Assembly (NCBI GenBank): GCA_964016885.1
Contig: OZ024764.1
Coordinates: forward strand, 1,116,001 to 1,180,000
DNA from: Eledone cirrhosa
Taxonomy: Eukaryota
DNA length: 64,000 nucleotides
Reading direction: 5' to 3'
The notes under the pieces were generated by a model. It saw only the letters and a program-made list of their open reading frames with translations, did not search any database and was not told the origin of the DNA. The translations under genes were made by a program, and so were the position numbers. How positions within the stretch are numbered: position 1 is the stretch's first letter; each line of letters opens with the position of its first letter. Below are positions 1-64,000 of this stretch, one piece after another.

Positions 1-580
1 GACTGGGTACTTTTTGTTGTGACACCTACATGACCACTTTACAGTGTGGACTGGGTACTTTTTGTTGTGACACCTACATGACCACTTTACAGTGTGGACT
101 GGGTACTTTTTGTTGTGACACCTACATGACCACTTTACAGTGTGGACTGGGTACTTTTTGTTGTGACTCCTACATGACCACTTTACAGTGTGGACTGGGT
201 GCTTTTGGTTGGGACACCTACATGACCACTTTACAGTGTGGACTGGGTGTTGTTTGTTGTGACACCTACATGACCACTTTACAGTGTGGACTGGGTGTTG
301 TTTGTTGTGACACCTACATGACCACTTTACAGTGTGGACTGGGTGCTATTTGTTGTGACACCTACATGACCACTTTACAGTGTGGACTGGGTGTTGTTTG
401 TTGTGACACCTACATGACCACTTTACAGTGTGGACTGGGTGCTATTTGTTGTGACACCTACATGACCACTTTACAGTGTGGACTGGGTACTTTTTGTTGT
501 GACACCTACATGACCACTTTACAGTGTGGACTGGGTGTTGTTTGTTGTGACACCTACATGACCACTTTACAGTGTGGACT
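1..580 (-). repeat. 48-bp tandem array (~12 units) derived from the RTE/SINE 3' module
   Basis: Unit gactgggtactttttgttgtgacacctacatgaccactttacagtgtg is the reverse-complement homolog of the 49-bp SINE unit at 6477-7167. Runs off the window start. Confidence 0.92.
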
Positions 581-744
581 GCAGACTTCATTAGGGGAGG
601 TGTATGGGATTGGGGAGGTAGGTGTAGGGACGGAGTGTTAGGATATGGGTGGGGGTCAGTGTCAGGGAGGTGAGTGGAAGGGTGATGGAGGCGAAAGGTG
701 GGTCTTCTGTATCACTGCATAACGCCAAAGATCTCACATCATCA

Positions 745-2797
745 TTCCATGTCTAACACACGTGGGCATGCCTACAAAGTCAGAAAACAGCACAGCTCCC
801 ATGACTTTCGGAAACATCTTTTCATGCTCAGAGTTGCTGAAGCATGGAACAAACTACCTGCATCAGTTGTTAGCTGTCGAGACACTGCATCCTTTAAAAC
901 CTCCATGGAACAAACTCCCTGCATCAGTTGTTAGCTGTCGAGACACTGCATCCTTTAAACCCTCCATGGAACAAACTACCTGCATCAGTTGTTAGCTGTC
1001 GAGACACTGCATCCTTTAAAACCTCCAGGGAACAAACTACCTGCATCAGTTGTTAGCTGTCGAGACACTGCATCCTTTAAAACCTCCATGGAACAAACTA
1101 GCTGCATTAGTTGTTAGCTGTCAAGACACTGCATCCTTTAAAACCTCCATGGAACAAACTACCTGCATCAGTTGTTAGCTGTCGAGACACTGCATCCTTT
1201 AAAACCTCCATGGAACAAACTCCCTGCATCAGTTGTTAGCTGTCGAGACACTGCATCCTTTAAACCCTCCATGGAACAAACTGCCTGCATCAGTTGTTAG
1301 CTGTCGAGACACTGCATCCTTTAAAACCTCCATGGAACAAACTACCTGCATCAGTTGTTAGTTGTCGAGACACTGCATCCTTTAAAACCTCCATGGAACA
1401 AACTACCTGCATCAGTTGTTAGCTGTCGAGACACTGCATCCTTTAAAACATCCATGGAACAAACTACCTGCATCAGTTGTTAGCTGTCGAGACACTGCAT
1501 CCTTTAAAACCTCCATGGAACAAACTCCCTGCATCAGTTGTTAGCTGTCGAGACACTGCATCCTTTAAACCCTCCATGGAACAAACTGCCTGCATCAGTT
1601 GTTAGCTGTCGAGACACTGCATCCTTTAAAACCTCCATGGAACAAACTACCTGCATCAGTTGTTAGCTGTCGAGACACTGCATCCTTTAAAACATCCATG
1701 GAACAAACTACCTGCATCAGTTGTTAGCTGTCGAGACACTGCATCCTTTAAAACCTCCATGGAACAAACTACCTGCATCAGTTGTTAGCTGTCGAGACAC
1801 TGCATCCTTTAAAACCTCCATGGAACAAACTCGCTCTATCAGTTGTTAGCTGTTGAGACACTGCATCCTTTAAAACCTCCATGGAACAAACTACCTGCAT
1901 TAGTTGTTAGCTGTCAAGACACTGCATCCTTTAAAACCTCCATGGAACAAACTCCCTGCATCAGTTGTTAGCTATCAAGACACTGCATACTTTAAGGCCT
2001 CCATGGAACAAACTACCTGCATCAGTTGTTAGCTGTCGAGACACTGCATCCTTTAAAACATCCATGGAACAAACTACCTGCATCAGTTGTTAGCTGTCGA
2101 GACACTGCATCCTTTAAAACATCCATGGAACAAACTACCTGCATCAGTTGTTAGCTGTTGAGACACTGCATCCTTTAAAACCTCCATGGAACAAACTACC
2201 TGCATCAGTTGTTAGCTGTCGAGACACTGCATCCTTTAAAACATCCATGGAACAAACTACCTGCATCAGTTGTTAGCTGTCGAGACACTGCATCCTTGAA
2301 AACCTCCATGGAACAAACTACCTGCATCAGTTGTTAGCTGTCGAGACACTGCATCCTTTAAAACCTCCATGGAACAAACTCGCTCTATCAGTTGTTAGCT
2401 GTTGAGACACTGCATCCTTTAAAACCTACATGGAACAAACTACCTGCATTAGTTGTTAGCTGTCAAGACACTGCATCCTTTAAAACCTCCATGGAACAAA
2501 CTCCCTGCATCAGTTGTTAGCTATCAAGACACTGCATCCTTTAAGGCCTCCATGGAACAAACTACCTGCATCTGTTGTTAGCTGTCGAGACACTGCATCC
2601 TTTAAAACCTCCATTCTTCCTGAGATTCGCCAACACTACACCTAATATCCCCCCTCCATACACACACACACATGTATATCACGACTCATACACTATTCAC
2701 TTCCCTGACATTTGTACATTATTCTATGTGCTATACATGCACCTTTGATGAGTTGTAGTGCACTTGAGCACTGTACACAATAATTTCATTATTATTA
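745..2797 (+). mobile_element. 3' end of a CR1-like LINE with an internal 61-bp tandem expansion
   Basis: [32 protein letters not shown] is nearly identical to the copy at 17166-17847; 3' UTR ends in (ATT)n near 2790. Confidence 0.85.
843..2612 (+). repeat. 61-bp tandem array, 29 units
   Basis: Unit catggaacaaactacctgcatcagttgttagctgtcgagacactgcatcctttaaaacctc. Confidence 0.97.
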
Positions 2798-4099
2798 TAT
2801 CCCCCATCATCATCATCACAAAAAAGAAAACTTATCTGACCCATGCTGACATTGACATTATCATCATCATCGTTGTCGTCTATTTGTAAAAGAAAACTGA
2901 AATACTTGTTTATCAGTGTTATGAGACTTGACTGACATCATCATCAGTTATCTTTCGGCAGAACAAAGTCCCCATGCCGAAGGTCACATACACATTGACC
3001 CACATAACCATAGTAACACAAACACACACACATACACATTGACACAAACACACACACATAGACATTGACACAGGCATACACAAATAGACGCATACAGACA
3101 CTAACACTTTTACGACCTAAACACACATTAATAGAGATTCACAGATACACACACACACGCTCACAAACTAATACATAGATTCCCACACACCACGTAAACA
3201 CACAAACTTACACTTTTACAACTAAAAGACACACACACACCCATACAGATACACACAGACACAGACAGATATATACACACACCCATACAGATACACACAG
3301 ACACAGACAGATATATACACAAAGAGACAGATATAAACACACAGAGAGACAGATTCGCACACAGAGACAGATATATACACACAGAGAGACAGATACACAC
3401 ACTAACTTACTTTTACAACCAAAAGACACACACACACCCATACAGATACACACAGACACATATATACACACAGAGAGACAGATTCACACACGGAGAGACA
3501 GATTCGCACACAGAGACAGATATATACACACAGAGAGACAGATTCGCACACAGAGACAGATATATACACACAGAGAGACAGATACACACACTAACACTTT
3601 CACGATCTAAACACACTGAGACTGACAGAGAGAGACTCGTAGATTACGGTATCCCGGCAGCCATTGCTACACGATGTAAGGTGAATAAGTGTCCCCGACG
3701 GTGTTTACGTACCATACCGTCAAAAGGAGTCGACACCTTTACACAGCAACACCGAGCCAACTAAACAACTATCCAGTCAGCCACCTGGCCATCCAGCCAA
3801 CTAACCATCCAGTTAACCAGTCAATCCACCCACCAACCAATCAGCCAAGCAAAATCTATCGACCGACTAGATAAATCAGTACATATAGAGTGAACGGGTA
3901 GTTAGACACACACATATATATCTACATCTATATATATATATATATATATATATAGATATATATAATTCAATAAACAGACCAGGATTTTTTCATTCTGAGG
4001 ATTGAAAGCAAAATCTTTTGCTTTTAAGAAACCACTGGTAAATGGAACAATTGCCTTATGTTGTTTATTACATAACTATATATAGATATATACATATAC

Positions 4100-4204
4100 A
4101 AGACTAAGCCATTTAAAACTTGGTGGTAAGCAAGCACCCCTCATTACATTCGATCCATCAATCTATCCAGGCTCTTCCGCCACATCACCTGTATTATCTA
4201 TCTA

Positions 4205-4244
<40 letters not shown>

Positions 4245-4458
4245 ATATATATAATATATATATATTTAAAAAAATTATATGCTACACCTTACCAGCATTG
4301 CCTGCTCGTGGGGTTAATATTTGCATGATTTAGCATACATACTACGATATTTTAAATACATATTCTAATATACAATAATATATATATATAATAATAATAA
4401 TATATATATATATATATATAATTACAAAGTTATATATATATATACACAATTGTAGACG
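4100..4458 (+). promoter_or_regulatory. Putative cyb5 promoter / non-coding first exon region
   Basis: Possible donor TG|GTAAGC at 4126 and acceptor TGTAG ending 4455, 3 nt before the ATG; YY1-like GCCATTT near 4108; Ets-like CTTCCGCC near 4174; octamer ATTTGCAT 4319-4326. Motif matches only. Confidence 0.3.
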
Positions 4459-4680
4459 ATGTCGACGGAAGATTCTGTGAGGGTTGGCAGTGGTGATGGT
4501 AGCTGTGAAAAGGACGGGCAGGGACCGAGTAAAGGACCAGAAGGAGGTGAAAACAAACAGGACCAGGGACCAAAAGGGAAGGTTTTCACTAAAGAAGATA
4601 TTAAAGACCACAAAACCTGCAAAAGTTTGTGGTTGATTATTGACAACAAGGTTTACGATGTCACCGAGTTTATGGACGAG
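4459..4680 (+). CDS. cyb5: cyb5 coding exon 1 (74 codons)
   Basis: ATG at 4459; [17 protein letters not shown] typical of the b5 N-terminal half; donor GAG|GTAAGA at 4681. Confidence 0.95.
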
Positions 4681-4718
4681 GTAAGATATTTTGGTTTGAA
4701 TATACAACACTTTCTCTT

Positions 4719-4756
<38 letters not shown>

Positions 4757-4760
4757 ACAG

Positions 4761-4792
<32 letters not shown>

Positions 4793-4796
4793 ACAG

Positions 4797-4840
<44 letters not shown>

Positions 4841-4910
4841 AAACAGTCTCTCTCCTTCTCTCTCTCTCTCTATATATATATAGATATATATATATATATA
4901 TATAAAACAG

Positions 4911-4971
<61 letters not shown>

Positions 4972-5468
4972 TTTGTTGGGATTCAACAAGCGTAAACATT
5001 TTTTATAACTGATATAAAGCACTCAACAGCTAAGTGGAGTAAATATTCAAGATATTAATAAATGGAAACTATATTTATAAAACCATATTTATTTTATTAT
5101 ATTTATTTCAAGGGCAACCAAGGCAAATTATAGTGCGCTTTCGTCAGATAAAATACAGATTTGTTTTATAAATAAATATTGACATACCTGGAAAAAAGAC
5201 AACCTTAACGGTTGGAGCTTCCTGGAGATATATATATAACAGTCTCTCTCTCTCTCTATATATATATATTTATATATATATATATTATATAAGTAGTCTA
5301 TCTATCTACCTACCTCTCTCTTTATATATATATATATATATTTACACTATACACACACCCTCGCGTATCATCACCGGTTAACGTATATACTACACTCACA
5401 CACCCCCACATATATATATGGGGTGTGTATGTATATATATATATATATATGTGTGTGTGGGGAAGGTG

Positions 5469-5501
<33 letters not shown>

Positions 5502-8062
5502 GTGGGGAAGGTGTATGTGTGTATATATATATATATATGTGGGGAAGGTGTATGTGTGTATATATATATATGTGTGGAAGGTGTATGTGTATATATATAT
5601 GTGTGTGTGGAAGGTGTATGTGTATATATATATATGTGTGGGGAGGGTGTATATATATATATATATATATATATATGTGGGGAGGGTGTATGTGTATATA
5701 TATATATATATATATAAGTATTAAATTGTTAAACAATATTCAATGAATTATGTCAAAGAATGAGTTTTACAGTAGATTGGAAGCACTCAACAGTTAAAAA
5801 ATAATTTTCAGGAGTTATTAATATAAGTATTAATAAAATAGATGTTCTTTTGATCAATTACATTTTATTATACATATTTCGGATGTACAACAGTACGTCC
5901 TCATCAGACAAAATATAATGATACATGACATACCCTGAGATGTTAAATGGTTAAGATTTAATTAAGATTTAATCAAGGTAGTACCTTGACTACCTTGATT
6001 AATTTAACATTTAACATCTCAGGGTATGTCATGTATCATTATATTTTGTCTGATGAGGACGTACTGTTGTACATCCGAAATATGTATAATTGTTTCTACT
6101 TTAGACACAAGGCCAGCAAATACCCAGTACATTACTGGTACTTTATTTTATCGACCCCGTAAGGATAATGTTATTGATCAAAATAACATCTATTTTATTA
6201 ATACTTATATATATATATGAGCTCAGGATCTCTTCTCCTTTGAGCACATTATTTACAGGGAATAGCGAGGGCCTATGCCTCCGTTAATTTATCGTGATAT
6301 ATATATATATATATGGCTTAGTGGTTAGAGCATTGGCCTTGCAATCGAAAAGTTGTGAGTTCAATTCTCAGACCGGGTGATGTGTTGTTTCCTTGAGCAA
6401 GACACTTTATTTCACATTGCTCCAGTTTACTCAGCTGTAGAAATGAGATGATAGGGACTGGGGTCCCTATCATTCCACTGCAGAGTGGTCGTGGAGGTGC
6501 CACGGCAAAAAAGCACCCAGCCCACACTGTAAAGTGGTCGTGGAGGTGCCACAGCAAAAAAGCACCCAGCACACACTGTAAAGTGGTCGTGGAGGTGCCA
6601 CGGCAAAAAAGCACCCAGCACACACTGTAAAGTGGTCGTGGAGGTGCCACAGCAAAAAAGCACCCAGCACTCACTGTAAAGTGGTCGTGGAGGTGCCACA
6701 GCAAAAAAGCACCCAGCACTCACTGTAAAGTGGTCGTGGAGGTGCCACGGCAAAAAAGCACCCAGCACACACTGTAAAGTGGTCGTGGAGGTGCCACAGC
6801 AAAAAAGCACCCAGCACTCACTGTAAAGTGGTCGTGGAGGTGCCACGGCAAAAAAGCACCCAGCACTCACTGTAAAGTGGTCGTGGAGGTGCCACAGCAA
6901 AAAAGCACCCAGCACTCACTGTAAAGTGGTCGTGGAGGTGCCACGGCAAAAAAGCACCCAGCCCACACTGTAAAGTGGTCGTGGAGGTGCCACAGCAAAA
7001 AAGCACCCAGCACTCACTGTAAAGTGGTCGTGGAGGTGCCACGGCAAAAAAGCACCCAGCACTCACTGTAAAGTGGTCGTGGAGGTGCCACAGCAAAAAA
7101 GCACCCAGCCCACACTGCAAAGTGGTCGTGGAGGTGCCACAGCAAAAAAGCACCCAGCACTCACTGTAAATGAGGTTGGTGTTAGGAAGGGCATCGAGCT
7201 GTAGAAATCAAGCCAGAATCAGTTCCCGTCCCACCCTTGCAAGCAGGGAGAAGCGGACGTAAAATGAAATGATGATGATGATATATATATATCAGGCAGG
7301 GATATAGCCGTTGCCGTTAGCTGGGTACTACTATCACTACTATAACGGCCGGTGGAAACAAGGTGCTCAGTGCTGTTGTCTTCAATGTAACTGTCATCAA
7401 ACTGTCCATATCTCACGCTCCCTTACAGTTCCGTTTATTGCCCCCACTATCTGCTGGAATCTAGCCACGCATAGACTATTGTTTGGTTCAGGTCAACGCA
7501 ACACAACACAACGGTTATCCTTTGGTAATTTACGACCTTAATTCTGTAGGGAGGTGCCTGAGTCCAGATTCACTAATTGACACATAGGTAGCATTTCACT
7601 CCCAGAAAGAAAAAAAAACAAAAAAAAAAACATGATGGCTGGAAGGGACCCTTTTCGGACCCCCATATGTCTGCCGGGTGTACGAACTGAAGGACATGTT
7701 TCTTTCTACCGGCAGCATTTCACAAAATCGAATTTCATCCAAAGATACCATTCTTGTAACAACAATAAATGCATGAATTACATCTTGATTGCATGGGAGA
7801 ACCGTGGAAATAATCATAAGGAATAAACGATTTATGTCACATCAGCATCTTTCTTAATGTTATTATCATTATAAGGGCAGTGGATTGGCAGTATCGGTAG
7901 AGGTTCGGACGCCATGCTTTGACGCATAGAGTTACGGCCCTTGCCATTCTGAGTTCAAATCCCGCCGAGGTTAACTTTGCCTTTCATCCTTACGGGGTCG
8001 ATAAAATAAAGTACCAGTAATGTACTGGGTAATTTTCTGGCCTTGTGCCAATAGTAGAAACA

Positions 8063-8095
<33 letters not shown>

Positions 8096-11000
8096 CCATA
8101 TACGCACAGACATATATATGAGGGTGTGTGATTCATATTTGTTAATGGATTTGTCACACAAATATCTTTATATATATATATTTATTTCATTTCATTTCAT
8201 TTTTACGTCTGCTTTTCCCTGCTTGCAAGGGTGGGAGGGGAACTGATTGTGGCTTGATTTCTACAGCTGGATGCCCTTCCTAACACCAACCTCATTTACA
8301 GTGAGTTCTGGGTGCTTTTTTGCTGTGGCACCTACACGACCACTTTGCAGTGGAATGATAGGGACCCCAGTCCCTATCATCTCATTTCTACAGCTGAGTA
8401 AACTGGAGCAATGTGAAATAAAGTGTCTTGCTCAAGAAAACAACACATCACCCGGTCTGAGAATTGAACTCACAACCTTTCGATTGCAAGGCCAATGCTC
8501 TAACCACTAAGCCATGCGCCACCATGTATATGTTCACGTCGGTATCGAGGTGTAGAGCTAGACAGTGTGTAGTATAATAAAATAAAACAAGGACGAATGG
8601 TTACTCCTTCATAACGTTTATTGGTTGGTGACACGTGTTTCGCCACCGATCAGCTCAAGGTTCGATCTGTATTGATCTTGCCTGACTCTAATCAGTGGCT
8701 TGTCGGACCTCTGTAAAGTGGTCATGAACCATTGATTACAGAGTCGGGCTAGATCGATACAGATCGAACCTTGAGCTGATCAGTGGTGAAACACGTGTCA
8801 CCAACCAATAAATGTAATGAAGGAGTAACCACTCGTCCTTGTTTTATTTGGTGCACATACATATCATACACAGTGTGTTCCTGGGTATTTAGTACCCTAG
8901 GCTAGCTCTACAATGTATACCTGGGTATTTAGTACCCTAGGTTAGCTCTACAATGTGTACCTGGGTATTTAGTACCCTAGGATAGCTCTACAATGTGTAC
9001 CTGGGTATTTAGTACCCTAGGCTAGCTCTACAATGTATACCTGGGTATTTAGTACCCTAGGCTAGCTCTACAATGTGTACCTGGGTATTTAGTACCCTAG
9101 GTTAGCTCTACAATGTGTACCTGGGCATTTAGTACCCTAGGTTAGCTCTACAATGTATACCTGGGTATTTAGTACCCTAGGTTAGCTCTACAATGTGTAC
9201 CTGGGTATTTAGTACCCTAGGGTAGCTCTACAATGTGTACCTGGGTATTTAGTACCCTAGGCTAGCTCTACAATGTGTACCTGGGTATTTAGTACCCTAG
9301 GATAGCTCTACAATGTGTACCTGGGTATTTAGTACCCTAGGTTAGCTCTACAGTGTATACCTGGGTATTTAGTACCCTAGGTTAGCTCTACATTGTGTAC
9401 CTTGGTATTTAGTACCCTAGGTTAGCTCTACAATGTGTACCTTGGTATTTAGTACCCTAGGTTAGCTCTACAATGTGTACCTGGGTATTTAGTACACTAG
9501 GTTAGCTCTACAATGTGTACCTTGGTATTTAGTACCCTAGGTTAGCTCTACAATGTGTACCTTGGTATTTAGTACCCTAGGTTAGCTCTACAATGTGTAC
9601 CTGGGTATTTAGTACCCTAGGTTAGCTCTACAGTGTATACCTGGGTATTTAGTACCCTAGGTTAGCTCTACAATGTGTACCTTGGTATTTAGAACCCTAG
9701 GTTAGCTCTACAATGTGTACCTGGGTATTTAGTACCCTAGGTTAGCTCTACAGTGTATACCTGGGTATTTAGTACCCTAGGTTAGCTCTACAATGTGTAC
9801 CTTGGTATTTAGTACCCTAGACTAGCTCTACAATGTGTACCTGGGTATTTAGTACCCTAGACTAACTCTACGATGTGTACCTGGGTATTTAGTACCCTAG
9901 ACTAACTCTACAATGTGTACCTGGGTATTTAGTACCCTAGGCTAGCTCTATAATGTATACCTGGGTATTTGGTACCCTAGACTAGCTCTACAATGTGTAC
10001 CTGGGTATTTAGTACCCTAGGTTAGCTCTACAATGTGTACCTGGGTATTTAGTACCCTAGGTTAGCTCTACAATATGTACCTGGGTATTTAGTACCCTAG
10101 ACTAGCTCTACAATGTGTACCTGGGTATTTAGTACCCTAGACTAGCTCTACAAGGTGTACCTGGGTATTTAGTACACTAGGCTAGCTCTACAATGTGTAC
10201 CTGGGTATTTAGTACACTAGGTTAGCTCTACAATGTTTACCTGGGTATTTAGTACCCTAGGTTAGCTCTACAATGTTTACCTGGGTATTTAGTACCCTAG
10301 GCTAGCTCTACAATGTGTACCTGGGTATTTAGTACCCTAGGCTAGCTCTACAATGTGTACCTGGGTATTTAGTACCCTAGGTTAGCTCTACAGTGTGTAC
10401 CTGGGTATTTAGTACCCTAGACTAGCTCTACAATGTGTACCTGGGTATTAAGTACCCTAGGTTAGCTCTACAATGTGTACCTGGGTATTTAGTACCCTAG
10501 GTTAGCTTTACAATGTGTACCTGGGTATTTACTACCCTAGGCTAGCTCTACAATGTGTACCTGGGTATTTAGTACCCTAGACTAACTCTACAATGTGTAC
10601 CTGGGTATTTAGCACCCTAGGCTAGCTCTACAATGTGTACCTGGGTATTTAGTACCCTAGACTAGCTCTACAATGTGTACCTGGGTATTTAGTACCCTAG
10701 GTTAGCTCTACAATGTGTACCTGGGTATTTAGTACCCTAGGCTAGCTCTATAATGTGTACCTGGGTATTTAGCACCCTAGGCTAGCTCTACAATGTGTAC
10801 CTGGGTATTTAGTACCCTAGGTTAGCTCTACAATGTGTACCTGGGTATTTAGTACCCTAGGTTAGCTCTACAATGTGTATCTGGGTATTTAGTGCCCTAG
10901 GCTAGCTCGACAATGTGTACCTTGGTATTTAGTACCCTAGACTAGCTCTACAATGTGTACCTGGGTATTAAGTACCCTAGGTTAGCTCTACAATGTGTAC

Positions 11001-11182
11001 CTGGGTATTTAGTACCCTTGGCTAGCTCTACAGTGTGTACCTGGGTATTTAGTACCCTAGGCTAGCTCTACAATGTGTACCTGGGTATTTTATGGTAGCA
11101 GTGGTGTTGGTAGTTGTAGTAACAGTGATGTTATTAGTTGTAGTAGTAGTAGTAACAGTAGTAGTAGTAATAGTGGTGCTGT

Positions 11183-11223
<41 letters not shown>

Positions 11224-12006
11224 TGTGATGTAAACAACTCAGTGAAATAGAATCAAGAACTGGGTTAGCATAGCCCACCCTCCACCCCCACCCACTCCCA
11301 TCCACCCTTTCACTACCCCCCCTTCTCTGACATAAACTAGTTTGGTCCACTTTGCCACCACCAACAACAACAACAACAACACTACTACTACTATGACCAA
11401 CACTACAACACCACCACCACTACCACCACCACAACACCACCACCAACAACACTACTACTATTATGACCACCACCACTACCACCACCACCACCACCGCCAC
11501 AACAACACCACCACCAACAACACTACTACTACTATGACCAACACCACAACAGCACCACCACTACCACCACACCACCACCACCACCACCAACAACACTACT
11601 ACTACTATGACCAGCACCACCAACACACCACCACCACCACCACCACCACCAACAACACTACTACTACTATGACCAGCACCACCAACACACCACCACTACC
11701 AACACCACCACCACAACAAACACCACCGCCACCAACACCACCACCAGAATGAGTTGGAATCGTTTTAATGGGGAGGGGAGGGGTGATGGGAAATTTTTCT
11801 GGGTTTGTGTTTTTTGGCAGTGAAAAAAATGTAGTGTGGTGGTAGTAGTGGTAGTAGTAGTGGTGGTGGTAGTAATAGTGGTGGTGGTGGTAGTAGTGGT
11901 AGTAGTAGTAATTTCTTTAATACTAGTAGTAAAGTTGTGAAGATGGACCTTAATATGTGTGTATATATATATATCTATATATAATATATATACACACATA
12001 TATAAA

Positions 12007-12039
<33 letters not shown>

Positions 12040-14181
12040 GTCAGGTCACCAGTTGGTGCTACTGGTAACATGTATCCCAGTACAACCTGTCTCATGGTCG
12101 GGTCGTTGGCGACTAAACTGGCAACCCCACCAAGGTTTCTTGGTGAGGAGGGGGACTTTGGACATCCTGCAGGACTAAAAACAAAACCTGTCAAAGGGCA
12201 AAGGAGCTCTTAAGACTCAATGGCCATCCAAAATCACCGGGAGAGATGACCCCTTAGCCTTTGTCACCGAGAGAGATGACCCCTTAGCCTTTGTCAAGGC
12301 AGAATTCTAGGAGAAGGAAAACTCTGATATAACACCTGCAACCCTGATGGTATCCAATGATGTTGACTTGTTCTTCTTTTTGGTAAATATCATCTTGGTT
12401 AAGAGAGTGGGACTGGCTTTGTGCAGTGCCTTTGCTCACTATAAAAGCTTCACGGCACAGGCATTGCTTTATATCTGGAGATCTCTCTGCACTTGTCGTC
12501 ACATGGTACCATGGGCCCAGCACTATGTGTCAATAATTGTCACAAGTGTAGTGTTTGTACCAGAGTTTTCAAGTCGCTGGCTGGACTAAAAAGTCACTCG
12601 TTCAGCGCATCGGTAGGGGTTCTCCTACATGGATATAAAGTAGTGGCCGTACTCGAAAACGAGTTGGCAGCCACCATATATATATATATATACGGGGTAA
12701 CAGATTGTTATAAGTAGTCCACTTAAGTGTAGTCCAGTTATGGTACTCCGAGTAGTGGATGATATCAACGCTTGGCTAAGTTTGACTCAACAAGGCGTTT
12801 CCATAGTGATGCTGCGAGTACGCGGTGATTTCTATGTTGTTAACACTTGGAGTAATGATAAATCAGGAAAGAAGAGTGACACAGTTTGCGATACAAAAAA
12901 GGTTTTTAATCTCCTATATATATATATATATATATATATATCATCATCATCATCACTGTTTTACGTCCGTTCTTCCACGCTAGCATGGGTTAGACAGGTT
13001 GTCCTGTTGTGGGCAGTGTCTGGTCAGCTGACCATGCCTTGCTCATACAGGAACTGATCTGGCTTGATTTCTACAGCTGGATGCCCTTCCTAACACCAAC
13101 CTCATTTACAGTGAGTGCTGGGTGCTTTTTTGCCGTGGCACCTCCACAACCACTTTGCAGTGGAATGATAGGGACCCCAGTCCCTATCATCTTATTTCTA
13201 CAGCTGAGTAAACTGGAGCAATGTGAAATAAAGTGTCTTGCTCAAGGAAACAACACATCACCCAGTCTGAGAATTGAACTCACAACCTTTCGATTGTAAG
13301 GCCAATGTATATATATATATATACATATATATATAAAGACTTGCCTTCCCTTATATACAAACTTAAACCTACAGTCAGTAGGTACCTCTTAACCAAATAT
13401 ACACCCACCCCACTACCCCTACTCTCACTTCCACCCACACCACCCTTTCTCTATAAAGTTATGTTGGTACCACAGCATCCTGTCCGTAGGTGACACAACA
13501 AAAAGCACCCAGTTCACACTGTAGATGTGGTTGGTGTTGGGAAGGGCATCCAGTCATAGAAAACCTGCCAGAAACAGTCCTGTACGAGCAAGACACGGTC
13601 ATCCAATCAACCTTGCCTCAAGTGGGACAATTCCCGTCTAACCCATGCTAGCGTGGAAGATAGACGTTAAACAATGATGAAGATATATATATATATATAT
13701 AGATATATGTGTATATCATCATCATCGTTTAACGTCCATAATCCACGCTTGCATGGATTTGGACGGGAGTTTTCCCACTTGAGGCAAGAGTGGTTGTCTT
13801 GCTCGCATAGGACTGTCTGGCGGGTTTTCTACAGCTGGATGCCCTTCCTAACACCAACCACATTTACAGTGTGGGGCTGGGAGGTTTTTACTGTGTTGCC
13901 TACACGGCCACATTACAGCGTGGACTGTCTGGCGGGTTTTCTACGGCTGGATGCCCTTCCTAACACCAACCACATTTACAGTGTGGGACTGGGAGGTTTT
14001 TACCGTGTTGCCTACACGGCCACATTACAGCGTGGACTGTGTGTTTTTTTGTTGTGACACCTACACGACCTCATTTGTTTCGGGCTGGATGTTGTGGTAC
14101 CAACATAATTTTACGAGTAAACAACATCCGATCCCTCTTATTCCTAATTTCTCCCTTAGTTCTTTATGCTTTGCCGTTCAC

Positions 14182-14222
<41 letters not shown>

Positions 14223-17200
14223 GTGATAAAATACCAGGTGGACCATAACCCCACCAGAGTACGCGTTACTTGGGATAGTAGTATATATATCTAAAAAGAT
14301 TCAGGACCACGACAGCTGAGCTCCAGCCATTTCGACAGCTAGTTTGTCCCTGGGTCAAAAACATAAACACTTTTTTTCTTCTGTTTTTTCTTTGCTTGTT
14401 TCCTTAAAGTTTACCATCATTCCATTGGTATACATCTATTATGCAATATACACCTGAAGATGTCACCAGGTTCTTACACAACCTGGCCACTGAAATGTGT
14501 ATAGTGTTTAGAGTAATAAATAATTAAGGAAATTCAACATTTTTGACCTTCTGTAATTTCACTTTATAATACATTTACTCCGTTCCCGCACCTCCAACGT
14601 GATTCAACATAACGTTGAGTGCTTTTCTCATATTACATCATGATTAACATTGCAGAATGAATAATTCTACCCAGTGGTAAACCACCAAATTTAAATGTAT
14701 GTATATGTGTATGTATATATATATATATAATTAGACTTGGTGCTCTGAAATAGCAATCAATATATATATATATATATATATATGAATGTATATACAGTGT
14801 ATTTTGCAATACACTGTATGCTTAATTAAAAGCATTTTGAAGACCTTACGCTATTGTTTTAAAGTAGCGACATGTCACTTACTTCTTTTTTCAGCAAACA
14901 AAGGGAGATAAGCTGACAGATCTGTTGCATACTGTTGGAACTCTTCAGAGCTTACCACTCCCTTTGCTTGCTGAAAATTATGAATGTTGGATTCTTATAG
15001 AATTCCATAAGAATTTGTTTGCTGAAAAAAGAAATAACATAGTCACTACTTTAAAACAATAGTAACTATGTTACTTCTTTAAAATGCTTTTAATTAAGCA
15101 TACAGTGTATTGAAAAATACACTAGATATACATTCATATATATATATGGAGGCACATGGCTTAGTGGTTAGAGCATTGACCTTGCAATCAAAAGGTTGTG
15201 AGTTCAATTCTCAGACTGGATGATGTGTTGTTTCCTTGAGCAAGACACTTTATTTCACATTGCTCCAGTTTACTCAGCTGTAGAAATGAGATGATAGGGA
15301 CTGGGGTCCCTATCATTCCACTGCAAAGTGGTCGTAGAGGTGCCACGGCAAAAAAGCACCCAGCACTCACTGTAAATGAGGTTGGTATTAGGAAGGGCAT
15401 CCAGCTGTAGAAATCAAGCCAGAATCAGTTCCCGTCCCACCCTTGCAAGCAGGGAAAAAGCGGACGTAAAATGAAATGATGATGATGATGATGATATATA
15501 TATGTAAAAAGTAAACAGAAATAACAACACAATCAGTACAGTATATGGAAGGGATATATTAGGTTAACGCTTGATATAGCAGGAAGAGGGTCTTAACGTT
15601 TCGGACGCTAGTCCTTCATGAGAAATAAGATAGATTGAGGGGACGGGCGCAATGGAATTGGAAAAAAATGTCTTTAAATAAAAATAACAGGTCTATTCAT
15701 GTTGACATCTCTTATATATATATATTTATATATATATAATATGTGTGTGTGTGTGTGACCTGGCTTGAATCAGGGGGATAACCACAGTAAGTAAGATACT
15801 CAATACGCAGTAGAGTATATACAATCTATATATATAAAACTGTGGTTGTCTGTCTGTCTATCGATTTTTGGCACACATCTCCTCTTAGAATCTCTCACGG
15901 AATTGCACCGAAATTGCTATACTTGTACATTGAGCCCTAGCGAAGACATCGGAAAAAAAAAATTTCAAATTGACCCACCCTATGTGACGAAATCGAATAT
16001 AATGTATCGATTTTTGAGCGTAAGTGATCAGTTATTTCCCTTTGTTCTGTTTACATTGAGCGTCTTACGTAAAAAATTACGCTGGCTTTCTCAGTCTTTG
16101 TTAATAAATAACCAGTGCAGTTTCTATCCCCAGCATCCTCTTTTGTTATAACATTGGGGTTATCGTTATGTTTTCTTAACTTCATAAGGCATATTGTTGG
16201 TTGAGGGAATATTAATCAAAAACACCACATGCAAGTCTGCACAGTAGACACTACAGTTTTTAAGCCAAAAAAGAAACTTAACATTGTAACTTTAACACAG
16301 CTACTGAGCGACCCCGTTTTGCTTCATTTCCATTTAAAAGCATTTTAAAACAATATTTTTACTTGAAAACAAGTCTATTTAAAGACTACGTAAAACAAGC
16401 AAATATTTCGTCGTTAGGCGTGCAGACAGACAGTCGTGCAGATAGACAGTCGTGCAGAGAGGTGATATAGGCGTGCAGACAGACAGTCGTGCAGAGAGGT
16501 GATATAGGCGTGCAGACAGACAGTCGTGCAGAGAGGTGATATACGCGTGCAGACAGACAGTCGTGCAGAGAGGTGATATACGCGTGCAGACAGACAGTCG
16601 TGCAGAGAGGTGATATAGGCGTGCAGACAGTCGTGCAGAGAGGTGATATAGGCGTGCAGACAGACAGTCGTGCAGAGAGGTGATATACGCGTGCAGAGAG
16701 GTGATATAGGCGTGCAGACAGACATAACTGATAATTTGGTTACGCTAATGTTTTTCTCTGCGTTGCAGTGTTTACATTTTCGATCTTTGTTAATAAATAA
16801 CCAGTGCAGTTTCTATCCCCAGCATCCTCTTTTGTTATAACATTCGGGTTATCGTTATGTTTTCTTAACTTCATAAGGCATATTGTTGGTTGAGGGAATA
16901 TTAATCAAAAACACCACATGCAAGTCTACACAGTAGACACTACAGTTTTTAAGCCAAGAAAGAAACTTAACATTGTAACTTTAACACAGCTACTGAGCGA
17001 CCCCAAGTAACGCTGGGCTTTACTGCTAGTATCTAATATAGAAATGGCTTCTACAGGGCTAGAACTGCTTCATTCGAAAGAAATCACCAGGAAAGCCTTA
17101 ATGATTTCCTTTGAATGAAACAGTTTTAGTCCTGTAGAAGCCATTTTATATTATTATCGTCAAGTGTGAAATTTGTGCAATCTGACCTGGACACAATGCA

Positions 17201-18297
17201 ACAATGGATCGCAGACTGGCAACTCAAGCTAGCTGTGGACAAGTGCACCACCATGCATTTTGGGAGGAAAAACCCAGCGTCCACATATTCCCTCCACAGC
17301 ACTAATATCAAGAAGTCTTCCTGTGAACGTGACCTGGGCATTACGGTCGGCAGTGATTTGCGTTGGACGAAGCACGTCTCTAAAATTGTCAAGAAGGCCG
17401 AGGGTGTCTTGGCATCACTCAGCAAGACCTTTGTCAGCCACTCTCCAGATATCTATTTAAGGCTGTATATAGCTATGGTGCGACCACACTTAGAATTTGC
17501 ATCACCAGTCTGGAAGCACTATCTTGCTCAGAACATTGACCTCCTGGAAACTGTTCAGAGACGTGCAACCAAGCGAATACCCTCCATCAGGCATCTACCA
17601 TACTCTGAACACCTTACTTCCCTGGGTATGGATACATTGAAGCTCCGACGTCTGGCAACTGACTTGGTAAACACCCACAAAATTATTAACCATCTCGCCA
17701 ACAACAACCCCAAACACTTTTTTGAATTCCATGTGTCTAACACACGTGGACATGCCTACAAAGTCAGAAAACAGCACAGCTTCCATGACTTTCAGAAACA
17801 TTTTTTCATGCTCAGAGTTGCTGAAGCATGGAACAAACTACCTGCATAGTCAATGGAAAGAGACACAATGTAGTTATTAATAAGAGTTGAAATGAATGCA
17901 TGAACTATTTCACAGCTCTAGCATCACTCCTTCATAGTCAGCCTATTTTAGCCTACCCTCATATATTTATTTATATTGAATTCTACTCGTCTACAATGTA
18001 ATAACTTCATTACACAGATACCAGTCAACTGAGCTCCATATATATATATATTTATTGCTGTTTTATATATACTACTACACCACCTGTGTCACACTAGAAC
18101 ACCTGTGTCACACTAGACCCCCTGTGGCACACTACCCCACCTGTGACACACTAGTTGTGACCTGTTGGTTCATGTTGACTTAAAAATAATTTTTAAATAA
18201 TTAGAATATACACAGACGTATATAATGTGAAATGACACTGGAAGGCCTATATATATACGTGCGTGTATGAATATATATAAATGTGTGTGTATATATG

Positions 18298-18350
<53 letters not shown>

Positions 18351-19097
18351 GTGTGTATATAAATGTGTGTATATAAATATGTATTATATGTGTGTGTATA
18401 TAATGTGTGTATATAAATATGTGTGTGTGTATAAATGTGTGTATATAAATATGTATTATGTGTGTGTGTGTATATAAATATGTGGGTGTCTGGGATCTAT
18501 ATACACTGGTCATAGACACACACATATACATACATATATATCTAACATACATACATATATATCTAACCCATGCTAGCGTGGAAAATGGACGTTAAACGAG
18601 GATGATGATGATATATCATCATCATCATCATTTTATGTCCACTTTTCCCTGCTTGCAGGGGTGGGACAGGAACTGATTCTGGCTTGATTTCTACAGCTGG
18701 ATGCCCTTCCTAACACCAACCTCATTTACAGTGTGGGCTGGGTGCTTTTTTGCCGTGGCACCTCCACGTCCCCTTTACAGTGTGGGCTGGGTGCTTTTTT
18801 GCCGTGGCACCTCCACGACCACTTTACAGTGTGGGCTGGGTGCTTTTTTGCCGTGGCACCTCCACGACCACTTTACAGTGTGGGCTGGGTGCTTTTTTGC
18901 CGTGGCATCTCCACGACCACTTTGCAGTGGAATGATAGGGACCCCAGTCCTATCATCCCATTTCTACAGCTGAGTAAACTGGAGCAATGTGAAATAAAGT
19001 GTCTTGCTCAAGGAAACAACACATCACCCGGTCTGAGAATTGAACTCACAACCTTTCGATTGCAAGGCCAATGCTCTAACCACTAAGCCATGTGCCT

Positions 19098-19129
<32 letters not shown>

Positions 19130-19559
19130 TTATATATATATATACATACACACATGTATATATATGGGCCTTCCAGTTTCATTTCACATTATATACATGT
19201 CTGTGTATATTTTAATTAATTAAGAAAAATATTTTAAGTGTACGTGACCTAACGGGTGATGGGTGGTGCAGTAAGCAATAAAAGTCTATGGGCTGTGTTC
19301 CTTACTTTAAATTATATAAGTAGGTTACATTGACTCAGCTATTTTGACCAGTTATCTATTATTTTATATCGCTTCTAATCTCTCTCTTTCTCTCTCTCTC
19401 TCTCATATACTCTTCATTCTCTCTCTCCACCCTCTCCCTCACCCAATCACTGATTTATGATGAATCATTTGTGTGTGTGTGGGGGGGTTTTAACTGTTTT
19501 GTTATCAAATATGTGGTTTGACAATAAACACAGCCATGTGTGTATATATATAGGTAGAT

Positions 19560-19640
<81 letters not shown>

Positions 19641-20325
19641 GGGTTCAATCGGGGGGTGGGGGGTAACCACAGTAAGTAAGGTGCTCAATGCGTAGCAGAC
19701 GATTTCTTCAGAATGAAACAGTTCTAGTCCTGTAGAAGCCATTTCTATATTAAATATATTTATATATATATAGACAATATGCCCCCACAACCTCCCACCT
19801 GTTAGTTTGCCTGCTATCCCACTACATCTCTTGTGTACCCAAGATTTGTATTGTGTACATTCTATAGAATTTATGCCAGTTCCTTTCCTACATATTGAAC
19901 ATGGCCATTTCTCTGGTGGAATCAGAGTTTTGTCCTCTTTTCTACTCATCAACACTTTTGTCTTAGCTAGGTTCACTCAGGCCATTTTCGCTACATTCAC
20001 CCACCTTTCAGTAAATTTACTGGGGTGCAGTGCCTCTCTCCACTCTGATTCTCCTTCTAAAGTGGTATTTAAAGGAGGGAATGAGTTGTTGTCCGGAGAG
20101 AAAGGCATCTGTCCTCAGTCCTCTCAACCTCGTCCCACTTTCACCATAGCCACTGTACAGAGGAAAACCACCTCTTTTTCTTTTTTGAAAGAGGCTGGCG
20201 GTTTGATCCTTACTATGGACTCAGCAGTCAACTGGATTTGTCCCACCCGCGACAGCAGTTGTTCCGCCTAGTTCCACAGGTCGGTTACGCCCGTGCAGTG
20301 TACAATTGCATGCAGGACTGTTTCA

Positions 20326-20393
<68 letters not shown>

Positions 20394-23300
20394 TAGAATT
20401 GGCTGTGTAGTTGCAAGTTAAGGGAGCTTAAAATGGAGTGAGAATAAGAAGTAAGAACGGGGGGGGGGGGGTTTCCTCATCAGTTGTCTACTGGGGGTCT
20501 CGGATATTTCAAAGCTTTAAAGACAAGATATCTACGTGTGTATATCTATAATATAATAAAGTAAGGAGTGCGGGACTGTGTCCAGAATATATATTTTAAT
20601 CCCGTTAGTAAAATAAGTTGGATTACTTAGAAAAAATAATTGTTTCTACTATTGGCACAAGGCCACCAATTATCCAGTACATTACTGGTACTTTATTTTA
20701 TCGACCCCGTAAGGATGAAAGGCAACCTCGGCGGGATTTGAACTCAGATCGTAAAGGGACGTAACTATGCTGGAAAGCATGGCGTCCGACCCTAAATAAT
20801 TGTTTCTACTTTAGGCACAAGGCCAGCAATTACCCAGTGCATTACTGGTACTTTATTTTATCGACCCCGTAAGGATGAAAGGCAAAGTCAACCTCGGCGG
20901 GATTTGAACTCAGATCGTAAAGGGACGTAACTATGCTGGAAAGCATGGCGTCCGACCCTCTACCGATACTGCCATTCCGACCCTAAATAATGAATGAATA
21001 TTACATTATTTATCTACTAAATTTCGTAGCTGTTGATTAAACATAAATTTTCTTACAGTGGTACCCGGCGTTGCACGGGATAAGGTATTTTGGAATGCAG
21101 GCCGCCAACAGACCTAATCGTGGAAAAACTGCATGCCTGGACAATATGTAAAGAAAATAAACCAAATGGCTGGATAATCTTTAAGATTTTCCTTGATGAA
21201 GAAGGTGTTCACCTAATGCGGGCCCTAGGGGATCAAGAAAATGAATTTTTTTTATGTGCATAATATGACTTGAAATTTCGGGAAAATCGGCTAGACGTAA
21301 CGCCTAAAAAAAAAAACTAAAAAGCTGAAAAAAACGCAGTTTTTCACCTAATGCGGGCCCAAGGGCATGAACATTTTTTATGTGCATGAAACTCCCTGAA
21401 ACATAAGTAATACACATGTAAAGTTTGAAAAAAATCGGTTGGGTACTTCTCGAGTTTTAGGGATTCAAACTCACAGACAAACACACACACACACATCCTC
21501 AGTTTTATATATATAGATGATTGCTTATTTTAAGATTCACTTCTTTTAAAATGTTCAAATGTCAACACTTCCAGTTAGCATCCGTTATATCATAACACTT
21601 ATTACATCGCTTTTATAAACATCCATATATTTGCATCATTATATAAGGTTTCATTACATGTCACCGTAATCCAGTTTATATATAATATCATCTTATTTAA
21701 TGTATCATGGATTACTTTACTGATTACATAAGACAGTGTAACACAGTCTCTCTTCAGTTTCTGTGTATATTGTCAATTACGATTTTATTTGATGTATCAT
21801 ATCTACATGTATATATCATCATCATCATCATCATTTAATGTCTATCTTCCACGCTAACATGGGTTTAGTATATTTGCATATAATATCAATATGCACACTA
21901 CACGTGCTAGCAGAAAACCATCCAAATGGTGGTTTTCTGCTAATATATATAAATAGATATTGAAATAAACTTTTCCGTATTTTTCAGCACCCTGGAGGTG
22001 AAGAAGTTTTGTTGGACCTTGGGGGTAAGTAAAGTATTTTTTTTTTTTTTTTTTTTTCCAACTCTTCACATATTTTATATTTAGCAACCAGAACCAGCAA
22101 GGTCCTGCCAGAAGTAACCAACTCCAACTGGTCTAGCTGGACCAGTTGGAGTCAGCTGCTTCTGACAGGACCTCGCTGGTGGCGGGAGTGTTTCAGGACT
22201 TTGGCCCCCACGACCCTCCCAGGAATATGTGGGCGAAGAAGTAGTATTTGTCATATCATTTTTATGTTTTGCAGCCATTATATATGAGAGTGAAAGAGCA
22301 CCATAAACTTATAAAAGCTTAGCTACTGGTAGCGTGTAACCCAGTACAACCTGTCACATACATGGTCGGGTCATCGGCGACTAAACTGGCAACCCCACCA
22401 AGCTTACTTGATGAGGAGGGTGATTTTGGACACCCTGCAGGACAAAAAACAAAACCTGACAAAGGGCAGAACTCGTAAGAGTCAGCGGCCATCAAAAAAA
22501 AAAATTTCTGCCAAATCAATGGGTGGCAGTAGTTCCAGCTGCATTGAAGGACTGGTGTAGGGGTTCTGAGAACAATGTGGCTTTGCAGATGATCAATGGA
22601 AATTGACAATGGAAAGGTGCTCCTGCTCGAGTTAGAAGAGAACTATTGACCTTCAGGAGAAGCAGTGACCCCTGGTTGTATTCAGCAACCAAAACAAATA
22701 TGAAGTACATCAAATCCAATGCTCCTAGGGGCAGCCCTGGTTCTTCTTATTTGCAAGTGTAAACCTGGCCAGATTAGATTAGATGTAGGACTTAAGCCAG
22801 CCCTCATCATAGCAGTAGTAAGAAGAGTTTCTCAACCCAAACAGTGACACCTAAGGCTCCATGAAGTGCAAACATGGATAAATTCATACAATGGGGTGGA
22901 ACAAGGCCCCTCATATCTCTAGTAAAGCTCTACATTCTGGGGAAAACCTTTGAAGAAGAAGCAACTACAATGAAAGAAATGAAACAACCATGCTTCATTG
23001 GCTGTGCAATCTAGGTGTGAGAGAAAGGCAGAGCTTGGGTGAACTGAGGGAGGAGCTGGGCTTAAGAGGGATCTGAGGTGGTGTGTAGGAGAGGAGACTA
23101 TGCTGGTATGGACATGTGATGTGTATGGATGATGATTGATGGGTGAAGAAGTGGTAGGAAATCCCAGTGGAAGGAAGCTGCAGTAGAGGTAGACCAAGAA
23201 AGACCTGGACAGAGAGAAGACTGCACTGGTATGGACATGTGATGTGTATGGATGATGATTGCTGGTGAAGAAGTGGTAGGAAATCCCAGTGGAAGGAAGC

Positions 23301-26300
23301 TGTAGAAGAGGTAGACCAGGAAAGACCTGGGCAGAGAGAAGACTGCACTGGTATAGACATGTGATGTGTATGGATGGTGATTGATGGGTGAAGAAATGCC
23401 AGGAAATCCCAGTGGAAGGAAGCTGCAGTAGAGGTAGACCAAGAAAGACCTGGGCAGAGAGAAGACTGCACTGGTATGGACATGTGATGTGTGAAAAAGT
23501 GCTGGAAATGCCAGTAGAAGGAAGCCACAGTAGAGGTAGACCAAGGAAGACCTGGGCAGAGGCGGTGAGAGCTGACCTCAAATCACTGAGATGGTGACAA
23601 AGGAACGCAGCTAATGGAGAAATGCTGTGCTGAGAAGGACCCATCCAACCCATGCAACCATGGAAAAATAGACGTAAAACGATGATGATGATGATATATC
23701 AGTCAGTGGGTACCTCTTAACCCAATATACACCCAACTCCACACATAATATTGTTTGTCTATGGCCAACAATATCATGTATCGCAAAATAATATCACATA
23801 TCAAGCAAATGCCTGAGCTTGAAGCTTTTTTAAGTGAGGAAAGGCTTCGCACAGAGCCAGCCCCACTCTCTGAACATCAAATGTATTTACCCAAAAAGGG
23901 AACTGGTTGACATCGTTGGGTGTAAACAAAGTCACAGGTTTTATGTCGGTGACCTTCTAGAGAGATGTCTTAATGATGAATAGGAGTCTCTCACTACATC
24001 AAAAAAAAACACACATACATATATGGTGGCTACCAACTCGTTTTCGAGTACGGCCACTACTTTATATCCATGTAGGAGAACCCCTACCGATGCGCTGAAC
24101 GAGTGTGACTTTTTAGTCCAGCCAGCGACTTGAAAACTCTGGTACAAACACTACACTTGTGACAATTATTGACACATAGTGCTGGGCCCATGGTACCATG
24201 TGACGACAAGTGCAGAGAGATCTCCAGATATAAAGCAATGCCTGTGCCATGAAGCTTTTATAGTGAGCAAAGGCACTGCACAAAGCCAGTCCCACTCTCT
24301 TAACCAAGATGATATTTACCAAAAAGAAGAACAAGTCAACATCATTGGATACCATCAGGGTCGCAGGTGTTATATCAGAGTTTTCCTTCTCCTAGAATTC
24401 TGCCTTGACAAAGGCTAAGGGGTCATCTCTCCCAGTGGTTTTGGATGGCCATTGACTCTTAAGAGCTCCTTTGCCCTTTGACAGGTTTTGTTTTTAGTCC
24501 TGCAGGATGTCCAAAGTCACCCTCCTCACCAAGAAACCTTGGTGGAGTTGCCAGTTTAGTCGCCAACGACCCGACCATGAGACAGGTTGTACTGGGATAC
24601 ATACATACATATATATATACATATATACACACTGTTATTTATATATTACTAAAACTCTGTGATTGCTTGCTTGCTTCTCTGTACTGTAATACAGCGACAA
24701 GGGCGCATAATGGGAAAATACTTTGAAAGGAAGTTGACCCTGAAATGGGAATATAAATGGAATAAAACAAGTTTCGCGTAAATCGGAGCACGGGTTCCCG
24801 AGAATTGGGGTTTTTCTGGGTACCTTCATAAATAGAGAGACAGAAAGATAGAGAGGGAGAGGAGACAGGGAAGGAGAATAGAAGAGAGAGAGAGAGAGCT
24901 GGTGGTGTTGTTGTGTGTCTATATATATATGTGTGTGTGTGTCTACGACCAGTGTAAATAGATCAGACACCCATATATATATATATACACGGTCATGAAG
25001 GTCACAGAAAAAGTAATAGCGCAACTAATCAGAGAGAGAATTGATCTAGATGAAATGCAGTTTGGGTTTGTGTCAGGCAAAAGTACCACAGACGCTCTTT
25101 TCATTGTACGACAACTACAGGAGAAGTACCTAGCTAAAAGTAAACCCCTATACTTAGCCTTTGTTGACTTGGAGAAAGCCTTCGACAGAGTCCCCCGTTC
25201 CATTATCTGGTGGGCTCTTAGAAAACTAGGTGTTGATGAATGGCTTGTGAGAGCCATACAAGCCATGTATAAAGAAACAGTCAGCAAGGTTAGAATTAAC
25301 AACGAATATAGTGAAGAGTTTAGCGTAAAAGTTGGTGTCCATCAGGGCTCTGTTCTTAGCCCCCTACTATTTATTATTGCCCTTCAGGCTATAACAGAGG
25401 AGTTCAAGACCGGCTGCCCATGGGAACTCCTATACGCAGATGATCTAACGCTCATAGCTGAATCAATGGCCGAACTAGAGAAGAAATTCCAAACATGGAA
25501 GCACGGCCTAGAATCAAAAGGCCTTAAAATTAACCTGGCTAAGACTAAAGTTCTAGTTTGTAGGAAAGAAAATAAGGTGGCGGTCCCTTCCGGGAAATGG
25601 CCATGCTCAGTGTGTAGGAAAGGCGTAGGTAGAAACTCCATTTTATGTCCCAAATGCAAAGTATGGGTGCATAAAAGATGTAGTGGGATCACAGGTAAGC
25701 TAACTAAGAACAGATTTTACATGTGACCGGTGCTCTGGTGCAATAAGTAGCAGCAAGTGCCCACAAAATACTAGCTCTTTCAATTGCGCAGAGGGTTCTA
25801 TAGAAATAGTGGACAGCTTCCGTTACCTGGGTGACAAAATCAGCAGTGGTGGAGGGTGCTCAGAAAGTACAGTAGCTAGAGTCAGAACTGGATGGAAAAA
25901 GTTCAGAGAGCTTATACCACTATTAGCCGCTAGAGGGTTCTCCCTAAAAATGAAAGGCAGGTTATACGATGCCTGCATACGAACAGCAGTGCTGCATGGC
26001 AGTGAGACCTGGGCATTGTGTGCAGAGGATATACGCAGACTAGAGAGGAACGAAGCTTGCATGCTCCGCTGGATGTGCAATAGTAATATACGTGAACGGC
26101 TAAGCATAAACGAACTAAGGAAAAAATTAGAAAAAATAAGAGGGATCAGATGTTGTTTGCTCGAGAGAAGGCTACGTTGGTACGGTCACGTGATGCGCAT
26201 GAAAGACGACAGCTGTATAACAAAGTGCAGGGCAATAAAGACAGACGGTAGCCACGGAGTAGGCAGACCCAGAAAAACCTGGGACGACATGATAAATTCC

Positions 26301-26897
26301 GACCTCACACGCTTACACCTCTCCAAGACAATGTCACTGGACCGAGACCTTTGGCGGTACTCAGTAATAGAGAAGACCCGCCTTACCTAAATACAAAGTA
26401 AAAACCTACTACAGTCAGTAGGCATCTCTATCAAAACACACCCCCGTCCCACCACCCACACCCCATCCACACCGCCCCTTTCAATGTAAAGTTATGTTGG
26501 TACCACAACATCCAGGCCGAAACAAATGAGATCGTGTAGGTGTCACGACAAAAAAACACACAGTCCACACTGTAATGTGGCCGTGTAGGCGACACGGTAA
26601 AACCTCCCAGCCCCACACTGTAAATGTGGTTGGTGTTAGGAAGGGCATCCAGCTGTAGAAAACCCGCCAGACAGTCCACGCTGTAATATGGCCGTGTAGG
26701 CAACACAGTAAAAACCTCCCAGCCCCACACTGTAAATGTGGTTGGTGTTAGGAAGGGCATCCAGCTGTAGAAAACCCGCCAGACAGTCCTATGCGAGCAA
26801 GACAACCACTCTTGCCTCAAGTGGGAAAACCCCCGTCCAAACCCATGCAAGTGTGGAACACGGACGCTAAACCTTGATGATGATGATATATAAATAT

Positions 26898-26937
<40 letters not shown>

Positions 26938-29900
26938 GGGCCTTCCAGTTTCATTTCACATTATATACATATATACTCTTTTACCTGTTCCGCCATCCAG
27001 CTGAGGCCATGTTGGGGCACCACCCTTGTTGCTACACATTCTATCTCCAGCCTTTGTTGGTTGGCCACTGGTGCAAGAGGGAGTTTGTTGTTGTTGCTGC
27101 CCTTAGGTTACCTTAGTACCGTGCTGTGGGCTCATCTGAGACCCTGGATAGCAGGGTGTCGATATGTTTCTTGAAAACATCCACGTCCACACCATGCAGA
27201 TCTCTCAAATCCCTTGGCAGCTTGTTGAAGAGTTGAGGGCCCTTGAACTTCAGGCTATTGCAATATCTGCTCCTTATTCTAGATGTGGGAGACGGGACCT
27301 TAGGCACCACACAGTGACGTCCTGTTCGGGGGTTGGTCCAGCTCCCAATACAACATCTGTGTATATTTTAATTATTTAAAAATTATTTTTAAGTGAACAT
27401 GACCCAACAGGTCAAGGGTGGTCTAGTATATATATATTGATTATTTTATTTTGTTTTACATCCAGGGACTGACGCAACCGAACCCTTTGATGATGTTAGC
27501 CATTCCACCGATGCCAGGGAGATGATGGAGAAATATTATATTGGTGAGCTACATGATGTGAGTGTCTAGCTACTTGTTTATATCATGTTTGCCTATGGCT
27601 GAGTGAGACAAAAAAATAAGTAAAAAAATAAATCACCCAGGGGCGCCTTCTGTAGACAACAAAATTAACACTAAAGTGTCAACTAGCATAATTGATATAG
27701 GAAGTTAAGATAACAATGTGGTGAATATGTGAGAGAAAATATTAAATGTGGTGTAACCCTTTAGTATTTACATTACTCTATATATACTATTGTATTTTCA
27801 CAGTAAAGGCTTTATCTCACATAACATTTACACTACTCTATATATACTATTGTATTTTCACAGTAAAGGCTTTACCTCACATAATACCTCACATAACATT
27901 TACATTACTCTATATATACTATTGTATTTTCACAGTAAAGGCTTTACCTCACATAATATTTACATTACTCTATATATACTATTGTATTGTCACAGTAAAG
28001 GCTTTACCTCACATAATATTTACATTACTCTATATATACTATTGTATTGTCACAGTAAAGGCTTTACCTTACATAATATTTACATTACTCTATATATACT
28101 ATTGTATTGTCACAGTAAAGGCTTTACCTTACATAATATCTTACATAATATTTACATTACTCTATATATACTATTGTATTGTCACAGTATAGGCTTTACC
28201 TCACATAATATCTCACATAACTTTTACATTACTCTATATATACTATTGTATTTTCACAGTAAAGGCTTTACCTCACATAATATTTACATTACTCTATATA
28301 TACTATTGTATTGTCACAGTAAAGGCTTTACCTCACATAATATTTACATTACTCTATATATACTATTGTATTGTCACAGTAAAGGCTTTACCTTACATAA
28401 TATCTTACATAATATTTACATTACTCTATATATACTATTGTATTGTCACAGTATAGGCTTTACCTCACATAATATCTCACATAACTTTTACATTACTCTA
28501 TATATACTATTGTATTTTCACAGTAAAGGCTTTACCTCACATAATATCTCACATAACATTTACATTACTCTATATATACTATTGTATTTTCATCAATGTC
28601 TAGTGGATCAGAGGGGGTACATTTGAAAATTTTACCCTATATTTACATGTTTCTATCTTAGTCTTTCTTTCTATTAACACAGGATGACAAAACAAAGAAG
28701 ACTAAAGTAAGTATCATTATTATTATTATTATTATTATTACAAGGGCGATGGATTGGCGGTATCGGTAGAGGGTCGGACACCATGCTTTACAGCACAGAG
28801 TTACAGCCCTTTATGATCTGAGTTCAAATCCCACTGAGGTTAACTTAAAGGGTTGATCAAATAAAGTACCAGTAATGAACTGGGATTAATATTGTCAACC
28901 TTCGCCTTCCTCTTCGTTCCAAGTTCAAATCCTGTCGAGGTTAACTTTGCCTTTCATCCTTACGGGGTTGATAAAATAAAATACCAGTAGTGCACTGGGG
29001 TCGATTTAATCGACTTTCCCCTCCCCCAAAATTGCTGGCCTTGTGCCTCTACTAGAAACAATTATTATTACAAGCTGTCAAAAATGATGACTAATTGTAA
29101 TATCTATACATAATATAAAAAAGAGAAGTTTGTTGGTTGCCTGGTTCCTTCACACTCACACAAGGGATACAAACATACAAACACAGTCAATGTGTGTAGC
29201 CAAATCACTACACATACACACACACATCTGTGACGAATCTTAGAACGCTGGACTTCTATAGTTTCTCACCCCTCCTTCCTCAGTCATCACGTAAGTGTTT
29301 GTGTATTAGACACCCCCTCCTTCCTCAGTCATCTCCAGGCTATTGCAATATCTGCTCCTTATTCTAGATGTTTGTGTATTAGACACCCCCTCCCTCCTTC
29401 CTCAGTCATCACATAGATGTTTGTGTATTAGATACCCCCTCCTTCCTCAGTCATCACATAGATGTTTGTGTATTAGACAACCCCTCCTTCCTCAGTCATC
29501 ACATAGATGTTTGTGTATTAGACACCCCCCCCCCCCTCCTTCCTCAGTCATCACATAGATGTTTGTGTATTAGATACCCCCTCCTTCCTCAGTCATCACA
29601 TAGATGTTTGTGTATTAGACAACCCCCCTCCTTCCTCAGTCATCACATAGATGTTTGTGTATTAGACAACCCCCTCCTTCCTCAGTCATCACATAGATGT
29701 TTGTGTATTAGACACCTCCCTCCTTCCTCAGTCATCACAGATGTTTGTGTATTAGACACCTCCCTCCTTCCTCAGTCATCACATAGATGTTTGTGTATTA
29801 GACACCTCCCTCCTTCCTCAGTCATCACATAGATGTTTGTGTATTAGACACCTCCCTCCTTCCTCAGTCATCACATAGATGTTTGTGTATTAGACACCTC

Positions 29901-30610
29901 CCTCCTTCCTCAGTCATCACATTGATGTTTGTGTATTAGACACCCTCTCCTTCCTCAGTCATCACATAGATGTTTGTGTATTAGGCACCCCCCCTTCCTT
30001 CCTCAGTCATCACATAGATGTTTGTGTATTAGACAACCCCCCCCTCCTTCCTCAGTCATCACATAGATGTTTGTGTATTAGACACCCCCCTCCTTCCTCA
30101 GTCATCACACTATCGTCTGAATTCAAATCGTAATATCGAATCTATGAGATTTTGATATTATTTATTTTGAGAACAATACCTTAACATAAGTATGAGCGGC
30201 CAGTTACAGCCTATTTCAATAGAAAGAGGTGGGGGAATTGTGGCTGGATATGGCTGGTTTAAATGCTAAAGGGTTACATAAGTAGACCTGCCAACCTTAC
30301 CATAAACCTAATGAGCATCTGTATTACATAGATAACCTTCCAAACCACCCTAAATCTATTAAGAAAACAATAGTTAAAGATATTGTTATATTTGGGGAGG
30401 GCCATGTTGTTATAATATTGCCAGAAAAATATAGTAAAACACACTCACTGTTTGGTTTGGTTTTCCCTTCAGTTTATTTTCATATTTTACTGTCTAACCC
30501 ATGCTAACATGGAAGAATGGACGTAAAACGGTGATGAGGATGATGATGATGATGATTTCTATAAATAATTTAGCTGGCAATCAATGTTTATCATTGATTG
30601 ACCAACAGTT

Positions 30611-30654
<44 letters not shown>

Positions 30655-31996
30655 TTTCTCAATGTTCTTTCATCACACATATGTGACTTCATCAGTGATT
30701 ATCATGTTTCCATGTTTCCTCCCATTGTGTTCCAAAAAGCAGGCCTGTAATAAAGTGCATACGTATAAATGTACCTCTGAAAATAATTATAATTACGATA
30801 TATATATAGTATAGACAACGGTAATAGTTATAGTAAAGATATGATGAATAAAGATGAAATATTGAACGAACCCGCTAAGAATATAAAAGATATTAGGAAC
30901 AGTGATCCAGCTGGATCAGTTGGAGATGGTGTCTTCTGACAGGACCTGCTGGGAGGAGATGTTGAGGACTTTCACCCCATGACTCTCTCTCAGGAATAAG
31001 TGGAAGAAGATGAAGGAAAAAAATGATCCACTAACAAACTTACTTGATAACAACACCTGTACAGGAAAAATATTAAACAATAATACAAACCGGAATTGTG
31101 GTAAGTACCAATCACCCAGACAACTTTGGTCAGCTGTTCCGCAAAATTAATTGTGAAGAGGAATACCAATTCTTGCTCATCAGTGGGTGAAGAATTAGTA
31201 TCCTGAACACTTCCAAGTATATTAAAACACTGAATAGTGTGCGTATATATAATAATGCACAAGGTATCTGAACTTAGCGCGTCTCACAAACTCAAACCAC
31301 TAAAAATAGCAGCCAGGTTTACTCGACTTTTGAATTAGCTCAACAAATTAACGGAGCCGAATATATCAAAGGTATATATTGAGTTAGAAACTGTCTGGGT
31401 GATTGGTAGTTACCACAGTTACTGTTTGTATTTATTTTCTTGATTTATTCTTAAATTGAGTCTGGAAAACCCTATTGTCTATAGTTAGTATTTTTTTTCA
31501 CCTTAGCGAATCTGGTCCCTTACGATTTGAATACATATATGTATATGTCTGTGTTCGTTTTTCTTTTATATATTTGTATATATCTTTGTTGGTAAAATGC
31601 AGATATATTTTGCTTTTGTGTCTATATATATATATATGTATATAGATATAAAGATGGCTTTTGCAGACCCATCGAAACCGGTCATTTTTAAGACCCTTTA
31701 TTCTTTCCTTACCTTATAAAATTATGTTTTTTCACAAAAAAGTATTCTGTCTCTTATATATTCCATGTGCCATTACCAACCTCAATTTTCTCTATAACCT
31801 TCGTTTTGTGTAGAAACTTACACTTTTCATATATATATATATATAGAGAGAGATTTTGAGTATATGTTGGTTGTATACCAACACCTCAGTATGCAGGCTG
31901 GAGCACTTGACGAAGTGCGCAGGTTGGTTTGGTTACTCCAGAGTAATGTAAAATAAATGAAGCTAAATTTTAAACATTTGACTTTTTATTTAACTT

Positions 31997-32035
<39 letters not shown>

Positions 32036-33444
32036 TTGTTTCTACTTTAGGCACAAGGCCAGCAATTACCCAGTGCATTACTGGTACTTTATTTTATCGA
32101 CCCCGTAAGGATGAAAGGCAAAGTCAACCTCGGCAGGATTTGAACTCAGATCGTAAAGGGACGTAACTCTATGCTGGAAAGCATGGTGTCTGACCCTCCA
32201 CCGATACTGCCAATCCACCGCCCATATATATATATATATATATTAATGGTGTATTACAATATCTAAATGCAAATATGTATATATGGGTGTGTGTATTATC
32301 ATCATCATTTAACATCCATCTTCTACACTGGCATGGGTTGGACAGGTTTGTCCCATTTAGTGGCAAGTTGAGTCGGGTGGCTGTGTCTTGCTCAATATAG
32401 GGGAGTCTCTGGCAGGTTTTCTACGGCTGGATGCCCTTCCTAGTGCCAACCTCATTGACAGTGTGGACTGGGAGCTTTTTGCAAGTCTCCTACACAACCA
32501 CTTTACAGTGTGGACTGGGTTTGTGTATATATATGTATGTGTGTACATGTATGTGAGTGAATATATGTGTATTTATGTATATGTTTGCACCCAGCCCTCA
32601 CTGTAAAGTGGTCGTGGAGGTGCCACGGCAAAAAAAGCACCCAGCCCTCACTATAAAGTGGTCCTGGAGGTGCCACAGCAAAAAAGCACCCAGCTCTCAC
32701 TGTAAATGAGGTTGGTGTTAGGAAGGGCATCCAGCTGTAGAGATCAAGCCAGAATCAGTTCCCGTCCCACCCTTGCAAGCAGGGAAAAGCGGACGTAAAA
32801 TGAAATGATGATGATGATGTTTATTTGTCAACATATGCTCCATCTAGGTCAGTACACTTCTGTAAATGTTGATACCAGCCAGCTGTGTAAAACAGGGAGC
32901 CATGTGAATTGAACCATGTCAGAGCAGCTTTTTTTACATCTTCAACCTCATCTCTTCCATGACTTATCCATTTGTAGGTTGTTGATTTCTTTAGGACATT
33001 GTCCCCATAACGGCCATCCGAAAGTGTGTAAATATGTATATAGACATGTACCGCACGGTTAAACCACTGGAAGTGAAGGACCCCTAGCCTTTGTCAGGGC
33101 CTTCTTCTAGGAGAAGGTAACTCAGGAAACTGGGATAACTCCCATATAAAACCTGCGACTCAGTAGTTACAGATGATGTTGATCTTTTCTTCTTTTCAGG
33201 TTATAGCTACTGTCTCTCAGTGGGATTGGCTCAGTGCAGTCTTTCCTCACTTTAAAACATATCTTCACACACAGGCATTGCACGATAGAATTAATTAATA
33301 ATTATTAATAATTGTTTCTACTTTTGGCACAAGGCCAGCAATTATCCCAGTGCATTACTGGTACTTTATTTTATCGACCCCGTAAGGATGAAAGGCAAAG
33401 TTAACCTCCGTGCAATGGCCTTACTCGATAACGAGGGAGAAGCC

Positions 33445-33487
<43 letters not shown>

Positions 33488-33890
33488 CAATCACACATAA
33501 TATATTATGTTTGTCTTTTTATACCATTGCAGCCTCCCATATCAACAGTAACGGAGCCGTGCTCACAAAGGTAAATTGTTTTTTTAAAATTATTTTCTAT
33601 TATTTTTGTGTGTTATTTGCTATACAGAAAAGGGAGTTTGTAGGCATTCTATGTTGTGCTAAACAAAGGGTTAAAGTCTGCCCAAAGCTATCTTAACTCT
33701 CTTAAGACCCCCTCCTGTCACCAATGACCAGGGATTTGTACCTAGAAAGTTCCCCTCTGAGGCACAAGTCCGGGCAAGGGTGTTTGTGGAAGACCACCAG
33801 TCACCCATGTATACCAGTCTCTCCTCTCCACCCCACTGATGTTGTCCAAGAGAAAGGTAATGGCTGATACAGCTTGGTACCAGTGACATC

Positions 33891-33922
<32 letters not shown>

Positions 33923-34075
33923 CACTACACTATATATGTTGTCCAAGAGAAAGGTAATGGCTGCTACAGCTTGGTACCTGTGACATCACAACATATATAT
34001 ATATACACTACACTATATATGTTGTCCAAGAGAAAGGTAATGGCTGCTACAGCTTGGTACCAGTGACATCACAAC

Positions 34076-34114
<39 letters not shown>

Positions 34115-34179
34115 CACTACACTATATATGTTGTCCAAGAGAAAGGTAATGGCTGCTACAGCTTGGTACCAGTGACATC

Positions 34180-34226
<47 letters not shown>

Positions 34227-34288
34227 TACACTATATATGTTGTCCAAGGGAAAGGTAATGGCTGCTACAGCTTGGTACCAGTGACATC

Positions 34289-34365
<77 letters not shown>

Positions 34366-35316
34366 TACACTATATATATGTTGTCCAAGGGAAAGGTAAT
34401 GGCTGACACAGCTTGGCACCAGTGACATTACAACATATATATATATTATATACACTACTATATATATACTTTATACACCATATATATATACACTACACTA
34501 TATATGTTGTCCAAGAGAAAGGCAATGGCTGCTACAGCTTGGTACCAGTGACATCACAACATATATATATATACACTACACTATATATGTTGTCCAAGAG
34601 AAAGGCAATGGCTGCTACAGCTTGGTACCTGTATATACATTACATACATATTATATATACAATTTATACACTACATTTAGACTATATATACACTATACAT
34701 TATAAACATATCATATATATATATACTTTATATACCATATATACACTACACTATATATGTTGTCTAAGGGAAAGGTAATGGCTGATACAGCTTGGTACCA
34801 GTGACATAGCATATATATATATATATGTAGAAGTTGTATTTAATTTGTTGGAATTCCGACATATATAAATGTTTATAACTGATATAGAGCACTCAACAGT
34901 TTACTGGAATAAATATTCCAAATATTAAATAAATGGAAACTATATTTATAAAACCATATTTATTTTATTATATATATTTCAAGGGCGACCAAGACAATAT
35001 TGGTGCGGCTTCATCAGATAAAATACAAAATTTGTTTTATAAATAAAGACGTTCCCATGGAAATCATAACCTTAACAAATTTCCATCCATTAAGGTTATG
35101 ATTACCATGGGTACGTCTTTATTTATAAAACAAATTTTGTATTTTATCTGATGAAAGCGCACCAATATTGTCTTGGTCGCCCTTGAAATATATATAATAA
35201 AATAAATATGGTTTTATAAATATAGTTTCCATTTATTTAATATCTTGATATATATATATATATATATATATAGTATAGACTTATTATATATATATATATA
35301 TATATAGTATAGACTT

Positions 35317-35371
<55 letters not shown>

Positions 35372-35377
35372 TAGACT

Positions 35378-35419
<42 letters not shown>

Positions 35420-35425
35420 TAGACT

Positions 35426-35467
<42 letters not shown>

Positions 35468-35473
35468 TAGACT

Positions 35474-35513
<40 letters not shown>

Positions 35514-35519
35514 TAGACT

Positions 35520-35561
<42 letters not shown>

Positions 35562-35567
35562 TAGACT

Positions 35568-35601
<34 letters not shown>

Positions 35602-35645
35602 TAGACTTATTATATATATATATATATATATATATAGTATAGACT

Positions 35646-35687
<42 letters not shown>

Positions 35688-35755
35688 TAGACTTATTATA
35701 TATATATAGTATAGACTTATTATATATATATATATATATATATATAGTATAGACT

Positions 35756-35795
<40 letters not shown>

Positions 35796-35825
35796 TAGAC
35801 TTATTATATATATATAGTATAGACT

Positions 35826-35859
<34 letters not shown>

Positions 35860-37929
35860 TAGACTTATTATATATATATATAGTATAGACTTATTATATA
35901 TACACAACATACACCTTATATACACTAGGTTTAGACTATATATACACTACACTGTATATAATGTTGTCCAAGGGAAAGGCGATGGCTGATACAGCTTGAC
36001 ATCAATGACGTCACAACATACTATATATACATTGTATACTTTGTATATACACTGTATACACACCATATATACACTATATATATATATATATACACTATAT
36101 ATGATGTTCTTCAAGGGAAAGGTAATGGCTGATACAGTTTGGCACCAGTGACATCACAACTCATTTCTACAGCTGAGTAAACTGGAGCAACGTGAAATAA
36201 AGTGTCTTGCTTAAGGATACAACACATCACCCAGTCCAAGAATTGAACTCACAACCTCACTATTGAAGCCCAATGCTCTAACCACTAAGCCATTTTCACA
36301 GTAAAGGATTTACTTCACATAATATCTCGCATAACATTTACATTACTCTATATATACTATTGTATTTTCACAGTAAAGGCTTTACCTCACATAATATCTC
36401 ACATAACATTTACATTACTCTATATATACTATTGTATTTTCACAGTAAAGACTTTACCTCACATAATATCTCACATAACATTTACATTACTCTATATATA
36501 CTATTGTATTTTCACAGTAAAGGCTTTACCTCACATAATATCTCACATAACATTTACATTACTCTATATATACTATTGTATTTTCACAGTAAAGGCTTTA
36601 CCTCACATAATATCTCACATAACATTTACATTACTGTGAAAATATAATAGTATATATAGAGTAATGTAAATGTTATGTGAGATATTATGTGAGGTAAAGA
36701 CTTTACTGTGAAAATACAATAGTATATATATAGAGTAAAGGCTTTACTTCACATAATATCTCACATAACATTTACATTACTCTATATATACTATTGTATT
36801 TTCACAGTAAAGGCTTTACCTCACATAACATTTACATTACTTTATATACACTAGACCACCAGTGACCCATTGGGTCACATTCACTTAAAAATAATTTTTA
36901 AATAATTAAAATATACATGTATATAATGTGAAATGAAATTGGAAGACCTATATATATACGTGTGTGTATATATTTATATATGTGTGTATATATATATGTG
37001 GGTGTCTCTATGTCTCTCTTTCAATCTACTCTCTCACAACCACTATCTCTTCCTCTCTATCCTTCTCTCTCTCTATTTATGAAGGTACCCAGTAAACCCC
37101 ATATCTCGGGAACCCTTGCTCCGATTTACGTGAAACTTGTTTTATTCCATTTGTATTCCCATTTCAGGGTCAACTCCCTTTCAAAGTATTTCCCCATTAT
37201 GCTCCCTTTTGGCTGTATTACATTACAGACAAGCAAGCAAGCAAGCAATCACAGTTTTAGTATTATATGGATTTATTTATTCAGTTTTATTATCTCATGT
37301 ATTGTTTTATTATTGTATTGCCCATAGGGTGGTGAATTGGCAGTATCGGTAGAGGGTCGGACACCGTACTTTATGGACTGAGGTCAAATCCCGCTGAGGT
37401 TAATTTTGCCTTTCATCCTTGCAGGGTCGATAAAATAAAGTACTGGTAACGTACTGCAGTTGATTTTTATCGACTTTCCCGTCCACCCAAATTACTCGCC
37501 TTTCAAAGTATTTTTCCATTAGGTGCTGTTTTGGTTGTATTAAATTTATTAAATTATTAAAGGCGGTAGATTGGCAGTATCGGTAGAGGGTTGGACGCCA
37601 TGCTTTGACACATAGAGTTACGGCCCTTGCCATTCTGAGTTCAAATCCAGCCGAGGTTAACTTTGCCTTTCATCCTTACAGGGTCGATAAAATAAAGTAC
37701 CAGTAATGTACTGGGTAATTGCTGGCCTTATGCCTAAAGTAGAAACAATTAAATTTATTAAATTACAGACAAGCAGACAACCACAGAGTTTTAGTATATA
37801 TATATATATATAATTGTTATTTTAATTTTCTCTTTCAGTTCCTGGAGCAATTGGTTTGTGCCCCTGGGGCTGGCTATCGCAGCAGCACTTCTCTACCGTT
37901 ATATGATGGTCTCCAAGGACATGTCGTAG
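4459..37929 (+). CDS. cyb5: Cytochrome b5, tail-anchored, 6 coding exons, 167 aa: join(4459-4680,21988-22024,27466-27557,28683-28706,33533-33570,37839-37929)
   Basis: Manual splicing gives [167 protein letters not shown]. It has the HPGG heme motif, axial His75/His99 24 residues apart, and a C-terminal WxNW-xP transmembrane anchor. All introns are GT..AG, phases 0,1,0,0,2 are consistent, and 504 nt is divisible by 3. Confidence 0.93.
5090..5155 (-). ncRNA. Type I hammerhead ribozyme motif (Penelope-like)
   Basis: Minus strand: UAUUUUAU CUGACGA AAGCGCA..UGCCCUU GAAA UAAAUA UA AUAAAAUA; 8-bp stem I. Confidence 0.7.
5821..6210. mobile_element. Palindromic hammerhead-bearing element (non-autonomous Penelope-like); right arm interrupted by a SINE fragment at ~6091-6165
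   Basis: Arms ~5821-5948 and ~6007-6210 are reverse complements, each with a CTGATGA..GAAA core facing outward. Confidence 0.75.
5857..5919 (-). ncRNA. Type I hammerhead ribozyme motif
   Basis: Minus strand: AUUAUAUUUUGU CUGAUGA GGACGUAC-UGUU-GUACAUCC GAAA UAUGUA UA AUAAAAUGUAAU; 12-bp stem I, 8-position stem II with one mismatch, minimal stem III. Confidence 0.85.
6313..7282 (+). mobile_element. tRNA-derived SINE family A with 14 tandem 49-bp internal units (6477-7167)
   Basis: A box TGGCTTAGTGG, B-box-like GAGTTCAATTC, CCTTGAGCAAGACACTT core, GGAAGGGCATC.AGCTGTAGAAA, (GAT)n tail. Confidence 0.9.
7873..8066 (+). mobile_element. tRNA-derived SINE family B
   Basis: GGATTGGCAGTATCGGTAGA head, GAGTTCAAATCCC, GCCTTTCATCCTTACGGGGTCGATAAAATAAAGTACCAG core, ends AGAAACAATTAT. 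Further copies at ~20636-20985(-), 28743-29068(+), 32035-32225(-), 33310-33410(-), 37325-37750(+), 41490-41745(+), 44424-44622(+), 45695-46008(-), 52035-52150(-). Confidence 0.88.
8185..8526 (-). mobile_element. SINE family A, full-length
   Basis: Reverse complement of the 15148-15493 copy. Confidence 0.9.
8578..8849. mobile_element. Palindromic element with two decayed hammerhead motifs
   Basis: Inverted arms both carry GAAACACGUGUC-ACC with stem II ccactgat/atcggtgg; cores are degenerate (CCGACAA on the minus arm, CAUGA on the plus arm). Confidence 0.65.
8881..11090. repeat. 40-bp minisatellite, ~55 units
   Basis: Unit ctgggtatttagtaccctaggttagctctacaatgtgtac. Confidence 0.97.
11093..11910. 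repeat. Trinucleotide low-complexity block (TAG/GTG, then CAC/CAA/ACT, then GTG/TAG)
   Basis: Direct reading; the poly-T/H/P/V ORFs here are artefacts. Confidence 0.85.
12041..12676 (+). mobile_element. Bipartite non-autonomous RTE derivative (~630 bp)
   Basis: The 5' part has RTE-5'UTR-like CTAGGAGAAGGAAAACTCTGA; the 3' part encodes a C2H2-like remnant [17 protein letters not shown]; flanked by (TA)n. Near-identical copies at ~24025-24600(-) and ~40125-40678(-); related pieces at 22320-22500, 33060-33290, 47360-47650 and 52270-52650. Confidence 0.75.
12941..13305 (-). mobile_element. SINE family A variant, 5'-truncated
   Basis: Same core and 49-bp unit, with an alternative 3' tail ending (GAT)n. 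Confidence 0.8.
14448..14509 (+). ncRNA. Hammerhead ribozyme motif, sense to cyb5 intron 1
   Basis: ACAC CUGAAGA ugucaCCAGGUU..AACCUGGccacu GAAA UGUGUA UA GUGU; the base of stem II has mismatches. Confidence 0.55.
14780..15140. mobile_element. Palindromic element with a decayed hammerhead (14903-14962, minus)
   Basis: Inverted arms (e.g. aatacactgtatgcttaattaaaagcattt / aaatgcttttaattaagcatacagtgtatt). The minus strand reads UAAGCU CUGAAGA GUU..AAC AGAUCUGUC AGCUUA, with the GAAAC apparently deleted. Confidence 0.6.
15148..15493 (+). mobile_element. SINE family A, full-length reference copy
   Basis: GGAGGCACATGGCTTAGTGG head to (GAT)n tail, with a single 49-bp unit. Confidence 0.92.
15825..17029 (+). 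mobile_element. Non-autonomous Helitron
   Basis: Starts A|TCTATATATATAAAAC; ends with hairpin CCCA..TGGG then CTAG|T; internal ~215-bp direct duplication (16097-16314 / 16786-17004) and ~36-bp tandem repeat at 16416-16725. Confidence 0.8.
17166..17847 (+). mobile_element. CR1-like LINE ORF2 C-terminal fragment
   Basis: [13 protein letters not shown]...[42 protein letters not shown] motifs. Confidence 0.9.
18616..19099 (-). mobile_element. SINE family A with ~4 tandem 49-bp units
   Basis: Reverse complement of family A. Confidence 0.88.
19790..20325 (-). mobile_element. Fused fragments: L1/Tx1-like 3' ORF piece (~19977-20325) joined to an RTE RT piece (~19790-19976)
   Basis: The minus strand gives [24 protein letters not shown] (homologous to 43809-44121), then [25 protein letters not shown] (homologous to 25530-25690). 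Confidence 0.75.
21052..21517 (-). mobile_element. Non-autonomous Helitron
   Basis: Minus strand starts TCTATATATATAAAACTG; 3' hairpin CCCG..CGGG near 21065-21080 and a degenerate terminus. Confidence 0.65.
21988..22024 (+). CDS. cyb5: cyb5 coding exon 2 (37 nt, [12 protein letters not shown]+G)
   Basis: Acceptor ttttccgtatttttcAG; encodes HPGGEEVL; donor G|GTAAGT. Confidence 0.95.
22880..23695 (+). mobile_element. Decayed RTE 3' end with ~4 tandem copies of a ~120-bp coding segment
   Basis: [17 protein letters not shown] repeated; ends ccatgcaaccatggaaaa..gacgtaaaac(GAT)n. Confidence 0.8.
24985..26888 (+). mobile_element. 5'-truncated RTE-clade LINE (RT domain, frameshift near 25720) with 3' UTR and (GAT)n tail
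   Basis: [40 protein letters not shown], Cys-rich insert [35 protein letters not shown]; stop at 26390. Confidence 0.92.
26975..27356 (-). mobile_element. LINE ORF2 3'-end fragment (CR1/Jockey-group-like)
   Basis: [44 protein letters not shown], a typical LINE C-terminus. Confidence 0.65.
27466..27557 (+). CDS. cyb5: cyb5 coding exon 3 (92 nt)
   Basis: Acceptor ttgttttacatccAG; encodes [30 protein letters not shown]; donor GTGAGT. Confidence 0.95.
27757..28592 (+). repeat. Tandem array (60/72-bp units) amplified from the left end of a piggyBac-like MITE
   Basis: Begins CCCTTTAGTATTT; unit tttacattactctatatatactattgtattttcacagtaaaggctttacctcacataa. A similar array at 36293-36845 contains one inverted unit (~36634-36737). 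Confidence 0.85.
28683..28706 (+). CDS. cyb5: cyb5 coding exon 4 (24-nt micro-exon, DDKTKKTK)
   Basis: Pyrimidine tract plus acAG acceptor; donor GTAAGT; phase 0/0; corresponds to the short DD-starting linker exon of vertebrate CYB5. Confidence 0.82.
29268..30108. repeat. ~45-bp minisatellite with variable C-run
   Basis: Unit tagatgtttgtgtattagacac(c)nctccttcctcagtcatcaca, ~17 copies. Confidence 0.92.
31112..31190 (-). ncRNA. Full-size type I hammerhead fold with a GAAA-to-GGAA core change
   Basis: UCACCCA CUGAUGA GCAAGAAUU..AAUUUUGC GGAA CAGCU-GACCAA-AGUUG UC UGGGUGA; a partial inverted partner lies at ~31390-31435. Confidence 0.7.
33533..33570 (+). CDS. cyb5: cyb5 coding exon 5 (38 nt, [12 protein letters not shown]+AG)
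   Basis: Acceptor ttgtctttttataccattgcAG; donor AG|GTAAAT; phase 0 to 2 is the phase needed to join exon 6. Confidence 0.8.
34961..35025 (-). ncRNA. Type I hammerhead ribozyme motif
   Basis: UAUUUUAU CUGAUGA AGCCGCACCAA..UUGGUCGCCCUU GAAA UAUAUA UA AUAAAAUA. Confidence 0.75.
35140..35204 (+). ncRNA. Type I hammerhead ribozyme motif, sense to cyb5 pre-mRNA
   Basis: UAUUUUAU CUGAUGA AAGCGCACCAA-UAUUGUC-UUGGUCGCCCUU GAAA UAUAUA UA AUAAAAUA; palindromic stem III; predicted cleavage after 35196. Confidence 0.85.
35250..35902. repeat. Compound microsatellite: GTATAGACTTAT interspersed with variable (TA)n
   Basis: About 18-20 units read directly. Confidence 0.92.
36851..37268 (-). mobile_element. 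Non-autonomous Helitron, contiguous copy
   Basis: Minus strand ends GTGACCCAATGGGTCAC hairpin..GGTCTAG|T; the 5' part matches 24640-24900. Confidence 0.7.
37839..37929 (+). CDS. cyb5: cyb5 terminal coding exon (membrane anchor and stop)
   Basis: Acceptor ttttctctttcAG; [32 protein letters not shown] at 37927-37929. Confidence 0.92.
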
Positions 37930-38829
37930 CTCACATGCTGAGGGGGGGGAGGGGAACGGGGAGGGATATATATATAAACATCTAGCTATAGATATATATA
38001 TATATAGATAGATAGATATATAAATATATATATATATTTAAATATCTATATGTTACATATATATATATATACATAAATATATACATATATATATATCTGT
38101 ATATATATATATATATACATAAATATATAAATATATACATATATATATCTGTATATATACATAGATATATCTGTATATATATATATATATATATACATAA
38201 ATATATAAATATATACATATATATATACATAGATAAATCTGTATATATAAATATATATATATATATAATGATGATAATAATAATGAGCAGGAAGGAAGTA
38301 TCACTATACATCATTATGTTTCTTCATACGTGAGGCATGTTTCACGATCTATCTGCTCAAGGTACTATAGCTAATGATCAGAGGTCGAACTCTAGAATCG
38401 ATAGCTTATCAAGAATCTCCAAATCTGATGAGGTATCAATATCAGATTTCCAGAGAGCGATACCAATCATTGTTGATCGTGAAATACGCCTCACATGTGA
38501 ATAAACATAAATGATTTTATATTGATACGTAATTCCAGCTCGTTGTTGTTGTTGTTGTTGTTATTATTATTATTATTATTATTAACACTCTGCCTGTTAA
38601 GGATACTGACTATGGCGAAATAGCTAACTTAGAATAACACAATGGTAGCCTTACCCACATATTAGTATTGAGTGCTCAAACTGGTGTACTGTCGGTTACT
38701 AATACACTATATGTATATATTGCCATAGAGATCCTTATTTGTTGGGTGTTGCCGCCAAGACACGTTCAAAGCAGCACGGAGCATACCTGTGTTTGCCCCG
38801 TCTAGCTTTTTCTCCAGATTCGACGTTAG

Positions 38830-39062
38830 CGTCCAAGTGATAGAGCCATAAACAAGCAAGGGAGAAATAGCAGGTGATGTGTTGTTATGGAGCCCATCTC
38901 ATGAAGCAAGAAACGCTGGTCGTACCAAGAAGACATACGTCGAGCAACTTGAGGACGATACTGGATGTGCTGAGGAAGAACTGGCAAACGTTATGAGAGA
39001 CAGAGATGGATGGAGGAAACGTGTCGTAGAAAGCCGAGCAAGCTCGACCCGATGATGATGAT
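38830..39062 (+). mobile_element. RTE-group LINE 3' terminal fragment
   Basis: EIAGDVLLWSPSHEARNAGRTKKTYVEQLEDDTG..MRDRDGWRKRV, then (GAT)n. Confidence 0.7.
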
Positions 39063-39207
39063 ATATATATATGTGTGTGTGCGTGTGTATATATTGAAAA
39101 TAAAGCCAAGTTTCACATTAACGTCTTTATTAATGTGAAACCTCACTTTGTTTTTCAATATATACACATACTTACATACTTACTACACCCTCTTTGTTAT
39201 ATATATA

Positions 39208-39785
39208 TATATTGTTATACTTGGGAAGGGTCATATTGTTGTAATAATATTGCCAGAAATAATAACAGAACACACTCACTGTTTGGTTGGTTTTCGCTTC
39301 TGTATCTTTTATATCTCCACAGTTAATTTATTCGGTCCTCAATGTTTACCATTGACTGACCAACGGTCAAAAATACAGATATAATATAGATATAAACACA
39401 TATATATAGTCTAACAAAGTTCTTTCGTTGCACATCTGCAACATCATCAGTGGTACTATTATGTTTCCTCCTGTTGTATTGTTTGTCTATGCCAGAAAAA
39501 TGGTATAGACATACAATACAACAGGAGGAACATAATAGTACCACTGATGATGTTGCAGATGTGCAACGAAAGAACTTTGTTAGACTATATATATGTGTTT
39601 ATATCTATATTATATCTGTATTTTTGACCGTTGGTCAGTCAATGATAAACATTGAGGACCGAATAAATTAACTGTGGAGATATAAAAGATACAGAAGCGA
39701 AAACCAACCAAACAGTGAGTGTGTTCTGTTATTATTTCTGGCAATATTATTACAACAATATGACCCTTCCCAAGTATAACAATAT
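39208..39785. mobile_element. Near-perfect ~580-bp palindrome with two outward-facing hammerheads (39406-39459 minus, 39535-39588 plus)
   Basis: Arms of ~280 bp are almost identical; AUAGU-AC-CA CUGAUGA U GUUGCA-GAUG-UGCAAC GAAA GAAC UU UG-UUAG-ACUAU. A diverged single-arm relative lies at ~30380-30725. Confidence 0.85.
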
Positions 39786-40873
39786 TTGTTTCGACACAGG
39801 ATTTCATATAAAATACCTCGCAAAACAAATATATATATATACATACACACACACATATATGCATACATATATATACACATACATACATACATATATATAT
39901 ATATATACATACACATATATATATATACATACATATATATATATACATATATATACACATAAATATATGTATACATACATATATATATACACATACATAT
40001 ATATATATACATACATATATATACATATACATATATATATACATACACATATACATACATATATATATATGTATACATATATATATATGTATACATATAT
40101 ATATATGTATACATATATATATATTGGTGGCTGCCAACTCGTTTTCGAGTACGGCCACTACTTTATATCCATGGAGGAGAACCCCTACCGATGCGCTGAA
40201 CGAGTGTGACTTTTTAGTCCAGCCAGCGACTTGAAAACTCTGGTACAAACACTACACTTGTGACAATTATTGACACATAGTGCTGGGCCCATGGTACCAT
40301 GTGACAAGTGCAGAGAGATCTCCAGATATAAAGCAATGCCTGTGCCGTGAAGCTTTTATAGTGAGCAAAGGCACTGCACAAAGCCAGTCCCACTCTCTTA
40401 ACCAAGATGATATTTACCAAAAAGAAGAACAAGTCAACATCATTGGATACCATCAGGGTTGCAGGTGTTATATCAGAGTTTTCCTTCTCCTAGAATTCTG
40501 CCTTGACAAAGGCTAAGGGGTCATCTCTCCCGGTGATTTTGGATGGCCATTGACTCTTAAGAGCTCCTTTGCCCTTTGACAGGTTTTGTTTTTAGTCCTG
40601 CAGGATGTCCAAAGTCACCCTCCTCACCAAGACACCTTGGTGGGGTTGCCAGTTTAGTCACCAACGACCCGACCATGAGTCATGTATACATACATACATG
40701 CGACATGTATACATACATACATGAGACATGTATACATACATACATGAGACATGTATACATACATACATGAGACATGTATACATACATGTATGTATACATA
40801 CACGTATGTATACATACATACATGCATATATGTATACATACATATATATATCTGTAGATACATATATATATCT

Positions 40874-40916
<43 letters not shown>

Positions 40917-40966
40917 CATAATATTAAATATTGAAAATATATATATATACACACAAACATATATAC

Positions 40967-41035
<69 letters not shown>

Positions 41036-41756
41036 CACATATATATATACACACATACATATATATTCATACGTATATATATATATATATATACACACAC
41101 ATATACATATATATATATACTCATACATACATATATATATACACACATACATATATATATACACACACATACGTACATATATACATATATATATATCTCT
41201 ATATAGAAAGAAAGATATATAGACCAACCAAACTAACCAAGTTATTGCAGCTCAGTTCTCCAGCTAAAACTCCAAACTTGGTGACTGGACATAGTCAAGT
41301 CGCACCTGCACATGCAGTCATGCATGGATGACCACACCACACTGCACCAGTGTTATATGACAACTTGCACAGGAAACCATGAAACATACCAGCCAACAAT
41401 AATAATAACATTTAAAAAAATAAAAATAAATATAAATATTTTAAGATAATAAAAAAAAATGAATTTTAATTATTTTTTAGATATTATTATTATTCTGAGT
41501 TCAAATCCCGCCGAGGTCGATAAAATAAAGTACCAGTAATGTACTGGGTAATTACTGGCCTTGTGCCTAAAGTAGAAACAATTATTATTAATACGGGATT
41601 TGAACTCGCCCCTTTATGATCTGAGTTCAAATCCCGCCGAGGTTGACTTTGCCTTTCATCCTTACGGGGTCGATAAAATAAAGTACCAGTAATGTACTGG
41701 GTAATTGCTGGCCTTGTGCCAAAAGTAGAAACAATTATTATTATTAATTATTATTG

Positions 41757-44391
41757 TTATTGGCTCTCGACCAATTTTTCAACGCTAGGGGTAGCGTGCT
41801 CTCAGACACGAGGGGACAAAAGCCGTTGAAATGGGCCCCGGGTGGCGGAGGCGCGTCGTGGCAACAAAGCCACAACCCGGTCTTTGGCGAACTACGACGG
41901 GCACATGATACTCGATCCCGGGCAGATGTGTGTGGCTTTTCAGAGGCACTTTGCTCAGCTGTTTGGGGGCAATGGCGAGCCACACCGCGGAATGGACTTC
42001 AGTGCCTACCTCAACGGACTGCCGCGGCTCTCGGCCACTGAGGCGGAGTGTTGCAAAAGGCCGATAACAGCTGCTGAAGTACGGGAGGCAATGACTAGCT
42101 GCACAATGGGTAAATCACTTGGTTTGGATGGTCTGCCCTACGAATTTTACATACATATGCCAGACTTGTTCGAAGACGTCTTGGCAGACGTCTACTGCAA
42201 CTGGCAGCAGAGCGAGAGAATTCCCAGCTCTGTGAGCCGAGGAGCGGTGGCGCTGCTGAGAAAGGATCCGAGCAAGGGGGATAACATAGAAAATTTCAGG
42301 CCCATAACTCTGCTAAACACAGACTTCAAGATTATTTTGGCTAAGGTGTTAGCAAAGAGGTTGGCGCTTGTCGTTGGTGGTCTGGTGGGAGAGGCGCAAA
42401 CATGCGCCATTCCAGACAGATCCATCCACGACAACCTCCACCTCATGCGATACATCGTAGAGAGGGTAGCTAGGGAACCTGGCATGGGTGGGTCTTTGAT
42501 CAATTTAGATCAGTCAAAAGCTTTCGATAGGGTTGACCATCGTTATCTGGCAGCAGTCCTAAGAGCAGCTGGCTTTGGGCCTGTCTTCAGAGGCTGGATT
42601 GCTGCCATGCACTGCGACATCTCTGTGGTGAGAGCGAATGGTTCTTTTCGGAACCATTCAACATCATGCGCTCGATCCGCCAGGGATGTCCTCTCTCGTC
42701 CTTGTTGTACGTATTGACTCTTGAGCCATTACTGCACGAGCTGGAGACATTGAGGGGGGGTCCCGCGTGAACTAGGATGTGGAAGAACAGTGTCAGCTTA
42801 TGCAGACAACATCACCGTAGTGGTGTCGAGCATCAAACACATCGAGGCGATCGGCACCACACTAATAGAATTCGAGGTAGTGACAGGAGCAATGATCAAC
42901 CAGGAAAAATCAGTAGGCCTGCAACTCAGAACCTGGAGAGGCAGGTCCATGCCGCCCAACAGTGTCGTCGGGCACTGGACGGATGGACCGGTTAAATTGC
43001 TAGGGGTCTGGTTCGGTCCGGACCTCCAGACGGACAAAAACTGGGAGGAGGTCACGAGGAAGGTGTTTTCTCTCACCCAGAAATGGGCGAAGAGGAAGCT
43101 ATCCCTGAAAGGTCGAGCGGAGGTGGTGAATGCGTACATCGCGTCCGTCATCTACTACCGCCTGACCGTCGTGCCTTGTCCTAAGCCTCGCCTGACTGCA
43201 CTGGAGCGTTTGCTCTTTCGCTTTTTGTGGAAGGGACGTGCTCCGATGGTCAGGCAGTCCATCTGCTGTCAACACTCGCTACGCAGAGGACTGGGCATGC
43301 CGTGGCTGATGATGCGCAGACATGCACTCAGGCTACGACATCTCTTCCTCGACGGTCATCTGGTGTGTTCGCCCTCTGCTAGACACGTTTTCCCAGCTTG
43401 TCTCCTTGGCGGAGCTGCAGTCCTGGGTCAAGCGAAGACAGAGAGGAAGCGCTTGGAGACTAGAATGTGTTCAGGCGCTTGGAGCCCTCGACCAGTCGAG
43501 CAATACAATCGCTGGAAACTAAACCTTGGCGTTCTATAGAGGATTAGTGGAAGGAAAGAGCAACAACGTCCTTGGGCAGACTCTAGGCGTCGACGAAAAC
43601 CAACTAGCCAATCTCTTCGGGAGAACTTTTAGGCCAGGGCCCATGGACAACTTCCAGAAATCCCTGGCCTGGCAGTGCTACAGAGGAGCCTTGCCAGTTC
43701 GGGACAAACTCTACAGGCATGGAAGTGCCATCAGCCGAGATGCGCACAGGGCGATGAAACCATCCTGCACGCACTTGTCCGGTGTCCGAGCATCGCTGAT
43801 TTGTAGGTTTAAGCTGAACACCTGCTGTCACGTGTAGAACGGATCCGGCTATCAGCTGAGTCCATCGTGAAGATTGCCCCGCCCTCTTCCTTTAGTCGGG
43901 AAAGGCAGGCAGTTTTTATCTGCCTGGTGGCCATGGTAAAAGAGATTGTATGGTGGACACGTCTGAAAGGGTTAAGGACCGGTACTTTCCTTTTCGGTGA
44001 CACCCTCATTAACATTTTCAGGTTTCACCTGAAGAGGAAAATCAGGGTGGGGAGGGAAGTGCTGACCTCCAGCCAGTTTGTTGAAAGGTGGGTGAGAGAG
44101 GCAAGAATGGGTCTACCCTGAGCGTGTGCCTGTAGCATTGTAGGAGGAAAACTGGAAGAGGGCATTTGCCCTAGCGGTCAGGGTAACCATGGCTTTTCTT
44201 GTGGGCTTTCTCCACGAGCAACCCTTGGAGGTCTCTCCCCTATTGGGAATTTTTCATTGTTTCCTTTTGTTACACTCTGTTTTTGTTTTGTTTTTTTACA
44301 CGCAGAAATGCCCATTTCTATTGTCCTGTATTGTCCTATACCGTCCTTAATGTTATACTTTGTGTCAACCCTTGTGGTCAATAAAGAAAGC
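41757..44391 (+). mobile_element. 5'-truncated, frameshifted L1/Tx1-clade LINE
   Basis: GLDGLPYEFY, NFRPITLLNTDFKI, LDQSKAFDRVDH, SAYADNIT, LSLKGRA..VN motifs; ends AATAAAGAAAG in (ATT)n; both flanks are (ATT)n. Confidence 0.9.
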
Positions 44392-44699
44392 ATTATTATT
44401 ATTATTATTATTTATTATTATTAAGGGCGGTGGATTGGCAGTACCGGTAGAGGGTCGGAGACCATGCTTTGCAGCATAGAGTTACGCCCCTTTACGTTCC
44501 GAGTTCAACTCCCGCCGAGGTTAACTTTGTCTTTCATCCTTACGGGGTTGATAAAATAAAGTACCAGTAATACACTGGGATAATTGCTGGCCTTGTGCCA
44601 AAAGCAGAAACAATTATTATTATTTGAGGTACAAGGACAGCAATTTTTTTTTTTTGTGTGGGGGGGGGGGGGGGTTCAATTAAATTGAACCCAGTACAT

Positions 44700-45690
44700 T
44701 ATTGATCTGCAAGACTTTCTAAATGTACTGGCCAAACATTCACTGGAGGCTGGCTTACACACCAACATCTCCAAAACAAAGTGTATGACAACTGATAAAA
44801 ACAATGCCAATCTACAACCAACAAATTGCTCAAGTTACAGAGTTTGTATATCTCAGTCACAAACAATGGACTGGTTGCTGTCCACTACCACATCGCTCTA
44901 GGTTGGGCAGCTTTCAACAAGATCAAGGAAGTATTAACATCATAAAAGGGGTTTCCTATCATTTGAAGGCTAAGATCTTTGATATTTACATCCTACCAGT
45001 TGTGTTATACGGTCTTGACTGTGGAAACTGGATGACAAGGTCACTTCAGAAGCTCTTTACATTCCAGAACCACATCATGAGACTTATGACTGGCAAGTGG
45101 CTCGGTGACCTTATCTGTATCAGTGAGCTGTTCAACATTACCAGACTTAGACCAATTACATCAATTGTCAAGTCAAGAGTACTCAAACCATACGGTCATA
45201 TAAAAAGAAAAAGAGCAATTCGTGGTGTGAGTAGGTTATGCCTGGAAGAAAGGTTGGCTGGTAGGAGAAGCAGAGGCTGGCAGCCAAAACTCTGGCTTGA
45301 TAATGTCAACTTATGGACTGGACTTGATCTTTGATCATTAAACTCTGCTGTTGGTGATCAAAAGGTATATATTCCTGGAAGGAAGGTTGGCTGGTAAGAG
45401 AAGCAGAGGCTGGCAGCCAAAACTATGGCTTGATAATGTCAACTTATGGACTGGACTTGATCTTTACTCTTTAAACTGTTGTTGGTGATCAAAAGGTATT
45501 ATATATTCCTGGAAGGAAGGTTGGCTGGTAAGAGAAGCAGAAGCTGGCAGCCAAAACCATGGCTTGATAATGTCAACCTATGGACTGGACTTGATCTTTG
45601 CTCATTAAACTCTGCTGTTGGTGATCAAACTTTGTGGAGAGAGATATCACATGTTGATGCGCAGTCTGCAACTGTTGGAGTTTAGCGTCA
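44700..45690 (+). mobile_element. Decayed RTE-like LINE 3' fragment with a triplicated ~125-bp end
   Basis: KAKIFDIYILPVVLYG..YGHIKR..GRRSRG..WLDNV; segment ggaaggttggctggtaagagaagcag..ggacttgatcttt occurs three times (45240-45630). Confidence 0.75.
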
Positions 45691-46352
45691 CAAGGGTACA
45701 TTACTGGTACTTTATTTTATCGACCCAAAATTGCTGGCCTTGTGCCTCAAGTAGAAATAATTGTTTCTACTTTTGGCACAAGACCAGCAATTACCCCAGT
45801 GTATTACTGGTGCTTTATTTTATCGACCCCATAAGGATGAAAAGCAAAGTTAAACTCGACGGGAAGTAGAAATAATAATTGTTTTTACTTTAGGCACAAG
45901 GCCAGCAATTACCCCAGTGCATTACTGGTACTTTATTTTATCGACCCCGTAAGGATGAAAGACAAAGTCAACCTCGGCGGGATTTGAACTCGGATCGTAA
46001 AGGGACGATATATATAAATGAAAGGTATAGAAAGTATGTAGAAATCAAGCCAGAATCAGTTCCCGTCCCACCCTTGCAAGCAGGGAAAAGTGGACGTAAA
46101 ATGAAATGATGAATGATGAAATGATGATATATATATATATATATATATATATAATTGGAAATTTAGTATAATCGAATCTCTGGCGGATTGCAAGCAAATT
46201 CGGCCTACTTATATGAAATGATGAGTTAGCAAAGCACTCAATAAGTTAGGTCCTTAGAGTAATAACATACGTTTAACTAGCTTGACAAATCGAACATTGT
46301 GGTAGGCATAATCTAACACACAATAATATACCAAAGAACTAACAGGTTGAGA

Positions 46353-46379
<27 letters not shown>

Positions 46380-46383
<4 letters not shown>

Positions 46384-46884
46384 CGCGGAGTGGGGAGACC
46401 CAAGATGACCTGGGATGAGGTGATAAAAGCCGACCTTACCCAATTACACCTCTCAAAGGCGATGACACACGACCGTGACCTCTGGTGTCACGCAGTAATA
46501 CAGAGTACCCGACCTCCCATGGGTACAAGCTGAAGCATATAGACAATATGGCCCCACACCCCCCACTGCAAGGTGGTCGTGGAGGTGCCACGGCATAAAA
46601 GCACCCAGTACTCACTGTAAAGTGGTCGTGGAGGTGCCACGGCAAAAAAGCACCCAGTACTCACTGTAAAGTGGTCGTGGAGGTGCCACGGCAAAAAAGC
46701 ACCCAGCACTCACTGTAAATGAGGTTGGTGTTAGGAAGGGCAACCAGCTGTAGAAATCAAGCCAAATCAGTTCCTGTATGAGCAAGGCATGGTCAGCCGA
46801 CCAGACACTGCCCACAACAGGACAACCCGTCTAACCCATGCTAGCATGGAAGAACGGACGTAAAACGGTGATGATGATGATGAT
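46380..46884 (+). mobile_element. RTE 3' end followed by 49-bp units and the SINE-A-type tail
   Basis: GRPKMTWDEVIKADL..DRDLW, then 3 units and GGAAGGGCAACCAGCTGTAGAAA..(GAT)n. Confidence 0.75.
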
Positions 46885-46992
46885 AGTGAAAATAATTGAA
46901 GTAAGATTTGCAGCATGTGTAGAAACTTTATTTGGTTATTAAAATTGTTTCAATATTGATCAGTTCGGGGATGATTGAAGCACGATTATTCC

Positions 46993-47335
46993 TCATCATC
47001 ATCATCATTTCATTTTACGTCCACTTTTCCCTGCTTGCAAGGGTGGGACGGGAACTGATTCTGGCTTGATTTCTACAGCTGGATGCCCTTCCTAACACCA
47101 ACCTCATTTACAGTGAGTGCTGGGTGCTTTTTTGCCGTGGCACCTCCACGACCACTTTGCAGTGGAATGATAGGGACCCCAGTCCCTATCATCTCATTTC
47201 TACAGCTGAGTAAACTGGAGCAATGTGAAATAAAGTGTCTTGCTCAAGGAAACAACACATCACCCGGTCCGAGAATTGAACTCACAACCTTTCGATTGCA
47301 AGGCCAATGCTCTAACCACTAAGCCATGTGCCTCC
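46993..47335 (-). mobile_element. SINE family A, full-length
   Basis: Reverse complement of the 15148-15493 copy. Confidence 0.9.
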
Positions 47336-47800
47336 ATCATTCTTATATATATATATATGATGGCTGCAAACTCTAAGAGTATTGCAATCGCTGGTCAGAT
47401 TATAGAGTTTAGTGCACTTTTAGGCTACGGCCAGCCACACAAACCTGTAACATATCCTGAACAAGCAATGCATGTGCTTTGAAGGTTTTTTAAGTGGGGA
47501 AAGGCCTTGCACTCGGCCCATCCCACTCTCTGAGCATCAAAAACACTGCCCGAAAAGGAGAACTGGTCAACATCATCGGATGCTTCTGAAGCAGCAGGTT
47601 TTTTTTTTCAGAGTTTCCCCTCTCCTAGAAAGGTGTTGTGACAACAAAGTAAGAATATGAATTCAGAGTAGGGTTAACTGAAAGGGATTTGTCCCTCTCA
47701 GATTTGGTGGGTGGGTGGGGACACAGAGCATAAAGTAACTTTGTAATGTGAACTGGCCTTATCATCATCATCATCATCATTGTCGTTTTCATGTCTGCTT

Positions 47801-49889
47801 CCAATGTTTGGAGAGTCTACCAAGTCAGTACTGAAGTGAGGCTACCAATGTCTGGAGAGTCTACCAAGTTAGTACAGAAGTGAGGCTACCAATGTTTGGA
47901 GAGTCTACCAAGTCAGTACTGAAGTGAGGCTACCAATGTCTGGAGAGTCTACCAAGTTAGTACTGAAGTGAGGCTACCAATGTCTGGAGGGTCTACCTAG
48001 TCAGTACTGAAGTGAGGCTACCAATGTTTGGAGGGTCTACCAAGTTAGTACTGAAGTGAGGCTACCAATGTCTGGAGGGTCTACCAAGTCAGTACTGAAG
48101 TGAGGCTACCAATGTTTGGAGAGTCTACCAAGTCAGTACTGAAGTGAGGCTACCAATGTTTGGAGAGTCTACCAAGTCAGTACTGAAGTGAGGCTACCAA
48201 TGTTTGGAGACTCTACCAAGTCAGTACGGAAGTGAGGCTACCAATGTTTGGAGAGTCTACCAAGTCAGTACTGAAGTGAGGCTACCAATGTTTGGAGACT
48301 CTACCAAGTCAGTACTGAAGTGAGGCTACCAATGTTTGGAGGGTCTACCAAGTTAGTACTGAAGTGAGGCTACCAATGTCTGGAGGGTCTACCAAGTCAG
48401 TACTGAAGTGAGGCTACCAATGTTTGGAGAGTCTACCAAGTCAGTACTGAAGTGAGGCTACCAATGTTTGGAGAGTCTACCAAGTCAGTACTGAAGTGAG
48501 GCTACCAATGTTTGGAGAGTCTACCAAGTCAGTACTGAAGTGAGGCTACCAATGTTTGGAGAGTCTACCAAGTCAGTACTGAAGTGAGGCTACCAATGTC
48601 TGGAGAGTCTACCAAGTCAGTACTGAAGTGAGGCTACCAATGTTTGGAGAGTCTACCAAGTCAGTACTGAAGTGAGGCTACCAATGTTTGGAGAGTCTAC
48701 CAAGTCAGTACAGAAGTGAGGCTACCAATGTTTGGAGAGTCTACCAAGTCAGTACTGAAGTGAGGCTACCAATGTTTGGAGAGTCTACCAAGTCAGTACT
48801 GAAGTGAGGCTACCAATGTTTGGAGAGTCTACCAAGTCAGTACTGAAGTGAGGCTACCAATGTTTGGAGGGTCTTCCAAGTCAGTACAGAAGTGAGGCTA
48901 CCAATGTTTGGAGAGTCTACCAAGTCAGTACTGAAGTGAGGCTACCAATGTTTGGAGAGTCTACCAAGTCAGTACTGAAGTGAGGCTACCAATGTTTGGA
49001 GGCTCTACCAAGTCAGTACTGAAGTGAGGCTACCAATGTTTGGAGAGTCTACCTAGTCAGTACTGAAGTGAGGCTACCAATGTTTGGAGAGTCTACCAAG
49101 TCAGTACTGAAGTGAGGCTACCAATGTTTGGAGAGTCTACCAAGTCAGTACTGAAGTGAGGCTACCAATGTTTGGAGGGTCTACCAAGTCAGTACTGAAG
49201 TGAGGCTACCAATGTTTGGAGGGTCTACCAAGTCAGTGCTGAAGTGAGGCTACCAATGTTTGGAGGGTCTACCAAGTCAGTACTGAAGTGAGGCTACCAA
49301 TGTTTGGAGAGTCTACCAAGTCAGTACTGAAGTGAGGCTACCAATATTTGGAGAGTCTACCAAGTCAGTACAGAAGTGAGGCTACCAATGTTTGGAGAGT
49401 CTACCAAGTCAGTACAGAAGTGAGGCTACCAATGTTTGGAGAGTCTACCAAGTCAGTACTGAAGTGAGGCTACCAATGTTTGGAGAGTCTACCAAGTCAG
49501 TACTGAAGTGAGGCTACCAATGTTTGGAGGGTCTACCAAGTCAGTACTGAAGTGAGGCTACCAATGTTTGGAGAGTCTACCAAGTCAGTACTGAAGTGAG
49601 GCTACCAATATTTGGAGAGTCTACCAAGTCAGTACAGAAGTGAGGCTACCAATGTTTGGAGAGTCTACCAAGTCAGTACAGAAGTGAGGCTACCAATGTT
49701 TGGAGAGTCTACCAAGTCAGTACTGAAGTGAGGCTACCAATGTTTGGAGAGTCTACCAAGTCAGTACTGAAGTGAGGCTACCAATGTTTGGAGAGTCTAC
49801 CAAGTCAGTACTGAAGTGAGGCTACCAATGTTTGGAGGGTCTACCAAGTCAGTACTGAAGTGAGGCTACCAATGTTTGGAGGGTCTACA
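47801..49889. repeat. 44-bp minisatellite, 47 units plus a partial
   Basis: Unit ccaatgtttggagagtctaccaagtcagtactgaagtgaggcta. Confidence 0.97.
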
Positions 49890-50079
49890 AGTTTCAACTA
49901 TAAGATGTGAACCTTTACTACTGAGGGGTAAACAGTGACACTGCCTGCCTAACACTTGTTGTACACCACTTACCATAACTCTAGCAACCCACCACATTTA
50001 TTTCTACTGAATCTCATGTTTATTAAGTTTAACGTAGAGATTATAGTAATATCAATGTCTTGCTGTAGCTTATAGTGAG

Positions 50080-50652
50080 GGTTACCATAAGGTAGGTTAC
50101 TGTAGGGTAGGTTACTGTAGGGTAGGGTACCACAGGTTAGGTTACCTTAGGGTATGATACCATAGGGTAGGGTACCATAGAGTAGGTTACCTTAGGGTAG
50201 GTTACTGTAGGGTAGGTTACCATAGGTTAGGTTACCACAGGTTAGGTTACCACAGGTTAGGTTACCATAGTGTGGGTTACCATAGGGTAGGTTACCTTAG
50301 GGTAGGGTACTGTAGGGTAGGTTACCATAGTGTAGGTTACCATAGGGTAGGTTACCATAGTGTAGGTTACCATAGTGTAGGTTGCCATAGGTTAGGTTAC
50401 CATAAGTTAGGTTACCATAGGGTAGGTTGCCATAGGTTAGGTTACCATAGTGTAGGTTGCCATAGGTTAGGTTACCATATGGTAGGTTACCATAGGGTAG
50501 GTTACCATAAGGTAGGTTACTGCATGTTAGGTTAGCATAGTGTAGGTTACCATAGCATAGGTTACCATTGGGTAGGTTACCATAGAGTAGGTTACCTTAG
50601 GGTAATTTACCATAGATTGGGTTACCATAGAGTAAGTTACCATGGGGTAGGA
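50080..50652. repeat. 15-bp G-rich minisatellite (catagggtaggttac)
   Basis: About 38 degenerate units. Confidence 0.9.
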
Positions 50653-50654
50653 TT

Positions 50655-51508
50655 GGACTGAGTTCTTTGTTGTGACACCTCCATGACCACTTTACAGAGT
50701 GGACTGGGTGCTTTTTGTCATGACACCTACATGAGCACTTTACAGTGTGGACTGGGTGTAGTTTGTTGTGACACCTACATGACCACTTTACAGTGTGGAC
50801 TGGGTACTTTTGTTGTGACACCTACATGACCACTTTACAGTGTGGACTGGGTACTTTTTGTTGTAACACCTACATGACCACTTTACAGTGTGGACTGGGT
50901 ACTTTTTGTTGTGACACCTACATGACCACTTTACAGTGTGGACTGGGTGTTGTTTGTTGTGACACTGACATGACCACTATACAGTGTGGACTGGGTACTT
51001 TTTGTTGTGACACCTACATGACCACTTTACAGTGTGGACTGGGTACTTTTTGTTGAGACACCTACATGACCACTTTACAGTGTGGACTGGCTGTTGTTTG
51101 TTGTGACGCCTACATGACCACTTTACAGTGTGGACTGGGTACTTTTTGTTGAGACACCTACATGATCACTTTACAGTGTGGACTGGGTGTTGTTTGTTGT
51201 GACACCTACATGACCACTTTACAGTGGACTGGGTACTTTTTGTTGTGACACCTACATGACCACTTTACAGTGTGGACTGGGTACTTTTTGTTGTGACACC
51301 TACATGACCACTTTACAGTGTGGACTGGGTACTTTTTGTTGTGACACCTACATGACCACTTTACAGTGTGGACTGGGTACTTTTGTTGTGACACCTACAT
51401 GACCACTTTACAGTGTGGACTGGGTACTTTTTATTGTGACACCTACATGACCACTTTACAGTGTGGACTGGGTACTTTTTGTTGTGACACCTACATGACC
51501 ACTTTACA
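50655..51508 (-). repeat. 48-bp tandem array (~18 units), same unit as 1-580
   Basis: Identical consensus unit. Confidence 0.93.
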
Positions 51509-52021
51509 GGGTGGAGTTTAGGGAGCTGCTTCCTCTGTTGACAAAGAAGGGTTTCTCCCTGCGTACGAAAGGATGGTTATATGGTGCCTGTGTGAGGAGC
51601 GCGATGCTGCATGGTAGTGAGACATGGGCAGCAACTGCGGAGGATATGTGACGGCTGGAGAGAAATGAGACAAGCATGCTCCATTGGATGTGTAATGTCA
51701 ATGTGCGTGAACGACCCAGCATAGATGTGTTGAGAGAGAAACTGTGTATAAGAGGGATAAGTTGTAGTGTGAGGGAGAGAAGACAGATGGTATGGACATG
51801 TGATGCACTTGGAGGATGACCGATGGGTAAAGAAATCCCAGTGGAAGGAAGACGCAGTAGAGGAAGACCATGAAAAACATAGGCAGAGGTGGTGAGAGCT
51901 GACCTCAGATCACTGAAACTCACGGTGGAGATGACGAAGGACCGTGACAAGTGGAGAGATGCTGTGCTGAATAGGACCCGTCCCTTGCAAGCAGGGAAAA
52001 GCAGACGTATGATGATGATGA
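51509..52021 (+). mobile_element. Decayed RTE LINE 3' fragment
   Basis: FRELLPLLT..GFSL..KG.LY.ACVRSAMLHGSETW..DRDKWRDAVL, then (GAT)n. Confidence 0.8.
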
Positions 52022-53435
52022 TATATATAATATTAATTGTTTCTACTTTAGGCACAAGGCCAGCAATTACCCAGTGCATTACTGGTACTTTATTTTATCG
52101 ACCCCGTAAGGATGAAAGGCAAAGTCAACCTCGGCGGGATTTGAACTCAGATGATATATATAATATTAATGACAATCAAAAAGTGTTTGTATGTCAGCTC
52201 TGTAGTGTACTTGGTACTTTACATTGAGCTATTTTCATACTTGTAATTGGGTAATATTTATTATTACCCACACTTGTCTCATGGTTGGATCATCGGCAAC
52301 TAAACCAGCAACCCCACCAAGCTAGCTTGGTGAGGGGGGGGGGTGATATTTGGACACTTTACGGGATGAAATACAAGACCCAGCAAAGCGAGAAGAACTC
52401 AGCAGAGTCAACAGCCATCCAAATACTACTTTTTTTTTTCTTTTCACCTGGGAGTGAAAGGCCCCAGTTGTTGTCACAACACCTTTCTAGGAGACGGAAA
52501 CTCTGAAAAAAACCTGCTGCTTCGAAAGCATCCAAGGATGTTGACCAGTTCTCCTTTTCAGTTTGTGTGGCTGGCCATAGCCTAAAAGTACACCATTTTC
52601 TGTAATCTGACAAGCGATTGCAATACTCTTACCAGAGTTTGCAGCCTACTATACATATTTGTATATAGCTGCAATTATATATATATATAAATATATAGTT
52701 TTAATATAGAAGAGCTTCTACAGGACTAGAACTGTTTCATTCGTGAGAAATCATCAGGAAGCTGGCTGTCCAAGTAAGTGGTGTTATTTATATATTTTCT
52801 TTTCTGGGGATTAGGGTGGGTGGAGGTCATTGGTTGAAGGATTTAAAGAAAGGGGAGTTCATTAAAAGCTAATTTTTTAAAGCTATAATATTAACAAAGG
52901 AACCCTTTCTACCTTTGTCACACTTATTTCAGCCTTAAAGAATTAGCTTCTAAAGAATTTCCCTTTTCTTTAAACCATTGAACCCCACCCATCCTGTAGA
53001 CACCTGTCTTACAGGCATTGTTAGTCTAAGTGACAAAAACTAAAAACAAAACAAAAAACTCAAAGACATTTTGGAGGATGATCAAAGTGTTTGTTTTTTT
53101 TTCAAAAAACATTTTTTTTATTTTTAGTTATTTACATAAATTACAACAAATACAAACAAACGAAAAAAAAAACATGATTTTTTTTTTTTTTTTTTTGCAA
53201 AGTTTGAAGAAAAAAACAACTTCCCAAGAAAAAAAAATGCATCAGTGCTCCAGCCTGGCCTCAGCCTATCAGCTAGCACACTTTATATAGATAATTTTTG
53301 GTTTAATAAATAGTTTGTTTTTTTTATATATTTTTTCTGAAATTTACATAAAACAACAACCACATAACAACAACAACCAGAACAACAATAACCACAGTAA
53401 CAACAACAACACAATAAAAAAAAGAAAAAAGATGA

Positions 53436-53887
53436 TGTCCGAAAACTAATTCTTGGTTTTTTATGTTTTCAATTATATAATTCATGCATTACAAGTGGGA
53501 CACTTGTAATAAATAATTCTATAAAAATGTTATTCCCATAACTAATTCTTGATTTGCTTGTTTTTAATATTAATATTCGAGCATTACTTTTGGGACACTG
53601 AATCGACACCTCCCAAAACTACGTCCCAAAGCTAAATCTCAATTTTGGTGATTTCTGTTATAAAATTCAGGCATTACTTTTGGGACACCAATAGTTTTTT
53701 TTTTGTTTTTTTTCTAAACTTCTGAAATTTATTGTCCCAAAACTAATTCCCAATTTGCATGCTTTCAATAATAAAATCCAGGCATTATTTTTGGGACAGA
53801 AAAATAAAAATCCGAGATTATGTCCCAAAATTAATTCCCAATTTACATGTTCTTCAGTTACAACATTAAGGCATTACTTTTGGGACA
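53436..53887. repeat. Five degenerate 66-67-nt inverted-repeat units
   Basis: Each unit reads TGTCCCAAAA.TAAT..ATTA.TTTTGGGACA (53436-53502, 53532-53597, 53622-53687, 53733-53798, 53821-53887). Confidence 0.8.
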
Positions 53888-54184
53888 TTCTGTATTTTCA
53901 AAAAAAAGAAAATAAATAAAATAAAAATGATAATAGTAATAACAATAATAATAGTTTCTGATTTAGACACAGTGAAGTACTCAATAAGGCTCTCCTGATG
54001 ATTTATTTTGAATGAAACAGCTCTAGTCCTGTAGAAGCCATTTCTATTAATATATATATATACATATATACACACACATATAAATATATGTATATATATG
54101 TATATATATATATATATTATGTATATATATATATATATATATTATGTATATGTATATGTAAATATATATATATGTAAATATATG

Positions 54185-54235
<51 letters not shown>

Positions 54236-54969
54236 GCATGTATGCATATATATATATAAACATCTATATGAGGCAATGGGAAAATATGAAAATATGAGAT
54301 GTAGTCTTCCCCTATGTAAATAACTATAATAATAGTCAACTCTTATTTCTACTGATCAATTATAATTATAATAATTTGCATTTGGAATGACTACATTTCA
54401 TATATATATATATATATACACACAAATATATAAATATATAAATATATAAATATATATATTTATATTATATATATTTATATATATATGTATGTTTATGTAT
54501 ATATATATAAATATATATATATATGTATATACATAAACATATACATATATATATATATATATAAACATATATATGTATGTATATACGATATACTGGTGAC
54601 ATGTGCTTACAAGGGTTTTATTACAGTTAAACCAGGATAAAGTCCTTTATTCTGAGTCCTCAGGGTTCAGGGGTTTAGGTTGGGATGAGAGACAGACATT
54701 TCTTTTAACCTTTCCTGGGTTTCAAAACTCTTAGATATACATATATGTCGACACAGAACCTGGAAATGTCCAGCCCCATGAAGGACCGTGGTTGAATGTG
54801 TGTCCCTTGTCCTGCAAGAAAACCCCACATCCTGGTCCCCACTGCCACCACCTTTCTCAGAAAACAACAACAACAATAACTACTACAACAGAACAGATAG
54901 TGCAGGCTGGCACACTTTGAGACATAGTTGTGTTGGGTTACAGATGACCTAGGGCTGAACAACAAGGAA

Positions 54970-55230
54970 GAACACATTAGATAATGTAGTCCTAGATACA
55001 CTGTGTCTGTATATAAGACAGGACACATTAGATAGTGTAGTCCGAGGTAGACTGTGTCTGTATATAAGACAGGACACATTAGATAATGTAGTCCTAGGTA
55101 CACTGTGTCTGTATATAAGACAGGACACATTAGATAATGTAATCCTAGATACACTTACACTGTGTCTGTATATAAGACAGGACACATTAGATAATGTAGT
55201 CCTAGGTACACTGTCTGTATATAAGACAGG
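54970..55230. repeat. 51-bp tandem repeat, ~5 units
   Basis: Unit ggacacattagataatgtagtcctaggtacactgtgtctgtatataagaca. Confidence 0.88.
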
Positions 55231-55664
55231 ATGGTCACAGCTGGAACATCTTTGATCATAGGTCTACTGGATCATGACTGACCTGGGGTTAAATAACAAC
55301 AGCCACAACAGTAACAACAACAACAGCAACAACAACAACAGTCACAACAACAACAACAGCAACAACAGCCACAACATCAACAATAACAACAGCCACAACA
55401 ACAGTAACAAAAACATTGACAGCAACAACAGCCACAACAACAACATATAAACAAAGCTCTATGAGCAAAAGGGGGAGTTACTCTGTACAGTTACTCAACC
55501 TGCAAGAACTAGTAACAAAGCCTCAATTAAATCAACCCCTGATCCTCCCCTATCCTGATAGGGGACTTTACAGAGAGGAGGGACAGTAGAAACATTAAGT
55601 GGGGGACATAATATACACAAGAGAGAAACTAGACAAACTATACTTGATACATTTTACAGGATGG

Positions 55665-58215
55665 AAAGACATTAAATGAAGACATTACAGTGACAAGGGT
55701 ACATTAGACAGAACAATTATAGATAGGGGGCTTTACAGAAAGGAGGGACATTAAATGAAGATATTACAGGGACGTTGGTGCGTAGACTGAACAATTATAG
55801 ATAGGGGGCTTTACAGAAAGGAGGGACATTAAATGAAGATATTACAGGGACGTTGGTGCGTAGACAGAACAATTATAGATAGGGGGCTTTACAGAAAGGA
55901 GGGACATTAAATGAAGACATTACAGGAACAGAAAGGAGGGACATTAAATGAAGACATTACAGGAACAGGGGTACATTAAATGAAGACATTACAGGAACAG
56001 GGGTACATTAGACAGAACAATTATAGAGAGGGGGCTTTACAGAAAGAAGGGACATTAAATGAAGACATTACAGTGACAGGGGTACGTTAGACAGGACAAT
56101 TATAGATAGGGGGCTTTACAGAAAGAAGGGACATTAAATGAAGATATTACAGGAACAGGGGTACGTTAGACAGAACAATTATAGATAAGGGGCTTTACAG
56201 AAATAAGGGACATTAAATGAAGACATTACAGGAACAGGGGTACCTTAGACAGAACAATTATAGATAGGGGGCTTTACAGAAAGGAGGGACATTAAATGAA
56301 GATATTACAGGAACAGGGGTACGTTAGATAGAACAATTATAGATAGGGGGCTTTACAGAAAGGAGGGACATTAAATGAAGACATTACAACGACAAGGGTA
56401 CATTAGACAGAACAATTATAGATAGGGGGCTTTACAGAAAGAAGGGACATTAAATGAAGATATTACAGGAACAGGAGTACGTTAGGCAGAACAATTATAG
56501 ATAGGGGGCTTTACAGAAAGAAGGGACATTAAATGAAGACATTACAGGAACAGGAGTACATTAGACAGAACAATTATAGATAGGGGGCTTTACAGAAAGA
56601 AGGGACATTAAATGAAGACATTACAGCAACGAGGGTACATTAGACAGAACAATTATAGATAGGGGGCTTTACAGAAAGAAGGGACATTAAATGAAGACAT
56701 TACAGTGACAGGGGTACGTTAGACAGGACAATTATAGATAGGGGGTTTTACAGAAAGAAGGGACATTAAATGAAGATATTACAGGAACAGGGATACGTTA
56801 GACAGAACAATTATAGATAGGGGGCTTTACAGAAAGAAGGGACATTAAATGAAGACATTACAGGAACAGGGGTACATTAAATGAAGACATTACAGGAACA
56901 GGGGTACATTAGACAGAACAATTATAGAGAGGGGGCTTTACAGAAAGAAGGGAATTAAATGAAGACATTACAATTACAGGGGTACGTTAGACAGGACAAT
57001 TATAGATAGGGCGCTTTACAGAAAGAAGGGACATTAAATGAAGATATTACAGGAACAGGGGTACGTTAGACAGAACAATTATAGATAAGGGGCTTTACAG
57101 AAATAAGGAACATTAAATGAAGACATTACAGGAACAGGGGTACATTAGACAGAACAATTATAGATAGTGGGCTTTACAGAACGAAGGGACACTAAATGAA
57201 GACATTACAGGAACAGGGGTACATTAGACAGAACAATTATAGATAGGGGGCTTTACAGAAAGAAGGGACATTAAATGAAGACATTACAGGAACAGGGGTA
57301 CGTTAGACAGAACAATTATAGATAGGGGGCTTTACAGAAAGAAGGGACATTAAATGAAGACATTACAGGAACAGGGGTACGTTAGACAGAACAATTATAG
57401 ATAGGGGGCTTTACAGAAAGAAGGGACATTAAATGAAGACATTACAGGAACAGGGGTACATTAGACAGAACAATTATAGATAGGGGTCTTTACAGAAAGA
57501 AGAGACATTAAATGAAGACATTACAGCGACAAGGGTACATTAGACAGAACAATTATAGATAAGGGGCTTTACAGAAAGAAGGGGCATTAAATGAAGACAT
57601 TACAGGAACAGGGGTACATTAGACAGAACAATTATAGATAGGGGGCTTTACAGAAAGAAGGGACATTAAATGAAGACATTACAGCGACATGGGTACATTA
57701 GACAGAACAATTATAGATAGGGGGCTTTACAGAAAGAAGGGACATTAAATGAAGACATTACAGGAACAGGGGTACGTTAGACAGAACAATTATAGATAGT
57801 GGGCTTTACAGAAAGGGACATTAAATGAAGACATTACAGGAACAGGGGTACGTTAGACAGAACAATTATAGATAGGGGGCTTTACAGAAAGAAGGGACAT
57901 TAAATGAAGACATTACAGGAACAGGGGTACATTAGACAGAACAATTATAGATAGGGGGCTTTACAGAAAGAAGGGACATTAAATGAAGACATTACAAGAA
58001 CAGGGGTATGTTAGACAGAACAATTATAGATAGGGGACTTTACAGAAAGAAGGGACATTAAATAAAGACATTACAGGAACAGGGGTACATTAGACAGAAC
58101 AATTATAGATAGGGGGCTTTACAGAACGAAGGGACATTAAATGAAGACATTACAGTGATAGGGGTACATTAGACAGGAAAATGACACATAAGGGGTCTTT
58201 ATAGAATGGAGGGAC
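55665..58215. repeat. 79-bp purine-rich satellite, ~32 units
   Basis: Unit ggacattaaatgaagacattacaggaacaggggtacattagacagaacaattatagatagggggctttacagaaagaag. Confidence 0.96.
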
Positions 58216-58791
58216 AACACATGAAACAGATTACAGACAGGTCACAGGAGGGGAATGTCATATCATCGTCGTCGTTGTTGTTGTTGTTGTTAATGTCTGC
58301 TTTCCTTGCCAGCAAGGATTGGATGGGTCTACATAGACCAAGTAAGTGCTGAATTGGTGACTACTGATCTCCCAGGCAGTGTGAGGTGTCTGTGTCTCTC
58401 TTATGTACGGTCCCATGTTGTGCAGAGTGCACATGAGAGGTTCTTATGCCTTTAAATAAATCTAAACGTGTCTTTGGTTCCCCCACCCCAAATTGTTGCC
58501 TTTGTGCCTAAACCAGAAACCATTATTGTTATTACCATTATAATTCTATGCGTATGAGAGTGAGTGTGTGAACAAAAACAACATATTGTAAATGAGGAGT
58601 CAAACACATCCTTCAACAATTGAAAATGTTTTTTTTTTTAAATGAAAATAAAAATAAAAACAAAGAAAAAAAGAGAAAAACAAACAAAACAAAACCAAAA
58701 AAAAAAAGAAAAAAGAAAAAAAAAGACAAAAAATAAAACTCAGTATTGAAAAAAAAAATTAATGGGTTTGTTATCCAGCAGGTTTAATTAA

Positions 58792-58962
58792 CCCTTTAGC
58801 ATTTAAATTGGCCTTAAAATGGAGACTCATACTTATGTTAAGGTATTGTTCTCAAAATATATAACATCAAAATCTCATAGATTCGATATAATGTGAGATT
58901 TTATGTGAGGTAAAGCCATTACTATGAAAATACAATAGTATATATAGAGTAATGTTATAGGG
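58792..58962 (-). mobile_element. piggyBac-like MITE with TTAA target-site duplication
   Basis: TTAA|CCCTTTAGCATT ... AATGTTATAGGG|TTAA; the interior matches both 27757-27830 and 30130-30273. Confidence 0.75.
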
Positions 58963-59221
58963 TTAACAGATGAATTGAGTTCCAGGTCGTTTCCAGTGTA
59001 AACCAGTTTATACCAGTAACAGGAGGCTGGAATGTTTTAAGAGTGTTAGTGACTTTCATTCAATTCTGGTTTTGTTTGAGAGTAATTGCTGGGGTTTGTT
59101 GTTGTGGTAGTTTGTGCTGTTGAAGTTAAAATATAGTGTTTTTCTTTTTTATTTCACCTCGTTTAGGATTTATAGTTAATATATAATTACAATATTTTCA
59201 AAATATATCATCACCATCATC

Positions 59222-59258
<37 letters not shown>

Positions 59259-59556
59259 AATATGTGTGTAAAAAGTAAACAGAAATAGCAAAGCAAACGG
59301 CACGGTACATTGAAGAAATACATTAGTTTAACGCTTGAAATAGAAGGAAAAGAGTCTAAACATTTCAGACACTAGTCCTTCATCAGAAGATAGAGTTAGA
59401 AATAGATGATAAATAGAAAGATAGAGTGAGGAGAGGAAGGAACAGGGGGGGAAATGAGGGGGGGAAATATATATACATATTCAGTCAGTCATTTTAGAGA
59501 TATATATAGTAATAATAAATATAAAAACCAAAACCCAAAGAGGACTCAATAGGGGC

Positions 59557-59605
<49 letters not shown>

Positions 59606-59756
59606 CACATACAATGATATATATATATATATATATATATGATATAGAATGATATATAAATCCGTTGAGCAAATATTGATTATTAGTACAGATTAAAAGT
59701 TTAAGCAAAAACCTTCTCCTTTCAACTGATATCATCTGAAGCAATTATTAAATTAA

Positions 59757-62700
59757 TTCTCCCACACTTCTTATTTATTACACAATAGGGTCCCTTACAT
59801 GTGTTTCAAAACAATTAAGTAATAGCCTATGAAAGCTAAAATATATCTTATATATTTTACTCTCTCACACTGCTTATTTATTGCACAATAGGGACTTTTA
59901 TATGTGTTTCTATGCAATTATGTAATAGCCTATGATAGCTAAAATATATCTTATATATTTCACTCTCTCACACTGCTTATATATTGCACAATAGGGTCTC
60001 TTACACGTGTTTCTATGCAATTAAGTAATAGCCTATGATAGCTAAAATATATCTTATATATTTCACTCTCTCACACTGCTTATATATTGCACAATAGGGT
60101 CTCTTACATGTGTTTCTATGCAATTAAGTAATAGCCTATGATAGCTAAAATATATCTTATATATTTCACTCTCTCACACTGCTTATATATTGCACAATAG
60201 GGTCTCTTACATGTGTTTCTATGCAATTAAGTAATAGCCTATGATAGCTAAAATATATCTTATATATTTCACTCTCTCACACTGCTTATATATTGCACAA
60301 TAGGGTCTCTTACATGTGTTTCTATGCAATTAAGTATTAGCCTATGATAGCTAAAATATATCTTATATATTTCACTCTCTCACACTGCTTATATATTGCA
60401 CAATAGGGTCCCTTACATGTGTTTCTATGCAATTAAGTATTAGCCTATGATAGCTAAAATATATCTTATATATTTCACTCTCTCACACTGCTTATATATT
60501 GCACAATAGGGTCTCTTACATGTGTTTCTATGCAATTAAGTATTAGCCTATGATAGCTAAAATATATCTTATATATTTCACTCTCTCACACTGCTTATAT
60601 ATTGCACAATAGGGTCTCTTACATGTGTTTCTATGCAATTAAGTAATAGCCTATGATAGCTAAAATATATCTTATATATTTCACTCTCTCACACTGCTTA
60701 TATATTGCACAATAGGGTCCCTTACACGTGTTTCTATGCAATTAAGTAATAGCCTATGATAGCTAAAATATATCTTATATATTTCACTCTCTCACACTGC
60801 TTATATATTGCACAATAGGGTCTCTTACATGTGTTTCTATGCAATTAAGTAATAGCCTATGATAGCTAAAATATATCTTATATATTTCACTCTCTCACAC
60901 TGCTTATATATTGCACAATAGGGTCCCTTACATGTGTTTCTATGCAATTAAGTAATAGCCTATGATAGCTAAAATATATCTTATATATTTCACTCTCTCA
61001 CACTGCTTATATATTGCACAATAGGGTCCCTTACATGTGTTTCTATGCAATTAAGTATTAGCCTATGATAGCTAAAATATATCTTATATATTTCACTCTC
61101 TCACACTGCTTATATATTGCACAATAGGGTCTCTTACATGTGTTTCTATGCAATTAAGTATTAGCCTATGATAGCTAAAATATATCTTATATATTTCACT
61201 CTCTCACACTGCTTATATATTGCACAATAGGGTCTCTTACATGTGTTTCTATGCAATTAAGTAATAGCCTATGATAGCTAAAATATATCTTATATATTTC
61301 ACTCTCTCACACTGCTTATATATTGCACAATAGGGTCCCTTACACGTGTTTCTATGCAATTAAGTAATAGCCTATGATAGCTAAAATATATCTTATATAT
61401 TTCACTCTCTCACACTGCTTATATATTGCACAATAGGGTCTCTTACATGTGTTTCTATGCAATTAAGTAATAGCCTATGATAGCTAAAATATATCTTATA
61501 TATTTCACTCTCTCACACTGCTTATATATTGCACAATAGGGTCCCTTACATGTGTTTCTATGCAATTAAGTAATAGCCTATGATAGCTAAAATACATCTT
61601 ATATATTTCACTCTCTCACACTGCTTATATATTGCACAATAGGGTCTCTTACATGTGTTTCTATGCAATTAAGTAATAGCCTATGATAGCTAAAATATAT
61701 CTTATATATTTCACTCTCTCACACTGCTTATATATTGCACAATAGGGTCTCTTACATGTGTTTCTATGCAATTAAGTAATAGCCTATGATAGCTAAAATA
61801 CATCTTATATATTTCACTCTCTCACACTGCTTATATATTGCACAATAGGGTCTCTTACATGTGTTTCTATGCAATTAAGTAATAGCCTATGATAGCTAAA
61901 ATACATCTTATATATTTCACTCTCTCACACTGCTTATATATTGCACAATAGGGTCCCTTACATGTGTTTCTATGCAATTAAGTAATAGCCTATGATAGCT
62001 AAAATACATCTTATATATTTCACTCTCTCACACTGCTTATATATTGCACAATAGGGTCTCTTACATGTGTTTCTATGCAATTAAGTAATAGCCTATGATA
62101 GCTAAAATACATCTTATATATTTCACTCTCTCACACTGCTTATATATTGCACAATAGGGTCTCTTACATGTGTTTCTATGCAATTAAGTAATAGCCTATG
62201 ATAGCTAAAATATATCTTATATATTTCACTCTTCCACACTGCTTATTTACATTAGCATAACATATCGAATCTTTATTGGTATATTACAATTGTTTCAATA
62301 TCGATCATGACCGACCCTGACTCTATATCCACATCTCATCAGATATATATATATAAAACACAGAGATGCTATGAAGGAACTTATGAAATGGGGTGAAGTC
62401 TCTTAAAAGATGGAAAAAGATGAATAAGGTATAAGGAAACCCTAGGTCCCTTTCACATGTTTCTATGCAATTATGTAATAGCCTATGAAAGCTAAAATAT
62501 ATCTTATATATTTCACTCTTCCACACTGCTTATTTATTACATTATAGTGACTTTTACATGTGTTTATATGCAATTATGCCGTAGCCTATGAAAGCTAAAA
62601 TATATCTTATATATTTCACTCTCTCACACTGCTTATTTATTACACAATAGGGACTCTTACATGTGTTTCTACGCAATTATGTATTAGCCTATGATAGCTA

Positions 62701-64000
62701 AAATATATCTTATATATTTCACTCTCTCACACTGCTTATTTATTACACAATAGGGTCTCTTACATGTGTTTCTACGCAATTATGTATTAGCCTATGATAG
62801 CTAAAATATATCTTATATATTTCACTCTCTCACACTGCTTATATATTGCACAATAGGGTCTCTTACATGTGTTTCTACGCAATTATGTATTAGCCTATGA
62901 TAGCTAAAATATATCTTATATATTTCACTCTCTCACACTGCTTATTTATTACACAATAGGGACTCTTACATGTGTTTCTACGCAATTATGTAATAGCCTA
63001 TGAAAGCTAAAATATATCTTATATATTTCACTCTCTCACACTGCTTATTTATTACATTATAGTGACTTTTACATGTGTTTATATGCAATTATGCCATAGC
63101 CTATGAAAGCTAAAATATATCTTATATATTTCACTCTCTCACACTGCTTATTTATTACACAATAGGGACTCTTACATGTGTTTCTACGCAATTATGTATT
63201 AGCCTATGATAGCTAAAATATATCTTATATATTTCACTCTCTCACACTGCTTTTTTACATTAGCACGTCATATATCTTTAGAATATGAAATCAAAATAGG
63301 GTGCAAGGCAGACGACAAGAAAGATTTATTGCCCAATAGGTTCTCTTCCATATGTTTCTATGCAATTATGTAATAGCCTACAAAAGCTGTAATATATGTT
63401 ATATATTTCACTCTCCAGCACTGCTTATTTACATTAACATATCATATCATATCTTTATTGGTATACTACAAATGTTTCAATATCAATCAGCTCAGGTTAC
63501 AATCATAATGGGTATAATAATTATATATATATATAATGGTTAAAGTGTTTAGCTGGTATCTGAGAGATGTGGGGTTCGATTCCTCAAATGTATAAAGTGA
63601 ATAGGGTATGAAGAAAATCTAGGCAAAGTCTGTTGAAATTCCAAGAAAGATTTATTACACAATAGGGTCTCTTACACGTGTTTCTATGCAATTATGTAAT
63701 GGCCTATGAAAGCTAAAATATATCTTATATATTATATTTCACTCTCCCACACTGCTTTTTTACATTAGCATTTCATCCTGTATCTTTACTGCCCTGTTAC
63801 AATCATTTCCATGCCGATCAGCTCAGATATATTTATATATATATAAAATACAGAGATGCTATGAAAGAACTTATGAAATGGAGTGAAGCCCCTTAAAAGA
63901 CGGAAAAATATGAAAAAGGTATAAGAAAAAGCTAGGTCCCTTACACATTTCTATGCAATTGTGTAATAGCCTATGATAGCTAAAATATATCTTATATATT
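59757..64000. repeat. 103-bp AT-rich satellite with interruptions
   Basis: Unit ctctctcacactgcttatatattgcacaatagggtctcttacatgtgtttctatgcaattaagtaatagcctatgatagctaaaatatatcttatatatttca; ~24 units to 62247 and more to the window end; interrupting block 62335-62450 recurs at 63825-63940. Confidence 0.96.

What the first reader, a model, noticed from the sequence alone, without database searches (positions are those of the whole stretch)
27496..27602. Conserved Gly next to the second heme ligand is a genomic Ser (AGC) that one A-to-I edit would restore
Seen: exon 3 encodes [10 protein letters not shown]; the Ser98 codon is AGC (27498-27500) in the context U-A-G. Established: membrane cytochrome b5 proteins typically have F-E-D-V-G-H-S; A-to-I editing reads AGC as GGC (Gly); UAG is the preferred ADAR context; coleoid cephalopods recode extensively. 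Also seen: intronic ATGGCTGA (27595-27602) can pair with TTAGCCAT (27496-27503), and 27581-27594 pairs imperfectly with 27516-27527, a weak candidate editing-complementary sequence. Inference: restorative or tunable recoding of the heme pocket.
Basis: partly seen in the sequence, partly recalled or inferred. Interest (0 to 1): 0.7.

Follow-up and report, generated by a model that had tools for sequence, protein, structure and literature searches.

The report
Octopod cytochrome b5 Gly-to-Ser substitution
An ordinary electron-carrier gene has serine where most relatives have glycine next to a heme-binding histidine; other octopods share the change, so it is likely a tolerated old mutation, and nothing here shows that RNA editing reverses it.

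Summary
The sequence facts hold. A six-exon membrane cytochrome b5 has Ser98 (AGC, 27498-27500, U-A-G context) where 111 of 112 non-cephalopod relatives have Gly, and DNA contigs agree with the A. Octopus sinensis, O. vulgaris and Argonauta also have Ser and cuttlefish has Gly, so the site formally qualifies as a restorative candidate. Editing itself is unsupported.
- The proposed 8-bp intronic partner is at chance level (575 of 1000 shuffles; folding z 0.12).
- Of seven departures from highly conserved residues, five cannot be undone by A-to-G, including neighbouring Asp95.
- Ser also occurs here in environmental, probably fungal, b5 proteins, apparently by a separate origin.
- Published octopus data put editing of restorable adenosines at about 0.6-1% per neural tissue and under 0.2% in other adult tissues, mostly at low level.
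No RNA run was listed and site-level editing tables were unreadable, so editing is untested rather than refuted. Most likely this is a tolerated octopod-lineage substitution; I put strong restorative recoding at about 4-5%. The scan's earlier notes showed no matching finding.

The parts
4459..4680 (+). Cytochrome b5 exon 1 (aa 1-74, with a ~40-aa Gly/Glu/Lys/Pro-rich N-terminal extension)
   Evidence: Pfam PF00173 positions 1-31
21988..22024 (+). Exon 2, HPGG with first heme ligand His75
27466..27557 (+). Exon 3, with second heme ligand His99
   Evidence: PF00173 positions 45-73; aligns to solved b5 chains
27498..27500 (+). Ser98 codon AGC; A27498 in U-A-G context
27581..27602 (+).
28683..28706 (+). 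Exon 4
   Evidence: matches orthologue linker
28744..28778 (+). Copy of a dispersed repeat that can pair imperfectly with exon 3 (28 bp, site A unpaired); weak alternative partner
33533..33570 (+). Exon 5
37839..37929 (+). Exon 6, C-terminal hydrophobic anchor and stop
   Evidence: homologous segment is a long helix in the Argonauta model

Best explanation
This is the octopod orthologue of tail-anchored cytochrome b5, and its genomic Ser98 is likely an old, tolerated substitution that is translated as Ser. Shown: gene structure, both His ligands, Ser in four octopod proteins, Gly in cuttlefish and nearly all other close relatives. Inferred: a single G-to-A transition (GGY to AGY) was fixed on the octopod stem after the split from decapodiforms, as part of wider drift of the heme-edge helices (Q85L, A86G, E95D in three of four, D96N in Octopus). 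The protein would work as a normal bis-His electron shuttle with Ser at the end of the helix before His99, and editing of this A is absent or functionally negligible.
For: Ser is shared by this genome, O. sinensis, O. vulgaris and Argonauta, against Gly in Sepia pharaonis and an unnamed decapodiform-like protein. The tree groups the four octopod rows at 99/96 and joins them to the two Gly decapodiform-type rows at 95/85. Within residues 41-120 the window protein departs at 7 positions from a residue held by at least 90% of 112 other rows; only 2 of 7 (I48, S98) are A-to-G restorable, and E95D (Glu in 112 of 112) is not. 4 of 16 metagenome matches to a Ser-form motif are real b5 genes (Pfam check on two), two with the same GTT-AGT context, plus P0244. 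In a broader set the residue before the second His is Gly in only 73 of 121 scorable domains, with Asn 10, Gln 8, Ser 2, Ala 2 (282 of 403 motifs not scorable). In O. bimaculoides the fraction of restorable adenosines edited is 0.62-0.95% in four neural tissues and 0.03-0.18% in seven other adult tissues, and about 90% of restorative sites are edited below 20% (PMC6881472 supplement). The proposed partner helix is at chance level.
Against: Gly is very conserved among close relatives (111 of 112; rows are rich in mammalian type B). The change is of the editable kind, in the favoured context (3 of 153 coding adenosines are U-A-G). The genome has adenosine-deaminase-domain genes (12 matches at four loci; ADAR not told from ADAT). 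Restorable sites are edited about twice as often as synonymous ones. Octopus has a second potentially restorable change two codons away (D96N; codon not seen). All four environmental Ser codons are AGT, none the uneditable TCN, their kingdom is only inferred, and the AU test does not reject a single Ser clade (p 0.087). A repeat copy 1.25 kb downstream pairs with exon 3 better than 194 of 200 shuffles (post hoc).
Confidence: 0.84

Rival explanations
1. The site is edited at a low level (a few percent, neural tissue only) as one of many coleoid sites, with no real effect on the protein pool.
For: U-A-G context; A27498 is predicted paired in pre-mRNA folds, probability 0.73-0.99; restorable sites are enriched for editing and their median level is under 2.5% (PMC6881472).
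Against: Base rate about 1% per neural tissue; no unusual structure.
Confidence: 0.1
2. Strong restorative or tunable recoding: ADAR converts a large share of transcripts to Gly98, which allowed a harmful G-to-A change to fix in octopods. The duplex is supplied by the adjacent intron or by the downstream repeat at 28744-28778.
For: Ancestral Gly, octopod-wide Ser, favoured context, possible second restorable change in Octopus. The exon 3/repeat duplex is -36.6 kcal/mol, matched by 6 of 200 shuffles and 0 of 11 other exonic 41-mers, and appears in the minimum-energy fold of 27400-28900.
Against: In that duplex the site A is unpaired, and the repeat has a longer inverted partner at 32121-32228 (108 nt, 86%). 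Whole-gene best duplex is matched by 8 of 40 shuffles. Cytochrome b5 is broadly needed (established knowledge) whereas robust recoding in squid is 91% neural-type (PMC9068888 passages). Neighbouring uneditable changes exist.
Confidence: 0.045
3. Assembly error or private polymorphism.
For: The DNA runs are from one sample and contigs drop rare variants.
Against: Contigs match without differences and three other octopod genome-derived proteins have Ser.
Confidence: 0.01

Closest known systems
Octopod cytochrome b5 (O. sinensis XP_029652824.1; Argonauta hians GAB1602589.1; C-terminal part of O. vulgaris CAI9744474.1)
   Same: Same clade (99/96), same LLDLGG and VSHS motifs, up to 75% identity
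   Different: Longer N-terminal extension, Lys45 for conserved Leu, Asp96 where Octopus has Asn
Tail-anchored cytochrome b5 (PF00173; vertebrate CYB5A and CYB5B, PDB 1CYO, 1B5M)
   Same: HPGG and second His 24 residues apart, C-terminal hydrophobic anchor; the Argonauta model superposes at about 2.0 A
   Different: Ser for Gly before the second His; Asp for Glu three residues earlier; Leu-Gly for Gln-Ala
Restorative (harm-permitting) A-to-I editing in coleoids (Jiang and Zhang, PMC6881472; Shoshan et al., PMC8382921)
   Same: Editing of this A would give the ancestral amino acid, which meets the formal definition of a potential restorative site
   Different: No edit observed; most potential sites are unedited

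Membership tests
Tail-anchored cytochrome b5 | PF00173 domain | tested here: met
   exons 1 and 3 pass the Pfam cut-off
Tail-anchored cytochrome b5 | Two axial His, HPGG and second His 24 residues on | tested here: met
   His75 and His99
Tail-anchored cytochrome b5 | C-terminal hydrophobic anchor, no fused domain | tested here: met
   exon 6 translation; orthologue model helix 127-155
Tail-anchored cytochrome b5 | Heme binding and electron transfer | not testable with these tools
   needs protein assay
Restorative A-to-I recoding site | Genomic A whose change to G restores the ancestral residue | tested here: met
   AGC to GGC; Gly in decapodiform rows and 111 of 112 others; no named Nautilus or other mollusc outgroup
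Restorative A-to-I recoding site | A-to-G mismatch in RNA against DNA of the same individual | not testable with these tools
   no RNA holder listed; site tables unreadable
Restorative A-to-I recoding site | ADAR neighbour preference (5' U, 3' G; recalled) | tested here: met
   Ser15 has the same context
Restorative A-to-I recoding site | Double-stranded structure over the site beyond chance | tested here: inconclusive
Restorative A-to-I recoding site | Editable AGY codon and conserved flanks in sister species | not testable with these tools
   only proteins of other octopods were available

The most novel reading that the evidence does not exclude
An octopod-wide G-to-A change beside the heme ligand of cytochrome b5 is reversed by ADAR in neurons, using a retroposed repeat in intron 4 as the pairing partner, so tissues or temperatures tune the heme pocket of a core metabolic redox protein.
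Probability: 0.045. Interest if true: 0.5.

Novelty: new member of a known kind. Interest (0 to 1): 0.14.

Why it matters
As it stands it matters little: it shows that the Gly of the b5 VGHS motif is replaceable, and the Ser is already visible in public Octopus and Argonauta records. If strong editing were found, it would be a tractable test of the harm-permitting versus adaptive debate in a small soluble redox domain whose heme affinity and potential are easy to measure.

Tried and rejected
RNA evidence: no RNA holder listed, which says nothing about expression or editing. Editing tables: two Cell papers not held; source-data spreadsheets too large; no CYB5 or cytochrome b5 string in the readable Shoshan supplement; only a PDF listed for PMC7703385 (not opened). 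These unseen tables could decide the question. Transcript- or peptide-derived octopus b5: none seen in two supplements (in one search only the first two places per term were shown and the file was cut). Literature searches that gave nothing useful: cytochrome b5 + RNA editing + cephalopod, 0 papers; Gly62/His63, 0; motif and mutant searches, irrelevant hits; octopus + cytochrome b5, nothing on this residue in the listing. Homologue search with exon 3 alone failed. Long inverted repeats: none of the 25 longest of 256 pairs covers exon 3. Spliced-mRNA folds give no stable partner. Rfam: two chance hits below gathering score. AlphaFold of the Argonauta protein gives a normal b5 fold but cannot judge a single substitution. 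Atlas searches only confirmed the family. A first motif script had a regex slip and was rerun.

Full report
Observation. Exon 27466-27557 encodes [30 protein letters not shown], with AGC at 27498-27500 in T-A-G context. Six GT-AG exons between 4459 and 37929 give a 167-aa cytochrome b5 with His75, Ser98, His99 and a C-terminal hydrophobic segment. Exons 1 and 3 pass the Pfam PF00173 cut-off and exon 3 aligns to solved b5 chains with Ser against Gly. One contig in each of three runs of one sample covers 27385-27781 with no differences.

Phylogeny. O. sinensis and O. vulgaris read FDNVSHS, Argonauta FEDVSHS, and Sepia pharaonis and an unnamed decapodiform-like protein FEDVGHS. Among 121 proteins in hand after the residue was Gly 116, Ser 3 (all octopod), Val 1, truncated 1. 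A 28-row tree puts the window protein with the octopods (99/96) and these with the two Gly decapodiform-type rows (95/85); the bootstrap had not fully settled. Ser therefore most likely arose once on the octopod stem, and the site meets the formal definition of a potential restorative site (PMC6881472 sections read; PMC8382921 passages). No named Nautilus, gastropod or bivalve row was available, and codons in the other octopods were not seen.

Ser98 is not an isolated change. I aligned 112 non-cephalopod rows (dropped: three two-domain proteins and one truncated one; the set is rich in mammalian type B). Within residues 41-120 the window protein departs at 7 positions from a residue held by at least 90% of rows: K45, I48, D62, M72, D84, D95, S98. 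Only I48 and S98 could be restored by A-to-G; E95D replaces a Glu held in 112 of 112 rows and cannot be. Octopods also share Q85L and A86G, and Octopus adds D96N, which might be restorable. This looks like protein-level drift around the heme edge.

Ser is found elsewhere. A metagenome scan for the Ser-form motif gave 16 matches; 4 are b5 genes with HPGG upstream (L014, L015, L016, L022), all with AGT, and 12 are chance. L015 and L016 have the same GTT-AG context as the window. P0244 reads FDDVSHS. The three of these five that went into the tree form their own branch (100/99) and the label needs 2 changes, though the AU test does not reject one Ser clade (p 0.087). I read them as probably fungal from short introns in L015 and general appearance; this is inference. 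Fungi lack ADAR orthologues, although some ascomycetes edit by another route at the sexual stage (PMC4817773 abstract). In the wider family Gly precedes the second His in 73 of 121 scorable domains (282 of 403 motifs not scorable) and in 24 of 32 short proteins. That this position caps a helix and tolerates small polar residues is recalled; I found no paper on it.

The proposed partner strand. The 8-bp helix exists and is favoured locally (pair probability 0.35-0.99), but 575 of 1000 shuffles and 54 of 153 other coding adenosines have one as long within 110 nt; the regional fold has z 0.12. Within 500 nt, 22 of 153 overlapping control windows find as good a duplex. A better candidate is a dispersed repeat (7 copies in the window). 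The copy at 28744-28778 forms 28 pairs with exon 3 at -36.6 kcal/mol, matched by 6 of 200 mononucleotide shuffles and 0 of 11 other exonic windows (best -35.4), and it appears in the minimum-energy fold of 27400-28900. This test was post hoc, the site A is unpaired, the repeat has a longer inverted partner, and gene-wide the best duplex is matched by 8 of 40 shuffles. It is a lead only.

Base rate. In O. bimaculoides 0.62-0.95% of restorable adenosines are edited per neural tissue and 0.03-0.18% in other adult tissues; about 90% of restorative sites lie below 20% editing (PMC6881472 supplementary file 1, read whole). In squid 91% of robust recoding sites are neural-type (PMC9068888 passages). 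Editing level depends on local context and structure (PMC7703385 passages). Allowing a several-fold boost for context and conservation, my estimate (not computed) is about 10% for low-level editing and 4-5% for strong editing. Deaminase-domain genes are present in the genome. A broadly needed protein would be Ser98 in most tissues in any case (inference).

What could not be tested. No RNA run was listed, and the published site tables were not held or were too large; they may settle the question directly. Searches for a paper on this residue or on b5 editing in cephalopods found none. Earlier scan notes had nothing near this place and nothing matching by words; notes on ADAR-scarred retroelements in this genome are context only.

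Verdict. A real, octopod-shared Gly-to-Ser substitution in an ordinary cytochrome b5, most likely tolerated as such. The editing idea is cheap to test but has no positive support here.

Noticed in passing
window 4591-4593 (codon 45): Lys45 (AAA) replaces a Leu held by 106 of 112 other rows and by all other cephalopod rows; specific to this genome and not A-to-G restorable.
   Followed up: no
window 4459-4578: N-terminal Gly/Glu/Lys/Pro-rich extension of about 40 aa, longer than in Octopus and Argonauta; Ser15 is also AGC in U-A-G context.
   Followed up: no
G000:C17:4678338-4681554 (L005, L007, L027, L028): A second small cytochrome b5-like gene with FEDTGHS (Gly kept, Val to Thr) and no intron between HPGG and the second His.
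   Followed up: partly
P0001, P0003: Octopus proteins have Asn for the Asp held by 112 of 112 other rows two residues before the Ser, a second possible G-to-A change; codon not seen.
   Followed up: no
P0003 (CAI9744474.1): O. vulgaris record fuses a retinol dehydrogenase-like part, with an internal duplication, to cytochrome b5; probably a gene-model artefact.
   Followed up: no
window 24962-26390 and 41830-43539: Broken non-LTR reverse-transcriptase frames (PF00078), one in intron 2 and one downstream of the gene; a weaker one at 17130-17849.
   Followed up: partly
window 27765-28592 and 29365-30109: Tandem arrays of 60-72 bp and 46 bp units in introns 3 and 4; the first has inverted copies near 36630-36733.
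   Followed up: no
window 34917-35248: Near-perfect intronic hairpin, 159-nt arms, 96% complementary, 14-nt loop; a more plausible ADAR substrate than exon 3.
   Followed up: no
window 7882, 20957, 28751, 32195, 37334, 37568, 44432: Dispersed repeat in both orientations that is partly complementary to exon 3.
   Followed up: partly
L014, L015, L016, L022, P0244: Environmental cytochrome b5 genes with VSHS, apparently one or more separate origins of the same substitution.
   Followed up: partly

What the first reader, a model, noticed from the sequence alone, without database searches (positions are those of the whole stretch)
39208..39785. Recurrent architecture: short palindrome carrying two outward-facing hammerheads
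Seen: at 5821-6210, 8578-8849, 17040-17150, 34915-35250 and 39208-39785 (partly also 14780-15140, 31085-31435, 38313-38512) the left arm has a minus-strand hammerhead and the right arm its plus-strand mirror, joined head-to-head. The 39.2-39.8 kb copy has ~280-bp almost identical arms, so it is young. Established: PLE insertions often have an inverted 3' segment at the 5' side. Inference: a MITE-like fold-back unit made only of two PLE 3' ends. Any transcript through it contains one ribozyme plus its antisense, so it can either self-cleave or form a long dsRNA hairpin. This differs from the tandem arrangement of described non-LTR retrozymes.
Basis: partly seen in the sequence, partly recalled or inferred. 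Interest (0 to 1): 0.75.

Follow-up and report, generated by a model that had tools for sequence, protein, structure and literature searches.

The report
Penelope stub marking RNA 5' ends
This 620-base palindrome is two back-to-back copies of the ribozyme-bearing end of an abundant Penelope-like jumping gene, a known insertion shape and not a separate mobile unit; its sister copies suggest that each arm is likely copied separately from RNA, often back to the likely capped start or to the predicted ribozyme cut.

Summary
The palindrome and its two outward-facing hammerhead motifs are real (arms 39210-39494 and 39496-39784, 4 differences). Each arm is the end repeat (pLTR) of an RT plus GIY-YIG Penelope-like element (PLE). 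The shape is in print: inverted truncated copy, one-sided tail, and hammerheads on opposite strands 100-700 bp apart. The MITE-like unit is not supported. All 23 short palindromes examined have different junctions, 54 of 60 head-to-head pairs carry exactly one tail, and in 27 of 49 neither arm can be a copy of the other. Only 3 of the 8 listed loci have two intact cores, and they are unrelated families. The side result is the interesting part. Copy starts pile up at a site with an extra G (42 G against 17 C junctions; likely the cap) and at the predicted ribozyme cut (6 of 98 unselected copies; 24 of 30 pattern hits checked). My searches did not find this in print. This scan's unreviewed notes report the same for other DNA, this genome included. 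No RNA data; this locus's junction was not confirmed in reads.

The parts
39199..39209 (.). Left (TA)n tract, 11 nt; candidate target-site duplication
   Evidence: Identical to 39831-39841; lies in a microsatellite, so not proof
39210..39494 (-). Left arm: inverted pLTR copy, short 3' end, begins 5 nt inside the likely RNA start
39406..39459 (-). Minimal type I hammerhead motif of the left arm (core from 39450; predicted cut between 39417 and 39416)
   Evidence: limits mirrored from the right arm
39495..39495 (+). Single G at the head-to-head junction, where read-through copies mostly have T; likely cap-derived
   Evidence: family statistics
39496..39784 (+). Right arm: pLTR copy starting at the hot-spot start site (likely transcription start)
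39535..39588 (+). Minimal type I hammerhead motif: core 39544-39550, unpaired U39551, stem II 39552-39567, GAAA 39568-39571, one-pair helix III, CUU triplet 39575-39577, predicted cut between 39577 and 39578, interrupted stem I
   Evidence: not the minimum-energy fold; activity untested
39760..39828 (+). Candidate first 23 codons of the element's ORF, carried in the pLTR and tail
   Evidence: Open frame from an ATG; no copy linking it to the ORF body found; inferred from PMC3846280 and PMC11167929
39785..39830 (+). One-sided tail (46 nt) between two of the family's fixed 3' ends
39831..39841 (.). Right (TA)n tract, 11 nt; candidate target-site duplication
34880..35257 (.). Unrelated family with the same shape: two cores, tail on the left arm; one genomic copy has GIY-YIG-like coding sequence upstream
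   Evidence: (L386)
5821..6210 (.). Third family: two cores, right arm interrupted by an abundant repeat; junctions vary among 25 loci; no ORF found within 1.5 kb
30380..30708 (-). Diverged single-arm relative of the 39.2-kb family (78-83% identity)

Best explanation
This is a stub-sized insertion of an endonuclease-bearing Penelope-like element whose two arms were likely reverse-transcribed separately, one from each end of a cut in a (TA)n tract, and then joined head to head at that insertion. Inferred steps: (1) the GIY-YIG endonuclease cuts both strands of (TA)n. (2) Each DNA end primes reverse transcription, one at the proximal and one at the distal internal start site, so one arm gets the tail. 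(3) The template is usually the same RNA, or RNA from the same source copy. (4) Each cDNA stops at random or at a natural 5' end of the RNA: the likely capped start, leaving an extra G as here, or in a minority the ribozyme cut. (5) The two ends are joined by microhomology, short templated insertions or local snap-back. Shown directly: family identity, unique junctions, tail asymmetry, arm kinship and the start hot spots.
For: Arm is the 3' part of long RT plus GIY-YIG copies. 23 of 23 junctions differ, with 15 spacer lengths. 54 of 60 head-to-head pairs have exactly one tail (binomial p 5e-11). In 27 of 49 decidable pairs the tailed arm is the shorter one at the 5' end, so neither arm contains the other. 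Arms share rare alleles (1.04 per pair against 0.075 for random pairs) and disagree at 70 of 760 diagnostic sites against 43% at random. G precedes the start site in 42 junctions and C in 17 (p 0.0015); 33 against 14 when partner-templated cases are left out. T>G changes are rarer than T>C (68 against 234). Several palindromes have the G on both arms (L041, L055, L063). 6 of 98 unselected copies start within 4 positions at the predicted cut, against 19 over the other 116 positions (p 6e-5). 24 of 30 cut-site pattern hits examined, of 50, are true junctions. In vitro, the anole PLE protein cuts and extends both strands and starts at two sites (PMC11167929).
Against: No RNA run was laid, so cap, start site and cleavage are inferred from DNA. 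The junction of this locus was not covered by the four short-read contig sets. Arm kinship could also come from gene conversion or assembly polishing. L051 and L151 have arms of different subfamily type, so one RNA is not a rule. The window's own junction recurs 7 times genome-wide, window included, and 4 of these have one arm of only 12-45 nt, which fits hairpin snap-back. The control site 3 nt upstream of the cut also gave 10 junctions in 17 hits, although 8 of the 10 overlap the partner enough to lie at the cut. No control downstream of the cut was run. A (TA)n flank supplies a matching T at the cut position, which inflates that count by roughly 1.6-fold (my estimate). The hammerhead fold is not the minimum-energy fold (-7.4 against -12.1 kcal/mol), and PMC11167929 found no RNA reads ending at its cut site.
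Confidence: 0.72

Rival explanations
1. One cDNA folds back on itself (snap-back or self-priming, as Arkhipova et al. 2013 proposed with an antisense template), and the second arm is its copy, trimmed by the endonuclease at the tail boundary.
For: Arms are close kin. The window's junction recurs, and in 4 of 7 cases leaves only a 12-45-nt inverted stub, as an off-centre hairpin opening would. The window's own geometry, with the tailed arm also longer at the 5' end, is compatible.
Against: In 27 of 49 pairs each arm has sequence that the other lacks. Junctions with a loop of only 1-2 nt and both arms complete (L063, L272, L283, L292) do not fit fold-back. Two pairs have discordant arms.
Confidence: 0.17
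2. One reading: a MITE-like fold-back unit of two PLE ends that moves as a whole.
For: The window's 18-nt junction motif has 6 other matches. Short palindromes are frequent (22 exact pattern hits).
Against: Those 7 differ in subfamily alleles, tail side and arm length. 23 of 23 junctions differ. Partners range from tail-only pieces to over 1 kb. No hyper-edited arm among 430.
Confidence: 0.04
3. The start hot spots are not natural RNA ends but places where reverse transcriptase stalls (A-rich tract, folded ribozyme core) or where microhomology to AT-rich DNA favours joining; the insertion is otherwise a two-ended PLE stub.
For: Starts near the G site spread over -22 to -1 in an A-rich tract (15 of 98). 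The region around the ribozyme folds into a hairpin. The G excess is only 2.5-fold.
Against: The peak falls on the base predicted from hammerhead rules. In 6 of 10 cut-site palindromes the partner also starts within 4 nt of the cut, against 0 of 36 unselected partners (one starts 5 nt away; window drawn after seeing the data). Stalling does not explain an extra G.
Confidence: 0.25
4. The palindrome is a fold-back assembly chimera.
For: The junction and left flank of this locus were not covered at 98% by contigs of runs X1-X4; this is inconclusive.
Against: The arms differ at 4 places, only one has the tail, and the flanks are not mirrored. Other head-to-head joints of this family occur in raw reads of three animals (39496 to 39768; 117, 109 and 157 reads, one start each) and in three short-read contigs.
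Confidence: 0.02

Closest known systems
Insertion units of C-terminal EN+ Penelope-like elements (Craig et al. 2021, PMC8557442, passages; Arkhipova et al. 2013, PMC3846280, passages; Schostak et al. 2008, PMC2377424, passages)
   Same: Inverted 5'-truncated copy next to the 5' end, tail at one end only, (TA)n target, hammerhead in the pLTR, first ORF codons in pLTR and tail (inferred here), short palindromes at inverted junctions.
   Different: Both arms are reduced to the pLTR; the tail is 46 nt and there is a third, longer 3' end; the ORF exceeds 1000 aa. The passages read give no junction counts, and PMC3846280 favours self-priming on an antisense template.
Minimal hammerheads of metazoan PLEs (Cervera and de la Pena 2014, PMC4209133, parts 1-2 of 4)
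   Same: Core, unpaired base before stem II, G10.1-C11.1 pair, palindromic 15.2-16.2; the paper reports dual motifs 100-700 bp apart on opposite strands in Schistosoma.
   Different: The paper reports low activity in vitro and no in vivo evidence; here insertion starts pile up at the predicted cut.
Poseidon element PAc of Anolis (Frangieh et al. 2024, PMC11167929, parts 1-2 of 4)
   Same: Cuts and extends both strands, AT-rich targets, two internal RT start sites that define the tail, predicted dimer.
   Different: PAc's ORF starts inside the hammerhead; uncut RNA was the dominant substrate and no reads ended at the cut. This family has a CX4CxxC linker, which PMC8557442 says Penelope/Poseidon lack.
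Animal non-LTR retrozymes (bioRxiv 10.64898/2026.07.22.740005, part 1 of 5 and passages; PMC7229834, search listing only)
   Same: Non-coding, type I hammerhead, related to PLE pLTRs.
   Different: Retrozymes are head-to-tail tandems. This is head-to-head and continuous with a coding element.
MITEs of DNA transposons (recalled)
   Same: Short, non-coding, palindromic, in TA-rich sites.
   Different: No shared internal junction, asymmetric ends, and the arms belong to a retroelement.

Membership tests
EN+ Penelope-like element | Single ORF with RT followed by a C-terminal GIY-YIG endonuclease, upstream of the pLTR | tested here: met
   L024/L046, L185-L190: open frames up to 1204 codons stop to stop (partly flank), YVDD in L046, VYSIRC..C..YIGET; Atlas neighbours at 0.95-0.97 carry RVT_1 or GIY-YIG; Pfam gave no RT or GIY-YIG hit, NCBIfam weak RT hits
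EN+ Penelope-like element | Inverted 5'-truncated copy next to the 5' end | tested here: met
   36 of 98 unselected copies
EN+ Penelope-like element | Optional tail at one end | tested here: met
   54 of 60 pairs have exactly one
EN+ Penelope-like element | Partial tandem: direct pLTR upstream of a full ORF, holding its first codons | tested here: inconclusive
   None among 10 long-ORF loci or 25 of 85 long-tail loci; candidate ATG at 39760
Neptune/Nematis-type PLE clades | CX2-5CxxC linker and two cysteines between GIY and YIG | tested here: met
   CTNRKCIIC and VYSIRCTEGTC..YIG in L188, against PMC8557442
Neptune/Nematis-type PLE clades | RT phylogenetic placement | not tested
   No reference PLE proteins were fetched
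Minimal type I hammerhead | CUGANGA, stem II, GAAA, UH, stem I | tested here: met
   stem I is interrupted; no Rfam hit
Minimal type I hammerhead | Self-cleavage | not testable with these tools
   Only indirect: insertion starts at the predicted cut
MITE-like unit mobilised as a whole | Copies share the internal junction and length | tested here: not met
   23 of 23 junctions differ; the one recurrent junction lies in unlike copies
MITE-like unit mobilised as a whole | Symmetric terminal inverted repeats | tested here: not met
   One-sided tail
Non-LTR retrozyme | Head-to-tail tandem units, each with a hammerhead | tested here: not met
   Arms are head to head; no tandem unit at this locus

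The most novel reading that the evidence does not exclude
The genome records the PLE insertion reaction. A PLE protein dimer primes both cut DNA ends at two start sites of one RNA and copies back to that RNA's natural 5' end, either the cap or the hammerhead cut. So a minimal hammerhead with a weak CUU triplet does cleave in the germline, and cut RNA is used as template.
Probability: 0.5. Interest if true: 0.75.

Novelty: new member of a known kind. Interest (0 to 1): 0.48.

Why it matters
The structure itself is ordinary for Penelope-like elements, which removes a proposed new element class. But how these elements build their inverted ends, and whether their hammerheads act in vivo, are stated as open in PMC8557442, PMC4209133 and PMC11167929. 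The junction counts give two exact bases (39496 and 39578) and a tail rule that RNA end mapping and an in vitro PLE system can test directly.

Tried and rejected
Rfam: no hammerhead model hit. Pfam: no RT or GIY-YIG hit on two ORF pieces; PDB only weak RT and TERT matches, E 0.07-0.6. Sequencing runs: no RNA holder listed, which says nothing on expression. Contigs X1-X4 did not cover this locus's junction or left flank: inconclusive. No full-length element with an upstream direct pLTR was found. No coding sequence was linked to the families at 5821, 8578, 17040 or 14780 within 1.5 kb; the two ORF hits are neighbouring copies of the 39.2-kb family. A-to-G hyper-editing: 0 of 430 arms. The first start-mapping script failed and was redone. 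In one search the starts of L150, L204 and L240 are unreliable (reference gaps), L225/L226 look like duplicates, and 2 of the first 100 listed hits were left out. The 60 pairs come from loci picked by several patterns; one of the two tail-tail pairs (L038) has a broken end, and three pairs in the kinship tables (L052, one L116 pair, one L252 pair) are not adjacent arms. 6 G and 2 C pattern hits dropped out as duplicates or unplaced. An alternative cut after 39582 was considered; starts do not peak there. Literature searches for a two-ended model, a cap G or cut-site starts in PLEs listed no paper reporting them; most subscription papers and all supplements were unseen, and PMC1142468 is not held.

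Full report
Observation. The window lies in a 3.0-Gb assembly (G000:C25); earlier scan notes call it octopus-type, which I did not test. The palindrome is real: arms 39210-39494 and 39496-39784 around one G, with 3 substitutions and 1 indel in 286 nt. Each arm has a CTGATGA-stem II-GAAA core facing outward. The right arm runs on into a 46-nt tail, and both ends abut an 11-nt TA tract.

What the arms are. The right arm has 3065 first-look candidates in the genome, 40 of them scored. Many copies continue upstream through a shared non-coding stretch into a long frame. [quoted passage not shown] Atlas neighbours carry RVT_1 and GIY-YIG; Pfam was blank. This is the pLTR of an EN+ Penelope-like element with a Neptune/Nematis-type linker (PMC8557442, passages); no tree was built. 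The family has three fixed 3' ends next to (TA)n: short, tail and a longer one. The 34.9-kb family behaves alike, and one of its copies has GIY-YIG-like coding sequence upstream. The 5.8-kb family has varied junctions but no linked ORF within 1.5 kb.

Unit, or made at each insertion? A pattern for two cores 70-100 nt apart gave 22 loci. With L008, all 23 junctions differ, over 15 spacer lengths. Of 476 exact hits of an internal motif I analysed 98 of the first 100 listed: 36 have an adjacent inverted partner, of very varied extent. The window's junction motif recurs at 6 other places, but those copies differ in subfamily alleles, tail side and arm length. I read that as repeated formation at a hot spot. 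The MITE reading therefore fails. The shape is in print: PMC8557442 describes the inverted truncated copy and one-sided tail, and PMC4209133 reports paired hammerheads 100-700 bp apart on opposite strands.

How the two arms arise. In 60 head-to-head pairs with both outer ends, 54 have exactly one tail, 4 none and 2 both (p 5e-11 against 50%). In 49 pairs with unequal 5' ends, the tailed arm reaches further in 22 and is shorter in 27. In those 27, neither arm can be a copy of the other, which argues against fold-back of one cDNA as the general route (proposed in PMC3846280). Yet the arms are kin: distance 5.5% against 9.4% for random pairs, 1.04 shared rare alleles against 0.075, and 9% against 43% discordance at diagnostic sites. 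L051 and L151 are exceptions, and gene conversion is not excluded. The simplest model is priming from both cut ends at two start sites, usually on one RNA or on RNA of one source, followed by end joining. PMC11167929 shows cutting and extension of both strands and two start sites in vitro. The short templated insertions at junctions resemble polymerase-theta joining (recalled). A snap-back route remains plausible for a subset: 4 of the 7 recurrent junctions keep only a 12-45-nt stub, and this locus fits either route.

Where copies start. Fifteen of 98 start in the 22 nt before 39500. The base before 39496 is G in 63 and C in 39 exact hits. After removing read-through copies this is 42 of 57 against 17 of 37 (p 0.0015), or 33 against 14 when the partner could have supplied the base. 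An extra G is the mark of a copied cap in other retroelements (recalled; the paper I tried is not held). The window's right arm is of this type, so it likely reaches the RNA's capped start and was copied through an uncut hammerhead.

A second peak lies at the predicted cut. Hammerhead rules put the cleavage after CUU 39577. Six of 98 unselected copies start within 4 positions there, against 19 over the other 116 positions (p 6e-5). A targeted pattern gave 50 hits, and 24 of the 30 examined are junctions. A control 3 nt upstream gave 17 hits and 10 junctions, 8 of which overlap the partner enough to lie at the cut. In 6 of 10 cut-site palindromes the partner also starts within 4 nt of the cut, against 0 of 36 unselected partners (window chosen after seeing the data, and one unselected partner starts 5 nt away). 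RT stalling and T microhomology are the rivals, and no downstream control was run. PMC11167929 found no RNA ends at its element's cut, and PMC4209133 found low activity in vitro.

Reads. No RNA holder was listed. Raw RAD reads of three animals hold a strand-changing joint at 39496, and short-read contigs hold three other head-to-head joints, so the shape is not an assembly artefact in general. This locus's own junction was not covered. No arm of 430 is A-to-G hyper-edited.

Earlier notes and verdict. My reading was recorded before the first look-up. Unreviewed notes of this scan describe the same stub, cap and cut-site signatures in this and other genomes; they are not independent support. My paper searches listed no report of the cap G, the cut-site starts or the tail rule in PLEs; supplements and most subscription papers were unseen. 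Verdict: a new member of a known kind. The proposed unit is not supported, but the mechanistic side result is testable. Interest 0.48.

Noticed in passing
window 6313-6533/8295-8515 and 13058-13307/15174-15423: Inverted pairs of a repeat 1.8 kb apart, with weak tRNA-model hits at 6314, 8457 and 15155; probably tRNA-derived SINE copies in opposite orientation.
   Followed up: no
window 6086-6166: An 80-nt piece of an abundant repeat, with over a dozen matches in the window, interrupts the right arm of the 5.8-kb palindrome just behind the hammerhead core; L388 and L395 show the same insertion point.
   Followed up: partly
window 8760-8830: Hammerhead-like motif with CTGATCA, almost no stem II, and a palindromic GAAACACGTGTCA helix III, weakly similar to 38313-38512; a variant or decayed ribozyme.
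   Followed up: partly
L103-L127: A third fixed 3' end about 14 nt beyond the tail: 85 exact hits, and 24 of 25 examined abut TA repeats, suggesting three RT start sites.
   Followed up: partly
L185 ORF; The family has 8363 first-look candidates for one ORF segment, many long open frames at 87-91% identity, and an asparagine-rich stretch in the N-terminal part, recalling the N-rich inserts of Adineta PLEs (PMC3846280).
   Followed up: no
window 39496-39508: The start hot spot overlaps an AANATGGCG word that resembles a YY1 site (recalled, not tested).
   Followed up: no
L158, L159, L161, L163: Single arms preceded by a 12-45-nt inverted stub that includes the extra base, like P-nucleotides from an opened hairpin.
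   Followed up: partly
   Followed up: no
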